A stretch of 63,445 bases of DNA, counting the filler, from Octopus bimaculoides (lineage: Eukaryota): assembly GCF_001194135.2 (NCBI RefSeq). It is 7 parts of 6 records of this genome, joined end to end, with 100 filler letters (N's around TTAATTAATTAA, not from the genome) between each part and the next. Parts side by side here need not be neighbours in the genome. Positions count along the whole stretch, not along the records: positions 57,777 to 61,204 come from NC_068985.1; 6 more parts are not named here. The stretch is one strand, 5' to 3'. A model generated the notes under the pieces. The model saw nothing but the letters and a program-made list of their open reading frames with translations, was not told the origin of the DNA and did no database searches. The translations under genes and the position numbers were made by a program. Every line of letters starts with the position of its first letter. Position 1 is the first letter of the stretch. Below are positions 1 through 63,445 of this stretch, one piece after another.

Positions 1-2982
1 GTGATAAACCCGTTCTGTTGCCAGTTCGCGTAAACGTCAGCCAGTAGATGCCCGAACAAGTCTGGCATACATTTATACAGCTCGTACGGAAGACCATCAA
101 GTCCCGGCGACTTACCCGCTTTACAGTCGGCCAAAGCCTCCATCACCTCCACAGGTGTGATTGGCTCTTCGCAAGACTCCGCATCCGACCCTGAGAGACA
201 CGAAAGCCCGGCAAGAAAGTCCTCGAGGGCTCTCCCACCACCAGGACCGCTGTCACCCCCGAACAGCTGGGCGAAGTACTCCCGAAAGGCCTCACACATT
301 TTCTCGGGTTCGTTTACCAAGACGCCATTATGATTCGTCAAAGACTGTATAGTGGAACTATTTCCTTGCCGAGCTGCCACCACTTGGGCCTATTCAGCAA
401 CCTTGATTCCTTCACTTCCCATCGTACGTAACTTAGCTCTGGCAATACTTCCCATGTGTTGGGCTTCAAGATGCTGGTTTAACTCCAGTCTTTTCACCAT
501 CGCTTGGTCCGCATTACCAGTCCTCCAGGCTACTTCTAGTTTCTTAACTAAACCATCTCCTATTCTACGTTCCTTCTTAGTTAATTATGTTAAACCTAAT
601 AGACTCATATTTGATGGCTCTTTTTAGGGCGTACCGCCATTTGTTATTAATAATGGTACCTGTCAATGCCCTCTGTATTAACATCTTGATCCGCTTTCTG
701 TATTCCTCAATCGCTAAAAGGGACGTATTGAGTTTCCAGTAGGCAGATCACTGACTTTGTAAGTTATCTATTGTCAGTTTACAGGTAACCATCTTGTGGT
801 CACTGTAGCTGACTAGAAAAACTGTGGACACTTAGCTATGGACTTATCTGTTTTTCTAATTAAAATCCTATCTAGATATATTCTTGAAGACCCGTCACTA
901 TTTGACCACGTCCACTGTGGAGTGTTCGGGTGTTCCAACCTATATGGATCTGCTAGCTGAAAGTTACTTAGCAGATCCCGTAAGCCTGGGTTACATTTTC
1001 TGTTCATGTTCGAGCCAACACAATCTGTGTGTGCGTCACATATTGTGTTAAAGTCTCCTAACAATACTATCGAATGCAACGTAGTCAGGAACTTTCCCAG
1101 GTCACGAAAATATTCACTTTGCGGGCCCATAATATTGGGTGCATAAATAGCGACTAGCCTGATTATCTTGCCACAACTGAATGTCAGGTCGAGAACGACC
1201 AGCCTGCTTTCTGGATCAGAAAAAAAACCCCAACTTTTTTTCGACTATCCGGTTTCCTTTTAGTAGGACCAACACCCAACCCCACCTCCCACCCGACTCG
1301 GAGAAACGTATTTCTCATAGCCGTTCAAGAGTGGGGACAGATCTCTTAGCCCCTTCACGCGGGTTTCCGTTGCAACAATCACATCCAATTTTCTTGACCT
1401 GATGTCATTTAGGAAGCGTCCTTACTTCCAGCTAGACATCAGGCCACGAACATTTATACAACCAATGTGAATAGACATGACTTACCTGTTAATCAGGGCT
1501 GTCCGGTGGAGAGGGACCCTCCACCTTTTCTTGATACAGTGTCGGAGGTGGCAGGTCTTGGAAAATAGATTGGTTAAAATCCAGTCTCATTACTGACATA
1601 GACTTTCTATAAGTATTTAATAAAATTTAATGAGTCTTTTTGTCCATTTCATAAAGTTCATAATTTTTGTATTTGTCCGACAGTTCTGCTATCCTGGTGG
1701 CTGATTTTTTTGTTTTTATTTCTTTCATTAAATCCCCATTTTTAGCATGTAGTGCTACAATTCCTCTGTCCGCTACTTCTTTCCTTGTTTTTGGTTGGAC
1801 TATTTTTACTGTCTTTTTTGGTCGTGGTTGTATTGGTTTTGGTTAGTTTACATTTCTATTTTTCTTTTGCTAGTAACTTTCTTTTCTGTTTCTTTTTCTT
1901 TTTTCTTCCTCTTCATCTTCAGATTCCTCCTCGCCTTCCTTACAGTATTTTTTATATGGCCTAGCTGGCCACACAGAAAACATCGGTGTTTACGCCCCTC
2001 GACAAAAACGTTGAGGAACTCCTCCCCACGTTCTATTTTTTTCTGGAAGCTGTTCTAATACAGCTTGTTCTGTTTGAATAATGAGGTGGACCGTGTGGCC
2101 GGTCCAATTTGCTTTCTCAGAGACGGTAGCCTGAAGTAGTTTTATCTCATCTACTCTTTCTGACAGGACTGCCGCCATCAACCACATAGGGTCGACTTCA
2201 GGTGGGACCTTTGGTATTCGTATTTTGGCTGTCCTCATACTCATGTATATTGGTATTAAAATTACATCTTCTGTTTCCAATGATTTCACCGAGTGCAACT
2301 GTGCCGTTTCAATATCTTTTAGGTGTACTTCGATGATACCGAACTTTTTTCCTCTGGCTAGATATGTGATATCCTGCCAGATGGGCTTTAAACATTTCTC
2401 TACCTTCTCGCTTACTCGCTCGATTTTTCCTTCTTTTTGGCAGTATGTCTTGAATATAATAGTTTTTCTTCTTCTCTGACAATAAAAACTCCTCTGGGGG
2501 TTGAACCTTGACAACGCCGTCTTGAACTGAAATAATGTCCTTGTACATCAACAAATCACTTTTATTTGTCGACAGTTGGTGAGTTCTATCTCCAGCTGCA
2601 GACGCAAAACTTCTTTTCTGTTTGCCTTCCTCCGTTTGAAGGCTTTTCACCTCAATGTTCCTCCTTGCAACGGGTGTCCTTGACAATAATAATAATTCAT
2701 TTTCAGACTAATCTGAAACATCTTTCAATAGCATTTTTGCAACTTTCTTAGCATCTAAATCTGTCGAATCCTCGTCAGACGACGACAAACTTTTTGGCAT
2801 CTTGCCAGCAATTAATGTTTCTCCCTACAGGGAAAAACACACAATAGTTTTCGAATAAAAAGTATTATACAAATTTAACACAGGTACAGCAAATACAACA
2901 AGCAACAACACAGAAACAGTCAACAGAAACTACACTTACTTTACAGACGCACTTCGGCAATAATACTTCCAACTCACAGAGA
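1..2982 (-). mobile_element. Degenerate L1/Tx1-type LINE: 5' UTR, ORF1 with CCHC zinc knuckle, ORF2 APE endonuclease and linker (runs off the window start)
   Basis: ORF2 starts at 1478 (MSIHIGCINVRGL...ETR); 813-1130 encodes IVLLGDFN...WTW...YLDRIL (APE). Further downstream the minus strand reads WKLNTSLL and KSPGLDGLPYELY. ORF1 1990-2514 continues into VFVEGRKHRCFLCGQLGHIK(K)YC, a CX2CX4HX4C knuckle with a 1-nt deletion. Many stops and frameshifts. Confidence 0.9.
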
Positions 2983-3037
2983 GGAAATCCCGCTAAGCAT
3001 TTCGCCCGGCGTGCTGACGTTTCTGCCAGCTCGCCGC
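2983..3037 (-). mobile_element. tRNA-derived SINE, 5' head fragment
   Basis: The reverse complement reads gcggcgagctggcagaaacgtcagcacgccgggcgaaatgcttagcgg, the same head as the full copies at 13828-14061 and 27430-27649. Confidence 0.8.
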
Positions 3038-3059
3038 TTAACTTTCAATAACTATTGCT

Positions 3060-3960
3060 TCTACTTGTGACATCAGCAGAATTATTGTCCAATTTTTTTA
3101 TATTTCTGCGAGATGTAATGAGTGTGACCATGTAGCAGAATGATTTGAACATTTCACCGAATTACATAAAGCAAGAATTGCAAATAATTTGAACATTCCT
3201 ACAACAATAGATATATCAATAGGAACTCTAAAAGTGTCTATATCTTTTCTCTTCTGGCACATTCCCTCATCTTCGAGCACGAAAAGAAGAGCAGATTCAA
3301 ATGCAATCGTTTGCACTGATTCTAAAAAAGCTGTTTGATTCTAGATGGGCACCCAAAAAATCAGCAATAGAGGAAGTCTTGCCGAAATTATCAGCTCTAG
3401 TAGTTACTCTAATTTATTCTGGATGGTTAGATAGAAAACTATACTATTAAGCTGATCGCTCAGGCAAAGGATATACGGGAATCACTCACTATCTGCAAAT
3501 TTTTTTATTTATTCTAATATGTAGATAAACTTTCAGTTTATCTACAAATTTACAGAAAAGTAGTCTAGATATAACAACAGCTTCGATTCAGATTTTTGAA
3601 AGAGATATGAAAAATATGTAAAATGAATATGAACTTCATTTCAACTATAATGAAAAGAAAGTAACCGTGTCGGCTCGAAAATGTGATATTCATACAGTAT
3701 ACAAGCAGCAAAGACAACGTAAAAGAAGGTTCTGTGATGAAGTTGAAGAGAATGAAGGAACATTTGATACTCGAATCGTGATTAGTGTTGTTGGAGTCTA
3801 CTTACTATAACTGTCACACGTAAAATATTTAAGCACTTTAAAAACGAACCTTCCAGATTTAATGATCTAAAGCCAAAGCATTTTGATAACGCTGATAATA
3901 TTATAGAACTTTTAGTAGACGCGTATTCAAACGTCATTCGCGATTAAATTGAAATCAGAA
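3060..3960 (+). mobile_element. hAT-type transposase remnant
   Basis: LKKLFDSRWAPKKSAIEEVL at 3322 matches the hAT LKxLxxTRW motif, and a basic QRKRRFCDE patch lies near 3715. The frames are broken. Confidence 0.5.
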
Positions 3961-4059
3961 AAGTTTCTTTCATTCAAACATATACAAAGAAATAATGAGA
4001 GCTAAAAATAAGGTAAATTCAAATGCCGAGAAACCGACTGTAAACAATATATCTAAATT

Positions 4060-4265
4060 CATGACCGCCAATAGCAGGTTGAATCGTTTGAGCGTCGGAA
4101 AAAATGCTGTGCCGTGTCTCTTCCGGCTCTTTGCTTCTGAGTTCAAATACCGCTCAAATCAACTTTGCCTTTCATCCTTTCTGGGTCCATGAAATAAGTA
4201 CCAGTTGAGTACTGGAGACGATGGTATTAACTACCTCACCCCTCAGAAATTATTGGTCTTGTTCC
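4060..4265 (+). mobile_element. Diverged tRNA-derived SINE
   Basis: B-box-like ctgagttcaaatacc followed by the family core aactttgcctttcatcctt...aagtaccagttgagtactgg. Confidence 0.75.
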
Positions 4266-5026
4266 TTTTTATGACCCTGCTTATAACTAGCGCCATTGCA
4301 GAACGATAATTTAATCAGCTGTAACATATAAAACTCTGCACTGGTTCTTCAATGAGTGAAGGTAGATTTAATGGGTTAGTTTTGTTCTCCATCGAAAGAG
4401 ACTTGGCTACTGAGGTAATAAAGTAATGAATAACTCAACCTAAAATGAAGCCTAGACGAAAGAGACTGTCGTAGTCTTTTATATATTTTCCTATTATATC
4501 ATTTTGTTTTCGCATCTAATTTAAAATTAAAAAATAAATTAAGTAAATACAACACAGGTTTTTATTATATCTTGAAATTTATGAGCTTACTGTGATAATT
4601 TTATTATTGTTTTGATTTTAAATACAAAATAACAATTATGCCGTGTAAAACTGTAACTTCCTTGTGTTTTAATTGTAGTGATTTTCATAACACACATGCA
4701 CAAAATGTGAGCTTAACATTATTATGTGTCATGGCACCTTTTCAAGCGCTCGTTCCCACTAACGTTAGAAACTGACTACCCCATTGGTAAGATATATAGT
4801 AATTCAACTTGCCTCCTTCTGTATATAGTAACAACAAAATATACAGAACAAATGTAACCTAGGTAATAAAAAAATTCAATAGTAAAAATAAGAATGAAAA
4901 ATATCTAATAGTGCAAAGTAAGTTTTATTCATATTTTCTTTAATGCTTTAAACAATAAGAAACTTAATTGAAAATGAATGTAAAATGGAATTTCTTTTTA
5001 CAAATAAACAGAGAAAGAGAGAGAGT

Positions 5027-5050
5027 GTGAGAGTGAGAGAGAGAGGGGGA

Positions 5051-5095
<45 letters not shown>
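5027..5095. repeat. (GA)n microsatellite
   Basis: Visible directly in the sequence. Confidence 0.95.
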
Positions 5096-5097
<2 letters not shown>

Positions 5098-5524
5098 AAG
5101 GGGATGAAATATAGCGAGGTATAAGGCAGGCTTCCTCAGAAAATATAGAGATAAAATGATGTAAAAAGAAAACAGAAAAGTAGGAAAGGCGTAAATTGGA
5201 GAATGGAAAGAGATTGCTTTTCAAAATGTCGATTGTTTAAGCTACAGTTTTGTTGGTTTTATTGTTTTTGCTTCTGCTGCTACGATCATTGCTTCACAAT
5301 CGTCTGTGTTAAGTCAAATTCCTTGCAGTCAATGCTTTTACTATCCTTCATAATGATGATAGCCACAGTGATTTTGTTTCATTGTTGTTCATAATGTTTT
5401 TAGAGGATCTAGTAATAACTGTTGTCAGTTTGATTATAACTAATAAATTTAATTTTTTAAATGTTTTTATTGTTCTTGGTACAATGATTATTGTTAATTG
5501 TTTCTACTTAGATAATCAAATTTG

Positions 5525-6111
5525 TTAGTTACTCTCAGGGTGCATGTAACCGTTACATAAAGAGCGAAAGTGAAACGGTGAGTGTTGTATTCTTGACACA
5601 AGTTCTTCGTAATTTGGTATTTCAAAAACATGGTGACCTGTAGGGTCACTGGCAAGTGTGTTGAGAAAATTTGTGTATGGTCCATTGTCACTGTCAATGC
5701 TGATGAAGAATAGTTCTGTTCCTTGCATCTTCAGTTTTTCTATCTCTTCTATCAATGTCCCTGAAACTGAAGTTACTGATGGCTCTAGAAAAAGAGTGAC
5801 AACCTGTTTGGGCATTTGACCAAAAAATCTACTATGTAAAGCTGATCTGAACATATCATAACGTATTCTGCGTACTGTGTCTTCTAAAGAAGGAAATGTT
5901 AATTTAGTTTTTCTAAAGTTTCTTGGTCCTCCACTAAGGTCCTTCGGCATCGAACTTAGAGGTACATTCAGATTTTGAGGACAATAAGCTTGGGATACAA
6001 TAGCAAACTGATTATAACCAGAAATTGGTAAGAAGTTGGCAATAAAATCGTAGATCATTTGCGATTTATACTGGCCGAGGCCCAACAAGTCAAATCCAAA
6101 TGCAATTACAC
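5525..6111 (-). CDS. Probable terminal exon encoding a divergent von Willebrand factor A (VWA) domain
   Basis: Polypyrimidine tract and ttag acceptor end at 6112; phase-1 start, open for about 194 codons to TAA at 5527-5525. VWA-like strands and helices: VIAFGFD, QFAIVS, KQVVTLFL, KLKMQGTELFFISI, LNTLASDP..HHVFEIPNYEEL. Confidence 0.8.
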
Positions 6112-7058
6112 CTAAAGCAAAAAAATAAAGAAACGGAACAAGAAAGTAAAATATATAGAAATGGTTAGAAATCGAAACAATGCTAAGTGTAAATAAATGA
6201 CAGTTTATTTGTAAACTTAGGCAAAATATTTTCTTTTGAGTAGCTTCAACCAGTCTTTTGTCTGGAAGATCTCGGAATAATAGGAGAATGATTTTAGGTT
6301 GACTATATTTTCTACCATTTCGCCACACTTTGATTCAAATTTTCAATGTATTATGAAATTCCTTTGCAGCATAAGACGTTTATTTTGTGCTGCTTTAATT
6401 CATGAAATATTTTTGGAAATGTACAAAGAATAAAGACAAAACATTTATTGGTGGAAAAGGTACTCATCTCCCCATCTCTCTCTCACACGCACAATAATCC
6501 ATACTAGCTTGTGCATTAATATGTATACAAACTTTTGCTCTGGAGACTTGAATAAAATATTTGCATTAGGTTTTACAAGAAATAAACCAACACATTTTCG
6601 AATTTATATTCTGCTTCACTCTAATCTTATCCAGATGAGAGCATGTAAATTTTTGTGAAAGATTAAATAACTGTGTAAATGTGTAACTGGAGCTGTTTGT
6701 GCTGAATACAGTATACAACTATATTCTGTTCTAGAGATGATTGGTTAAAGGAATACAAAAGGATTTGCTATCAAGCTGTTGAATATCTTTCGCAGCTTGA
6801 AAAGTACATAAAGCCTAAATCATGACTGATTGAGCAGGCATATCAAAAATATATTACCGTGCTTTAAATGATGAATTGTGTCCTTTTAATATTGTATTTC
6901 AAATGATGAATTGTGTCCTTTTAATATTGTAGTGTGTGATTTGTTAGAGATTTGGCCATTATTTCTAAGCAGATCAAGTGGCTTCGTTGGGTCCCTCTGT
7001 TGAGTTGAATTACAACTGAAGGGTTAAACTGTAATCTAAGTGCTGGAATATTAATTTC

Positions 7059-7948
7059 GGATCTTTTCCCTTTGGCCGGCACATTTAAAAAATAATGTTT
7101 TGTAACTAAACACTTTCAAAATTCGTATTGAGGTGAAAACAATTACTACTGTTGTTTGTCAACAACAACTTCCGGCGGTGTATATTTCGTTTATCACTGT
7201 TTTTTATGACATATTTCATCTCAGTTACGTTTGTATAAATAAACGAGTGTATCTGAAGCATGTTTACTTCATGGCACCACCACAATCGTTCGTGCATTAC
7301 TACTGCTTTTAGTTTTTTTTCCTGTTTTTCAGCTACTATTTTCGGAAAGACATTTCTGCCTCCTCCCTCTCCAATTTCTTCCTTTTTCACATTTTCCCGT
7401 AACTCTAACCCTAACCCTAACCCTAAAACCCTAACCTTAACCCTAAAATCCTAACCCTAATCCTAAAACCCTAACCCTAACCCTAAAACCCTAGCCCTAA
7501 AACCCCAACCCTAACCCTAAAACCATAACCCTAATCTAACCCTAAAACCCTAACCCTAACTCTAAAACTCTATCCCTAACCCTAAAACCCTAACCTTGAG
7601 CCTAAAACCCGAACCTTAACCCTAACCCTAAAACCCCACAGCTAAAACCAGTACAAACGCACGAACGATGTCATAAATAAAAATGACAAACGAAATATAC
7701 ATCGCCGATAGTTGTTGTTGACAAGCAACGGCAGTAATTTTATTCAGCTGAATACACGTCATTGATTGGTTGAAATTACTGAAATACGACAACTTTAACA
7801 CGAAATAACTTTAAAAATATAAACTTTTCTCAACAACACTAAGAGTAAAATATGTTTTATATGACACATTCTACCAGTGTCCGCAGTTTGAAAGTGTTTA
7901 GTTACAACAAATTAATTTCTCGATGTGCCGTTCAAAGGGAAAAAATCC
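7059..7948. mobile_element. Non-autonomous TIR element (Merlin-like) with an 8-bp TSD
   Basis: TSD TTAATTTC at 7051-7058 and 7949-7956. TIRs begin GG (23/26 match) and extend imperfectly to about 60 bp. A second inverted pair lies at about 7147-7212 and 7668-7736. Confidence 0.8.
7400..7637. repeat. Interstitial telomere-like (CCCTAA)n array with CCCTAAAA variants
   Basis: Mostly a 20-nt higher-order unit, (CCCTAA)2 plus CCCTAAAA, located inside the TIR element. Confidence 0.95.
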
Positions 7949-9245
7949 TTAATTTCTATTAGTGTGGAATTACTAACGGTTATTATGATTATAAGTTTGG
8001 ACTACTGTTATGCTGAGAAAAGAGACAAGAGGTGATTGGAGTGCTTGTGTTTCAGTCAGAAATGCAGCTGCATATAGATGTTCAAAATTGCAAATGATTC
8101 GGTTTCAGTACCGTTGATATTAGCATCTAATAGCAAGAAGAATTGTTAGTGTTAAAATCCCCGAGGGCAATGATTTTGAAGACGAGCGAGGCATATGTTC
8201 TCGAAACAAGAAGGAAAATGGACGAAGAGTTGTTCGTGGCTGAGAGAGTTCGCAGAATGATAAAGGAAGCAGATGTATTTAGGGGAGTGGAGAAGGGAGA
8301 CATCGAACCAGATTAACAACAAGTCTTTACTCTTGATGTCCAGATGAAAGTGAGTATGGTGTACAGACACCACTACTCACAATAGTATTTTATTTGAAAC
8401 TAATAGTTCGCAAGAGCATTCATTCTACCGAGTTATTGTGTGACGATAATTACTCAAGAACATAGATATTTGATAAAATAGTAATTGTGGCATTATGTGT
8501 CTTTTAATATTTCAGACATTAATAAGCATAATTAAGTTGTTTAGAAACTTAAATAACAGTGTTACACACCCTCACACGAAGAAATATGAGTATCTAGATA
8601 AAATTATAGTTGGTTTATTTACTGAAAAACATTAAAAAATATTTTAGAAAAGTCTCCAGAACGCATGCTGTTATACATATTATGCACATGTCGCTTTATG
8701 AGAAAGAAGTAGTCTTTCCCATCAACAAATGCTTTTAAAAATTCTTTGTATAGAAATTTCTTAATTTGTGTCACTGATATTTTAAAAGCACAGTTATAAT
8801 TTTATATCATATCTTCTGACAAGTAGCGGTATTTGGTACTATTATAGAATGTATTGAATAAAATTGGATTCACATCAATGATGATCCATCTTTTTTAAGT
8901 ATGAAACTATTTTTATGAACGCTAGAAAAAAGGTATAAGGAAAAAAATAAGTGTATTTTAAAGTTAAATACCTTATCGATATCTAGAAGAATGGAAAATC
9001 CGAGAGCGAAAAGTTATTAACTACTGAAAAAGACTCTACAAGGAATATAGATAAATGGGAGAAAGCATTTTAAATTATTGGAACAGTAAAAACTCCCGCT
9101 GAGTTAATTTGTAGTGTTTGACTTTCCTGAAATATATTATAAGTTCTTATGCCCCTTGAATTTTCTTAATATTAAAAATCATCTCGTTGCATGCAGAGAA
9201 AATAAAATAAATATTGAGCACTCTTTGTATAATTGATTTACTTAC

Positions 9246-9590
9246 TGGGATGTGGAAAACGAGGACGAGGCCAAAATGACACTTGCCAGACTGGTCGTTG
9301 TGCAGGAAATGGACTTCTTGTGGATATTGGTTGTGGAACCCAGGTTCGAGTAGAATGTATGGTTGTTGTCGGCTTGGGTGTGGAAGGATTCGTTGTAGTT
9401 GGTTCACTTGTAATTTTAGGTGTAGATGTTTCACGTGTTGTTTGCATTGTAGGTTTGGGTGTTGGAATAGTAGTTGTTGATAATGTTGTAGTTGTAGCTG
9501 GCTGTGACGTGGTTGTTTCTGCTATTGTTGTTGTTGCTGCCGTAGTAGTAGTGCTACTCGCCATTGTCGTTGGTGTTGTGTCTGGAATAT
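9246..9590 (-). CDS. Internal exon encoding a Thr/Pro-rich mucin-like stalk of the VWA gene
   Basis: Acceptor ttcag ends at 9591 and donor GTAAGT lies at 9245-9240. The exon is 345 nt, phase 1-1, reading IPDTTPTTMASSTTTT...RPRFPHP. Splicing to 6111 gives an in-frame junction ...HPS/VIAFGFD. Confidence 0.8.
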
Positions 9591-10102
9591 CTGAATTTAT
9601 AGTTTACGTATTAATCAACAGCCTTGTCGATATATTAATCCTGTTACTCAATGGTTTGTGAATTAAACAACAATATTATTGAAGACTTTCATTAAGCGTG
9701 TTCACAATAAATTTTTGTCACTGTTCGAACTTTAAGAAAACCATTCAAACAAAATTTCACGTAAATCAAAATTACACAAGTGCAGTTGAATAAATACAAT
9801 TTATATAGCAACATGTGACATATTGCTTATTTCACTCTGTGATATTGCATAAATTGTATATTAAATCAAAAATAAATTATTTAAAATTTTATCATTACAA
9901 AGATCGAGTAAAAAATAGATAAAATAGGTAAATAAAGATTGTAATAGCATTGGAATTCCACTTCCTTTTTGCCGTCAAATGTTTTTGAAAAGGTATGAAG
10001 CAACCCCACTTTCACTCCTTAAAGTAATAATCCATACTACTGCAGTTTTAAAAGAGGACAATATTGTTTTTCATGTTCAGCGCCGTAAAACAAGACTTAA
10101 TT

Positions 10103-10513
<411 letters not shown>

Positions 10514-10519
10514 ATAATA

Positions 10520-12700
10520 TAGATGAGACGGTTATTCTCCGTTTAGAATACACTTCGTAGGGCTCAAGAAATTTAAATTTGAGCATAAAACTATAACCTG
10601 AGTATTTCATTCGAAATTGACATTAAAGTGGCCAATTTCTTAGACGCTACTTTCGACTTCCACACAAATCTATATCACCCTTTCCATAAACCCAACCAAT
10701 CTTTACAATATATACATGCTCTTTCTAATCACCCTAAACTTACCCCACAATAGCGTAGTTACAGGTATATCTATCAGAATCTCTAACTTATCTGCTAACG
10801 AAGAAATTTTTAATACTCACGCACCTTATTATAACCAGGCCCTCCAAATAAGTGGCTTCCGCGAAAAAAATCTATCATATCCCCAATACCAAAATAGCAC
10901 GTCTCTTTCCCAATACTAACTTCGAATCTACGAACACTACTTTCACTCTGCACCATTCCAACAACTCTAAAAAAAAACCCCTACATATCGCACTCGGCCG
11001 CCCCACTGGCCACCCCGAGCCTATAACAATTACAATCCCCCCTCCTGATCAACTCACTTCAACCACACACTCTAAATATTCTAAGGCCAGGAAGCGGGAA
11101 ATCCTATGGTTCGCACCACCTTTCTCTCTCCAAGTTAAATCTCTACCTAAATTCTTCTTTAAAATCCTAAAATTTAATTTTCCCCCACAGTATAAATACT
11201 ATCCCAACTTTAACAAATCATCCATGAAAAATCCAGCACACCTAATTTAAGATCCCTAATCGCCTCTTCGAACAAACTCAAACTTCAACACCAGTCCTTG
11301 GAACACCTAAACTCTCACACTGCACCTCGAATTATCTCACATAGTAGCAATGATACAACCCTTAGTAACCCCACTCAAATAATATCAAACTCAAACCATC
11401 ATCACACAATCCTACCTACGCTACAACGAATACTAGCTGCGATACCACCTCCCAATCCAATTCAAATACAGATTGCTCTTCAGGTTCTCCCCACTAACAA
11501 TGGACCAATGGAGCTCAAACTCACTAGCAGTAAACTCCAACCACGGAACAGATAGAAAAGCTTGCAATTGTCGGGTTTTTCAACTATGCTGTCTTGGAGG
11601 CTCCTGTCTACGTAAAAATATACTCTACAAGTGCCGTATAATAACACCACGCTCCCACCAAGAAAGGGTATATATCGGTGGCACCATAGATTTCAAGCGT
11701 CGCTACCGTGCACACATGAACTCTTTCTCCAATCCAAATTCTAAATTATCAACCTCCTTAGCAACGTATATATATACAACCTTAAAACCTCAAAATATTC
11801 CATACTCACTATCTTGGTCCATAGTAAGCGAAACTTCCCCATACAATGTAAACATCGGCGAGTATAAGTTATATCTAAAAGAATCATTAACCATTCTTCG
11901 TCTTCATAACTTCTCATTACTTAATAGATTCTCTGATGTTATTTATTTTAGTAAATACAAGTACTACTCATCTTTCACACACTTTGCTAAATATATATGA
12001 CCTTAAACTAAGACAAAGTTAGCCTAGCAACCTACTACTTAAAAAATACTACACTGCTCTTATTCTTTCTCATATACACATTTCCAATTTTTTCCAAATT
12101 CTTCAAATTCAATACTTCCCACTTCCCTCTTAGCCTCCCCACCCTCACCACTTTCAAAAAGTACTTAACACTACCCCACCCCTTTGAAAACTAACCAATC
12201 TATCTCTACCCCTTCCTATTCGCACCCCTCTATTCAATTTCATACACTTCTTTTTACCATAACACCCTCCTCAAATACCAACCCACTAACAACTACTATT
12301 CTGACACCTTCTCATTCCCCACTCTACACCCCCTCCATCTTCTCTCATTCCTCTCTAAATACCTTACTAATATCCCTCAGTCACTGAACCAGTCAACTTA
12401 TTTCCTTCAAATAATGGCCATTCCCATTTTCACTATCTCAACTTTTAACTCTATACAAACTAACACAAAGGTTACCATTCACATGCTACCTAAACTACCC
12501 TCTCTCTTCCCCCCATCTTCCACCTCTACCACTATCACTAGCTTTATTAATAACCCCTAACCCTGAAATTTTTCTCCTCCCACTATTCCCTATCTAAATA
12601 CCCGATGATGAAGTAAATTTACAATCATTATTTTGGACCACCAATCCTCCAGAAACAGCTGTTGGACATGTAAAACTCTTATTCAGCTCCTTTGATTCCT
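10520..12700 (+). mobile_element. Penelope-like element (Neptune-type), 5'-truncated: RT C-terminus, Cys-rich linker, GIY-YIG endonuclease, 3' end
   Basis: NFLDATFD..YHPFHKPN..YIH..SNHP and ISIRISNLSANEEIFN..APYYNQAL (RT thumb). ORF 11473-12000 reads CNCR...CCLGGSCL..NILYKC...VYIGGTIDFKRRYRAHMNSF (GIY-YIG). Confidence 0.9.
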
Positions 12701-12719
12701 GATACCATATCTATTGTAG

Positions 12720-15190
12720 CAATATGCGCCAAATTGATATCACCATTCCCATCAAATGGTACTTTTCCATTTCCTAATTGGAGGAGCCTGGTTGAAAGCT
12801 GTTCTGCACATTAGTCCCCATGCAATAAAGCTCGCATGCTAAAATTGAAGAAATTCTGTACTTTATTCCATAGGTGTGAAGACTTAATGCATGCTTTTAT
12901 TTCATCAGATCTTGTTCCTCTCGGAATGACTGGTAATGTCTGTCTGAAGTCTCCTGATAAAACTAATGTAACTCCTTTAATATGCTTCCATTGCACCTCT
13001 ATGTGACCTAGTGCATTCATCCCAAATGATCAAGTGGCACTGGTGCAACACTTCTGATGAACCTGAATCTTTGCTTATGTTACAAATTGGACTGTCATTT
13101 GTGACCAGGTTTAGCGGTAATTTAAAAGCAGAATGAGCTGTTCGTCCTCATGGGAGAAGGGTGGCAGCAATGCCAGACGATGCTACAGCAAATGCAATTA
13201 TTTTTTGTTTCCTGTGCCACTAGGAGCATCAAGTAAGAAAATTTGTCCCCCTTTTTCTTTGACAGACGAAATGATTTTATCATATGCACAACGTTGTTCT
13301 GGAAGAAGTTTAGGATCATGTTCATTTACAAATGCAGCTAACTCTGTGATGTCATAATTTGTCTCTCTTGCTATGCCTCTTGAAGTTAAATCACTAATTT
13401 GACGGTTTGTTTTTTGCAGTCCAGAACCAGCCTCTTACAAATTTTTGCCTCCTATAGCCAAAACTTGGTCCTCAATTTCAATCAGTGCTTGGTTAAAAAC
13501 TGTTTCAGAGAACTGAATATTGATACCTGGAGTTTGCCTGTTGAACTGCATTCTTTAAGTCCTCAGCCATGTCCTCACGATGATTTATTCAAAGCTGCAG
13601 GGGACTGCCAAGTTGACACGTGTTCAGTATAGTTGCAAAAAGGTTCGAGAATCTAATATTGAGGCTTCAATCAATGCAAGGTCCCAATGCACATCATTTT
13701 CTAAAAAAAACCTTGTTAATAGCATGCTTCCCTATAAGTTTCACACACATGACAATTTACCCTCCTCAAATCTTGGCATGATTTATGACCCCGTACTTCA
13801 TGCAAAAGGAGCCGTAACTAGCAGCATTCTTATTTCTTGATTGCCCACAAGGGACTAAACATATAGGGGACAAACAAGGACAGACAAAGGGATTAAGTCG
13901 ATTAGATCGACCCCAGTGCGTAACTGGTACTTAATTTATCGACCACGAAAGGATGAAAAGTAAAGTCGACCTCGGCGGAATTTGAACTCAGAACGTAACG
14001 GCAGACGAAATACCGCTAAGCATTTCGCCCGGCGTGCTAACGTTTCTGCCAACTTGCCACCTTGGCCAAGTAGAATGCTAAGTAGTAGCATTCTGCTTGG
14101 CTTGGGTGGACTCTGAACTGTTGCAAGAGCGTCAGCCCTACGTTTCCTCTTGTGCCATTTATTGTTTCTCCAGGTGTAATACTTGGGTAACTCTGGGTAA
14201 AGGAATTTTTTTGCATCTTCATCGACTTGATTCAACTCATAAAAGTAGTAAGGGTAGTTTCTTTTCGAGAAAGTGCTTGTTGCAAGGCTTTTTGTTTGTA
14301 AAGATAACCCTTTGGCCATTCTCTAGATGGACACTCAGATGAATGATGGCTGGATGCTTATCATGAATGGGAAAATTGAAGATGCGCCAAAAAGCCTCAT
14401 TTCTACTGCTGTATCTTCTCCTCTCATGCTTTGCAATTTCGTCATTTTTATTTATCTGCTGACTGCCATTATGCATAAGAGTGTATGTTGCAGCATCTAA
14501 ACCTTTGTTTATATGTTTGCAAATATACTAAATAGACTAAACAGAGTCGCAGAATTCAACATTGATATGGACTTTGAAAGTTTTTGTAAGAAGAGGACAG
14601 TAGGGTACAATCCACCGATTGTCAATAATGAATTCTTGCCAATTTCTCATCTTTTTTTCGAAGTAAATCCACCATGCCCAGGTTTTCTTCTGTAAAGGGG
14701 GTATCCACTTTCTCCAGTTTGGGTTTCTTGTACAGAGGGACGTGGGTAGTTCTTGTTACACTTATCATCCCTCATGCATGGGGAGGATGGATTAATTGAA
14801 CCACAGGACCCATGAATCATATGGGACGTGACAATTTCATGCAGCAAAGGATCTTACTGTGGATCAGGCAGTTCAGCTGAGATAAATAAATCAATATCAT
14901 TTGATCAAAGTTTTTCATGTAACAAAAGATCAAAATGTGGACATGTGGCAATCCTCGTTTTTGCCATTCAATTGTGTACATGTCACATTTGACTGGTCTA
15001 AAGACTTCACCTTTTCTTAGGAGATCCATCCGCTTTATGTCTTTAATTCTGAACACCCAATCTATAATATCAAGGCGATCTTTGGCTTCTTGATGATGAT
15101 TAAGTTCACACTTTATTTCATGTCATGTTAGGTTACACGTGAATGTAATGAAGTTGTCTGGATAATCATAATGTCTGACATATGTAAGTG
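12720..15190 (-). mobile_element. Degenerate Helitron Rep/PIF1-helicase region
   Basis: HUH motif YTIEWQKRGLPHVHIL (14817-15056), HMIHGSCG..NPSSPCM..KC.KNYP, EAFWRIFNFPIH..P.IIHLSVHLENGQRV, Walker A LLDAPSGTGK, and GDFRQTLPVIPRG (12811-13020). Confidence 0.93.
13828..14061 (-). mobile_element. Full-length tRNA-derived SINE inserted in the Helitron
   Basis: A-box-like tggcagaaacg, B-box gagttcaaattcc and a tail ending aagaaataaga. Removing it restores the Helitron frame QAECYYL/RMLL. Confidence 0.9.
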
Positions 15191-15289
15191 CCTCATTGGC
15201 ATTATGTACAGACATACAAACACACAGACATCTGCTAATATGTATAAATTGTTCAATATTGATTGATCAATCTTAAGATCTAATAAAAC

Positions 15290-16130
15290 AAATACAGCGA
15301 CCTACTTATCTCTAATTCTATTGAAAAGTGAAATACATTGTCTCAGGTTATCATGTCCTGAACACTCTTATTGCCTCACTGCTGCGCTTCCAGTATGAAC
15401 CATTTTCAGTAAACTGGTTCGTGATTTCTGTAATTTTAGTGAAGCTGCTACTGAAGAATTTTGTAAGAAGAAGGTGTTACTGTGCTAAAATTGAATATTT
15501 GGTTTCATGTTTGATGATTTACCGGACTAACTCCTGCAAATCTTCAGTAGACAAATTCTTAATACGAAGCTCTGTTAACTTCTTCAAGTCTTCCACATCA
15601 ACGTTTTGCCCTCTCCCTTTACCGGCCAACTCAACGATATCATTGTTGGTTATTGGTACTTTTACATCATAAAATTCCAGGGTGTTATTGCAGGTTATTG
15701 GCTATAGCTTCTTCCAGACTCTTTTCATGCAGTGTTCAATTACTTTGCCACATGCTGCTTTGTCTACGAACTTAATGATATGGTAGTTTTCTCAAAAGTT
15801 CCTAACAGATTGTTTATCTTGGCCATCTATTTCGTCAACAAGTTACTTGATGGTGCAATGATGACCTTGATATTATTGAAGATCTCTAAAGCATTACTAT
15901 TAATCAATGTGTTAAATGGTCTTGTTCGTCCTCGAGCATTCTGCAATGAGGTTAGCATGGCAGAAGCTTATATTTTGTCCGCATTTTTAAAGAAGGTTTT
16001 AATCGTCGGTGTAACCAAACATAAAACTTGCCTATACACGCCAGAATACCACAAATTCAGATCACCTCAACACTTGCAATATTATATCAATGTGATGCTT
16101 TTCCTTTAAATAAACTTTCCTCACTTGGTG
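15290..16130 (-). mobile_element. Tigger/pogo-like transposase remnant
   Basis: The minus strand gives an N-terminal HTH-like segment (FKNADKI.ASA) and a C-terminal DIVELAGKGEG..DVEDL acidic stretch typical of Tigger. Disrupted. Confidence 0.55.
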
Positions 16131-16330
16131 TTGTAGGCTGTTTTCATTCATGATAGATAAAGAATCTATTTTATCTTTTTACATATCTGAAAATATTTTG
16201 CACAATACATTTTGTTCTTAATTTACATTTAAACAACATTCCCCACGGAACGAAATGACTGGAGACCAGAAGTAGCAAGAGAAAGAATGAAGCAATACAG
16301 GCTTGAGAGGAGAAATACAAAAACAGACAT

Positions 16331-16394
<64 letters not shown>

Positions 16395-16515
16395 NNNNNN
16401 NNNNNNNNNNNNNNNNNNNNNNNNNNNNNNNNNNNNNNNNNNNNNNNNNNNNNNNNNNNNNNNNNNNNNNNNNNNNNNNNNNNNNNNNNNNNNNNNNNNN
16501 NNNNNNNNNNNNNNN

Positions 16516-16558
<43 letters not shown>

Positions 16559-17299
16559 ATGGACGAACAGCAGTTGCTTAATTTGGGAAATGTCTCTGCA
16601 AGAGTTAGAGAACATTTGATACTCCTATGATGTGATGTAAGAACCAAGACACTTTTTATCTTTTCAAATTAAAAATAATAAAAAGTAAGAAAATGAAAAT
16701 ATTTATATAAATATAAAAGGTGGAATTTTCAAGGTTCACGCTATTTATTCTAATAATGTAAGGTTATTTCATGGTATATCCTATTTTCAAGAAAAACAAT
16801 GGATGAATAACAAAATGAGGTGGAATTTAAATATGGGAAGGGGAAGGACATAAATATATACGAAGAGTCACACAAATGAAAGTGCCCATGTCTAGACGCA
16901 CTTGAGAGTGTATTTGTAAGCATAAGAGATAATTTTATTAATTTTGTTTTGTTACTGTTCATATAATCTTATACTTATATTGACACATGTATATGTATGT
17001 GTATGTATACTTACGTGTGACCTTGTAATTGTTTTTATAATTTATGCGAAAAATAACCCAGAAAATTATCACTTTAACTGGTTTATATAAATGTGTTCCT
17101 CCTAATTTAAAGCTTTTATCCCTTGAGTCCCACAGTAAATTCTTCCGATTAGTAAAAATATATATTACACTCATGTCTTGAGTTCTATTTTCCTGTTTGT
17201 GCCACCAATCCCATACGCGCACGCGTGTATAAAATATACATATGTATGTATATATACTTGAATATCGAAGGTAGAGTAATGTGTTTTTATTAAAGCCGA

Positions 17300-17650
17300 A
17301 AAATCTTCACAAGCTCTTACTATGATCCCACCCCGCCCCTAACGCACCATTCTCTGAGCCTTCCGGTGACTCCAGTCCGACACCTCCACCTCATATATCT
17401 TCCCCAACCTGCCCCTTCTCTCCTTCAAACGAGCCTCCAACCTGCGTGACTTCCTGGTACGCAGTTTCTTCCTTAACCCCACCTCCCAACCTGGCTCGTT
17501 CCCCTGCTCCCGACAACGCTGCCGAGCTTTCACCTACCTCTCCAACACCACCATCCTCACAGGCACTCATCATTGTCCCTATCATATCACTGACTCCTTT
17601 ATCTGCACTTCTAGCAACGTCATTTACTACATCTCCTGCTCTGGATGCGC
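17300..17650 (+). mobile_element. Penelope/Poseidon-type PLE fragment (linker and start of GIY-YIG)
   Basis: FPNLPLLSFKRASNLRDFLVRS...PCSRQRC...DSFICTSSNVIYYISCSGC. Confidence 0.8.
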
Positions 17651-17780
17651 ATTTATGTGTGTGTATATATGAGTATGTATACTGTGCATGTGAGTATGTG
17701 CACATATGTAAATGTGGGTGTGTATACATATATATATGTGTACGTATGGATAGATATGTGTTATATATATATATATATAT

Positions 17781-17880
17781 NNNNNNNNNNNNNNNNNNNN
17801 NNNNNNNNNNNNNNNNNNNNNNNNTTAATTAATTAANNNNNNNNNNNNNNNNNNNNNNNNNNNNNNNNNNNNNNNNNNNN
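17781..17880. other. Synthetic scaffold join (N44-TTAATTAATTAA-N44); also at 31170, 43951, 56212, 57677 and 61205
   Basis: Six identical 100-bp gaps with a central 12-mer that places stop codons in all six frames. Confidence 0.95.
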
Positions 17881-19072
17881 GTGATGTTGCCAGTTGTCTT
17901 TGTGGTTGTTAGTTCCGTGACGGCCAGGTTTATGCTATTTATTATTGATGTTGTTTTATTGTCTATTTTAATTTTTGGGAGATATAATCTGTGGTCCATT
18001 CTAAGATCTGTGGTTTTCAGTTCTTTGGTTATTTTCATTTTCATAGTATCGTAATTATTAGGTTTCCCTTCGTTATTCCCAGGTTTTAGATTTGTTTTGC
18101 CTTCCTTTTCATTCATATGTTTGTCTGTGGTGTTCTGGATTGGTGCTTTTTGTACATTATTATACATCTCTACGGTCTGGGTTTGTTGTTTTTTGTTTAC
18201 TTCGTTTTTGCCGGAAATGTTACGTTTTTCCTCGTGTTTTACCATCTCAATGTTTATATTATCATTTGGCATTGTTGTGTGACTACTATCTAGATTTTCC
18301 TGATGTATTTTTCCTTTCAATTGTTCTATTTCTATTTCTGATATTTTTTGCTTTAAGAATATATCTTCGTATGTTAGCTAGTTTATTAAGGTTCATTATT
18401 GTATTCAGGTCTTCATTTAGATTATTTTTCTTCCATATTTTATATGTATATGTTGTTGCATTTTCATTTTTTGGGTAGAGCACTGCTGTGAAATAGGCAA
18501 ATAGGATCGAAATGTATTCCTCACGTGTCCATTTATGCCATTTTGGTTTTGTTTGCGGGACATGAGGGACAACGTCCGGCCCTTTATTTTGACGGTCATC
18601 GTTTTCGTAGGGTACCGGTGCGTTCATTTCTGTTGTCAGATTGTTTTGCACGTTCAGATCTTCGTACTTTTTGCGTAACAAGCTTACAGTACGCACTTCT
18701 CGGTTGTTATTCTTGGGTGGAATAATACCGGTATTATTTAATCTGTTTGTAATTTTTTTGTACATGGTGTTTGGTTTCGGAGATGGTCTGGTGTTNNNNN
18801 NNNNNNNNNNNNNNNNNNNNGCTGTGCGGGTAGTGGAGGTATTAAGTTAAAATACATCATTATATTTAGAAAAATAGAAATAAATTTCAATGAGTATTAC
18901 TTACTCGGATATAGTCCAACCCTTTGTCAGCTATTTTTGGCTCCATGCGATGTCTTCATTTCCGATGTTTTGGGATAAATTTCGGAGCAGTGATTTATCG
19001 TTCTCACATGTTAAACGTCCCCGGTGTAGTCTGTTAAACGTCCCCGGTGTAGTCCTGTTAAACGTCCCCCTC
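17881..19072 (-). mobile_element. 5' part of an R4/Dong-like non-LTR retrotransposon
   Basis: ORF 18286-18765 contains KWTREEYISI..AY..A..YP...TY.IW....N.NKLANIRRYI, the N-terminal domain typical of this group. The 5' end abuts a (TAA)n array. Confidence 0.7.
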
Positions 19073-19091
19073 ATTATTATTATTATTATTA

Positions 19092-19158
<67 letters not shown>

Positions 19159-19179
19159 CATTATTATTATTATTATTAT
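19073..19179. repeat. (ATT/TAA)n microsatellite
   Basis: Visible directly in the sequence. Confidence 0.95.
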
Positions 19180-20379
19180 GTGAAGGAGGGTGAAAGTAGG
19201 TACTTATGACAGATGTTCAGTATGAACTTCTTTAATCCGTCATTTTCTTCTCCAACCTAGTATCCAGGCATTTTTCATAAAACTATTAAGGGAGATTCTC
19301 TGCACTCAATCTACTGCACATGGTAGCCAAATATCTTACGTATCTTGAAAAGAACTCATTGGACAACATTATCACAGCTAAAACGTCTGCTATGAAGACG
19401 TACTTGAGACTAAGTCTCAGATACTTCTTAACTACAGCAACACATTCAATACCCCCATACTACTAACAACTCATTACCTTCGAATTCTGTAGTGCTTCAT
19501 GCCAGCTAAGTGGTTACACATTAGATACCTTTGACAACAATTGTACTTCACCGCTGACAGATCTCAGAACATTAAGAGGTGACTGATACTATCTTCTGAA
19601 ATGTATCTTTGCTTTTCCCTCACAGAATCGAGTCACAAATTCATTGTGACCATCACCAAGTGTTTCATACGCAGCTACACTTCAACTGTACAGGCATGGA
19701 GTATTGTCCACAACATTAAATAAGTAAAGGATTTGCTTGTACATCATTTCTGGCCTCCCAACTTGCAGCGGGATCTTCTAGTCTTTTGTCAGAAAGATCC
19801 CCACTATCATTACACAAACTCGAAACTTTCCAACTAGGGTTGCTCAATAAAAACCCCTGCACATAAGTCACCACGTTTTCCTCTTTTGTTTTCAGCTTTA
19901 CACAATGCAGGAACAAGCGCGCACGCACGCGCACGCATACGCGCACACACACGCACACGCACACACACATACACACACTAACGCACACACGCACACACAC
20001 ACACACTAACGCACACACGCACACACACACATTAACGCACACACGCACACAAACGCGCGCGCGCGCACGTCTTTAAAGAGATAGCACCTTTCACTACCAT
20101 TTAGATGTGTACTCAAAGAAGTTATCTTAGATTTCCACCAAAATTTAAGCAGTGATCACGAAAACAAAATCCACTGAAGTCATGGCAAAGTTTATCAGCG
20201 TAAGCACATTGTTAATATACTTTGAATGTAACATTCTTACACCACAACTATCAACCTGCCGAAACTGCTCAAATATTTTTGTGGTTTATAATACCAAAAA
20301 CTCCGAAATAGCTTATTTATCTTTAAATGAGAATTTCACCGCAAACTCGTTACTACTTTCGTGTAAATACGTGACTTAA

Positions 20380-21458
20380 ATAGATAAACAATTTCTACAC
20401 ATTGCCCGATATTTTAAACTACAGCAGCAAAAATAAATATATAATTTTCAGTGCTGAAAAGTGAAGTGAGCAACATTGTACGAATCGGCAGTGAGCTCCT
20501 CAAGAATCACTCTCCTCCTGATGGTCTCCTATACAACCCCAAAACAGCTGCGCTCTCTTACCTCAGAGAAGACCTGGATGGAAAGCACTCAGCATATGTT
20601 ACCCGGAAGTTTGAAGAAGACAGTAGAATTGACACGAAGCGCAGCTTCTCTTGGATACAAGACCACTACATCACATCACTACATCACATTGCATTTGCAA
20701 TCCAGGAACAAGAGATTTCCACAAAGTACCTGGTGAACAAGAGAGACAGTGACGCTCTTGTAATCCAAAGGTGCAACCACGTGTGTAGGCTATGTCATGT
20801 TTCTGTGGAAGACATTACGCATGTCCTAAAGCTGTCCTAAAGTGTCGTCACGATACTACTTCCCTGTGCGGCACGATGTTGTTGCTAAAGCAATTTTCAA
20901 TGCCACCCGCAAAAAAGACTGCCTGAAATAAATTTAGAAAATCCTTCCGTTATGGAATACATTCATAAACACCAACTCAAGGAATACTAGAGGAATATTC
21001 CCATCAAAACTTCTGTCAAATGTAAACATAACAGGCCGGATATTGTCGTTTGGGACAGAGGAGTAAAATTGTTTACTATCACAGAGGTTAGCTGCCCTGC
21101 AGATATAAACGTCTTTGAAAATCAAAGAAAAAGAGGATATCTATAAACAACTGCTTCGATACCTTCAACTTCTATATCCAGACTATAAATTCACATTCAT
21201 ACCAATAATAATTGGAGCACTAGACTTTGTTAGTAAATGCTTAAAGGGGAATCTGGATAAACTGGGATTTTCAGAAAGAGAAAATTGACCGGCTGATTCG
21301 TACATTACAAGTGCAATCTGTGAGTAGAACAGTAAAAATATGCAAGACTTTTCTCAAGTTCCAAATGTGAATTTGTCTGTATTAACTATATCCCAATGAT
21401 GGAGCCTTGTATCTTTCTCGGAAACCGGTTCCTTCTTCAGTGAAAGATTTATAATAAT
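20380..21458 (+). mobile_element. 3' part of an R4/Dong-like LINE: CCHC motif, restriction-like endonuclease, 3' UTR
   Basis: AIQEQEISTKY, CRLCHVSVEDITHVL.SC, RHDVVAKAI, KHNRPDIVVWD....ITEVSCP and IPIIIGAL; the fragment ends in ataataat. Confidence 0.85.
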
Positions 21459-21931
21459 TTAAAAAATGGAAGCGATATGCATACATATATACATATATAC
21501 ATGCATACATACATACATACATACATACATACATACATAAATACATACATACGTATGTATGTAGGTGTGTACATACGTAGGTGTGTAGGTGGAGAGGAGC
21601 TGCTCCGCGAACCGGTCATACATACATACGTATGTATGTATGACTAGCTCGCGGAGCAGCTCCTCTCCGCCTACACACCTGCATACCGCCTACCTCAGTA
21701 CCATCACCACACACACCATTATACAACTCATTACTCACTTCACACACCATTAAACACACACACGCACACACACACAAACAAACACCTCCCCACTTCATAC
21801 ACACCCTTCAATAGTGTCACCGCACATACCACTATACAAGCATCCCTATACACTGTTCAACTCTGTACACACCACACACCATCATGCACACTCCCATACC
21901 CACACAAGCACATAATTCCTTAACACAGACA

Positions 21932-21996
<65 letters not shown>

Positions 21997-22261
21997 NNNN
22001 NNNNNNNNNNNNNNNNNNNNNNNNNNNNNNNNNNNNNNNNNNNNNNNNNNNNNNNNNNNNNNNNNNNNNNNNNNNNNNNNNNNNNNNNNNNNNNNNNNNN
22101 NNNNNNNNNNNNNNNNNNNNNNNNNNNNNNNNNNNNNNNNNNNNNNNNNNNNNNNNNNNNNNNNNNNNNNNNNNNNNNNNNNNNNNNNNNNNNNNNNNNN
22201 NNNNNNNNNNNNNNNNNNNNNNNNNNNNNNNNNNNNNNNNNNNNNNNNNNNNNNNNNNNNN

Positions 22262-22915
22262 TGGCGATACCTTCTCAGAGGCCTACGCAAAGTTTTCAAA
22301 ACGTTTTCATCGTTCTCGACACAATCAAGATCTTGTGCAACTGAAACCCGAGTGTATTTTTTGTCAACTGAAACCCGAGTGTGTTTTGGGACAGCTGAAA
22401 ACAGTCCTGGCACAAACTTGGCAGACACGCGTCTCATGCCTAAATTTTCAAGGATAATGAACTGAACTGAACTGTAACTAATCTGCACATCCTCTGATAA
22501 CTCACCAATGGTGATTCCCTCACAGCTGCACGCATATCTGCGATGTTTTTTCTCAATTCTGTTGGTTGCGGGTGTCCCAGAACGATCGTCAATATCGTCA
22601 TCTTTTCGGCCATCTTGGAAACGTCTGAACCACTCGTACACTTGTATGCGGCTCACACTCTCCTCTCTATACACTTTCTGCAACTTGTGTAGGCCTCTGA
22701 GTAGGTATCGCCATGACAGCTTTCTCTGTCATTGTCAATGCGACGATCACACGCTACACACGTTCATTCCAAGCACAGCGGGAGTGAGCTAGAACGATAA
22801 AACTTAGTGCGCATTCACATCAGAGTTTAAAGTCAATTTTCGTCAAGCAGCTCTATTCAGCATGCTTTAGCTTCGTTACTATGGCAACAGTCCGGATACT
22901 TATTGATCAGACTCC
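22262..22915 (-). mobile_element. Non-autonomous mariner derivative (left arm lost in the gap)
   Basis: TIR gtctgatcaataagtatccggact at the right end; transposase N-terminus VYEWFRRFQDGR..DDRSG.P...LGMRRVSAKFVP. Confidence 0.9.
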
Positions 22916-23518
22916 ATACACTATACACATGCACACTATATGATCACAATCTCACACACACATATACACATGTACACACCACCTGAACAAGCACATACCA
23001 ACTGATAAACAAGCGTTTGCACACACACACACACGTTAGCTTCAAACATATACACACGTCCATACGCATACTCACACATATACACACGTCCGTACGCGCA
23101 CGCGCACACACAGACAAATACACAAAACACATTAAGCCACATAACACATACACTAGATTACTTGTACACATACACACATACTCAGGCCAATGCGTTTGCA
23201 CGCACTCATAACTGCACACATGATAACTGCACACATATGTACACATGTCCATATGCACACACACACAGGTCCACATATTTTTCATCTCTCCCACACATAC
23301 ATACTCAGACACTCACCTCCATTCATACATACACACTCACAGACACTACTCTCAAATACATACGCGCGCAAAAGATTAAATTTGTTTGGCCGGGTCACCG
23401 TTATTATCCGCCCTCCATTCAGCCTCTTTCTTCTGGTTATTTCGTCATGTTGAACCGTTAATTCCTACAATTTTTTTTCTCTCTCCGCTTTTTTTTTTCA
23501 TTCTTTTTTCTCTTAATC

Positions 23519-23554
23519 CTTTCTGTCGAAGAGCGTAGGCTCGAAACGTAAAAG
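23519..23554 (+). ncRNA. Minimal type I hammerhead ribozyme fold (core variant) in a PLE-like end
   Basis: CUUU-CUGUCGA-A-GAGC(GUAG)GCUC-GAAA-CG-UA-AAAG: helix I, helix II and a palindromic ACGU helix III. A6 is replaced by U. Confidence 0.6.
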
Positions 23555-23829
23555 ACTTTTCCACTCTTTCTGAGAGTTAAACTAATACACCTGCTTGTTG
23601 TTCCTACATCTGGCTTCGTCTTTTGTTTTCTGTAAATTTGAACAATACATACATACATACATATATACATACATACATATATACATACATATATACATAT
23701 ATATACATACATACATACATACATACATACATACATACTTTTATTCTGTTAATGGTCTCAGTAGTAGAACTGCAGCCATGTTGGAGCACCACCTTAATTT
23801 ATTTTCTTTCAGTTTTGTTGCCGCTTTAT

Positions 23830-24059
23830 GGCATAGAGTTTGTAGCAGCTGATCTTCCGTGAGTGTATCCTAGAATGGTTGGTTGGTCCAGTATCGTCGT
23901 CAGGCCTTTAATTTTTTTTTATGTTTCAGTAGAGGTCCCTAAATATCAGGCAGGTACAATAGTGTCTTTGCTCATGATTTCGAAGGTGGTGTATTTGGAA
24001 GCTGACAGTGTCTACCAGTTTATGCATTAAAATTCTCTCTAATGCCGAGAATTCTCTCC

Positions 24060-24140
<81 letters not shown>

Positions 24141-24625
24141 GACGCTCCCAATAACTAAAGCTTTTAACCGAAGTTATTTTACTAGCGAACGTTCTTAGTA
24201 ACCCTACAATTTCTTTTATGACACCGAGTTTGGAGGCCAAAGATGAGCAGCAATCTAATCTGCTCAGAACTAGGATTTTCCATATAGTCAGCATAACTAC
24301 TGGTTCTCTTGTTACGAAAGTTCGGAGGATCCATCCTATGAAATGATGGCATATAGAGATCAGTTTGGTGATGTGGCTGATGAAAGATGCATCATTTGAC
24401 ATGATTACTCATTAGCGCTCTGAATCATTGTGTTTTGCGTGTATTTCCTCCATAATGAAGAACCTGAGATTCTGATGCATTGAATTTCATTATCTGTCAT
24501 TATCTGCCCATTGATAAATGAGGTTTGGCTCATTTTAGAGTGTGACGGCATCTTCTAGAGTTTGGATAGCTATCGATATGTTTGTGTTATCGGCGTAACT
24601 CGTTAGGATGAAGCTTTTGTCAGTT
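23830..24625 (-). mobile_element. CR1/L2-type LINE RT 3' fragment with a (GA)n expansion
   Basis: SYADNT.I.IAIQTLEDA (YADD box), then GWILRTF..RE..VML.IWK.LVLSRLDCCS...SYWERL followed by the RERE microsatellite. Confidence 0.8.
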
Positions 24626-26097
24626 ATACCAGAAATCGTAAATAAAATGTGCGAAAAATTTAAACTGAAGAAATTATCTCCGGATATGTTTAAATGCCTC
24701 ATCTTTGTGCAAGGTTTGACAGCAAACAAAGATGCAGAAATACAAAACTAGAACAGGAGAACCAGAATGTAACTCTGCAGAGAGTAGCAGAGGAATATCA
24801 AAGAATTATCAACCTGCGACAAGAAGTAAAGAAAATTGAAGAAAAAAATTTCTCCTAAGTACAGACATGTCGACCGGGAATAAAGAAAAAAGAATGTTAC
24901 GACCAAATCTATGCTATGGCTATGGAGGTCTGCATTTTAAGAAAGACTGTCCATTTAAAACTCTAAAATGTTTTAGCTGCCAAAAAAAAAGGACATAAAA
25001 GCTCGTACTGCATAGCGAAGCAAAAAAAAGTCGGGAAAAAGTTCTTCTAAAACGGTTTGCTCAACGGAAAGTCATGACGATACCCAAAAAAGAAAGTATG
25101 TCCATGTAAAAATAAACGACGCGAAAGTGAAACTATTACTAGACACAGGTAGCGACATTACAATTATTGATACCGACACTTGGAAGAAATTGGAAAACTT
25201 TCATTAAAGAAAACATCGAAAAATTTGGGAGGTGTCACAGATGAAAGATTACACTTCTTAGGCGAAATGGTAAACGACATTACATTTCGTGGTAAAACTT
25301 GTTAAACAAAAGTGTTTGCATTAAAAAATGCAACAAAATTCTTCCGTAAAAGCATAAATTATAGTCCCTCCAGTAAGAATACGAAGTCAGATGAATTGAA
25401 GAAATATTTTTTAAATGCTTTTCCTGATGTGTTGTCGGATAAATTACGTTGATGTACTAAGACTGAGGCATGCTTCCAAATTAAGGAAAACACAATACCA
25501 GTGTATAAGCCAAAAAGAACGGTACCTTTTGCTGCGACAAAACATGTCAATGAAGAATTAAACAGATTAGAAAACATTAGTCATCCAAAAAGTGGAATAT
25601 GCAAAATGGGCAGCTGTGTGTTAAAAAAAGGAATAACAAAATTAGGATGTTTGCTACCTGTGTGCCGATTTTTCCACTGGCTTGAATGAATGTCTGAAAG
25701 CGTATCACTATCCGCTACCTACTCCGGAGGATATTTTTGCGAAGTTAAAGATTGGTAAAATATTTTCGAAACTGGATCTCTCAGATGCGTACCCACAAAT
25801 TAGAGTAGACGATGAATGCTCAAAATACCTAACAGTGAATACGCATAAAGAACTATATAAATATAACAGATTACCATTTGGTCTAAAGGTCGCACCTGCA
25901 ATTTTTCAACAGGCTATGGATGCAATGTTAGCGGACTGCGAATTCGCAATTCCAGACCTGGATGATATATTAATTAAAAGTGAATCTCATGATCAGCATG
26001 TCGAGCATGTAAAATGTATTTTTGAAAAAATAAGAGATTACGGGTTCACACTAAGTGAGGAAAAATGTGAATTTGTTTTCACCTAAAATTAAATATT

Positions 26098-26309
26098 ATG
26101 GAAATGTAACTGCTTAGCAAGTGACCTGATCTGAGATCCTGTGCTGGAACGAAAACAATTGTAGCGTAGAAGGTGTTTATAAGCCATTTAAAAAATACAT
26201 AAAAACTTTTAAATACACTTCAACATTTAAATTTAAATGTTGAAGTGAATCTAGCGGTTTTTGTGTGTTTCTTAAATGGCTTATAAACACCTTCCACGCT
26301 GCAATTGTT
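26098..26309. mobile_element. Foldback repeat inserted in the Gypsy RT
   Basis: The insert splits PKIKYLGQIID and is flanked by taaaattaa(a/g)tatt. It contains 78+78-bp inverted arms at 26154-26309. Confidence 0.75.
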
Positions 26310-27429
26310 AAAATTAAGTATTTAGGACAAATTATCGACAGGAATGGACAACGACCGGACTCGTCGAGGGAAGACGCAATTAAAAATATGCCTCCTCCGA
26401 CTAATATAACGACCTTATAAGCTTGTCTAGGTCTGACGAATTATTATTAAAATTATATACCAAATATGCATAAATTGAGAGCTCCACTAAACAATTTGCT
26501 GAAAAATGTGTGAAGTGGAATTGGTCAAATAATTGTCAAAAGGCGTTTGACGATATTGAAAAAATATTAACATCGGATTTGTCACTGATTTATTTCTTTC
26601 CTGCAGCGGAGATTGTTGTAGCTTCTAACGCTTCTAAATACGGCATAGGTGCAGTAATGCTACACAAATATAAAGACAGTAATATGAATGCGGTGGTTCA
26701 GGTCTCACGTTGTCTGATAGCGGCAGAGAAAAATTATAGTCAAATAGTGAAAGAAGCTCTAGCGATCATTTTTACCGTGAAGAAATTTTAGATTTTTGCA
26801 CAGTAGAAGTTTTCAGCTACAAACTGACACCGACTATTATTATCAATTTTTGAGTCGGAAAATTGAATTCCTACCCATACTGCAAATAGGTTACAACGCT
26901 GGGGTACGATAATGTTGAATTACGATTTTAAGATGAAGTATATACCATCGAAGAAGTTAGGCCATGCGGATTGTTTATCAAGGCTAATTCCAAAAAATAC
27001 GGAACTATTTGAAGGTACCGTAACTGCCGCGTTGCGAGCGCAAAATGAAATTTAAAAAAACCACTTTGCGTAACTTCATTCGGGAGCTGCCAGTAAATTG
27101 TTCAAGATAGGAAATTAAAATTGGAGAATGACAAATTCATTGCGAAGATGAAAGAAACGTTGAAGGCAAAAGAAAATAATGCAAATTCGAACAATTTTTC
27201 TATTTGTGATAATGTGCTGATGTACCCACAAAGAGTTGTAGTACCAGCTGCACTACAAAAGCGTGGATTTTTTTTTCAAGAATGAAATCAATAATGAAGA
27301 GTTACGTGTATAGGCCTACTATGGACAGTGAGAGTGAACATTTGGTGAAATCCTGCCGATGTTGTGCTCTCGCAGCAAAGTCGCTACCGGTGAAATTCCA
27401 ATCGTGACCTAAGACCTAAGACAGACAGT

Positions 27430-27649
27430 TAGCAGAAACGTTAGCGCGCCGGGCGAAATGCTTAGCGGTTACGTTCTGCCGTTACGTTCTGAGTTCAAAT
27501 TCCGCCGAGGTCGACTTTGCCTTTCATCCTTTCGGGGTCGATAAATTAAGTACCAGTTACGCACTGGGGTCGATGTAATCGATTTAATCCCTTTGTCTGT
27601 CCTTGTTTGTCCCCTCTGTGTGTAGCCCCTTGTGGGCAGTAATGAAATA
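27430..27649 (+). mobile_element. tRNA-derived SINE inserted in the Gypsy integrase
   Basis: 7-bp TSD AGACAGT at 27423-27429 and 27650-27656. Removal restores KTDSPWVRLHIDFA. Confidence 0.92.
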
Positions 27650-28928
27650 AGACAGTCCGTGGGTCAGGCTACATATAGATTTTGCTAAACCGGTAAACGG
27701 CGCGTAACATCTGATCATAGTAGACAGCTATACCGCGTGACCGGAGATATGTAAATGCAGTCAACCAGCCTCAGAGGTAACAATAAGGTTCCTTCATGAA
27801 CTTTTTGCGCGATACGGTGTCCCGGACACCATAGTGTCGGATAATGGAACTCAGTTTTTGGGGTACGAATTAAAAAAAATTATGTGAGAGGTATGCAATC
27901 AATCACATCTCTACTCCACCGTACCTCCCGAATTCAAATGGGCAAGCAGAAAGTTTCGTAGACACATTTAAGCGACCACTAACCCGAACATCTGTTCAGC
28001 CAAGTCCCCCGCAGAGCTAATGTTTGCCCTGAAGATACAATCAATTTTTGATAAATTATTACCTACATAAAAAGCTTATGGGGGAAACCCAAGAAACACA
28101 ACAAAGTATTTTAATGTAGGAGGTAAAGTTCATTTCAAAATATATAAGAATGAAAGACAATATTATGAAGACGGTATAGTGACGAAAAGACTAGGCAGTA
28201 TGACGTACATAATAAAAGGTCAAATAGGAGAGCACAAATGACATTTGAACCAGTTGAAATCTGGACATAGCGAAGAAAGAAAAGAAATCCCAATAGAAGT
28301 TTGTTATGACTTGCTCGATGTTCCAACGCCAAAAGTGGCTGAACCTAGGCGGATCAAACATAGAAAACATAAACAAACAGAACGACTAGAAATAATCCCT
28401 AAGCGAAAGAAGTATTAAAACTTCTGAGGAAATCAAAATCTCAAAAAAAAAGGGAGAAGTGATGATGAAAAAAAGAATAAAATTAAATAAACAGTTTGCA
28501 CTTCCTACAGAAGTCAAATCTCAACAGGGGAGATGTTACGGCGAGCATCATGACACCCCTCGTATAAATAGCAGTGTGTTTGACTGAGAGGAAGAGATGA
28601 TAAAACACTTACCCCACTAAAAGTTAGTATATTAGGAATCTACATGATATAGCACATATTCGTAGAAAACTTTATTAAAAAATATCCATTTTTCTGAAAG
28701 TTATGATCATCCAAGGTTGGGGAGACAGAAATCTGTAGTTATGCCGACAGAGGTATGTTACGTTACTAACGCTAGAAAACCGGAGGTGAATATTTAAAAA
28801 CTTTCAAAGCAATATTTTTTATGTTTAATAATTGTTAATAAAAAAAATCAAATGAATAGCCTATTATTTTGTCCGAGGTCAAATTATTCATGCATCACAA
28901 GTATGAAAGCAATTGGTGAAGCCGTTTC

Positions 28929-28974
<46 letters not shown>

Positions 28975-28976
<2 letters not shown>

Positions 28977-29115
28977 GACGGGCTTCTTTCAGTTTCCGTC
29001 TACCAAATCCATACACAAGGCTTTGGTCAACCCGAAGCTATAGTGGAAGACACTTGCCCAAACTGTCATGCAGTGGGACTGAACGCAGAACCATGTGGTC
29101 GGTAAGCAAGCTACT
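28975..29115 (-). mobile_element. CORE-like tRNA-derived SINE head and body
   Basis: The reverse complement has ggttc..ttcagtcccactgc..ttgggcaagtgtctt, the same family as 32067-32230, 40948-41110, 42375-42535, 44075-44235 and 48203-48345. Confidence 0.8.
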
Positions 29116-30200
29116 TTATTTCATTTTATTTGCCATAAAAGCACTATACAGAGTAGCTGCGGGCTGGACAACACATTAATAAAAGAAAATGAAATGACAT
29201 AAATGAATAAATGAGAGACGAAAGCCAACGCCCGCCGTTTGGGTTTTTCTCGAAAACATATTTTCTATTTTTAAAAATCAATATGAGGTTTCAGACCTCT
29301 TACAAAAAGGAGGCACTAAAACCTCTTACTCAACATGTTTTTTTTTATTTTTTAAAAAACACAATTAAGGTTTTAAACCACTACAAATAATGCAATAAGA
29401 TGCGGTTTCAAACCCTCTTAACGAGGCTTTTTCACCTCCTATTCGTCGATATATCCATCAATATATCTATCATTATCTTCAGTGCCGCTTGAGTTACCGT
29501 ACCCCGCCATTTCCCATGCCTCATTCATGTACGAGGCATATGTCATGTTAGGGTCAACCGGCCATTTGCGACAATCCTCTTTAATTATTCTAAGCTTTTC
29601 CCAAACGGACATCCTTATGACCTCCACAGCTATGACAGTTGAGAAAAAAAGAAATAGTTCAATAAACGAAACAGAAACAGTTAAAAAAAAAAAAGAGGAA
29701 GAGAAAGACAAGGAAAACAGTTCAAGGAAAAAATAAAGAAAGAGAATTTTTTTTTTTTTAAGGAAAAACACAAAATCCTCGGCAAGAACAAAATGGACTA
29801 CAACATATTCCAGCCCTGGCATNNNNNNNNNNNNNNNNNNNNNNNNNNNNNNNNNNNNNNNNNNNNNNNNNNNNNNNNNNNNNNNNNNNNNNNNNNNNNN
29901 NNNNNNNNNNNNNNNNNNNNNNNNNNNNNNNNNNNNNNNNNNNNNNNNNNNNNNNNNNNNNNNNNNNNNNNNNNNNNNNNNNNNNNNNNNNNNNNNNNNN
30001 NNNNNNNNNNNNNNNNNNNNNNNNNNNNNNNNNNNNNNNNNNNNNNNNNNNNNNNNNNNNNNNNNNNNNNNNNNNNNNNNNNNNNNNNNNNNNNNNNNNN
30101 NNNNNNNNNNNNNNNNNNNNNNNNNNNNNNNNNNNNNNNNNNNNNNNNNNNNNNNNNNNNNNNNNNNNNNNNNNNNNNNNNNNNNNNNNNNNNNNNNNNN

Positions 30201-31169
30201 GGCGTCCTTCAAGTATCACTGGATACCTGCAGCCAGCCATTAAAAAAAAATCTCGAAAAACCAGATCGCTTTTTACCCTACGCAATCGACAGCCGGCAAT
30301 ACCCTTACATTTAAAAGCCTGGGCCCGCTATCCCCCAGGCCCCGTCGGATGGTATCTTCAATCCAACCCGACTCGGTGCCTGGGGGTAACCCACATACCC
30401 AGGCTCTTATTAATTTCCTCTCGCAGTACGACGGGAGGAACAGAATTTCGTTGCCCTCCAAGGGCTGGCTCGCAAAACTGCGAGCCTCCTCCGGGGTGTC
30501 AAACAGCAACCATACGGTTGCATGCCTGACACCCTGGGATATGTATTTCACAGAGGACAAATAGTCTTTCAGTTCTTTCTCTATAGTTGATTTTGGGAAG
30601 ATGGTGATGGTTTCAAGAACTTTAGAGTAAGTTCTAACCACCACTGTCCTCTCCTCCATATCTTTAACCACTGCTTAGGTGGGATAATTTCCCACTCCTA
30701 GACAGGGTTCTTCTTTTTAAGTTCCTTCTCTGCCATGTCCAAAAAAAGAAAAAATAGTTCAAAAGCAGTTCACAAAAACAGTCCACCAAAAATTAAAACC
30801 GAAGAAAAATAGAAAAAAAAACAAAATAAAAGAGGAGAAAAAACTGAAAAAATAATGAGAAAAAGAATGAACCGAAATTTAGAAAGAAAGAAAAATGGAA
30901 GAAGGGAAAACATTTCTTTTTAAATGCACACAAATAGAATAGAGAGGGAATCCTTGGCTCTGTATAATACTCCAACAAGTAAATCCAATAGTCAGGGTTC
31001 TTCTCGATAGTACTCCAGTTAGGTAAACTCCACAGGGTACCACTTTTTCTAGCGAAATACGCCCACCAGAATGTACACGTTATTTGGCGAAAATACGCGA
31101 CACAGAATTTTACTCCAAAGAAGTTTTCAAAAAATTCTCAGTCCACCGTTATGGCGACGAGAACACAAT
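30201..31169 (-). mobile_element. Second Tx1/L1-like element: 5' UTR and ORF1 fragment
   Basis: ORF 30273-30671 parallels ORF1 at 1990-2514 (KYISQG..ATVWLLFD.PEEA..F...PLE..EILFLP), and the shifted frame ends YPVILEGR like VFVEGR. Confidence 0.65.
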
Positions 31170-31293
31170 NNNNNNNNNNNNNNNNNNNNNNNNNNNNNNN
31201 NNNNNNNNNNNNNTTAATTAATTAANNNNNNNNNNNNNNNNNNNNNNNNNNNNNNNNNNNNNNNNNNNNAAGTACAAACATACATACATACAT

Positions 31294-31334
<41 letters not shown>

Positions 31335-31343
31335 TCTGTGTGT

Positions 31344-31379
<36 letters not shown>

Positions 31380-31784
31380 AGGTGCGTGGTATAGCGGTTA
31401 GGTTGTTGCAGTCACGTGATTTCTATTCCCACATTAGGCATCGCGTTGTGTTCTTGAACCAAACACTTCTTCTCAAGTTGCTGCAGTTCCTCCTTCGATC
31501 AGGAATTGGGAATATTTGTCATTGTTGCAGGTGGAGGGCTTCTTCAAATGCAGTCGCTCCATGCGTGACTGCCACTCCCATGTGGGACTGTGCAGCCACA
31601 GCAGACGCTGGCACCACCTTCAGTAGCTGACACATAATTTTCCAGACAGTGATACATGGCCTTTCGAGACCAACGTATGCCTATCTGTCTAACTGTATAT
31701 GTCTATATATGCATATATAGATGTGTGTGCGTGTGTGTGTGTATGTGTGTGTATATATATTATATATATATATTCTCTTATTCT

Positions 31785-32230
31785 TTACTTTTTACTTGTT
31801 GCAGTCATTTGACTGCGGCCATGCTGGATCACCGCCTTAACGGGATTTTTAGTTGAACAAATCCACACCAGGACTTATTCTTTGTAAGCCTAGTACTTCT
31901 TCTATTGGTCTCTTTTGCCGAACCGCTAAGTTACAGATGGGGTGTAAACGCAACAATATTGGGTGTCAAGCGTTGGTTGGGGTGGGGAGGCAAACACAGA
32001 CACAAAGACATGCACACACATACACACAAGCACGCACAAACACACACACATATATATACACATATATACGACAGGCTTCAGTAAGTTACCGTGTACCAAA
32101 TCCGCTCATAAGGCTTTGGTTGACCAAAGGCTATGGTAGAAGACACTTGCCCAAGGTGCCAAGCAATGGGATTGAACCAGGAACCATGTTGTTGGGGAAC
32201 AAGCTTGTTACCATACAGCCACACCTGCGA
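31785..32230 (-). mobile_element. Bipartite SINE (CORE-like head, internal microsatellite, conserved tail)
   Basis: Head at 32067-32230, tail ..gtaacttagcggttcggcaaaagagacc..ggtgatccagcatggccgcagtcaaatgactg. The same layout occurs at 39405-39985 (-) and 42375-42800 (+). Confidence 0.8.
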
Positions 32231-32266
32231 TATATACATGTATATATACACACACACACACACAGA

Positions 32267-32319
<53 letters not shown>

Positions 32320-32977
32320 TTATATGTATATATGCAAATATACTCTTTTACTCNNNNNNNNNNNNNNNNNNNNNNNNNNNNNNNNNNNNNNNNNNNNNNN
32401 NNNNNNNNNNNNNNNNNNNNNNNNNNNNNNNNNNNNNNNNNNNNNNNNNNNNNNNNNNNNNNNNNNNNNNNNNNNNNNNNNNNNNNNNNNNNNNNNNNNN
32501 NNNNNNNNNNNNNNNNNNNNNNNNNNNNNNNNNNNNNNNNNNNNNNNNNNNNNNNNNNNNNNNNNNNNNNNNNNNNNNNNNNNNNNNNNNNNNNNNNNNN
32601 NNNNNNNNNNNNNNNNNNNNNNNNNNNNNNNNNNNNNNNNNNNNNNNNNNNNNNNNNNNNNNNNNNNNNNNNNNNNNNNNNNNNNNNNNNNNNNNNNNNN
32701 NNNNNNNNNNNNNNNNNNNNNNNNNNNNNNNNNNNNNNNNNNNNNNNNNNNNNNNNNNNNNNNNNNNNNNNNNNNNNNNNNNNNNNNNNNNNNNNNNNNN
32801 NNNNNNNNNNNNNNNNNNNNNNNNNNNNNNNNNNNNNNNNNNNNNNNNNNNNNNNNNNNNNNNNNNNNNNNNNNNNNNNNNNNNNNNNNNNNNNNNNNNN
32901 NNNNNNNNNNNNNNNNNNNNNNNNNNNNNNNNNNNNNNNNNNNNNNNNNNNNNNNNNNNNNNNNNNNNNNNNNNNNN

Positions 32978-33020
<43 letters not shown>

Positions 33021-33028
33021 CATATATA

Positions 33029-33879
33029 CATGGTCTGATCAATAAGTATCCGGAATGCTGCCATAGTAACGAAGCTAAAGCACGCAGAGTAAAGTCGCTT
33101 GGCTCGGATTGGCCTTGAACTCTGCTGTGCATGCGCACTAAGTTTTGATGTTCTAGCTCACTTCCGCTGTTTACAGCAGTGCTTGGAATATGTGTAGCGT
33201 GTGATCGTCGCGTTGATCATGACAAAATGTTGAGCAGAGAATCTGCATCAAAATTTGCCAAAAGCTTGGAAATACCTGGAAAGTTTTCAAAAAGTTTTCA
33301 TCGTTCTCGACACGATCAAGAAAAATCTTGTGTAACTGAAACCCGAGTGTCTTTATGGTCAGTTGAAAGCAGTTTCGGCATAAACTTGGCAGACACGCGT
33401 CTCAAACCCAAATCTTCAGTGATAATAGACTGAACTGAACCGTAGCTAATCTGTACATCCTCTGATAACTCACGGATGGTGATTCGACGATTTCCCCTTT
33501 ACAGCTGCACGCGCATCTGCGATGTTTTTCTCAGCTCTGCCAGAGCGTTCGTAAATATCGACATTTTTTCAGCCATCTTGGAAACGTCTGAACCAGTCAT
33601 ACACTCATACACTCCTCTCAATACACTTTCTGCAACTTTGCGTTGGCCCCTGAGCAGGTACCACCATGACAACTTTCTCTGCCATGGACAATGCGACGAT
33701 CACACGCTACACACCTTCCTCCCAAGCACTGCTGTAAACAGCGGAAGTGAGCTAGAACGTTAAAATTTAGTGCACATGCACAGCAGACTTCCACGTCAAT
33801 CTTTGCCAAGCAGCTTTACGCTGCGTGCATTAGCTTCGTTACTATAGCAATAGTCTGGATACTCATTGATCAGACCACA
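33029..33879. mobile_element. Mariner-derived foldback element made of two inverted 5' halves
   Basis: TA-flanked TIRs (catggtctgatcaataagtatccgga / tctggatactcattgatcagaccata). The left arm is the mariner 5' end on plus to about 33278; the right arm is a longer 5' end on minus. Confidence 0.88.
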
Positions 33880-34239
33880 TACACACACACACACACACAC
33901 ACACATCTATATAAATACACACACATATATATACATATATATACACATACATACGTATATATATATANNNNNNNNNNNNNNNNNNNNNNNNNNNNNNNNN
34001 NNNNNNNNNNNNNNNNNNNNNNNNNNNNNNNNNNNNNNAATGCATACATGTATATACGCACATATACACACACTTCATGCATATGTATAAAGGTAGACGC
34101 TCTGCAACAATTGATGAATATTCTTATTCATTTCCCAGGAATAACAATATTCCGACCAAAAACACGGCCAATAAATAAGTAAATAGAAAGAAAGAAGGGA
34201 AAGACAACCGAAAAGTTAAAAAGAAACTGAGGCGACGAC

Positions 34240-34774
34240 AACAGCAATGACCACCACTACCACCACCACCACCACCACAACAACAACAACAACAACAACA
34301 ATAGCACTATGAGAATATAAAGAGCACCAACAGCAGTATTCAATATCTGTACCAAGAAGAATAAGAATGAGAATAGAAAGAAGAAGGATTTACATTGATG
34401 GAAACGGACTGGGAATAAGAAGTGGACGACATTTTTGTGGCGCATTTAGGAATGGTGGTAAGGGGTGGAGGAGGAGTGGGGTGAAATGAGGAGGGTGCAG
34501 AGAGGGTGGTGGGGTGGTGGTGAGTAGATCGTCTGGTTTGGATGAGACGATAAACGACTACTGCCTATGTTAAAGATGGGACCGTCGTCGTCGTCATTAC
34601 CATCACCATCTTAAGCGCCGCCGCCACCACTGCCACCATCACGACGACGACGACGACGACCACCACCACCATCAATAACAACAACAACAACAACAACAAC
34701 AACAAAAACAGCAACAAAAGATGGCAATGAGAAGATAATGATAATAATAACGATAAGATAGTAATAATACTAGC

Positions 34775-34815
<41 letters not shown>

Positions 34816-34864
34816 CTATGATATTGGTGGTGATGATGATAATGATAATGATGATGGTGGTGAC

Positions 34865-34903
<39 letters not shown>

Positions 34904-34974
34904 ATTGGTCACAAGGGCTTAAGAAATTCAGGACAATATAAAAGGACGAAATACAACACGACAATAATATCAAC

Positions 34975-35034
<60 letters not shown>

Positions 35035-35035
35035 T
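34240..35035. repeat. Patchwork of trinucleotide microsatellites (CAC, CAA, CGA, AAT, GAT, GTA)
   Basis: Visible directly in the sequence. Confidence 0.9.
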
Positions 35036-36774
35036 GAGCAATCAATAAACAGATTCAAGCAAACGCGTCATTGAACCTATTTAAAATTCTCGAGAGATTT
35101 TCAAGTCTCTTGCAACGATTCTTTTATGAATGATCTTTGAAAAACGCTGAAACAGTAAGAAACAATTGCATGTCTTCCTCTATTTATTGTTCTTTCTTTC
35201 CTTCTTTCCTTCTTTCTTTCTTTCCTTCTCTTTTGCTTTCTTTTCCCCCCTCCAAATCTTCCTCCCTTTCCCCGCTTTTCTCTCGTTTATTTAAAATATG
35301 CGCGTGCACGCATATACATACAAACATACATACATGCATACATACAATCTTGCACAATACATACGCACACTCATATATTTCCGCACCCACCCCGGTCTCA
35401 ATTAAACCTTCCCCATCCCAATACTCATATACATTTTCCCCTCTCTTTCCCACTTTCTTCAACTTCTTTTACTCCCCCCTTTTTCTCTCACTATTTCACT
35501 ATTTCTTTCTTTCTCGACTCTTACCAATGTTATCTACGTCCATTCATATATTAATAAACAGATGTGGGCATTCGTATAAATAGAGACACACGGACTCCTG
35601 CTCATACACATCAGCACAAACCTTCCCACCCACTCTCTCACCCACTCTCTCACCCACTACCACTCTCCTTCTCTCTCTCACATACACAAGTAAATCCTTT
35701 TTATACAGGCATCTGGAAGTACGATTTTTTAAATACCATACAAGTGCATGGGTATAGTCTTTATGTTGCATGTCTTGTTTCTCTGTTTTTTTCGTTGTTC
35801 GAAAAAAGTTCGTTTTCTATGTTTTCGTTTTTATGTTTTCGTTTCTCATTGTGTTTAACGTTTTTTTTTTTGATGTCCTGTACCTGTTTATGCATGTATG
35901 TATACATATAGATGTAGGTATGTACATATATGTATGGATATATGCACTGTTTAATTTTTCCTGTTTTGGTTTTTGTTTGCTACTTTGGAATCCTCCGCTT
36001 AGCAGGTTAATCCACTTCGCGGGAAGAGCTATTCTAAGAGCGCGTCTGCCTCATCTTCGAAACGCCTAGTTTAGAATAGAGGCAGCTGATGAAGGAAAAG
36101 TTCCATAAGTGGCTTGTCTGTTTTCCTATGTGTTCATTCTGTTGTCCGTAAAAAAGGCCGTTTTTGTGCTTTGTTTATGTACCCGTTCCTTTTTTGTCCA
36201 CGTTTTTTGACGTCCTGTACCCGGATATACATCTATATATACATGTAGATGTACGTATGTACATATATGTATGTATACATGCATATGCTCATATATCATT
36301 TGTATTATTATATTATCGAACGCTACTCGTCCATTTGCAAGTAAGTTTTAACTATATATATATATCAGTTTGGTAAGAAAGTTCTTGGATACTTTTAACA
36401 TATTACTTTATTAACAATTAAAAAAAAACAACAAAGAACAATCAACCTCATNNNNNNNNNNNNNNNNNNNNNNNNNNNNNNNNNNNNNNNNNNNNNNNNN
36501 NNNNNNNNNNNNNNNNNNNNNNNNNNNNNNNNNNNNNNNNNNNNNNNNNNNNNNNNNNNNNNNNNNNNNNNNNNNNNNNNNNNNNNNNNNNNNNNNNNNN
36601 NNNNNNNNNNNNNNNNNNNNNNNNNNNNNNNNNNNNNNNNNNNNNNNNNNNNNNNNNNNNNNNNNNNNNNNNNNNNNNNNNNNNNNNNNNNNNNNNNNNN
36701 NNNNNNNNNNNNNNNNNNNNNNNNNNNNNNNNNNNNNNNNTCTATTTCTCTCTCACTCTCTCTCTCTCCCTCTC

Positions 36775-36830
<56 letters not shown>

Positions 36831-37089
36831 CACACTAGTTGTCTCTGGCCGAAAAGATGTGATCAGTGGGACCAGCAGAATGCCAGTTGGACGCAGGTCT
36901 AGCTTTGATCAACCTAGGTCAGGTTGCCTGGGTGAGGATGTACTTTGTAAGAGCCGAAGCAACCAGTAATCCCAGGATACAATACAGACGATGTACACTG
37001 TGTCTAAAGACATACAGTGCTATGCTACTCTAAACTATAACGTACTATAACGTATGTTAATACACAATGATACCCACTGTAGACGCTTA

Positions 37090-37300
37090 TATAGCGGCGA
37101 GCTAGCATAATCGCTAGCATGTTGGACAAAATGCCTAACACTATTTCTTGCGGCGCTTTACGTTTCGGGTTCAAATCACACCAAGGTCAACTTTGCCTTT
37201 CTCATCCTTTCGTGGTCAATAAAATAAAGTACCAGCCAAGTATGAGGTCGATGTAATCGACTTGTCCCCTCTCCTCAAACTTGCTGGCTTTGAACACTGC
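37090..37300 (+). mobile_element. Diverged tRNA-derived SINE
   Basis: gcggcgagctagcataatcg head, gggttcaaatc B box, and core caactttgcctttctcatcc. Confidence 0.75.
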
Positions 37301-37454
37301 AACGGATCGGTGTGTCGTCCAGGGTCAGTATTGTGGGCTTGGTCACTTGTGCGCCATGGTAACCATGTAACCGACCTTATAAATCCTAGGGCTAAACAAA
37401 TGCTACCATATACGATTATATACCACAATATACTACTATAAACTATTAAAAGGT

Positions 37455-37787
37455 AAAAGATAAAGGCCCTCTTCGGTCATGAATGACCATGAGATTGCAC
37501 CAAGAAAGTCCCCACCCCCGAAGCTCAAGTTCAAGCAAATTTGTTTATGGAAGACCAGCAGCCGCCCATGCCTCCTCTCTCTCTACGCCACCAATGTTAT
37601 CCAAGGAAAGGGCAAAGGCCGATACAGTTCGGCATCTGTGACGTCGCAACTCATTTCTACAGCTGAGTGAACTGGAACAACGTGAAATAAAGTGTTTTGC
37701 TCAAGAATACAACACACATTCCTGTCCAGGAATTGAACTCACTACCACATGATTTCGAGCCTGACGCTCTAACCACTGAGCCATGCT
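37455..37787 (-). mobile_element. tRNA-derived SINE of a third family
   Basis: The reverse complement begins gcatggctcagtggttagagcgtcaggc..gtgagttcaattcctggac. A homologous body lies at 54445-54680. Confidence 0.8.
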
Positions 37788-38222
37788 ATTACACGCTATT
37801 GTATTTACTATGTTATTATATGCAGCTATAGTCTATTTTATATTGTTACGTATTATATACTATTATATAATGTTTTATGTGACTCAATCCTATTGATATC
37901 CAAATTTTATTGATTGCAATTTAATAAGAACATCCTACACCCACAACATTTGTAAATGTACACACATACTGAGACGCAATCATACGCTCACACTCGGATG
38001 TATACATAGATCTGTACATGCACCTATACACATACATACACACACACACACGCACGTACGCACATACGTGTGTGTGTGAGTGTATGTGCATGAGTCTGTG
38101 ACATACAGTATATTATATACATAGTCATACATACATGCATATACAGACATATATGCATACATACATGTATAATTCGGTCAACCGAGACCAAAGTGGATGT
38201 AAGTACAAGGCCTTACATATGT

Positions 38223-38272
<50 letters not shown>

Positions 38273-39404
38273 TACATACAAGCATGCATATATGCATACA
38301 TTCATGCATCCATGCGTACATGCATACATGCATAAGTTTTACCTCAGCGTCACTTTGATGGCGTGCACTGCTCTCTCAATAAAAACAATGACAAAAATAC
38401 ATATGTGTATACATCCATATATATATATATATATGTATGTATGTATATANNNNNNNNNNNNNNNNNNNNNNNNNNNNNNNNNNNNNNNNNNNNNNNNNNN
38501 NNNNNNNNNNNNNNNNNNNNNNNNNNNNNNNNNNNNNNNNNNNNNNNNNNNNNNNNNNNNNNNNNNNNNNNNNNNNNNNNNNNNNNNNNNNNNNNNNNNN
38601 NNNNNNNNNNNNNNNNNNNNNNNNNNNNNNNNNNNNNNNNNNNNNNNNNNNNNNNNNNNNNNNNNNNNNNNNNNNNNNNNNNNNNNNNNNNNNNNNNNNN
38701 NNNNNNNNNACATATATATATATGTATATATGCATGCATACATACATAATACGTATATATATATATATATATATATATACATACATACATACATACATAC
38801 ATACATGCATGCATACATACATACATACATACATACATGCATGCATACATACATACATACATACATACATACATACATACATACATACATGCATGTATGC
38901 ATTCCTACGTACATACAGGCAAGCAAATGCATGCATTCACTGTTTGTGATTTCCATAGCACATTCTTCAGTTTGGTTCTAAAAGAGCGACCAGGAACAAC
39001 GTAATTAAAATAACGACGTTAATATGGCGTATTCTCTTTGAAGATACTGACCAAATGAACGAAACAAGATTAGAATAACCACATTATTGGTAGAATGTCT
39101 TCAAAATAGATTGTCTGAACTGTTGATAGGAGAACACGGTAAACTTCCTCACAGTGTATTCCAAAAGTTTCTCTTATTAGTGCCTGGTCTGCTTCTAAAG
39201 ATAGCATTATAACTAACTATGCTTCAATGTGTCAGATAGGTTGACCTTGCTGTTTGTCGATATACTCTCCAACCAGCCTCCAGCCCCTCCCCCCACAAAA
39301 AACAAGCGAAAAACTCAGCAAAGCCAACATCAGTCAAGAGCTAAAGATTCGGTTATTGATTCGATTCTGATATTTGTAGAATATATCTTTTATCTTTTAT
39401 CATT

Positions 39405-39493
39405 TAATTTGTTGAAGTCATTGGACTGCGGCCATACTGGGGCACCGCTTTGAAAAGTTTTAGTCAAAGAAATCGAAACCAGTATTAATGTTT

Positions 39494-39545
<52 letters not shown>

Positions 39546-39738
39546 TTGTTTGTTTGTTTTAAGTTTGGTCCTTATTCTATTGGCATCAGTCTGTTTTGCC
39601 GAACCGCTAGGTTTAAGGGACGTAAACAAACCAGTATTTGTTGCCAAGCGGTGTATGCTTGTGTGTGTGTGTGTGTGTATGTGTGCGTGTTTGAACGTGT
39701 GTATGTGTAACAAATAGAAACACCTGACCACATACACT

Positions 39739-39777
<39 letters not shown>

Positions 39778-39985
39778 ACACATACACACACACACACACA
39801 CGCATACACAAGCACATACATATACACAATGGGCTTCTACACAGTTTCTGTCAATCAAATTCAATCACAAAAGGTATATGTCGGTCCGGGGCAAATATAG
39901 AAGACACTTGACCAAGGCGCTGCGCTGTGGGACTGAAATCGACACCACGTGGTTTGTAAAGCGAGTTTCTTAACTGCACAGGCAT
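39405..39985 (-). mobile_element. Bipartite SINE with internal microsatellites
   Basis: Same head and tail blocks as 31785-32230. Confidence 0.75.
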
Positions 39986-42374
39986 CTCAGAGTTGTTTCT
40001 TTAAAACTAACCCCATCCTCCCGCTCTTTGAGTATCCCATTCTGTCTGTCTGTCTGCCTCTCTCTCTCTCTTTCTTTCTCTATCTGTATCCTATTCTCTC
40101 TTTCTTACACGATTGTTTTTTTGTTAAAACACTAATTCTGTCACATTAAGTTGACAACATACCATCACTAATTCTGCCTTTGTTATCTCCCCCTATTACT
40201 CGCTCTTTCTCTTTGATTTCTTCCATTGCTATCTTAATGGATTTCACAAATTTAGAACGATGAGTTCATCTGCCGTGTAATAGAAGAGACAACACTGTTG
40301 TCTTGGGAAAACCATTTCTTCAGCAGAGAAGAAATAAAATAGATACATATATAAACAAACAAAAAAAAAAAAGAAAAAGGAAAATATTTTTTTGCCAATG
40401 AAGGGTTTTGCTCTCCAAGGCAGAAGAATTATCCAAATTTATGATTTTTTACTGACACAGGTAACCACTAGTTTCTTCGGGTTGTTGACATTTTTTTGTT
40501 TTCCGTCTTTATAGTTTTCACTTTCAGAAAACAAAACTCCNNNNNNNNNNNNNNNNNNNNNNNNNNNNNNNNNNNNNNNNNNNNNNNNNNNNNNNNNNNN
40601 NNNNNNNNNNNNNNNNNNNNNNNNNNNNNNNNNNNNNNNNNNNNNNNNNNNNNNNNNNNNNNNNNNNNNNNNNNNNNNNNNNNNNNNNNNNNNNNNNNNN
40701 NNNNNNNNNNNNNNNNNNNNNNNNNNNNNNNNNNNNNNNNNNNNNNNNNNNNNNNNNNNNNNNNNNNNNNNNNNNNNNNNNNNNNNNNNNNNNNNNNNNN
40801 NNNNNNNNNNNNNNNNNNNNNNNNNNNNNNNNNNNNNNNNNNNNNNNNNNNNNNCTCGTCCTCGTCCTCGTCCTCCTCGTCCTCGTCCTCCTCCTCGTCC
40901 TCGTCCTCCACCTCGTCCTCCTCCTCCTCCTCCTCCTCCTCGTTTCAGGAGGCGTGGCTGTGTGGTAAGACGTTTACTTCCTAACCACATGGTTCCGGAT
41001 TCAGTCCCATTGCGTAGCACCTTGGGAGAGTGTCTTCTACTATAGCTTCGGGACGACCAAAAGCCCTGTGAGTGGATTTGGTAGATGGAAACTGAAAGAA
41101 GTCCACCGTGTGTATATATATATATACAGTGTACATTTAAACACATCAGAGAGATGTCCATAATAGGACATCTAACCCGCTAGAAGGAGCAGTCAAAATT
41201 CCAAACCACAATTAGAGATAATTTCGAAATGGAATGATAAATAAAAACATTTACCATCTATTTTCCGAACCATAGTTTCAAGCTATTATTAGCAAAATAA
41301 AATAATATTTTGCAAGGCCAGCTATCATCAGCGGAAAAGCCAAGATTAACATATAAATACGAGGCATATATATATATATATATATATCTTTGTGTGTGTG
41401 TCTTTATGCATGCGTTTGTCCCGAAATATCGCTTCACAACGGGTGTTGGATTGTTTACGTCCCAGTAACTTAGCAGTTTGGCAAAAGAGCCAATAAAATA
41501 AGTACCAGGCTTAAAAAATAGTACTGGGGGCCGATTCGTTCGACTAAAAACTCTTCAAGGTGGTGCCCCAGCATGGCCCCAGTCTAATGACTGAAGCAAC
41601 GAAAGGATAACAGATTTAAAAAAATAAATAAAACAAAATNNNNNNNNNNNNNNNNNNNNNNNNNNNNNNNNNNNNNNNNNNNNNNNNNNNNNNNNNNNNN
41701 NNNNNNNNNNNNNNNNNNNNNNNNNNNNNNNNNNNNNNNNNNNNNNNNNNNNNNNNNNNNNNNNNNNNNNNNNNNNNNNNNNNNNNNNNNNNNNNNNNNN
41801 NNNNNNNNNNNNNNNNNNNNNNNNNNNNNNNNNNNNNNNNNNNNNNNNNNNNNNNNNNNNNNNNNNNNNNNNNNNNNNNNNNNNNNNNNNNNNNNNNNNN
41901 NNNNNNNNNNNNNNNNNNNNNNNNNNNNNNNNNNNNNNNNNNNNNNNNNNNNNNNNNNNNNNNNNNNNNNNNNNNNNNNNNNNNNNNNNNNNNNNNNNNN
42001 NNNNNNNNNNNNNNNNNNNNNNNNNNNNNNNNNNNNNNNNNNNNNNNNNNNNNNNNNNNNNNNNNNNNNNNNNNNNNNNNNNNNNNNNNNNNNNNNNNNN
42101 NNNNNNNNNNNNNNNNNNNNNNNNNNNNNNNNNNNNNNNNNNNNNNNNNNNNNNNNNNNNNNNNNNNNNNNNNNNNNNNNNNNNNNNNNNNNNNNNNNNN
42201 NNNNNNNNNNAGGTTCTGATTTCGGAGTGGTCTTTTCTTGAGCTTTTGGATTTATTCGATGACGATCATTCTATTTCACGCATGCGCGTCAAGTCTGGTC
42301 TCTGGTTTCAAGATAACTTTTTTTTTATCCTTCCAACAGTGTCCGAAGTGTCGAGAAAAGTCATGGGCCGCGTG

Positions 42375-42800
42375 CAGGTGTGGATATGGGGTAAAAAGTT
42401 TGCTTTCCGACCACATGATTCCGGGTCCATTCCTACTGCGTGACACCTTGGGAAGGAGTCTTCTACCATGGCTTCGGGTCAACCGAAGCCTTATGAGTGG
42501 ATTTGGTAGATGGAAACTGAAAGAAGCCCATCGTAAATGTGTGTGGGTGCGCGCGTGCGTATGTGTGTGTGTCTGAGTGTGTGTATCTTTGTGTCTGTGT
42601 TTGTCTCCTACCACCGCTTGAAAACCAGTGTTGGTGTGTTTACGTCCCCGTAAATTAACGGTTAGGTAAAAGACACCGATTGATTAAGCACCAGGTTTTA
42701 AAAAAATACTGGGGATCGATTTCTTCGACTAAAACTCTTCAAGGTTGTGCCCCAGCATGGCCGCAGTCTAACAACCGAAAGCAGTAAAAGATAAAAGATG
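42375..42800 (+). mobile_element. Bipartite SINE with internal (TG)n
   Basis: Head ggtgtggatatggggtaaaaagtttgct..caccttgggaagg and tail ..ccccagcatggccgcagtcta. Confidence 0.8.
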
Positions 42801-43734
42801 AAGCTCATACAACCAGCCCTCCCCACCCACAAAAAGTAACTACAGCAATAAAAAATATAATTAAATAATCCTGCCAAGTCTAGTAATTAGTGAAGAATTC
42901 CACCCTTTCCNNNNNNNNNNNNNNNNNNNNNNNNNNNNNNNNNNNNNNNNNNNNNNNNNNNNNNNNNNNNNNNNNNNNNNNNNNNNNNNNNNNNNNNNNN
43001 NNNNNNNNNNNNNNNNNNNNNNNNNNNNNNNNNNNNNNNNNNNNNNNNNNNNNNATGTGTGTGTGTGTGTACGTATGCATGTATGTATGTACGTACGTAT
43101 ATATATATATATATATAAAATAAAAGGGTAAAGGATTATTAATTTATTAATAAATTAATAATTAATAATTTTTACCGAGCCCTTCGGTATGTAAACACCA
43201 TTATCGGTGACGAACTTATTTAAAAGTTCTTATACATTTATAAACATAATTAAGGGATCAGTAACAATTGCTTCACCACATACCGAAGTTCAGAAATAGC
43301 AGCTAAAGTGCTGAAACTCCAACAGATAGCAATACTTGTTACTCACAAAGGCAAAACAAGAAGAAAAAATAACGAAACTAACCTGACTGCTATTTCTGAA
43401 CTTCGGTATGTGGTGAAGCAACTGTTGCTGATCCCTTAATTATGTAATTATGTTTATATATATATATATAAGTAAAATCAATCGTCAAAGTGGCTGTTCC
43501 ATGTTACTACTAGTTTAACCCCAGGCAGATCTTCCGCCAGCTGGTTATCAGTGCGGTGCTACACTCTTTATATACAGTATATATTGCTAGCAGGAGGAAC
43601 GAACCCCTACCATACTCTAGCAGACAACAGGATCGCGAGACTGACTCATTTTCGACATGGTTGGCTCACCTTCAGTGGCGTGTACCTGGTCGCCAGAGCG
43701 ATAGCCAGGGTCCGCTCCAGCCAGCAATATACTG

Positions 43735-43770
<36 letters not shown>

Positions 43771-43831
43771 AATATATAAAAACAAAAAGATAAAGAGAGC
43801 AAAGGTAAGGTTGAAGAATTTTATGGATAGA

Positions 43832-43880
43832 GTCTTACAGCTGTTTCTGGGAAGATCCAGTACTTCCCTTCATCGGAGAC
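43832..43880 (-). ncRNA. Minimal type I hammerhead-like fold in a PLE-type end
   Basis: GUCU-CCGAUGA-A-GGGAAG(8 nt)CUUCCC-A-GAAA-CAGCUG-UA-AGAC, with palindromic helix III. U4 is replaced by C. Confidence 0.5.
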
Positions 43881-44618
43881 AGAAAAAATAAAGTAATCTA
43901 TTATTATATCCATAGGTGGATATTTTTAGTATGAGGTGGTAAAGAGTGTGNNNNNNNNNNNNNNNNNNNNNNNNNNNNNNNNNNNNNNNNNNNNTTAATT
44001 AATTAANNNNNNNNNNNNNNNNNNNNNNNNNNNNNNNNNNNNNNNNNNNNTATATATATATACACACATATATATACAACGGGCTTCTTTCAGTTTCCAT
44101 CTACCAAATCCACTCACAAGGCTTTGGTCGGCCTGAGGCTATAGTAGAAGACACTTGCCCAAGGTGCATGCAGTGGGACTGAACCCGGAACCATGCGGTT
44201 CGTAAGCAAGCTACTTACTACACAGCCACTCCTACGCCTGATATTGTTTTCTACTCTAGGCACAAAACCCGAAATTTTTGGAGAAGGGGCCAATGGAATT
44301 TGAACTCAGAACGTAAAGACAGATGAAATACCACAAATCATTTCTCCCAGTGTGCTAATGATTCTGCCAGCCTGCCACCTTATGTATATTATATATGTTG
44401 GCAACCTGGCAGAATTGTTAACACACTAGGCAAAATGCTTAGCAGCATTTCATGAGTTCAAATTCCACCAAGGTGGATTTTGCCTGTCATTCTTTTAGGG
44501 TTGATAAAATAAGTGCGAGTTGAGCACTGGGGTCAATATAATTGATCTACTCTTGCTTCCCCGAACTTGCTGGCCTTCTTCCAAAATTTGAAAATAATAT
44601 ATGTGTATTATATATGTA

Positions 44619-44819
44619 ACTAGCAGTTTCCAAGTACCAATGAGGCTTTTTGGCACATCTTCAATTTTCCCCATTCATGAGAGGCGCCCAGCCATCATTC
44701 ATCTGAGAGTCCATCTACAGAATGTCCTCTCAAATTTCTATACAGCATATTTTGCCTTTTTTTCTTCAAGTATATAAGCAACAATTTCATTCCCGAGTAA
44801 CGCCGGGTGCCTCTGCTAG
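44619..44819 (+). mobile_element. About 200-bp non-autonomous Helitron derivative
   Basis: The internal block matches the Helitron Rep region at 14320-14400. 3' hairpin cccgagtaacgccggg (44792-44807) is followed by CTAG|T. Confidence 0.7.
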
Positions 44820-47040
44820 TACTACATACACACCGCTCTCTCACTCTGTCTCTTACAAACACACACATACATAAATATATACAAACATATTTACAAAGAC
44901 ACACGTGTGTATGCGCGTGTGTGCTGTGTGTGTGTGTGTGAGAGAGAGAGACAGACAGACAGACAGAGAGACAGAGACAGAGCCAGTGAAGGGGTGTGTC
45001 GACAATTATACGTACATACATAAATAGTCATACATTTCTTGTACGTATGTGTGAGAGAGAGAGAGAGAGAGAGTCACTGAAACATCTCTCTCTCTGTCTG
45101 TCTCTCTCTCTCACACACACACGTGCAGATATACACACAGCAAAGATGTATGCATATATATTTATGTATGTACGTAGACATCCAAAAAAAAAAATAATAG
45201 AAAATTTATTTACGGAAATTAATGAAGTGTGCGAGTTGAGAACGAAATCAAACCTGGAGTGTGTGAATGAGAGAGAGAGAGAATATATGAGATGAACATG
45301 GAATGCCCAAAAATCGTATAAATAAAAGCACGTTAAAAACTATCTTGTACGGAATATTTAAATTTATGAACTTCGTAAATATGTGTTTCAGTAATTGATC
45401 GTAGTAGAGAGTGAGAGACGTCGCCGTTTTTTCACGTCCGTACCGGTAGTTGACATTGAGAAACCTTTTTAAAGAAGTGAATCTTAACTATAAAGNNNNN
45501 NNNNNNNNNNNNNNNNNNNNNNNNNNNNNNNNNNNNNNNNNNNNNNNNNNNNNNNNNNNNNNNNNNNNNNNNNNNNNNNNNNNNNNNNNNNNNNNNNNNN
45601 NNNNNNNNNNNNNNNNNNNNNNNNNNNNNNNNNNNNNNNNNNNNNNNNNNNNNNNNNNNNNNNNNNNNNNNNNNNNNNNNNNNNNNNNNNNNNNNNNNNN
45701 NNNNNNNNNNNNNNNNNNNNNNNNNNNNNNNNNNNNNNNNNNNNNNNNNNNNNNNNNNNNNNNNNNNNNNNNNNNNNNNNNNNNNNNNNNNNNNNNNNNN
45801 NNNNNNNNNNNNNNNNNNNNNNNNNNNNNNNNNNNNNNNNNNNNNNNNNNNNNNNNNNNNNNNNNNNNNNNNNNNNNNNNNNNNNNNNNNNNNNNNNNNN
45901 NNNNNNNNNNNNNNNNNNNNNNNNNNNNNNNNNNNNNNNNNNNNNNNNNNNNNNNNNNNNNNNNNNNNNNNNNNNNNNNNNNNNNNNNNNNNNNNNNNNN
46001 NNNNNNNNNNNNNNNNNNNNNNNNNNNNNNNNNNNNNNNNNNNNNNNNNNNNNNNNNNNNNNNNNNNNNNNNNNNNNNNNNNNNNNNNNNNNNNNNNNNN
46101 NNNNNNNNNNNNNNNNNNNNNNNNNNNNNNNNNNNNNNNNNNNNNNNNNNNNNNNNNNNNNNNNNNNNNNNNNNNNNNNNNNNNNNNNNNNNNNNNNNNN
46201 NNNNNNNNNNNNNNNNNNNNNNNNNNNNNNNNNNNNNNNNNNNNNNNNNNNNNNNNNNNNNNNNNNNNNNNNNNNNNNNNNNNNNNNNNNNNNNNNNNNN
46301 CAGGACATCTTTGTGACTCTGTCACAACTGGACAGCAATCTATATTTCATGTGTAATATTGACGACTTTAAATTTCTGGCCGACATGATAGAACATGTCC
46401 CTTTGTCGCTGAGGGTTCGTTATGTTTTTTGCTGTTCACCGATTCCTAAAAAGCAACCGTTTGTCTGCACTGGTTTTCTCAAGGTTAGTCAACCCATTTG
46501 CTAATTCAAATAATTGAAAAAAATAAAATAAATGAAGTTAGAAACAATAACTGAACCTTCTCTTTATGTAGTTGGCAGGCCATCGGTTCCGATGACAAGG
46601 GTTCCAAGCTGATCCAATCGATGGGACGGCCTGCTCGTGAAATTAACGTGCAAGTGGCTGAGCATTCCACAGACACATGTATCCTTAACATTGTTCTCAT
46701 AGAAATTCAGCATGACAGAGAGTGTGACAAGACTGGCTCTTTGAATTACTGGTACATCTCTTTTTTGCCAGTTCAGTGAAATAGAATCTCTTGCTCAAGG
46801 ATGCAATGTGCCATCAGTTTCCAAACTCCTGACCTTCTGATCTTGAACTAAACACCCTAACCACTAAGCCACGTGCCTTCGCTCTCTTTATGTATGTGGC
46901 TTCTGTCTTTTGCGTATTTCAGTCACTGGGTTGNNNNNNNNNNNNNNNNNNNNNNNNNNNNNNNNNNNNNNNNNNNNNNNNNNNNNNNNNNNNNNNNNNN
47001 NNNNNNNNNNNNNNNNNNNNNNNNNNNNNNNNNTTTCCAG

Positions 47041-47518
47041 TTACCGCTTCCCAGACATGTTTCCAGATGTCGAACAAGTGCGCTACATGCAACACGAACT
47101 CGACTCCATCATTCAAGTTGGTGTATTTAACATCACCAGTTTGCTGAAGTCCAGCAAGCAACACACAACTGGAGTCAATGTTATTGACGACGATGAAGAC
47201 TTTGATATGCACAGTCGGTTGAAAAGATCTTTGAAGACTTCTCTTGCTGAAAAAAACGAAGGAGATTTGGATGAATTCTCTCCAGAATTGTTGGAGGATT
47301 ATGGTGAATACAATAAAAGTATCACTAGTAACAAGAAAACGCTCACAGACTCTTATGTAAATGCCAAAAACCTCCAGAGCGTTGGGAGGTTGGAACCAGG
47401 CCAAGGTAAACTCACTGCATATCTGTTGAAGAAAGGTTTGTTGACGCCAAAAGTGCTTCGTAAACTTCAAGAAGAATGGTCGTTAGAAGCTGACTATCAG
47501 AAAAAGAAGAAAAAGTAA
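47041..47518 (+). CDS. Terminal coding exon of an unidentified gene (about 158 aa visible)
   Basis: tttccag acceptor at 47039-47040, phase 2, open and non-repetitive to TAA at 47516-47518 (YRFPDMFPDVEQVRYMQHELDSIIQVGVFNITSLL...KLQEEWSLEADYQKKKKK). AATAAA follows near 47558 and 47598. The upstream intron is in a gap. Confidence 0.72.
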
Positions 47519-48202
47519 TGACAATTAATTAAAAAGACTTTTTTTATAGTTTAAAACAATAAAATAAATTTCTATTTTTAATTTGTTTCCTCGTACAATA
47601 AAAAAAGGGGGATAATTCACTCAAACTCAAGGGAGGTAACCCTTAATTGTTTGTATCTAGCACAATTGATTTCATAGNNNNNNNNNNNNNNNNNNNNNNN
47701 NNNNNNNNNNNNNNNNNNNNNNNNNNNNNNNNNNNNNNNNNNNNNNNNNNNNNNNNNNNNNNNNNNNNNNNNNNNNNNNNNNNNNNNNNNNNNNNNNNNN
47801 NNNNNNNNNNNNNNNNNNNNNNNNNNNNNNNNNNNNNNNNNNNNNNNNNNNNNNNNNNNNNNNNNNNNNNNNNNNNNNNNNNNNNNNNNNNNNNNNNNNN
47901 NNNNNNNNNNNNNNNNNNNNNNNNNNNNNNNNNNNNNNNNNNNNNNNNNNNNNNNNNNNNNNNNNNNNNNNNNNNNNNNNNNNNNNNNNNNNNNNNNNNN
48001 NNNNNNNNNNNNNNNNNNNNNNNNNNNNNNNNNNNNNNNNNNNNNNNNNNNNNNNNNNNNNNNNNNNNNNNNNNNNNNNNNNNNNNNNNNNNNNNNNNNN
48101 NNNNNNNNNNNNNNNNNNNNNNNNNNNNNNNNNNNNNNNNNNNNNNNNNNNNNNNNNNNNNNNNNNNNNATATATATATATATATAAATAAATATATATA
48201 GA

Positions 48203-50530
48203 CACGACGGGCTTTTTTCAGTTTCCGTCTACCAAATCCACTCACAAGGCTTTGGTCGGTCTGAGGCTATAGTAGAAGACACTTGCCCAAAGTGCCACGC
48301 TGAACCCAGAACCATGTGGTTGGTAAGCAAGCTACTTACCACACAGCCATTGCTGTAACTACCAGTGTTATCTATTTATTTATTTTATTTATTTATTACA
48401 GAACATGCTGTCCTAAAATATACCATTAAGAAAAAAAATCAAACAAATAAAAACCGTTGTCTTTCGTTAATAATTATAACTGGGGAGACATACTTTACGG
48501 ACGTTTATAAAAAAAATCTTGGGGTTTGACTTTAGAACGTACAAAGGTGATTTTGTTCGATGCCCTATTAATTGTACTAACCTACCACCCCCAAGATTGC
48601 TAATAGTGGTGCTAGGCTACACATTTTGGGGAAAAGTACTGTAGATTAAATCAAGCTCATTGTTAGACTGGTATAAGGCGGCGCGCTGGCGGAATCGTTA
48701 GCCCTCCGGACGAAATGCTTAGAATTGTGTCTAAGTAGGAAGAATTATTAATACTAATATTAATAAAAGGCAGCGAGCTGGCAGAACCGTTAGCACGCTG
48801 GACAAAATGTTGTTGCATTTCGTTCATCTTAACTTTTTGAGTTCAAATTCCACGGCCGTCGCCTTTGCCTTTCATCCTCCCAGGGATCGATAAAGTAGAA
48901 AGGATTATTAAACTGGTTTCTGTGCGATCGACAAGTAGGGAACATCTACACGTTCGCTCGACCTGCAAGAAATAGCTACTAAATCTCCACCAGATCACAT
49001 ATCTAAATAAAATATTTAAAAAATTACTTGTGAGATATAATTCTGTGTCCATTGTCAGATAAGCAAAAGACAGGGTGGTCACAGTTGGAGTACCTTTGAT
49101 CATAAGTCGGCTTAGAGTTGATCTAGGGGCTATTCACTCTCCAAATAGCCCTTAAAATATGACAGTCAGTCACACACAGCAGAATATAAGCCAAAATTGA
49201 AAGGGAGGTAACTAGATGTAGCAAAATATTTTAGTTGCTATTGTAACGATTGATTCACCTGACTTAATAATGGTGAAAATCATAATGGTTTCAAATTTTG
49301 GCACAAGGCCAGCAATTTCCGAGGATTTGTAAGTCTATTACATCAACCCCAATTCTCAACTGGTACTTATTTTATCGAAAGGATGAAAGGTAAAGTCGAT
49401 CTCGACGGAATTTGAACTCAGACGGTGAAGGCGGACGAAACGCGGCGAAGCATTCTTATTTCTTTATTGCCACAAGGGGCTAAACACAGAGGGGACAAAC
49501 AAGGACAGGCAAAGGGATTAAGTCGATTACATCGAACCCAGTGTGTAACTGGTACTCAATTTATCGACCCCGAAAGGATGAAAGGCAAAGTCGACCTCGG
49601 CGGAATTTGAACTCAGAACGTAACGGCAGACGAAATATTGCAAAGCATTTCGCCCGGCGTGCTAACGTTTCTGCCAGCTCGCCGCCGTACAACCAAAATT
49701 AATAACAATTTCTTACGCAAATTCTTATGCAATTTCTCTGGGATATGCNNNNNNNNNNNNNNNNNNNNNNNNNNNNNNNNNNNNNNNNNNNNNNNNNNNN
49801 NNNNNNNNNNNNNNNNNNNNNNNNNNNNNNNNNNNNNNNNNNNNNNNNNNNNNNNNNNNNNNNNNNNNNNNNNNNNNNNNNNNNNNNNNNNNNNNNNNNN
49901 NNNNNNNNNNNNNNNNNNNNNNNNNNNNNNNNNNNNNNNNNNNNNNNNNNNNNNNNNNNNNNNNNNNNNNNNNNNNNNNNNNNNNNNNNNNNNNNNNNNN
50001 NNNNNNNNNNNNNNNNNNNNNNNNNNNNNNNNNNNNNNNNNNNNNNNNNNNNNNNNNNNNNNNNNNNNNNNNATTCTTATTTCTTTATTGCCACAAGGGG
50101 CTAAACACAGAGGGGACAAACAAGGACAGGCAAAGGGATTAAGTCGATTACATCGAACCCAGTGTGTAACTGGTACTCAATTTATCGACCCCGAAAGGAT
50201 GAAAGGCAAAGTCGACCTCGGCGGAATTTGAACTCAGAACGTAGCGGCAGACGAAATACCGCTAACCGTTAATCGCTAACGATTCTGCCTGCTCACCACC
50301 TTAATATTAATATTGGTAATTCTTTCTACTGGAAGTACAAGGCCTCAAATTTTGGGGAAGGAATTAAATCGATTATATCGACCCCAGTGCATAACTGCAA
50401 CTTATTTAATCGACCCCGAAAGGATGAAAGGTAAAGTCGACATCGGCAGAATTTGAACTCAGAACGTAACGAAATACCGCTAAGCATTTAGCCCAGGGTG
50501 CTAACCGTTCAGCCTGCCCGCCGCCTTAAT
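48203..50530. mobile_element. Dense cluster of nested or tandem tRNA-derived SINEs
   Basis: Recognisable copies at about 48203-48345 (-), 48678-48730 (+), 48770-48900 (+), 49290-49450 (-), 49452-49688 (-), 50073-50300 (-) and 50330-50525 (-). Confidence 0.85.
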
Positions 50531-52319
50531 ATTAGTATTATTAATAATAACACAACTAGCCTTTTCCTCGTATCACAAGTAAAATATTACATCGTTACCT
50601 GACATCGAGTTGCATAGCGTTGAAGGGAGATAAATCTTAACAAATTATGACTGCAGTGATAAATTTCGTAATTTACCACTTGTATGAGTAGCAATGCTTT
50701 ATACACTATCTACAGCGCTACAACAAAGAATATCCGCTAGAAGTAGCAGTCAAATATTCTTTGAATCACACTTAAACATTGTAAAAAAAAATTGTGGAAG
50801 AAGTATTGGATAATGTGGTACTAAACGCAATATATCTGAATATTTGAGATGATAAAAAAAAAAATGGGAGAAGGGAAATTACTCAAACTGGCTAACTGGC
50901 AAAAATGTGGATATACAATACCGGACCGTTTACCCGGCTTTCAGAAATCCGGGGACACTATGTAATACAAGTATCCCTCCCGTTACAGCCACCTCAGGTT
51001 AGGGTATTTCACACTTACAGGAATTACAAAGTATGACCATTAATTTTGGGATACGGTCTGTAGTTTCCCTCATACGAACGAGGAATTCCAACCACGTTTC
51101 GTGGTTCGCCACCTCAACATCTCCTTTATAGGACCCAGTGGTTAAAGACATCTTGAGGAGGAACCACGTCTGGTTTCAGCCCCTGCTCCTCTACCGTTTT
51201 TTATGTGCCCCCCCCCCCGCTTTCGGAGGTGTCTTCAGCTCTGGTGTCGAGTACGTTTCTTCTTTCTCCTTTTTTCTTTTGTTCTTTGGTTTCTTCGATG
51301 AAGCCAAGTTTCCCTTTAAATACTCGCTGGTTGGCTCTTGTAGCCAGCACCAGTATAGCTATTAATTTCGGGATACGGTCTGTTGTTTCGCTCTTACGGA
51401 GACTCGTATTGCATTGTTTTGAAATTGTTAACAGTTTAAAACTACATTTTCGTCTAATTTCAATGGCTGCTTGCATTTTAAGATCAAAGTATATAGTTAA
51501 CGATTTGAAAAACTATCATGACGTTACACATACACACACACACAAGCACATACACACACACACGCATTCACATACGTAATTATGTATGTATGTATGTACA
51601 TACATATGTATATACATACATATGTATGTACACACATATGTATGTACGTATGTGTGTTTCTACGAACACGACAGCCACTACCAACAGCAACAGTAATGTA
51701 CAGTATGAAGTAGATAAGCAAATCCATTTGAAATAAAAACACATAATGTGGTCTCTGAGCGTATTTTCAAAGTTGAATGAAATGTCTTTGATCTCAGGTC
51801 TATAAGGAATGGCTTGAGACTAAGCAGCCACAACAATAGCAAGAACAATAAAACCGCTACAACACCAGCAATACTCGCCCAACGTCACTAACACCTAAAC
51901 TACTGCATCCCACATCATCCCCCACTACCAGACCACCAACTTTGGAATCCAACAGGCAACAACAGATATTAGCATCTACACCAACTCATGTATGCATGTG
52001 TATGTGTGTGAGTGTAACTGAGTGTGTGTAAATGTTTCTGTATATGAGTGCTTGCTTCTGTGTGTGTACGTGGTGTTGTGTATAAAATCTGGCTAACCTT
52101 TAGTTAACTGTAATCACATAGTACGTTCTCTTTTCCAGACATTCATCCTCTTGTCTCATTTTCATTTTTGCATTCATAGGAATGGGACAGTTTTCCACTC
52201 TCACAAAACAGGTCTTTCCAGGGCCAATTTTTTTATTACATATTTCTTGTGGATAATTAATTCCCGTAACTGTTGGATTTACTTTCATTTTAAGATGTCT
52301 TAGTGGGAAGCTATCAAGA

Positions 52320-53894
52320 AGGCATAAAAGACAGTAGGGATTACACTGGATATTGAAACCCAATGTTTTAAAAAGATTTGATACGGAAGTAAAACTAAAT
52401 TATATTGCCGGAACATTAAATCTTGCAACGTCTACAGTGGGAACAATACGTGACAACAGAGAGAAAATTATGTCAAGTGTTCAAGATTCTACTCTGTTAA
52501 CTTCTTCTTTCTTGCCTTTAACCCTCCAACGTGGAGTATAGGCCACTTATAATTGAATTCCATGTCGCATAATTTCTCGCTTCTGTACTTATACTCTTCC
52601 ATGAATGTCCCCCTTTCTCTAGTTCCTTTTGTGTTGATCTACGCCACGAGTTCTTAGGCCTACCCTTCTTTCTATATCCATCCGGATTCCACTGTAAAGC
52701 ACTTTTCGCTACATTTGGTGTCCTTTCTAAGTGTGCTACCAATCTACTTCCACTTTTTCTTAAATATTTGCTCTCTAATCGAAACTTGATTCGTTCTTTG
52801 CCATAGCTCCATATTGCTTATGTGTTCGGGCCATCTGATTTTAAGTATACTACGCAAGCATCTGTTGATGAATGATTGTATTTGCTTATTTGACTTAACT
52901 GTTGTTCGCCATGTCTCAGCCCAATACAATGGTGTTAAAAATAGTGGAAAAATAAGGTCCAGGAAGTTAACAGAGATAGTTGACAAGTCTCTGTTTACTT
53001 ACTGGACCTTATTTTTCCATCGATCTTGATATAATGCTTAAAATCGAACGACTTTTGAGCGTGTGAACCAAGGCTCAGAATCGGCGTAATGTGCCGATAA
53101 GCACGATGGTAAATGAATAAAAACGAAGGAAAGGGTTTTACAAAGGATGTAGGACTTGACTGAGTTGTTAGTGTCCCAAGAGAAAAAGTCTATCTAACGA
53201 GCAGTTGATACTTTTAGAAAAACAAGCTGATAATACAGATGAAACAACAGAAGTTCTACTTAAATTGGGTACAAAAATTATCGCTTCAGCGTTGGCACTT
53301 ATTAGGAAAGGTCTAATGGTTTTTACTGACAATGATCTTAATCGTGAATGTAACATAAAAATTAAAAGAAGAGTTTATAATGAGCTCAGTTCTTATATTG
53401 AACTGTGCAAAGAAATGATGCGTCATAAACAACAGACAACTTTGGATAAGTTCTTCTCTCCTCAAGTTGATGTTGAACTATGATAATGAACTATAAGATA
53501 ATAAATATTGTCCTTCATCTGCCTAATAACGCTTATTCCACCACAACCCCTCACACAATAGTCAACATCTTTTGTGGTAAGAACGTATTCTTACGATTTA
53601 CGACTTTGTTAATTCCCCTAACGTATTCCTCTTGAAATGGTTTTGCATTTTTATGTATCTATATTGCATCGTGTATGTTTAGAAATTGTTATTTTCATGT
53701 ATAAAGGTGATGGTGACGCTTGTTTTTCTGTTATTTTATTGTGCTTTTTTTTTTCGTACCGGAAATGTCCTTAGGAATGCAATCTCACTTGATGCTACGA
53801 AAAATCAATATGGAAATTAACTTCGCATTACGGAATTTCGCGTTGCGTCCAGATTTTCAGGATCGCATTACTTCTGTAAAGCGAGAGATTCCTG
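52320..53894 (+). mobile_element. Internally deleted Tigger/pogo element
   Basis: CENP-B-type HTH (ITLDI.PNVLKRF...LNLATSTVGTIRDNREKI), C-terminal KQQTTLDKFF, and a 3' TIR-like end ..aaagcgagagattcctg. Confidence 0.75.
52504..52944 (-). mobile_element. 5'-truncated RTE-clade LINE inserted in the Tigger
   Basis: YWAETW..T.K..KQIQSFINRCLRSILKIRWPEHISN.ELW.RT, ALQWNP.G.RK.GRPKNSWRR, and an AAG-repeat tail. TSD ctctgtt(a/t)actt at 52492 and 52989. Confidence 0.88.
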
Positions 53895-54444
53895 CATTGT
53901 GCAAAGTAGGATACCCTGTAACGAGGAAAGAGATCCTGTTTTTGAAATTGGTTAATTTACATACGATGCGTTAAAGTAGTTTTGTTATTTCATTTTTTTT
54001 TATGCCGTTTGACAAAGATTAAACATACTCTGCTTCACAATTGTATTAATTTCTACCTGTTTTTGCTAAATAAAATCATGCTCCACACTTTTCTTCGCTT
54101 AGTTTTTATCCTACAAACATTATACAGCATACAGAGGCGCCCGGGGCAATTGCTCTCTTTGACCTCCTATAAATCCAGCCCTAATCGCACCCCCTGGAAT
54201 GCCATCTCGCACCCCCTAGAATGCTATCTCGCACCCCTGGTTGGGAAACCCTATTTTAGATGTATTTATTGCAAGAAATAGCTGGGTTTCTTTCTTTAAA
54301 ATTTTACATAGGTCAACCAACATAAGTTAATATTTGAAAAGCAAAATAAAAATGTTAAAAGAAGTTTCTATAAAACTAATTTTTATACATTGAATGGCTA
54401 TTGGGGTGGGGGTTCCACCAGAATAAAATAGTACCCAGGGGCTT

Positions 54445-54680
54445 TTTTTGGCCATGAATGATCATGGGATTGCACCTAAAAAATTCTCCTCCGAGGCACA
54501 AGTCTGAGCAAGGTTTTTTTTTTATGGAAGACCAGCAGTTACCTATGCATACCATCCACCCCTCTTCATGCCACTGATGTTATCCAAGGTAAAGGCAAAG
54601 AGGCCGATACAGCTTGGTACCAGTGACGTAGCAACTCATTTCTACAGCTGAGTAAACTGGAACAACGTGAAATAAAATGG
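54445..54680 (-). mobile_element. SINE body and tail (same family as 37455-37787)
   Basis: Shared blocks catgaatgatcatgggattgcacc and gcaactcatttctacagctgagtaaactggaacaacgtgaaataaa. Confidence 0.75.
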
Positions 54681-57600
54681 TTCTGAAACCTTGCAATACA
54701 AACTACAGTATAATCGGCGTACAGCAAGGCATTCTCGGATTTCTGGAAGCTAGATACGAGGTCCGGTACTGTACAAGAAATTCGATATTATGACACAGAC
54801 ACCAAGATCGTCGAGCAAGAGATTCAGTATTTTTAACCTGTCTTCTATAAAGACATGCTTCCATGCCATAATTAGTTGAGTATTGTTAGCGAAAATAACA
54901 ATTTAAAGTAATTGCATGTATTTTTTTAAATACTTTTTTTCTGGATGCTATTTGGACTAATTGAGTTCACGAGTGTGTATGTGTGTGTGTTTACGTTTGT
55001 ATATATGTACGTACATATATATATATATGCACGTGTGATCGTGTTCGTCTAGACGTGTGTTAGTGTGAAAGTGTGTTTGTATGTATGTATCTGTGAGTGT
55101 TTCTGTTTGCATATATGTACGTACATATATATGAGTGTTTGTGTTTGTCTAGGTGTGTGTTAGTGTGTAAATGTATGTATGTATGTATGCATGTGTGTGT
55201 GTTAAGTTTGCATAAATGTACACACATACACATATATATATATATATGTGAGCATGTGTTTGTCTAGGCGTGTGTATGTATGTATGTGTGTGTGTGTGTT
55301 TGTGTTTTTCTAGGTGTGTTAGTGTGTAAGTGCATGTATGTATGATGTATGTATGTATGTATGTATGTATGTAGGTGTGTGTGTTTGTGTGCGTGTGTGT
55401 GTGTGTTAGGTAGAGTTTAAAGTATTTTAAATTAAAAAACGCATGTAAAACAACCATCTATTACAGAAAAAAAAAACATCCCGCGAAAGACTCTGCTTAA
55501 GCAACAAAAAATTGAAAATGTTCTCCCTAAAGACTAAACGAAAAATAGTTAGGTGCACACTCGTGTGTGTGCATATATCATCACGTGTGTATGCGTGCGT
55601 GTATGTGGTTGTGTATGCATGTGCATGTGTGTGTATTTGTGTGTATATGTATGTGGCTTTGTGTGTGTGTACGTGAATGTGACCGAGTGTATGTGCACGG
55701 GTATGTATGTCTATGTGTATATATGTATGCGTAAATGTGTCTATGTACATATGTGTATGTATGCGTATGTGTGCGTATGTATATATGTACATGTATGGTT
55801 GTGTGCATATGCGTATAGGTATATGGGTGTTTTGCATCATTTTTTTTTTTTCCTGTTGGCTTTTAAAAGACTTTACTTTCGATTCAGCATTGCCTCCACC
55901 TGAAATAAATAAGCAAAGCAACAATAACGAAAAGAAAAAAACAAACAAACAAACAAACAAACAAAGCAAACACAACAACAACAACAACGACAACAGAAAA
56001 CTAACATAAATGCTACAGTTAAAAACAAAACATTATGTTGTTTGTTTAATTTGTGTGATATTAATTTTTGAATATATTGATTTTGGCAATCAATTTTAAT
56101 TGGTGTGACAGTTCTTTTCAAATGAAAGACAATTGTTAAAAAGAACAATTTTAAGCATCAGCAGTGTTTGTGTTACCGAGAAGTGTTTATTATATATATA
56201 TATATATATATNNNNNNNNNNNNNNNNNNNNNNNNNNNNNNNNNNNNNNNNNNNNTTAATTAATTAANNNNNNNNNNNNNNNNNNNNNNNNNNNNNNNNN
56301 NNNNNNNNNNNTATATAGATAGAGATATATATACTGGTCTCGAAGTTTGAAAGTGTTTCGGTACCAAAAACACTACAAAAAAGATGTTGCCCGTCAAACC
56401 CCAAAGATCCATATATATACTGGTCTGTATATTGTTCGTTTCGTGTGTGCAGGTCTATAGTCATGTATGTGTGTGTGTGTGTGTGTATACACATACATAC
56501 AGGCATATATACACACATACATTCCGGTTTATTTCTTTATTTATGTGTGTATGTATGTATGTATGTATGTATATATGTATGTATGTATGTGGATGTATAT
56601 TTATGAGTGAATAAACAGTCGCATGACATCAGTCATTTCTCTTCCTCCTCGACTCCACAATCTTTATCTTCTTCTTGGAACATAACACTCTACTTTGTCA
56701 TCATCTTACGGTCAGGCGACTTTCCCAGACCAAAACAACTCTTCCACGCCAAATGACCAGAACAAGCAATACGACATGAATATTTGGCTTGACTTTCATT
56801 CCCATTGGTCTTTCACTTGCGGAAATGTCTCATTTGCTCAGACCACGACTACAGATGATAGCAGTTATTCACTAACTGAACTGGTTGATCCTGGCCATTG
56901 ACAGTTTGTTGTCTATTCCTCCTTTCAGCATCCGGTGATTTCGCCATTGACTCAATAAGCTTACATCCATCATGTTGCATCCCAATGGTTCCTATTTGAA
57001 CCCTGGAAAGATCCGAACCCTGTTTCGGATGTAACTGGGTACTTCACTATTAAAACGCTGAAATTTTCTTTGAAATGACCCAGCATAACCACGTTCTACT
57101 TTATCTATTACAACCTCGCTATAATAAACAAATTTTACGATATTTCACCCACTCGCCCAGGCAAATACCCAAATTTACGAACTGATTAATAAGTGGAAAT
57201 TGTAAAATGATATGATAAAGATACGATTAAACTGTCGATGTATATCTTCTTTAGCACTTCTAACGATAACTTCTTTCCTGAATTTATTAAACACTATCCA
57301 AATAGTTCATCCGTATATCTTTATGCAAGTAAACTCATCTGCTTTGTAATTGTATTTATCTGTAGTAACGCCTGCACATGCGTAGAATTAAACAAGCAAG
57401 CGTTTCCCGCTCAATTCATTCTCTTTCTCGCTGGCCAGCGATTGAGCATGGACGTGTGTTTAAAAGCTGTCCCTACATCTTTCGGTCTTATACTCGACAG
57501 CTCGTTATTCTCACCTCTAAAGATGTATAACTAAAGATATGTATGTTTTACCAAGTAAATAAATGTTGTTTGAGTTGTTTAGTCTGGAGTTCAGCGTTCC

Positions 57601-59498
57601 GTCTATTTCTTTAATTTTATAGTAGAAAGTCAGGTATACAATCTAAAGATGTATAACCCACTTTCTACTAAATATCNNNNNNNNNNNNNNNNNNNNNNNN
57701 NNNNNNNNNNNNNNNNNNNNTTAATTAATTAANNNNNNNNNNNNNNNNNNNNNNNNNNNNNNNNNNNNNNNNNNNNGGCACTTATTCCATGGATATCTTT
57801 TATTGAACCCTTAACTTATTGCGATGTAAACAAACTAATACCGATTGTCAAATGGTGATTGGGGGCAAACATAAATACACATTCATAGATATATACATAC
57901 ATGGTTAACGTGTCGTTTAGTCATAATAAAGTGAAAGTAAATTGTCCGGAAAAAAAAAAAAAAGAAATTGCGATACACTGCAAAAGTAACGACGACATAT
58001 CTGATAGAGGGGCTTCAAATGTAGGGGTTTCATCTACTTCTATACTCATGAAATTGTTAACCATTCACTCAAACTACGACAACATCCATACACAGACTGT
58101 AGATGGGCGATGGTTGTTCACCATGAAAAAACTAAGGCGGAATGTGAGACTAGTGATTTATTTACTATCATCATCATGTGTGACGATACGAATTTAGAAA
58201 TCGGGAAAAACCATTTACGAATCTCATTTCATGTATCAATAACTATTGTTTTTCCATAAATGTAAATATTTTCATCTTATAGAAAATATATCTACGGTTT
58301 TCATGTTATATGAAATATATATATGCAAGTCCTAGATATTCGTTATGTCTGTGGTGACTTGTACACAGGGCAAAACTAAAACTGATGGGGACAACATTTT
58401 GTCCCAGGATTTAATACTAAATTAGGGGTGCGACTTATATACGAGTAAATACCAATATATATATATATATATATACTAGACTAGACTACCTGTGACCCAT
58501 TGGGTCACTGGGTAAGTGAGTTTCCCAGCAACAGAGTTCTGTTTCGCGCTTTTTTTTTTTGCACGCGCAACAATTTTTACAGCTTATCCGAATGAACAGA
58601 GAAAGTACACAGAAATATATTTTACGTACCTGTCGTATACGTCGGTTTTGTTTTTTCGTTTTAAAGGTAAACGATTCTGATAGAAGCAATTAGATTTGGT
58701 GGTGGGGGAAGGGGAGGAATTAAAGATGTTGAAAACGTGGTCTTTTGCATATTCGGAATCTCCGTCATNNNNNNNNNNNNNNNNNNNNNNNNNNNNNNNN
58801 NNNNNNNNNNNNNNNNNNNNNNNNNNNNNNNNNNNNNNNNNNNNNNNNNNNNNNNNNNNNNNNNNNNNNNNNNNNNNNNNNNNNNNNNNNNNNNNNNNNN
58901 NNNNNNNNNNNNNNNNNNNNNNNNNNNNNNNNNNNNNNNNNNNNNNNNNNNNNNNNNNNNNNNNNNNNNNNNNNNNNNNNNNNNNNNNNNNNNNNNNNNN
59001 NNNNNNNNNNNNNNNNNNNNNNNNNNNNNNNNNNNNNNNNNNNNNNNNNNNNNNNNNNNNNNNNNNNNNNNNNNNNNNNNNNNNNNNNNNNNNNNNNNNN
59101 NNNNNNNNNNNNNNNNNNNNNNNNNNNNNNNNNNNNNNNNNNNNNNNNNNNNNNNNNNNNNNGGGGGGGGGTTCAGATTACATATAGTCCGTCTCTGCCC
59201 AAAAATGAATGTAACAGAATTATATTGCAAATATATTTAATCTACCGTGTAGATGTTTTAGCACCAACGTATAATCCAATGATATTCAGAATACATTAAA
59301 CTAGCACAAACAATAAAATTTAAATAAGTTGGATAGCAAATCTAATTAACAAATGTATTGTGGTTCAGTTTCCAATTAACCAAATATTTTGTTGAATGGG
59401 TCCAATAATAAAATATTAATATATGATATATATTATTAAGTGTTCCGACTCGTAAAATACTTCAACATTAAAAACATCAGTAACACGGACCATTGTGG

Positions 59499-60347
59499 TT
59501 ACTGCTTCTTTTCTTCTTTATGCGCTTTGAAACGTAATTCTTTGGTCATAGTCGAACTTACAGAGGCAAGTTGTCCAGAATGGTTATTCTGATTATGTAT
59601 GTTGCTAAGCTGGACATTGAGTTGAGTCATAAGTTGATGTAGTTCAATTTTTAGACCATATTCTTTCAACACCGAACATAGCGTTTGAATAAAACAAGAT
59701 CTGTCCTTTGTACGAGACTCCGAACAAAACCCGGAAGAAACAATCAACAGATTTGCCCATAACGGAATCCTCGTATAATTAATCGATTTCTCTTTAGACG
59801 GGAATAATCCATCATGTTGGACGTTAACTTTTACAACAGGACTAGTATCAACGATGAAGAATTTTGGTTTTGCAGCGAGAGTCGAATTTTCTTTTTTAAT
59901 TAGTTCATTCAACAGAGAATCAAAACTGACGAAATCATCCGTGCCGTATATGTGGTCATCGTTTTCGCTATAAGTTAATATTGCGCATACAAAACAGCTA
60001 TAATCATTACTACGCGTCGACAGACTACTTATTAGATCTTTCATCTCTGCTACACTTTGATCCTTACGGAAAATAACTGTAAAGTTTAAATACGTCAGAG
60101 CTTCTTTCAGGTCTTCCGCATCTCTTTGAGAATTCCTTCGTGGAGCTATAGTTTGAGAATATAAACAGTTGTAGACAATAAGAGCCAGGCCAGGTTTGGT
60201 GGAGTTAGTGCCACACTCTACTGTAAAATGGTACTTTGAGTAATTTTTACTGAACTGCTCCGCGGAATTACTGGTAGAACCTTCTTGTGGAAAGTTAGAA
60301 CATTTCTTATGGATCCCATCGGTTGGATTCGAATCACTGTAATCCAT
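59499..60347 (-). CDS. Intronless caspase-3/7-like protein, predicted catalytically inactive (282 aa)
   Basis: Uninterrupted ORF with caspase p20 and p10 blocks: GLALIVYN, RRNSQRDAEDL..L..LNF, CFVCAILTYS, L..KPKFFIVDTS, IPLWANLLIVSS, SCFIQTLCSVL..YG..ELHQLMT, SSTMTKELRF. SHG is replaced by TYS and QACRG by DTSPV. Confidence 0.88.
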   Translation of the reverse strand: MDYSDSNPTDGIHKKCSNFPQEGSTSNSAEQFSKNYSKYHFTVECGTNSTKPGLALIVYNCLYSQTIAPRRNSQRDAEDLKEALTYLNFTVIFRKDQSVAEMKDLISSLSTRSNDYSCFVCAILTYSENDDHIYGTDDFVSFDSLLNELIKKENSTLAAKPKFFIVDTSPVVKVNVQHDGLFPSKEKSINYTRIPLWANLLIVSSGFCSESRTKDRSCFIQTLCSVLKEYGLKIELHQLMTQLNVQLSNIHNQNNHSGQLASVSSTMTKELRFKAHKEEKKQ

Positions 60348-60819
60348 AATTAGAATAACGTGCTTTATATTCAGACAAAATGTAGACGATGAAAAAAATG
60401 TAATATTATATAAAGTTAGAAATCAAATATTGCTAAAAAAAATAAGTTTGAGCATTAATAGCAGAATAAAACATACGGCACCTATTTACTACTAAATAGG
60501 TTTAATAAGGTGAGCGAGACACATGCTGAATAAGTGACGTTTGATTTCAAACTGAACTTGTTTCACAATTATAGTTCTCAACGTCACATCCGTTTGACTA
60601 TGTATGTATGCATTTATTTATATGTATAACGTAGAACAATCGGTTATTCTTGGTTGTTGATTAAACTCAGTCTGGTTGTGTTGTTTAGTAATTTATTACT
60701 TAGCTAGTTGTACGGTATTCTTCCATCTCACTCGCTATCCTTCGGAGCAACGCCTTTTCAATTTTGTCTGCTGGTGCCATAAGAAATGTTTCGGTATTAT
60801 TTGATTCTTTGTTGTTGGC

Positions 60820-61125
60820 ACTACGACGTCGAGGTTTCCAGTTGATCCAATCAACGGAACAGCCTGCTCGTGAAATTAATGTGCAAGTGGCTGAGCACTC
60901 CACAGACACGTGTACCCTTAACGTAGTTCTCGTGGATATTCAGCGTGACAAGGCTGGCCTTTAGAAATGCAGTACAACAGAAACAGGAAGTAAGAGAAAG
61001 TTGTGGTGGAAGAGTACAGCAGAATTCGCCACTATCCCCTGCCGGAGCCTCGTCTGGGAATCGAAACCGCGATCCTATGACGGCGAGTCCGCTGCCCTAA
61101 CCACTGGGCCATTGCGCCTCCACAT
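60820..61125. mobile_element. SINE fragments (tail block shared with 46560-46750, plus a minus-strand tRNA-like head)
   Basis: gcctgctcgtgaaattaa.gtgcaagtggctgagca.tccacagacac occurs at both sites. The minus-strand head reads ggcgcaatggcccagtggttagggcagcgg..ggtttcgattccc. Confidence 0.7.
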
Positions 61126-61304
61126 TTGATTCTTTCACCTGCACGATATTCACTAAGAGGTCAGGGTAGTTGATTCCACGCAAAAAATCCGAGTTTTATT
61201 ATTTNNNNNNNNNNNNNNNNNNNNNNNNNNNNNNNNNNNNNNNNNNNNTTAATTAATTAANNNNNNNNNNNNNNNNNNNNNNNNNNNNNNNNNNNNNNNN
61301 NNNN

Positions 61305-62831
61305 GGCTGTATCTCTATGGGCAGACCTGAAGGCATGTAGTAAGGCTGTCGAAAGAAGGTACTGGTTAAAAGTGCTTATATGCTAAATTTACTTTTTAAA
61401 TTTCAGAGTTATTTTATTTGTAAATCAAATTTACAGTAACGGGATGTAGGTAATTTTAACTTGTGTATATCTGATATGCTTTAGATCTAGATTAGCAACA
61501 GTCAGTGCTACTATCACCAACTGAAAATCCAGGTTAGCCTAGTAACTGATGGTTTTGGGGGTCTTGTTGTTTGTCACTCTTGGTGAGTCCTTGACAGTAT
61601 ACAACTAAGCTATTACTGTACATATATATTCATTTGTTATGTCACATGCTAAAAGAAACAGGCTCATTGCTGGTTCCACTCCAGTACCCTGTGTGGGGCA
61701 TCGACCTTGGGAAAATGTAGACCTTATTAAATATGCAGGGACCCCGAAATTTATGCCCTCTTAAGGGGTTATTGCTTAATAATTTTTTTAAAAATCTCTG
61801 TAAATGTAGTGTTAGAGGGAAGAATAATGTGATTAGGGGATATATTGGGAGCACTATTGATTTTCAAAGGAGATATAGGTTCCACATGAGCTCATTTTCG
61901 AATGCCAAATACTCCAATTCTACTGCATTGGCATATTATATTCATGATTTGAAGAGGAGGAATATGAGCTACATTCTTGAGTAGTTATAAAATTAAAATC
62001 AGATGCTTCAGAGGCCCACCTGAGCTGTGATCTTGAATTGAATCTGTAGCAAATTTTCTTTCATCTAAATTTAATTATTGACCTTTGAAATGGACAAGTC
62101 TTCACTTGAATCCACTGAATTCTTCTTTTGTCTGTTTATGCAATTGAACAATAACCAGAACTNNNNNNNNNNNNNNNNNNNNNNNNNNNNNNNNNNNNNN
62201 NNNNNNNNNNNNNNNNNNNNNNNNNNNNNNNNNNNNNNNNNNNNNNNNNNNNNNNNNNNNNNNNNNNNNNNNNNNNNNNNNNNNNNNNNNNNNNNNNNNN
62301 NNNNNNNNNNNNNNNNNNNNNNNNNNNNNNNNNNNNNNNNNNNNNNNNNNNNTTTAGTTCCATTGCCTTAAATTTTTAGTGATGTATATTATTCATTCCA
62401 TGTATTTTTCTTTGTTCGACTTGTGTTACCCTTTTAGCTTTTATTCGTGCATATGTGTATACTGTTAGCTTTTACCATTTGGGGCCCTGTTGCTTTGACC
62501 AGAGGACACCTCCTCAGCTACATTTTGGTGTAAATAGTTTGAGGTTTAGTTCAGTAGAAAAAGGGTTTATTTTTGGTAAATCAAATTTATATTAATGGGA
62601 TGTAGGTAGATATGCTTTTACAATTACTGTTGTAGTGAATAATTATTGATAGATGTAGATTAGCAACAGTCAGTGCTACTATCACCAACTGAAAATCCAG
62701 GTTAGCCTAGTAACTGATGGTTTTGGGGGTCTTGTTGTTTGTCACTCTTGGTGAGTCCTTGACAGTATACAACTAAGCTATTACTGTACACATATATTCA
62801 TTTGTTATGTCACATGCTAAAAGAAACAGGC
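61305..62831 (+). mobile_element. Neptune-type PLE remnant (GIY-YIG fragment) between two 176-bp direct repeats
   Basis: ORF 61733-61984 reads GYIGSTIDFQRRYRFHMSSF..KYSNSTALAYYI. The repeats at 61488-61663 and 62656-62831 differ at one base. Confidence 0.7.
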
Positions 62832-63324
62832 GTCTGGTTTCAGTCCCAATGCAGATATATGTGCGTCTGTGTTGGTGTTTACATCCTCATGAAAGACACA
62901 AAATGAGTAGCAGGCTATTCTGGTAAGAAAGCTTAGCAAGAGCCTATGTATACATTTTAATGAAAATATATTTCGTTTTCGCCAGATTAGATTTGTTTCA
63001 TTAAATTACCAAATTTCTCGTCAAAGGTTAAATCCACATTTTCCTATCCTGCCCCAACCCCAACATAGAATACTTTCTTCCTTGTATTTTCAATCAATAA
63101 AATCCACGTCTATCTCTCAGTTTCAAAGTTGTCGCAGTGTTTCTGTCATGTGCTGTGAAAAAGGGGTAAGTGATACGAGGGATCATACAGCACTGCTTCA
63201 TACAAACCTATACAACCCATGGGCCTGCAGATGACATGGAAAGGTAGGCACACTCTTATATAAATATATATACACACACACATATGTTTAAGTGTCGTTA
63301 CTACATATTTAGTTTCTATATAAT

Positions 63325-63445
63325 ATATACATACACACATTACTTGATTCATAATATAAACACATACATTACTCGATTCATATATACAGACATTCCTTGA
63401 TTCATAATATATACACACATTACTCGATTCATAATATATATACAC
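63325..63445. repeat. Degenerate minisatellite (about 25-30-nt unit, cattactcgattcataatatatacaca)
   Basis: About four copies are visible up to the window end. Confidence 0.7.

What the first reader, a model, noticed from the sequence alone, without database searches (positions are those of the whole stretch)
59499..60347. Intact, intronless pseudo-caspase lacking both catalytic residues
Seen: an unbroken 282-codon ORF in a window where every transposon ORF is shattered, which suggests selection. It aligns by eye to executioner caspases over p20 and p10. The catalytic His is Tyr126 (codon 59972-59970), the catalytic Cys is Ser169 (59843-59841), QACRG has become DTSPV, and the p10 SWR substrate-binding Arg is absent. 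Asp-Gly sites remain where prodomain and linker cleavage occur (NPTD/G at residue 10, VQHD/G at residue 179). Established: inactive caspase folds such as c-FLIP regulate active caspases by heterodimerisation. Inference: this could be a retroposed, lineage-specific caspase decoy or scaffold with no death-fold prodomain, possibly itself cleaved by active caspases.
Basis: partly seen in the sequence, partly recalled or inferred. Interest (0 to 1): 0.72.

Follow-up and report, generated by a model that had tools for sequence, protein, structure and literature searches.

The report
Conserved catalytically dead octopus caspase-3-like gene
This is a real, intact octopus gene for a caspase-shaped protein that has lost the residues needed to cut other proteins; three octopus species have kept it, so it probably regulates active caspases rather than acting as one, which is a known kind of protein and not a new one.

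Summary
Window 59499-60347 (-) is an unbroken 282-codon ORF that matches Pfam Peptidase_C14 (E=2.8e-29) and human caspase-7 (E~1e-20). It has Tyr126 at the catalytic His, Ser169 at the catalytic Cys, DTSPV for QACRG and SES for SWR. The window is Octopus bimaculoides chromosome CM046605.1 at ~55.42 Mb. A syntenic orthologue in O. sinensis (86% identity, named 'caspase-7' by NCBI) and a third octopod sequence (75%) keep the same dead residues, so they are not assembly errors. Selection is real but regional. Indels are about 10 times rarer in the CDS than in the flanks (P<=1.5e-5). The p10-like half has dN/dS 0.24-0.25 (p<=0.001). The p20-like half and the N-terminus are near neutral, and whole-gene dN/dS against O. 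sinensis is 1.3. The 'retroposed' reading is not supported: the nearest relatives, an expanded octopod caspase-3-like family with intact active sites, are all single-exon too. The linker site (V/I)QHD|G is invariant and aligns with the family's MHD|A and with caspase-7's IQAD|S. Best reading: a maintained pseudo-caspase that regulates or acts as a decoy for active paralogues. Expression and mechanism were not tested. It is a new member of a known kind, of moderate to low interest.

The parts
59499..60347 (-). Complete single-exon CDS of the pseudo-caspase (282 aa plus TAA stop at 59499-59501)
   Evidence: ORF; Pfam PF00656, 102.9 bits; same gene called in GCA_001194135.2 CM046605.1
60198..60347 (-). 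N-terminal region, residues 1-50. Short, predicted disordered, no death-fold domain. It starts with the octopod caspase-3-like family motif MDYxDxxx(D/E)GI and includes the invariant D10-G11 (60315-60320).
   Evidence: pLDDT <50 for most of residues 1-41; no CARD/DED hit; motif shared with active paralogues; dN/dS ~0.6-1.0
59814..60197 (-). p20-like (large-subunit) half, residues 51-178. The fold is kept, but amino-acid change is near neutral.
   Evidence: fold; dN/dS 0.77-0.87 deep comparison, 1.5 shallow; not different from 1; active paralogues 0.45-0.80
59970..59972 (-). Tyr126 (TAT) at the position of the catalytic His (SHG has become TYS)
   Evidence: identical in all three orthologues
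59835..59849 (-). DTSPV (residues 167-171) in place of the QACRG pentapeptide. Ser169 (AGT, 59841-59843) sits at the catalytic Cys and Asp167 at the S1-pocket Gln.
   Evidence: invariant in all three orthologues
59769..59813 (-). Intersubunit linker, residues 179-193. Predicted disordered and the most variable segment. The candidate processing site V176-Q-H-D179|G180 (59808-59822) sits at the p20-linker junction and overlaps this part at D179-G180; Q-H-D-G is invariant.
   Evidence: pLDDT 42-44; 5-8 of 15 residues differ per species pair while QHDG is invariant; aligns with caspase-7 IQAD|S, octopod MHD|A, Sepia SHD|A
59523..59768 (-). p10-like (small-subunit) half, residues 194-275, under clear purifying selection. 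It contains SES (59715-59723) in place of SWR, a 3-residue deletion in the preceding substrate loop, the fully conserved DRSCFIQTLCSVLKEY helix and the beta6 strand LASVSSTMTKELRF.
   Evidence: dN/dS 0.24-0.25, Fisher p=0.0004-0.001; 0.42 shallow; active paralogues 0.21-0.56; alignment

Best explanation
This is a functional, lineage-restricted pseudo-caspase of Octopus. It is a highly diverged, single-exon member of the octopod caspase-3-like gene expansion. It keeps the executioner-caspase fold but has lost the catalytic His-Cys dyad and two of the three residues that hold the substrate's Asp, so it cannot cut proteins. Shown here: it has existed as a one-to-one syntenic gene since before O. 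bimaculoides, O. sinensis and a third octopod diverged. Selection has kept its reading frame free of stops and frameshifts. Amino-acid constraint is concentrated in the small-subunit (p10-like) half, which in caspases carries the dimer-interface strand. The large-subunit half, freed from catalysis, drifts almost neutrally. Inferred: it works by protein-protein contact and not by catalysis. The most likely modes are two. It may pair through its p10-like half with an active caspase-3-like paralogue, forming a dimer with one or no working site. It may also present its conserved linker site (V/I)QHD|G as a competing pseudo-substrate to the protease that activates those paralogues. Either way it would tune executioner-caspase activity up or down, as c-FLIP(L) and the mosquito decoy CASPS18 do.
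For: Identity and dead site: Pfam PF00656 at 102.9 bits; caspase-7 E=1e-20 with SHG/TYS, QACRG/DTSPV and SWR/SES aligned; model and Foldseek matches to caspase-7/3/6. Conservation: orthologues at 86% and 75% identity keep LTYS and VDTSPV; synteny with O. sinensis holds on both flanks. Selection on the frame: 1 in-frame indel in 849 bp against 23 events in 1411 bp of flank, so 13.8 were expected and Poisson P=1.5e-5; against the third species P=9e-10. In neutral simulations the ORF stays stop-free with probability 0.15 (54 substitutions) and 0.017 (123 substitutions). Selection on the protein: amino-acid differences of 70 against a neutral expectation of 82+-4.6 (p~0.009) in the deep comparison; p10 dN/dS 0.24-0.25 with p=0.0004-0.001, as low as or lower than active paralogues at 0.21-0.56. 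Family context: the best hits are octopod caspase-3-like proteins with intact H/QACRG/SWR (142 bits, alignment from residue 1, shared MDYxDxxx(D/E)GI motif), located on the same chromosome. Linker site: QHDG is invariant in a linker where 5-8 of 15 residues differ per pair, and it aligns with known caspase processing sites. Precedent: FLIP(L) has His->Arg and Cys->Tyr, heterodimerises with caspase-8 and is cleaved at its linker Asp376 (PMC7586951). Enzymatically inactive caspase paralogues act as decoys in Diptera (Bryant et al. 2010, as cited in PMC3141678).
Against: There is no evidence of transcription or translation. The only non-genome contig (L002, Logan SRR11869391) is colinear with genomic DNA upstream and cannot be called a transcript. 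Whole-gene dN/dS against O. sinensis is 1.29, and amino-acid differences there (40) equal the neutral expectation (37.9+-3.1). p20 and N-terminal dN/dS cannot be told apart from 1. No O. vulgaris orthologue appears in the protein database, although its sister species O. sinensis has one; it may be unannotated or lost. The region partition for dN/dS follows the standard caspase architecture, but 12 tests were run; p=0.0004 survives Bonferroni correction and p=0.001 also does. Dimerisation, cleavage and any effect on caspase activity are untested. The tree does not resolve the parent gene (bootstrap 14-16%).
Confidence: 0.55

Rival explanations
1. It is a slowly decaying unprocessed pseudogene. 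A duplicate of an active caspase-3-like gene lost its active site and is drifting, and the open frame has survived by luck.
For: Whole-gene dN/dS is 1.29 against O. sinensis, and amino-acid change there equals the neutral expectation. CDS nucleotide identity (93.6%) is about the same as flank identity (90-96%). p20 and N-terminal dN/dS are near 1. There is no expression evidence. No orthologue is annotated in O. vulgaris. The chance of no stop over the shallow branch alone is 0.15.
Against: The indel deficit cannot be luck: 1 in-frame event against ~14 expected, P=1.5e-5, and ~24 expected against the third species, P=9e-10. P(no stop) is 0.017 over the deep comparison. p10 dN/dS is 0.24-0.25, p<=0.001, as constrained as in active paralogues. 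All three species keep a full-length frame with the same start, and two of the three end at the same stop. The dead-site residues themselves are invariant.
Confidence: 0.1
2. It is a neofunctionalised caspase-fold protein whose role has nothing to do with regulating caspases, for example a scaffold or binding protein for other partners. The conserved p10 surface would then serve a new interaction.
For: The protein is only about 34% identical to its nearest active relatives and sits on a very long branch. It lies alone about 42 Mb from the active tandem genes. The substrate groove is dismantled, with a 3-residue loop deletion and S1 residues lost. Constraint falls on helices and strands of p10, not on any caspase-specific motif. 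The C. elegans precedent for an anti-apoptotic dead caspase (CSP-3) was not reproduced in an independent study (PMC3591282), a reminder that 'decoy' roles are easily assumed.
Against: The most conserved stretches (FIQTLCSVLKEYG, TMTKELRF) are the ones conserved across all executioner caspases, including the dimer-interface beta6 strand. The linker processing Asp is kept invariant and in register with the family's site, which is hard to explain without a link to caspase processing.
Confidence: 0.2
3. It is a recent retroposed (processed) copy of a multi-exon host caspase-3/7 gene that became a decoy.
For: The CDS is uninterrupted and the gene lies alone, far from its paralogues.
Against: Every related octopod caspase-3-like gene examined is also single-exon, including those with intact active sites: Argonauta P0012 777 bp, O. 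vulgaris P0165 861 bp, the O. bimaculoides P0174 tandem pair 867 and 870 bp, and O. sinensis P0178 852 bp. No A-rich tract or AATAAA follows the stop (the nearest ATTAAA is 258 nt downstream), and no flanking direct repeats were seen around the gene. The gene predates the split of three species (dS up to 0.24), so it is not recent.
Confidence: 0.1
4. It is still a protease that uses alternative residues, for example Ser169 as the nucleophile.
For: Ser occupies the exact Cys position and is invariant.
Against: The general-base His is Tyr. The oxyanion and S1 residues Gln and Arg are Asp and Ser. The L3 substrate loop has a deletion. No caspase-fold enzyme with a Tyr/Ser dyad is known to me (own knowledge).
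Confidence: 0.03

Closest known systems
Octopod caspase-3-like expansion (e.g. O. bimaculoides P0174/P0182, O. sinensis P0169-P0183, O. vulgaris P0165-P0176, Argonauta hians 'caspase-7-like' P0186)
   Same: Best sequence matches (124-142 bits, 31-34% identity, aligned from residue 1). Same length (~283-289 aa) and same single-exon structure. Shared N-terminal MDYxDxxx(D/E)GI motif and an xHD|(A/G) linker site. Members lie on the same chromosome in both O. bimaculoides and O. sinensis.
   Different: Those genes keep His, QACRG and, in most cases, SWR, and they form a well-supported core clade that excludes the dead trio (94%). The dead gene has Tyr/Ser, DTSPV, SES and a 3-residue loop deletion, and sits alone about 42 Mb from the tandem pair.
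c-FLIP(L) (CFLAR), the vertebrate pseudo-caspase
   Same: A caspase-like domain with both dyad residues replaced, and the replacements conserved across species. It has a linker Asp that an active caspase cleaves, and it acts by heterodimerising with the active paralogue (PMC7586951).
   Different: FLIP(L) derives from initiator caspase-8/10 and has tandem DEDs for recruitment to the DISC; its substitutions are Arg/Tyr. The octopus protein is executioner-type, has no death-fold domain and has Tyr/Ser. Executioner caspases are constitutive dimers, so the pairing logic would differ (own knowledge).
Dipteran caspase-like decoys (Aedes aegypti CASPS18, which enhances its paralogue CASPS19; Bryant et al. 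2010)
   Same: A short-prodomain, effector-type caspase paralogue that arose by gene duplication, is enzymatically inactive and modulates an active paralogue (as summarised in PMC3141678). This is the nearest functional analogy.
   Different: It is an independent origin in insects with no specific sequence relationship. I could not read the primary paper, so its details rest on the citing paper and my own knowledge.
C. elegans CSP-3 (and CSP-2)
   Same: A caspase homologue lacking an active site, reported to restrain CED-3. By my own knowledge CSP-3 is essentially a small-subunit-only protein, which echoes the p10-focused constraint found here.
   Different: CSP-3 lacks the large subunit altogether. 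Its anti-apoptotic phenotype was not reproduced by Denning et al. (PMC3591282).
Dead or variant caspases already noted in other molluscs (oyster Cg3A with His->Tyr, the Cg3/7-like group with diverse p20 sites, mussel Mg2-like lacking His and Cys)
   Same: These are lineage-specific expansions of executioner-like caspases in molluscs that repeatedly produce members without catalytic residues, including the same His->Tyr change (PMC7836458).
   Different: They are from different classes (bivalves) and are not orthologous. Many of the oyster proteins lack p10, whereas here p10 is the best-conserved part. None has been functionally characterised as a decoy.

Membership tests
Caspase domain family (MEROPS C14A / Pfam Peptidase_C14), membership by homology and fold | Significant match to the Peptidase_C14 profile across p20 and p10 | tested here: met
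   PF00656 E=2.8e-29, 102.9 bits against a cutoff of 21.4, profile positions 2-232 of 233
Caspase domain family (MEROPS C14A / Pfam Peptidase_C14), membership by homology and fold | Caspase alpha/beta fold | tested here: met
   AF2 model pLDDT 78.6 with a confident core; Foldseek top hits caspase-7/3/6, E~1e-18, target-normalised TM 0.73-0.89
Active caspase (enzyme) | Catalytic His-Cys dyad | tested here: not met
   Tyr126 and Ser169 at the aligned positions, invariant in three orthologues
Active caspase (enzyme) | QACxG pentapeptide and the S1 pocket Arg/Gln/Arg | tested here: not met
   DTSPV replaces QACRG. R70 is kept, Gln has become Asp167 and the SWR Arg has become Ser211. A 3-residue deletion lies in the preceding loop.
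Pseudo-caspase of the c-FLIP(L) type | Caspase-like domain with dyad substitutions conserved across species | tested here: met
   LTYS and VDTSPV are identical in O. bimaculoides, O. sinensis and the third octopod
Pseudo-caspase of the c-FLIP(L) type | Tandem death-effector domains at the N-terminus | tested here: not met
   No DED or CARD hit in Pfam even at E<=10; residues 1-45 are predicted disordered
Pseudo-caspase of the c-FLIP(L) type | Heterodimerises with, and is cleaved in its linker by, the active paralogue | not testable with these tools
   Only indirect evidence: invariant QHD|G in register with caspase processing sites, and a constrained p10/beta6
Effector-type caspase decoy (Aedes CASPS18-like) | Short prodomain, inactive, derived by duplication from an active effector caspase family in the same genome | tested here: inconclusive
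   The short disordered N-terminus and dead site are met. The nearest relatives are active octopod caspase-3-like genes on the same chromosome, but the tree does not resolve the sister gene (14-16% bootstrap).
Effector-type caspase decoy (Aedes CASPS18-like) | Changes the activity of the active paralogue | not testable with these tools
   Needs biochemistry
Processed retrogene | Lacks introns that the parent gene has | tested here: not met
   All related active genes examined are single-exon
Processed retrogene | Poly(A) remnant and target-site duplications flanking the copy | tested here: not met
   No A-run of 8 or more near the 3' end and no AATAAA. The gene's age could have erased them, so this is weak.
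Non-functional pseudogene | Frame disruptions, or neutral evolution throughout | tested here: not met
   The frame is intact in three species; indel deficit P<=1.5e-5; p10 dN/dS 0.24-0.25. The p20 half alone would pass as neutral.

The most novel reading that the evidence does not exclude
The octopod-specific, fast-evolving, intronless caspase-3-like expansion has its own dedicated regulator. This regulator would be a cleavable dead caspase whose only constrained part is the small-subunit half. It would act like a full-length version of a small-subunit-only inhibitor, capping or poisoning executioner dimers after being processed at (V/I)QHD|G. That would be an executioner-level analogue of c-FLIP, evolved independently in cephalopods, possibly tied to immune or antiviral control of cell death.
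Probability: 0.25. Interest if true: 0.5.

Novelty: new member of a known kind. Interest (0 to 1): 0.3.

Why it matters
Catalytically dead caspase paralogues are a recurring way of regulating cell death; examples are c-FLIP in vertebrates, decoy caspases in mosquitoes and candidates in oysters. Very few have been studied outside model organisms. This gene is a clean case for study: it has one-to-one syntenic orthologues, a fully dead site, a retained processing site, and constraint confined to the dimer-forming half. It sits within a cephalopod-specific expansion of intronless executioner-like caspases that has hardly been described. It also matters for annotation, because the O. sinensis orthologue is named 'caspase-7' although it cannot be a protease. 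If the decoy role were shown, it would be an independent invention of executioner-level pseudo-caspase control. That would interest cell-death and pseudoenzyme researchers but would not change the field.

Tried and rejected
1. The top hit of the exhaustive search, P0007 (E=1e-42), is not a close relative. It is a cricket protein with three tandem caspase domains whose scores add up.

2. I tested whether shared dead-site motifs mark deeper relatives. The candidates were Argonauta P0062/P0047 (xTSPx pentapeptide), Logan P0070 (LTY / VD / SES) and P0013 (LSY / QADPQ). Reciprocal BLAST ranks (63rd-131st) and bootstraps (<=20%) give no support, so I treat the motifs as convergent or unresolvable.

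3. I tested synteny between the Octopus locus and the Argonauta dead-caspase loci. Only short, repeat-like tblastn matches appeared.

4. I tried to use the Logan contig L002 as evidence of expression. It is colinear with both Octopus genomes to about 250 nt upstream of the ATG, and the break falls in a microsatellite, so it is probably genomic. A literature search for the run accessions found nothing relevant.

5. It had to be replaced by indel and stop simulations and a per-region analysis.

6. tRNA and Rfam scans of the piece found nothing significant. The single mir-4680 match (23.9 bits against a gathering score of 78) is chance.

7. The NJ trees could not place the trio. No maximum-likelihood software was available.

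8. The primary Aedes decoy paper (PMC2902568) is not held in the library.
Full report
**What is there**

Window 59499-60347 (minus strand) is one uninterrupted ORF of 282 codons, from ATG to TAA.
- The protein matches Pfam Peptidase_C14 at 102.9 bits (cutoff 21.4, E=2.8e-29) over essentially the whole profile.
- Its best solved relatives are human caspase-7 (E~1e-20), followed by caspase-3.
- In the HMMER alignment, caspase-7's SHG lies over TYS, QACRG over DTSPV and SWR over SES. The first S1-pocket arginine is retained as R70.
- An AlphaFold2 model built on a 67-sequence alignment has pLDDT 78.6, with the core mostly above 90. Residues 1-45 and the linker 174-192 are disordered.
- Foldseek returns caspase-7/3/6 structures at E~1e-18, with target-normalised TM up to 0.89.
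- No CARD or DED is present.

**Where it comes from**

The same protein is called on Octopus bimaculoides assembly GCA_001194135.2, chromosome CM046605.1, inside the fetched range 55,413,385-55,434,233. No other gene is called within 10 kb on either side.

Two orthologues exist.
- An O. sinensis protein of 283 aa is 86% identical. NCBI names it 'caspase-7'. It is a single exon on CM016863.1 at ~72.37 Mb.
- A 279-aa protein from a Logan assembly of SRR11869391 is 75% identical; its species is unknown.

Both flanks of the window align with the O. sinensis locus, so the genes are syntenic orthologues. All three keep LTYS and VDTSPV. That rules out assembly error.

**Is it under selection?**

| Comparison | dN/dS | dS |
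|---|---|---|
| O. bimaculoides vs O. sinensis | 1.29 | 0.054 |
| O. bimaculoides vs third species | 0.64 | 0.231 |
| O. sinensis vs third species | 0.55 | 0.243 |

Nucleotide identity in the CDS (93.6%) is no higher than in the flanks (90-96%). Three other lines of evidence are clear.

1. *Indels.* The flanks carry 23 gap events in 1411 aligned bp. The 849-bp CDS carries one, and it is in frame. 13.8 were expected, giving Poisson P=1.5e-5. Against the third species, 24 were expected and 1 was seen, P=9e-10.
2. *Stop codons.* In neutral simulations using the observed number of substitutions and the observed transition share, the frame stays stop-free with probability 0.15 (shallow) and 0.017 (deep). 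In the deep comparison the amino-acid differences (70) are fewer than in stop-free neutral simulations (82+-4.6, p~0.009).
3. *Regional constraint.* I split the protein by the standard caspase architecture.

| Region (residues) | dN/dS, deep comparisons | dN/dS, shallow comparison |
|---|---|---|
| N-terminus (1-50) | 0.64-0.99 | not defined (dS = 0) |
| p20-like half (51-178) | 0.77-0.87 (not different from 1) | 1.53 |
| p10-like half (194-275) | 0.24-0.25 (Fisher p=0.0004-0.001) | 0.42 |

As a control, pairs of active octopus paralogues give p20 0.45-0.80 and p10 0.21-0.56. The dead gene's p10 is thus at least as constrained as in working caspases, while its p20 is more relaxed.

The dead gene's orthologue pair (86% identity) is also not faster-evolving than the best cross-species matches of the active paralogues (75-82%).

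Conclusion: the frame and the small-subunit half are maintained. The large-subunit half is drifting within the limits of the fold.

**Relatives and the 'retroposed' idea**

An exhaustive profile search of 1.84 billion representatives found nothing below E=1e-30 except the gene's own cluster and a three-domain cricket protein whose score is a sum.

A search seeded from an active octopod caspase uncovered the real context. There is an expansion of caspase-3-like genes of about 283-289 aa in O. bimaculoides, O. sinensis, O. vulgaris and Argonauta.
- These are the dead gene's best matches: up to 142 bits and 34% identity, with the alignment running from residue 1.
- They share its N-terminal motif MDYxDxxx(D/E)GI.
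- Several lie on the same chromosome. A tandem pair sits at 97.33 Mb in O. bimaculoides, about 42 Mb from the dead gene. One sits at 16.16 Mb in O. sinensis.
- All keep His and QACRG, and most keep SWR.

Every one of these genes that I examined is a single exon.

| Gene | Species | Coding length (bp) |
|---|---|---|
| P0012 (active) | Argonauta hians | 777 |
| P0165 (active) | O. vulgaris | 861 |
| P0174 and tandem neighbour (active) | O. bimaculoides | 867 and 870 |
| P0178 (active) | O. sinensis | 852 |
| P0062 (dead) | Argonauta hians | 768 |
| P0047 (dead) | Argonauta hians | 1086 |

Being intronless is therefore inherited from the family and says nothing special about this copy. No poly(A) remnant or flanking duplication surrounds the gene.

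NJ trees with bootstrap recover the dead trio at 100% and an active octopod core that excludes it at 94%. They cannot place the trio (14-20%).

**The dead site and the cleavage sites in family context**

- Beyond His->Tyr and QACRG->DTSPV, the dead gene has lost three residues (TVP) of the loop before the SWR position and has SES (SQS in the third species) there. The substrate groove is dismantled, not just the dyad.
- The linker site (V/I)QHD|G is invariant, although 5-8 of the 15 linker residues differ between species. It aligns with MHD|A in the active octopod genes, SHD|A in Sepia, and the linker Asp of IETD|S / IQAD|S in vertebrate caspase-3/7.
- The N-terminal D10-G11 is weaker evidence. 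It is part of the family motif, and many active paralogues have Glu there.

**How it most likely works**

*Shown:* it is a conserved, catalytically dead, executioner-type caspase fold. Its frame, linker Asp and small-subunit half are maintained.

*Inferred:* it acts through binding. In caspases the small subunit carries the beta6 strand and the helices that form the dimer interface (established knowledge). Here those are the most conserved parts: FIQTLCSVLKEYG and TMTKELRF. Two modes are the best-supported readings.
- It could pair with an active paralogue to make a crippled or altered dimer.
- It could compete as a pseudo-substrate for the activating protease at QHD|G.

Precedents:
- c-FLIP(L), with His->Arg and Cys->Tyr, heterodimerises with caspase-8 and is cleaved at Asp376 (PMC7586951).
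- Dipteran caspase-like decoys modulate active paralogues (Bryant 2010, via PMC3141678).
- The C. elegans CSP-3 precedent is contested (PMC3591282).
- Bivalve surveys already report executioner-like caspases without catalytic residues, including His->Tyr (PMC7836458).

The direction of the effect, inhibition or enhancement, cannot be predicted.

**What is missing**

No evidence of expression could be obtained. The Logan contig is colinear with the genome and is probably genomic DNA. No O. vulgaris orthologue is present in the protein database; this could mean it is unannotated or lost. The parent gene is unresolved.

**Verdict**

It is a new, uncharacterised member of a known kind (pseudo-caspase or caspase decoy), embedded in an octopod-specific intronless caspase-3-like expansion. 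Literature searches found no description of an octopus pseudo-caspase. Interest is moderate to low.

Noticed in passing
window 60811-61123 (minus strand), with direct repeats at 60799-60810 and 61124-61135: A 313-bp insertion lies about 460 bp upstream of the gene's ATG and is absent from the orthologous O. sinensis locus. Read on the gene's strand, it starts with a tRNA-like head (GGAGGCGCAATGGCCCAGTGGTTAGGG...GGTTTCGATTCC, with box A/B-like motifs). It is flanked by a perfect 12-bp target-site duplication (ATTTGATTCTTT on the + strand). It looks like a species-specific tRNA-derived SINE insertion. ARAGORN and Rfam do not call it a tRNA.
   Followed up: partly
L009 (O. bimaculoides CM046605.1:97,328,411-97,349,277), genes at 10001-10867 and 16035-16904; also L007, L010, L004: Octopods carry an expanded family of caspase-3-like genes with intact active sites, all single-exon, some in tandem about 5 kb apart. 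Best cross-species matches are only 75-82% identical, and dN/dS is high for enzymes (0.4-0.8 in p20). This looks like a fast-evolving, birth-and-death family. Whether the family as a whole began as a retrogene is open.
   Followed up: partly
L005 10001-10768 and L006 10001-11086 (Argonauta hians scaffolds BAAFZT010000015.1 and BAAFZT010000021.1): These are a second, apparently independent pair of dead intronless caspase-3-like genes (P0062, P0047; 62% identical to each other). They have Val at the His site, QTSPF/TTSPF at the pentapeptide and no SWR. The xTSPx motif resembles the query's DTSPV, but reciprocal similarity and trees do not support common descent.
   Followed up: yes
protein P0190 (O. 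sinensis 'caspase-3-like', 278 aa): This member of the active octopod family (59% identical to P0165) keeps His but reads QAALF instead of QACRG, and SWE instead of SWR. It is another candidate dead caspase that arose separately inside the expansion.
   Followed up: no
window 58770-59162: An assembly gap (a run of about 393 N) lies about 340 bp downstream of the gene's stop codon, preceded by a poly-C/G run. The gene's 3' flank and any 3' UTR end or poly(A) site may be incomplete in this assembly.
   Followed up: no
window 58560-58686 (piece positions 2519-2645 in gene orientation): This 127-bp segment matches the O. sinensis locus at 95% identity but in inverted orientation (L001 11902-11776), next to a directly oriented weaker match. 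It suggests a small inversion or an inverted-repeat element downstream of the gene.
   Followed up: no
proteins P0013 (Logan, 283 aa), P0070 (L003, Logan ERR6338309, 267 aa), P0032 (Bulinus), P0040 (Haliotis), P0068 (Dimorphilus): Among 199 caspase-domain matches in the proteins fetched up to (mainly the 150 best representatives), only 128 keep both His and Cys. His->Tyr recurs in many unrelated lophotrochozoan executioner-like caspases, several of which retain Cys (LSYG...QACPx). Loss of the caspase His to Tyr seems to be a common and possibly non-random route.
   Followed up: partly
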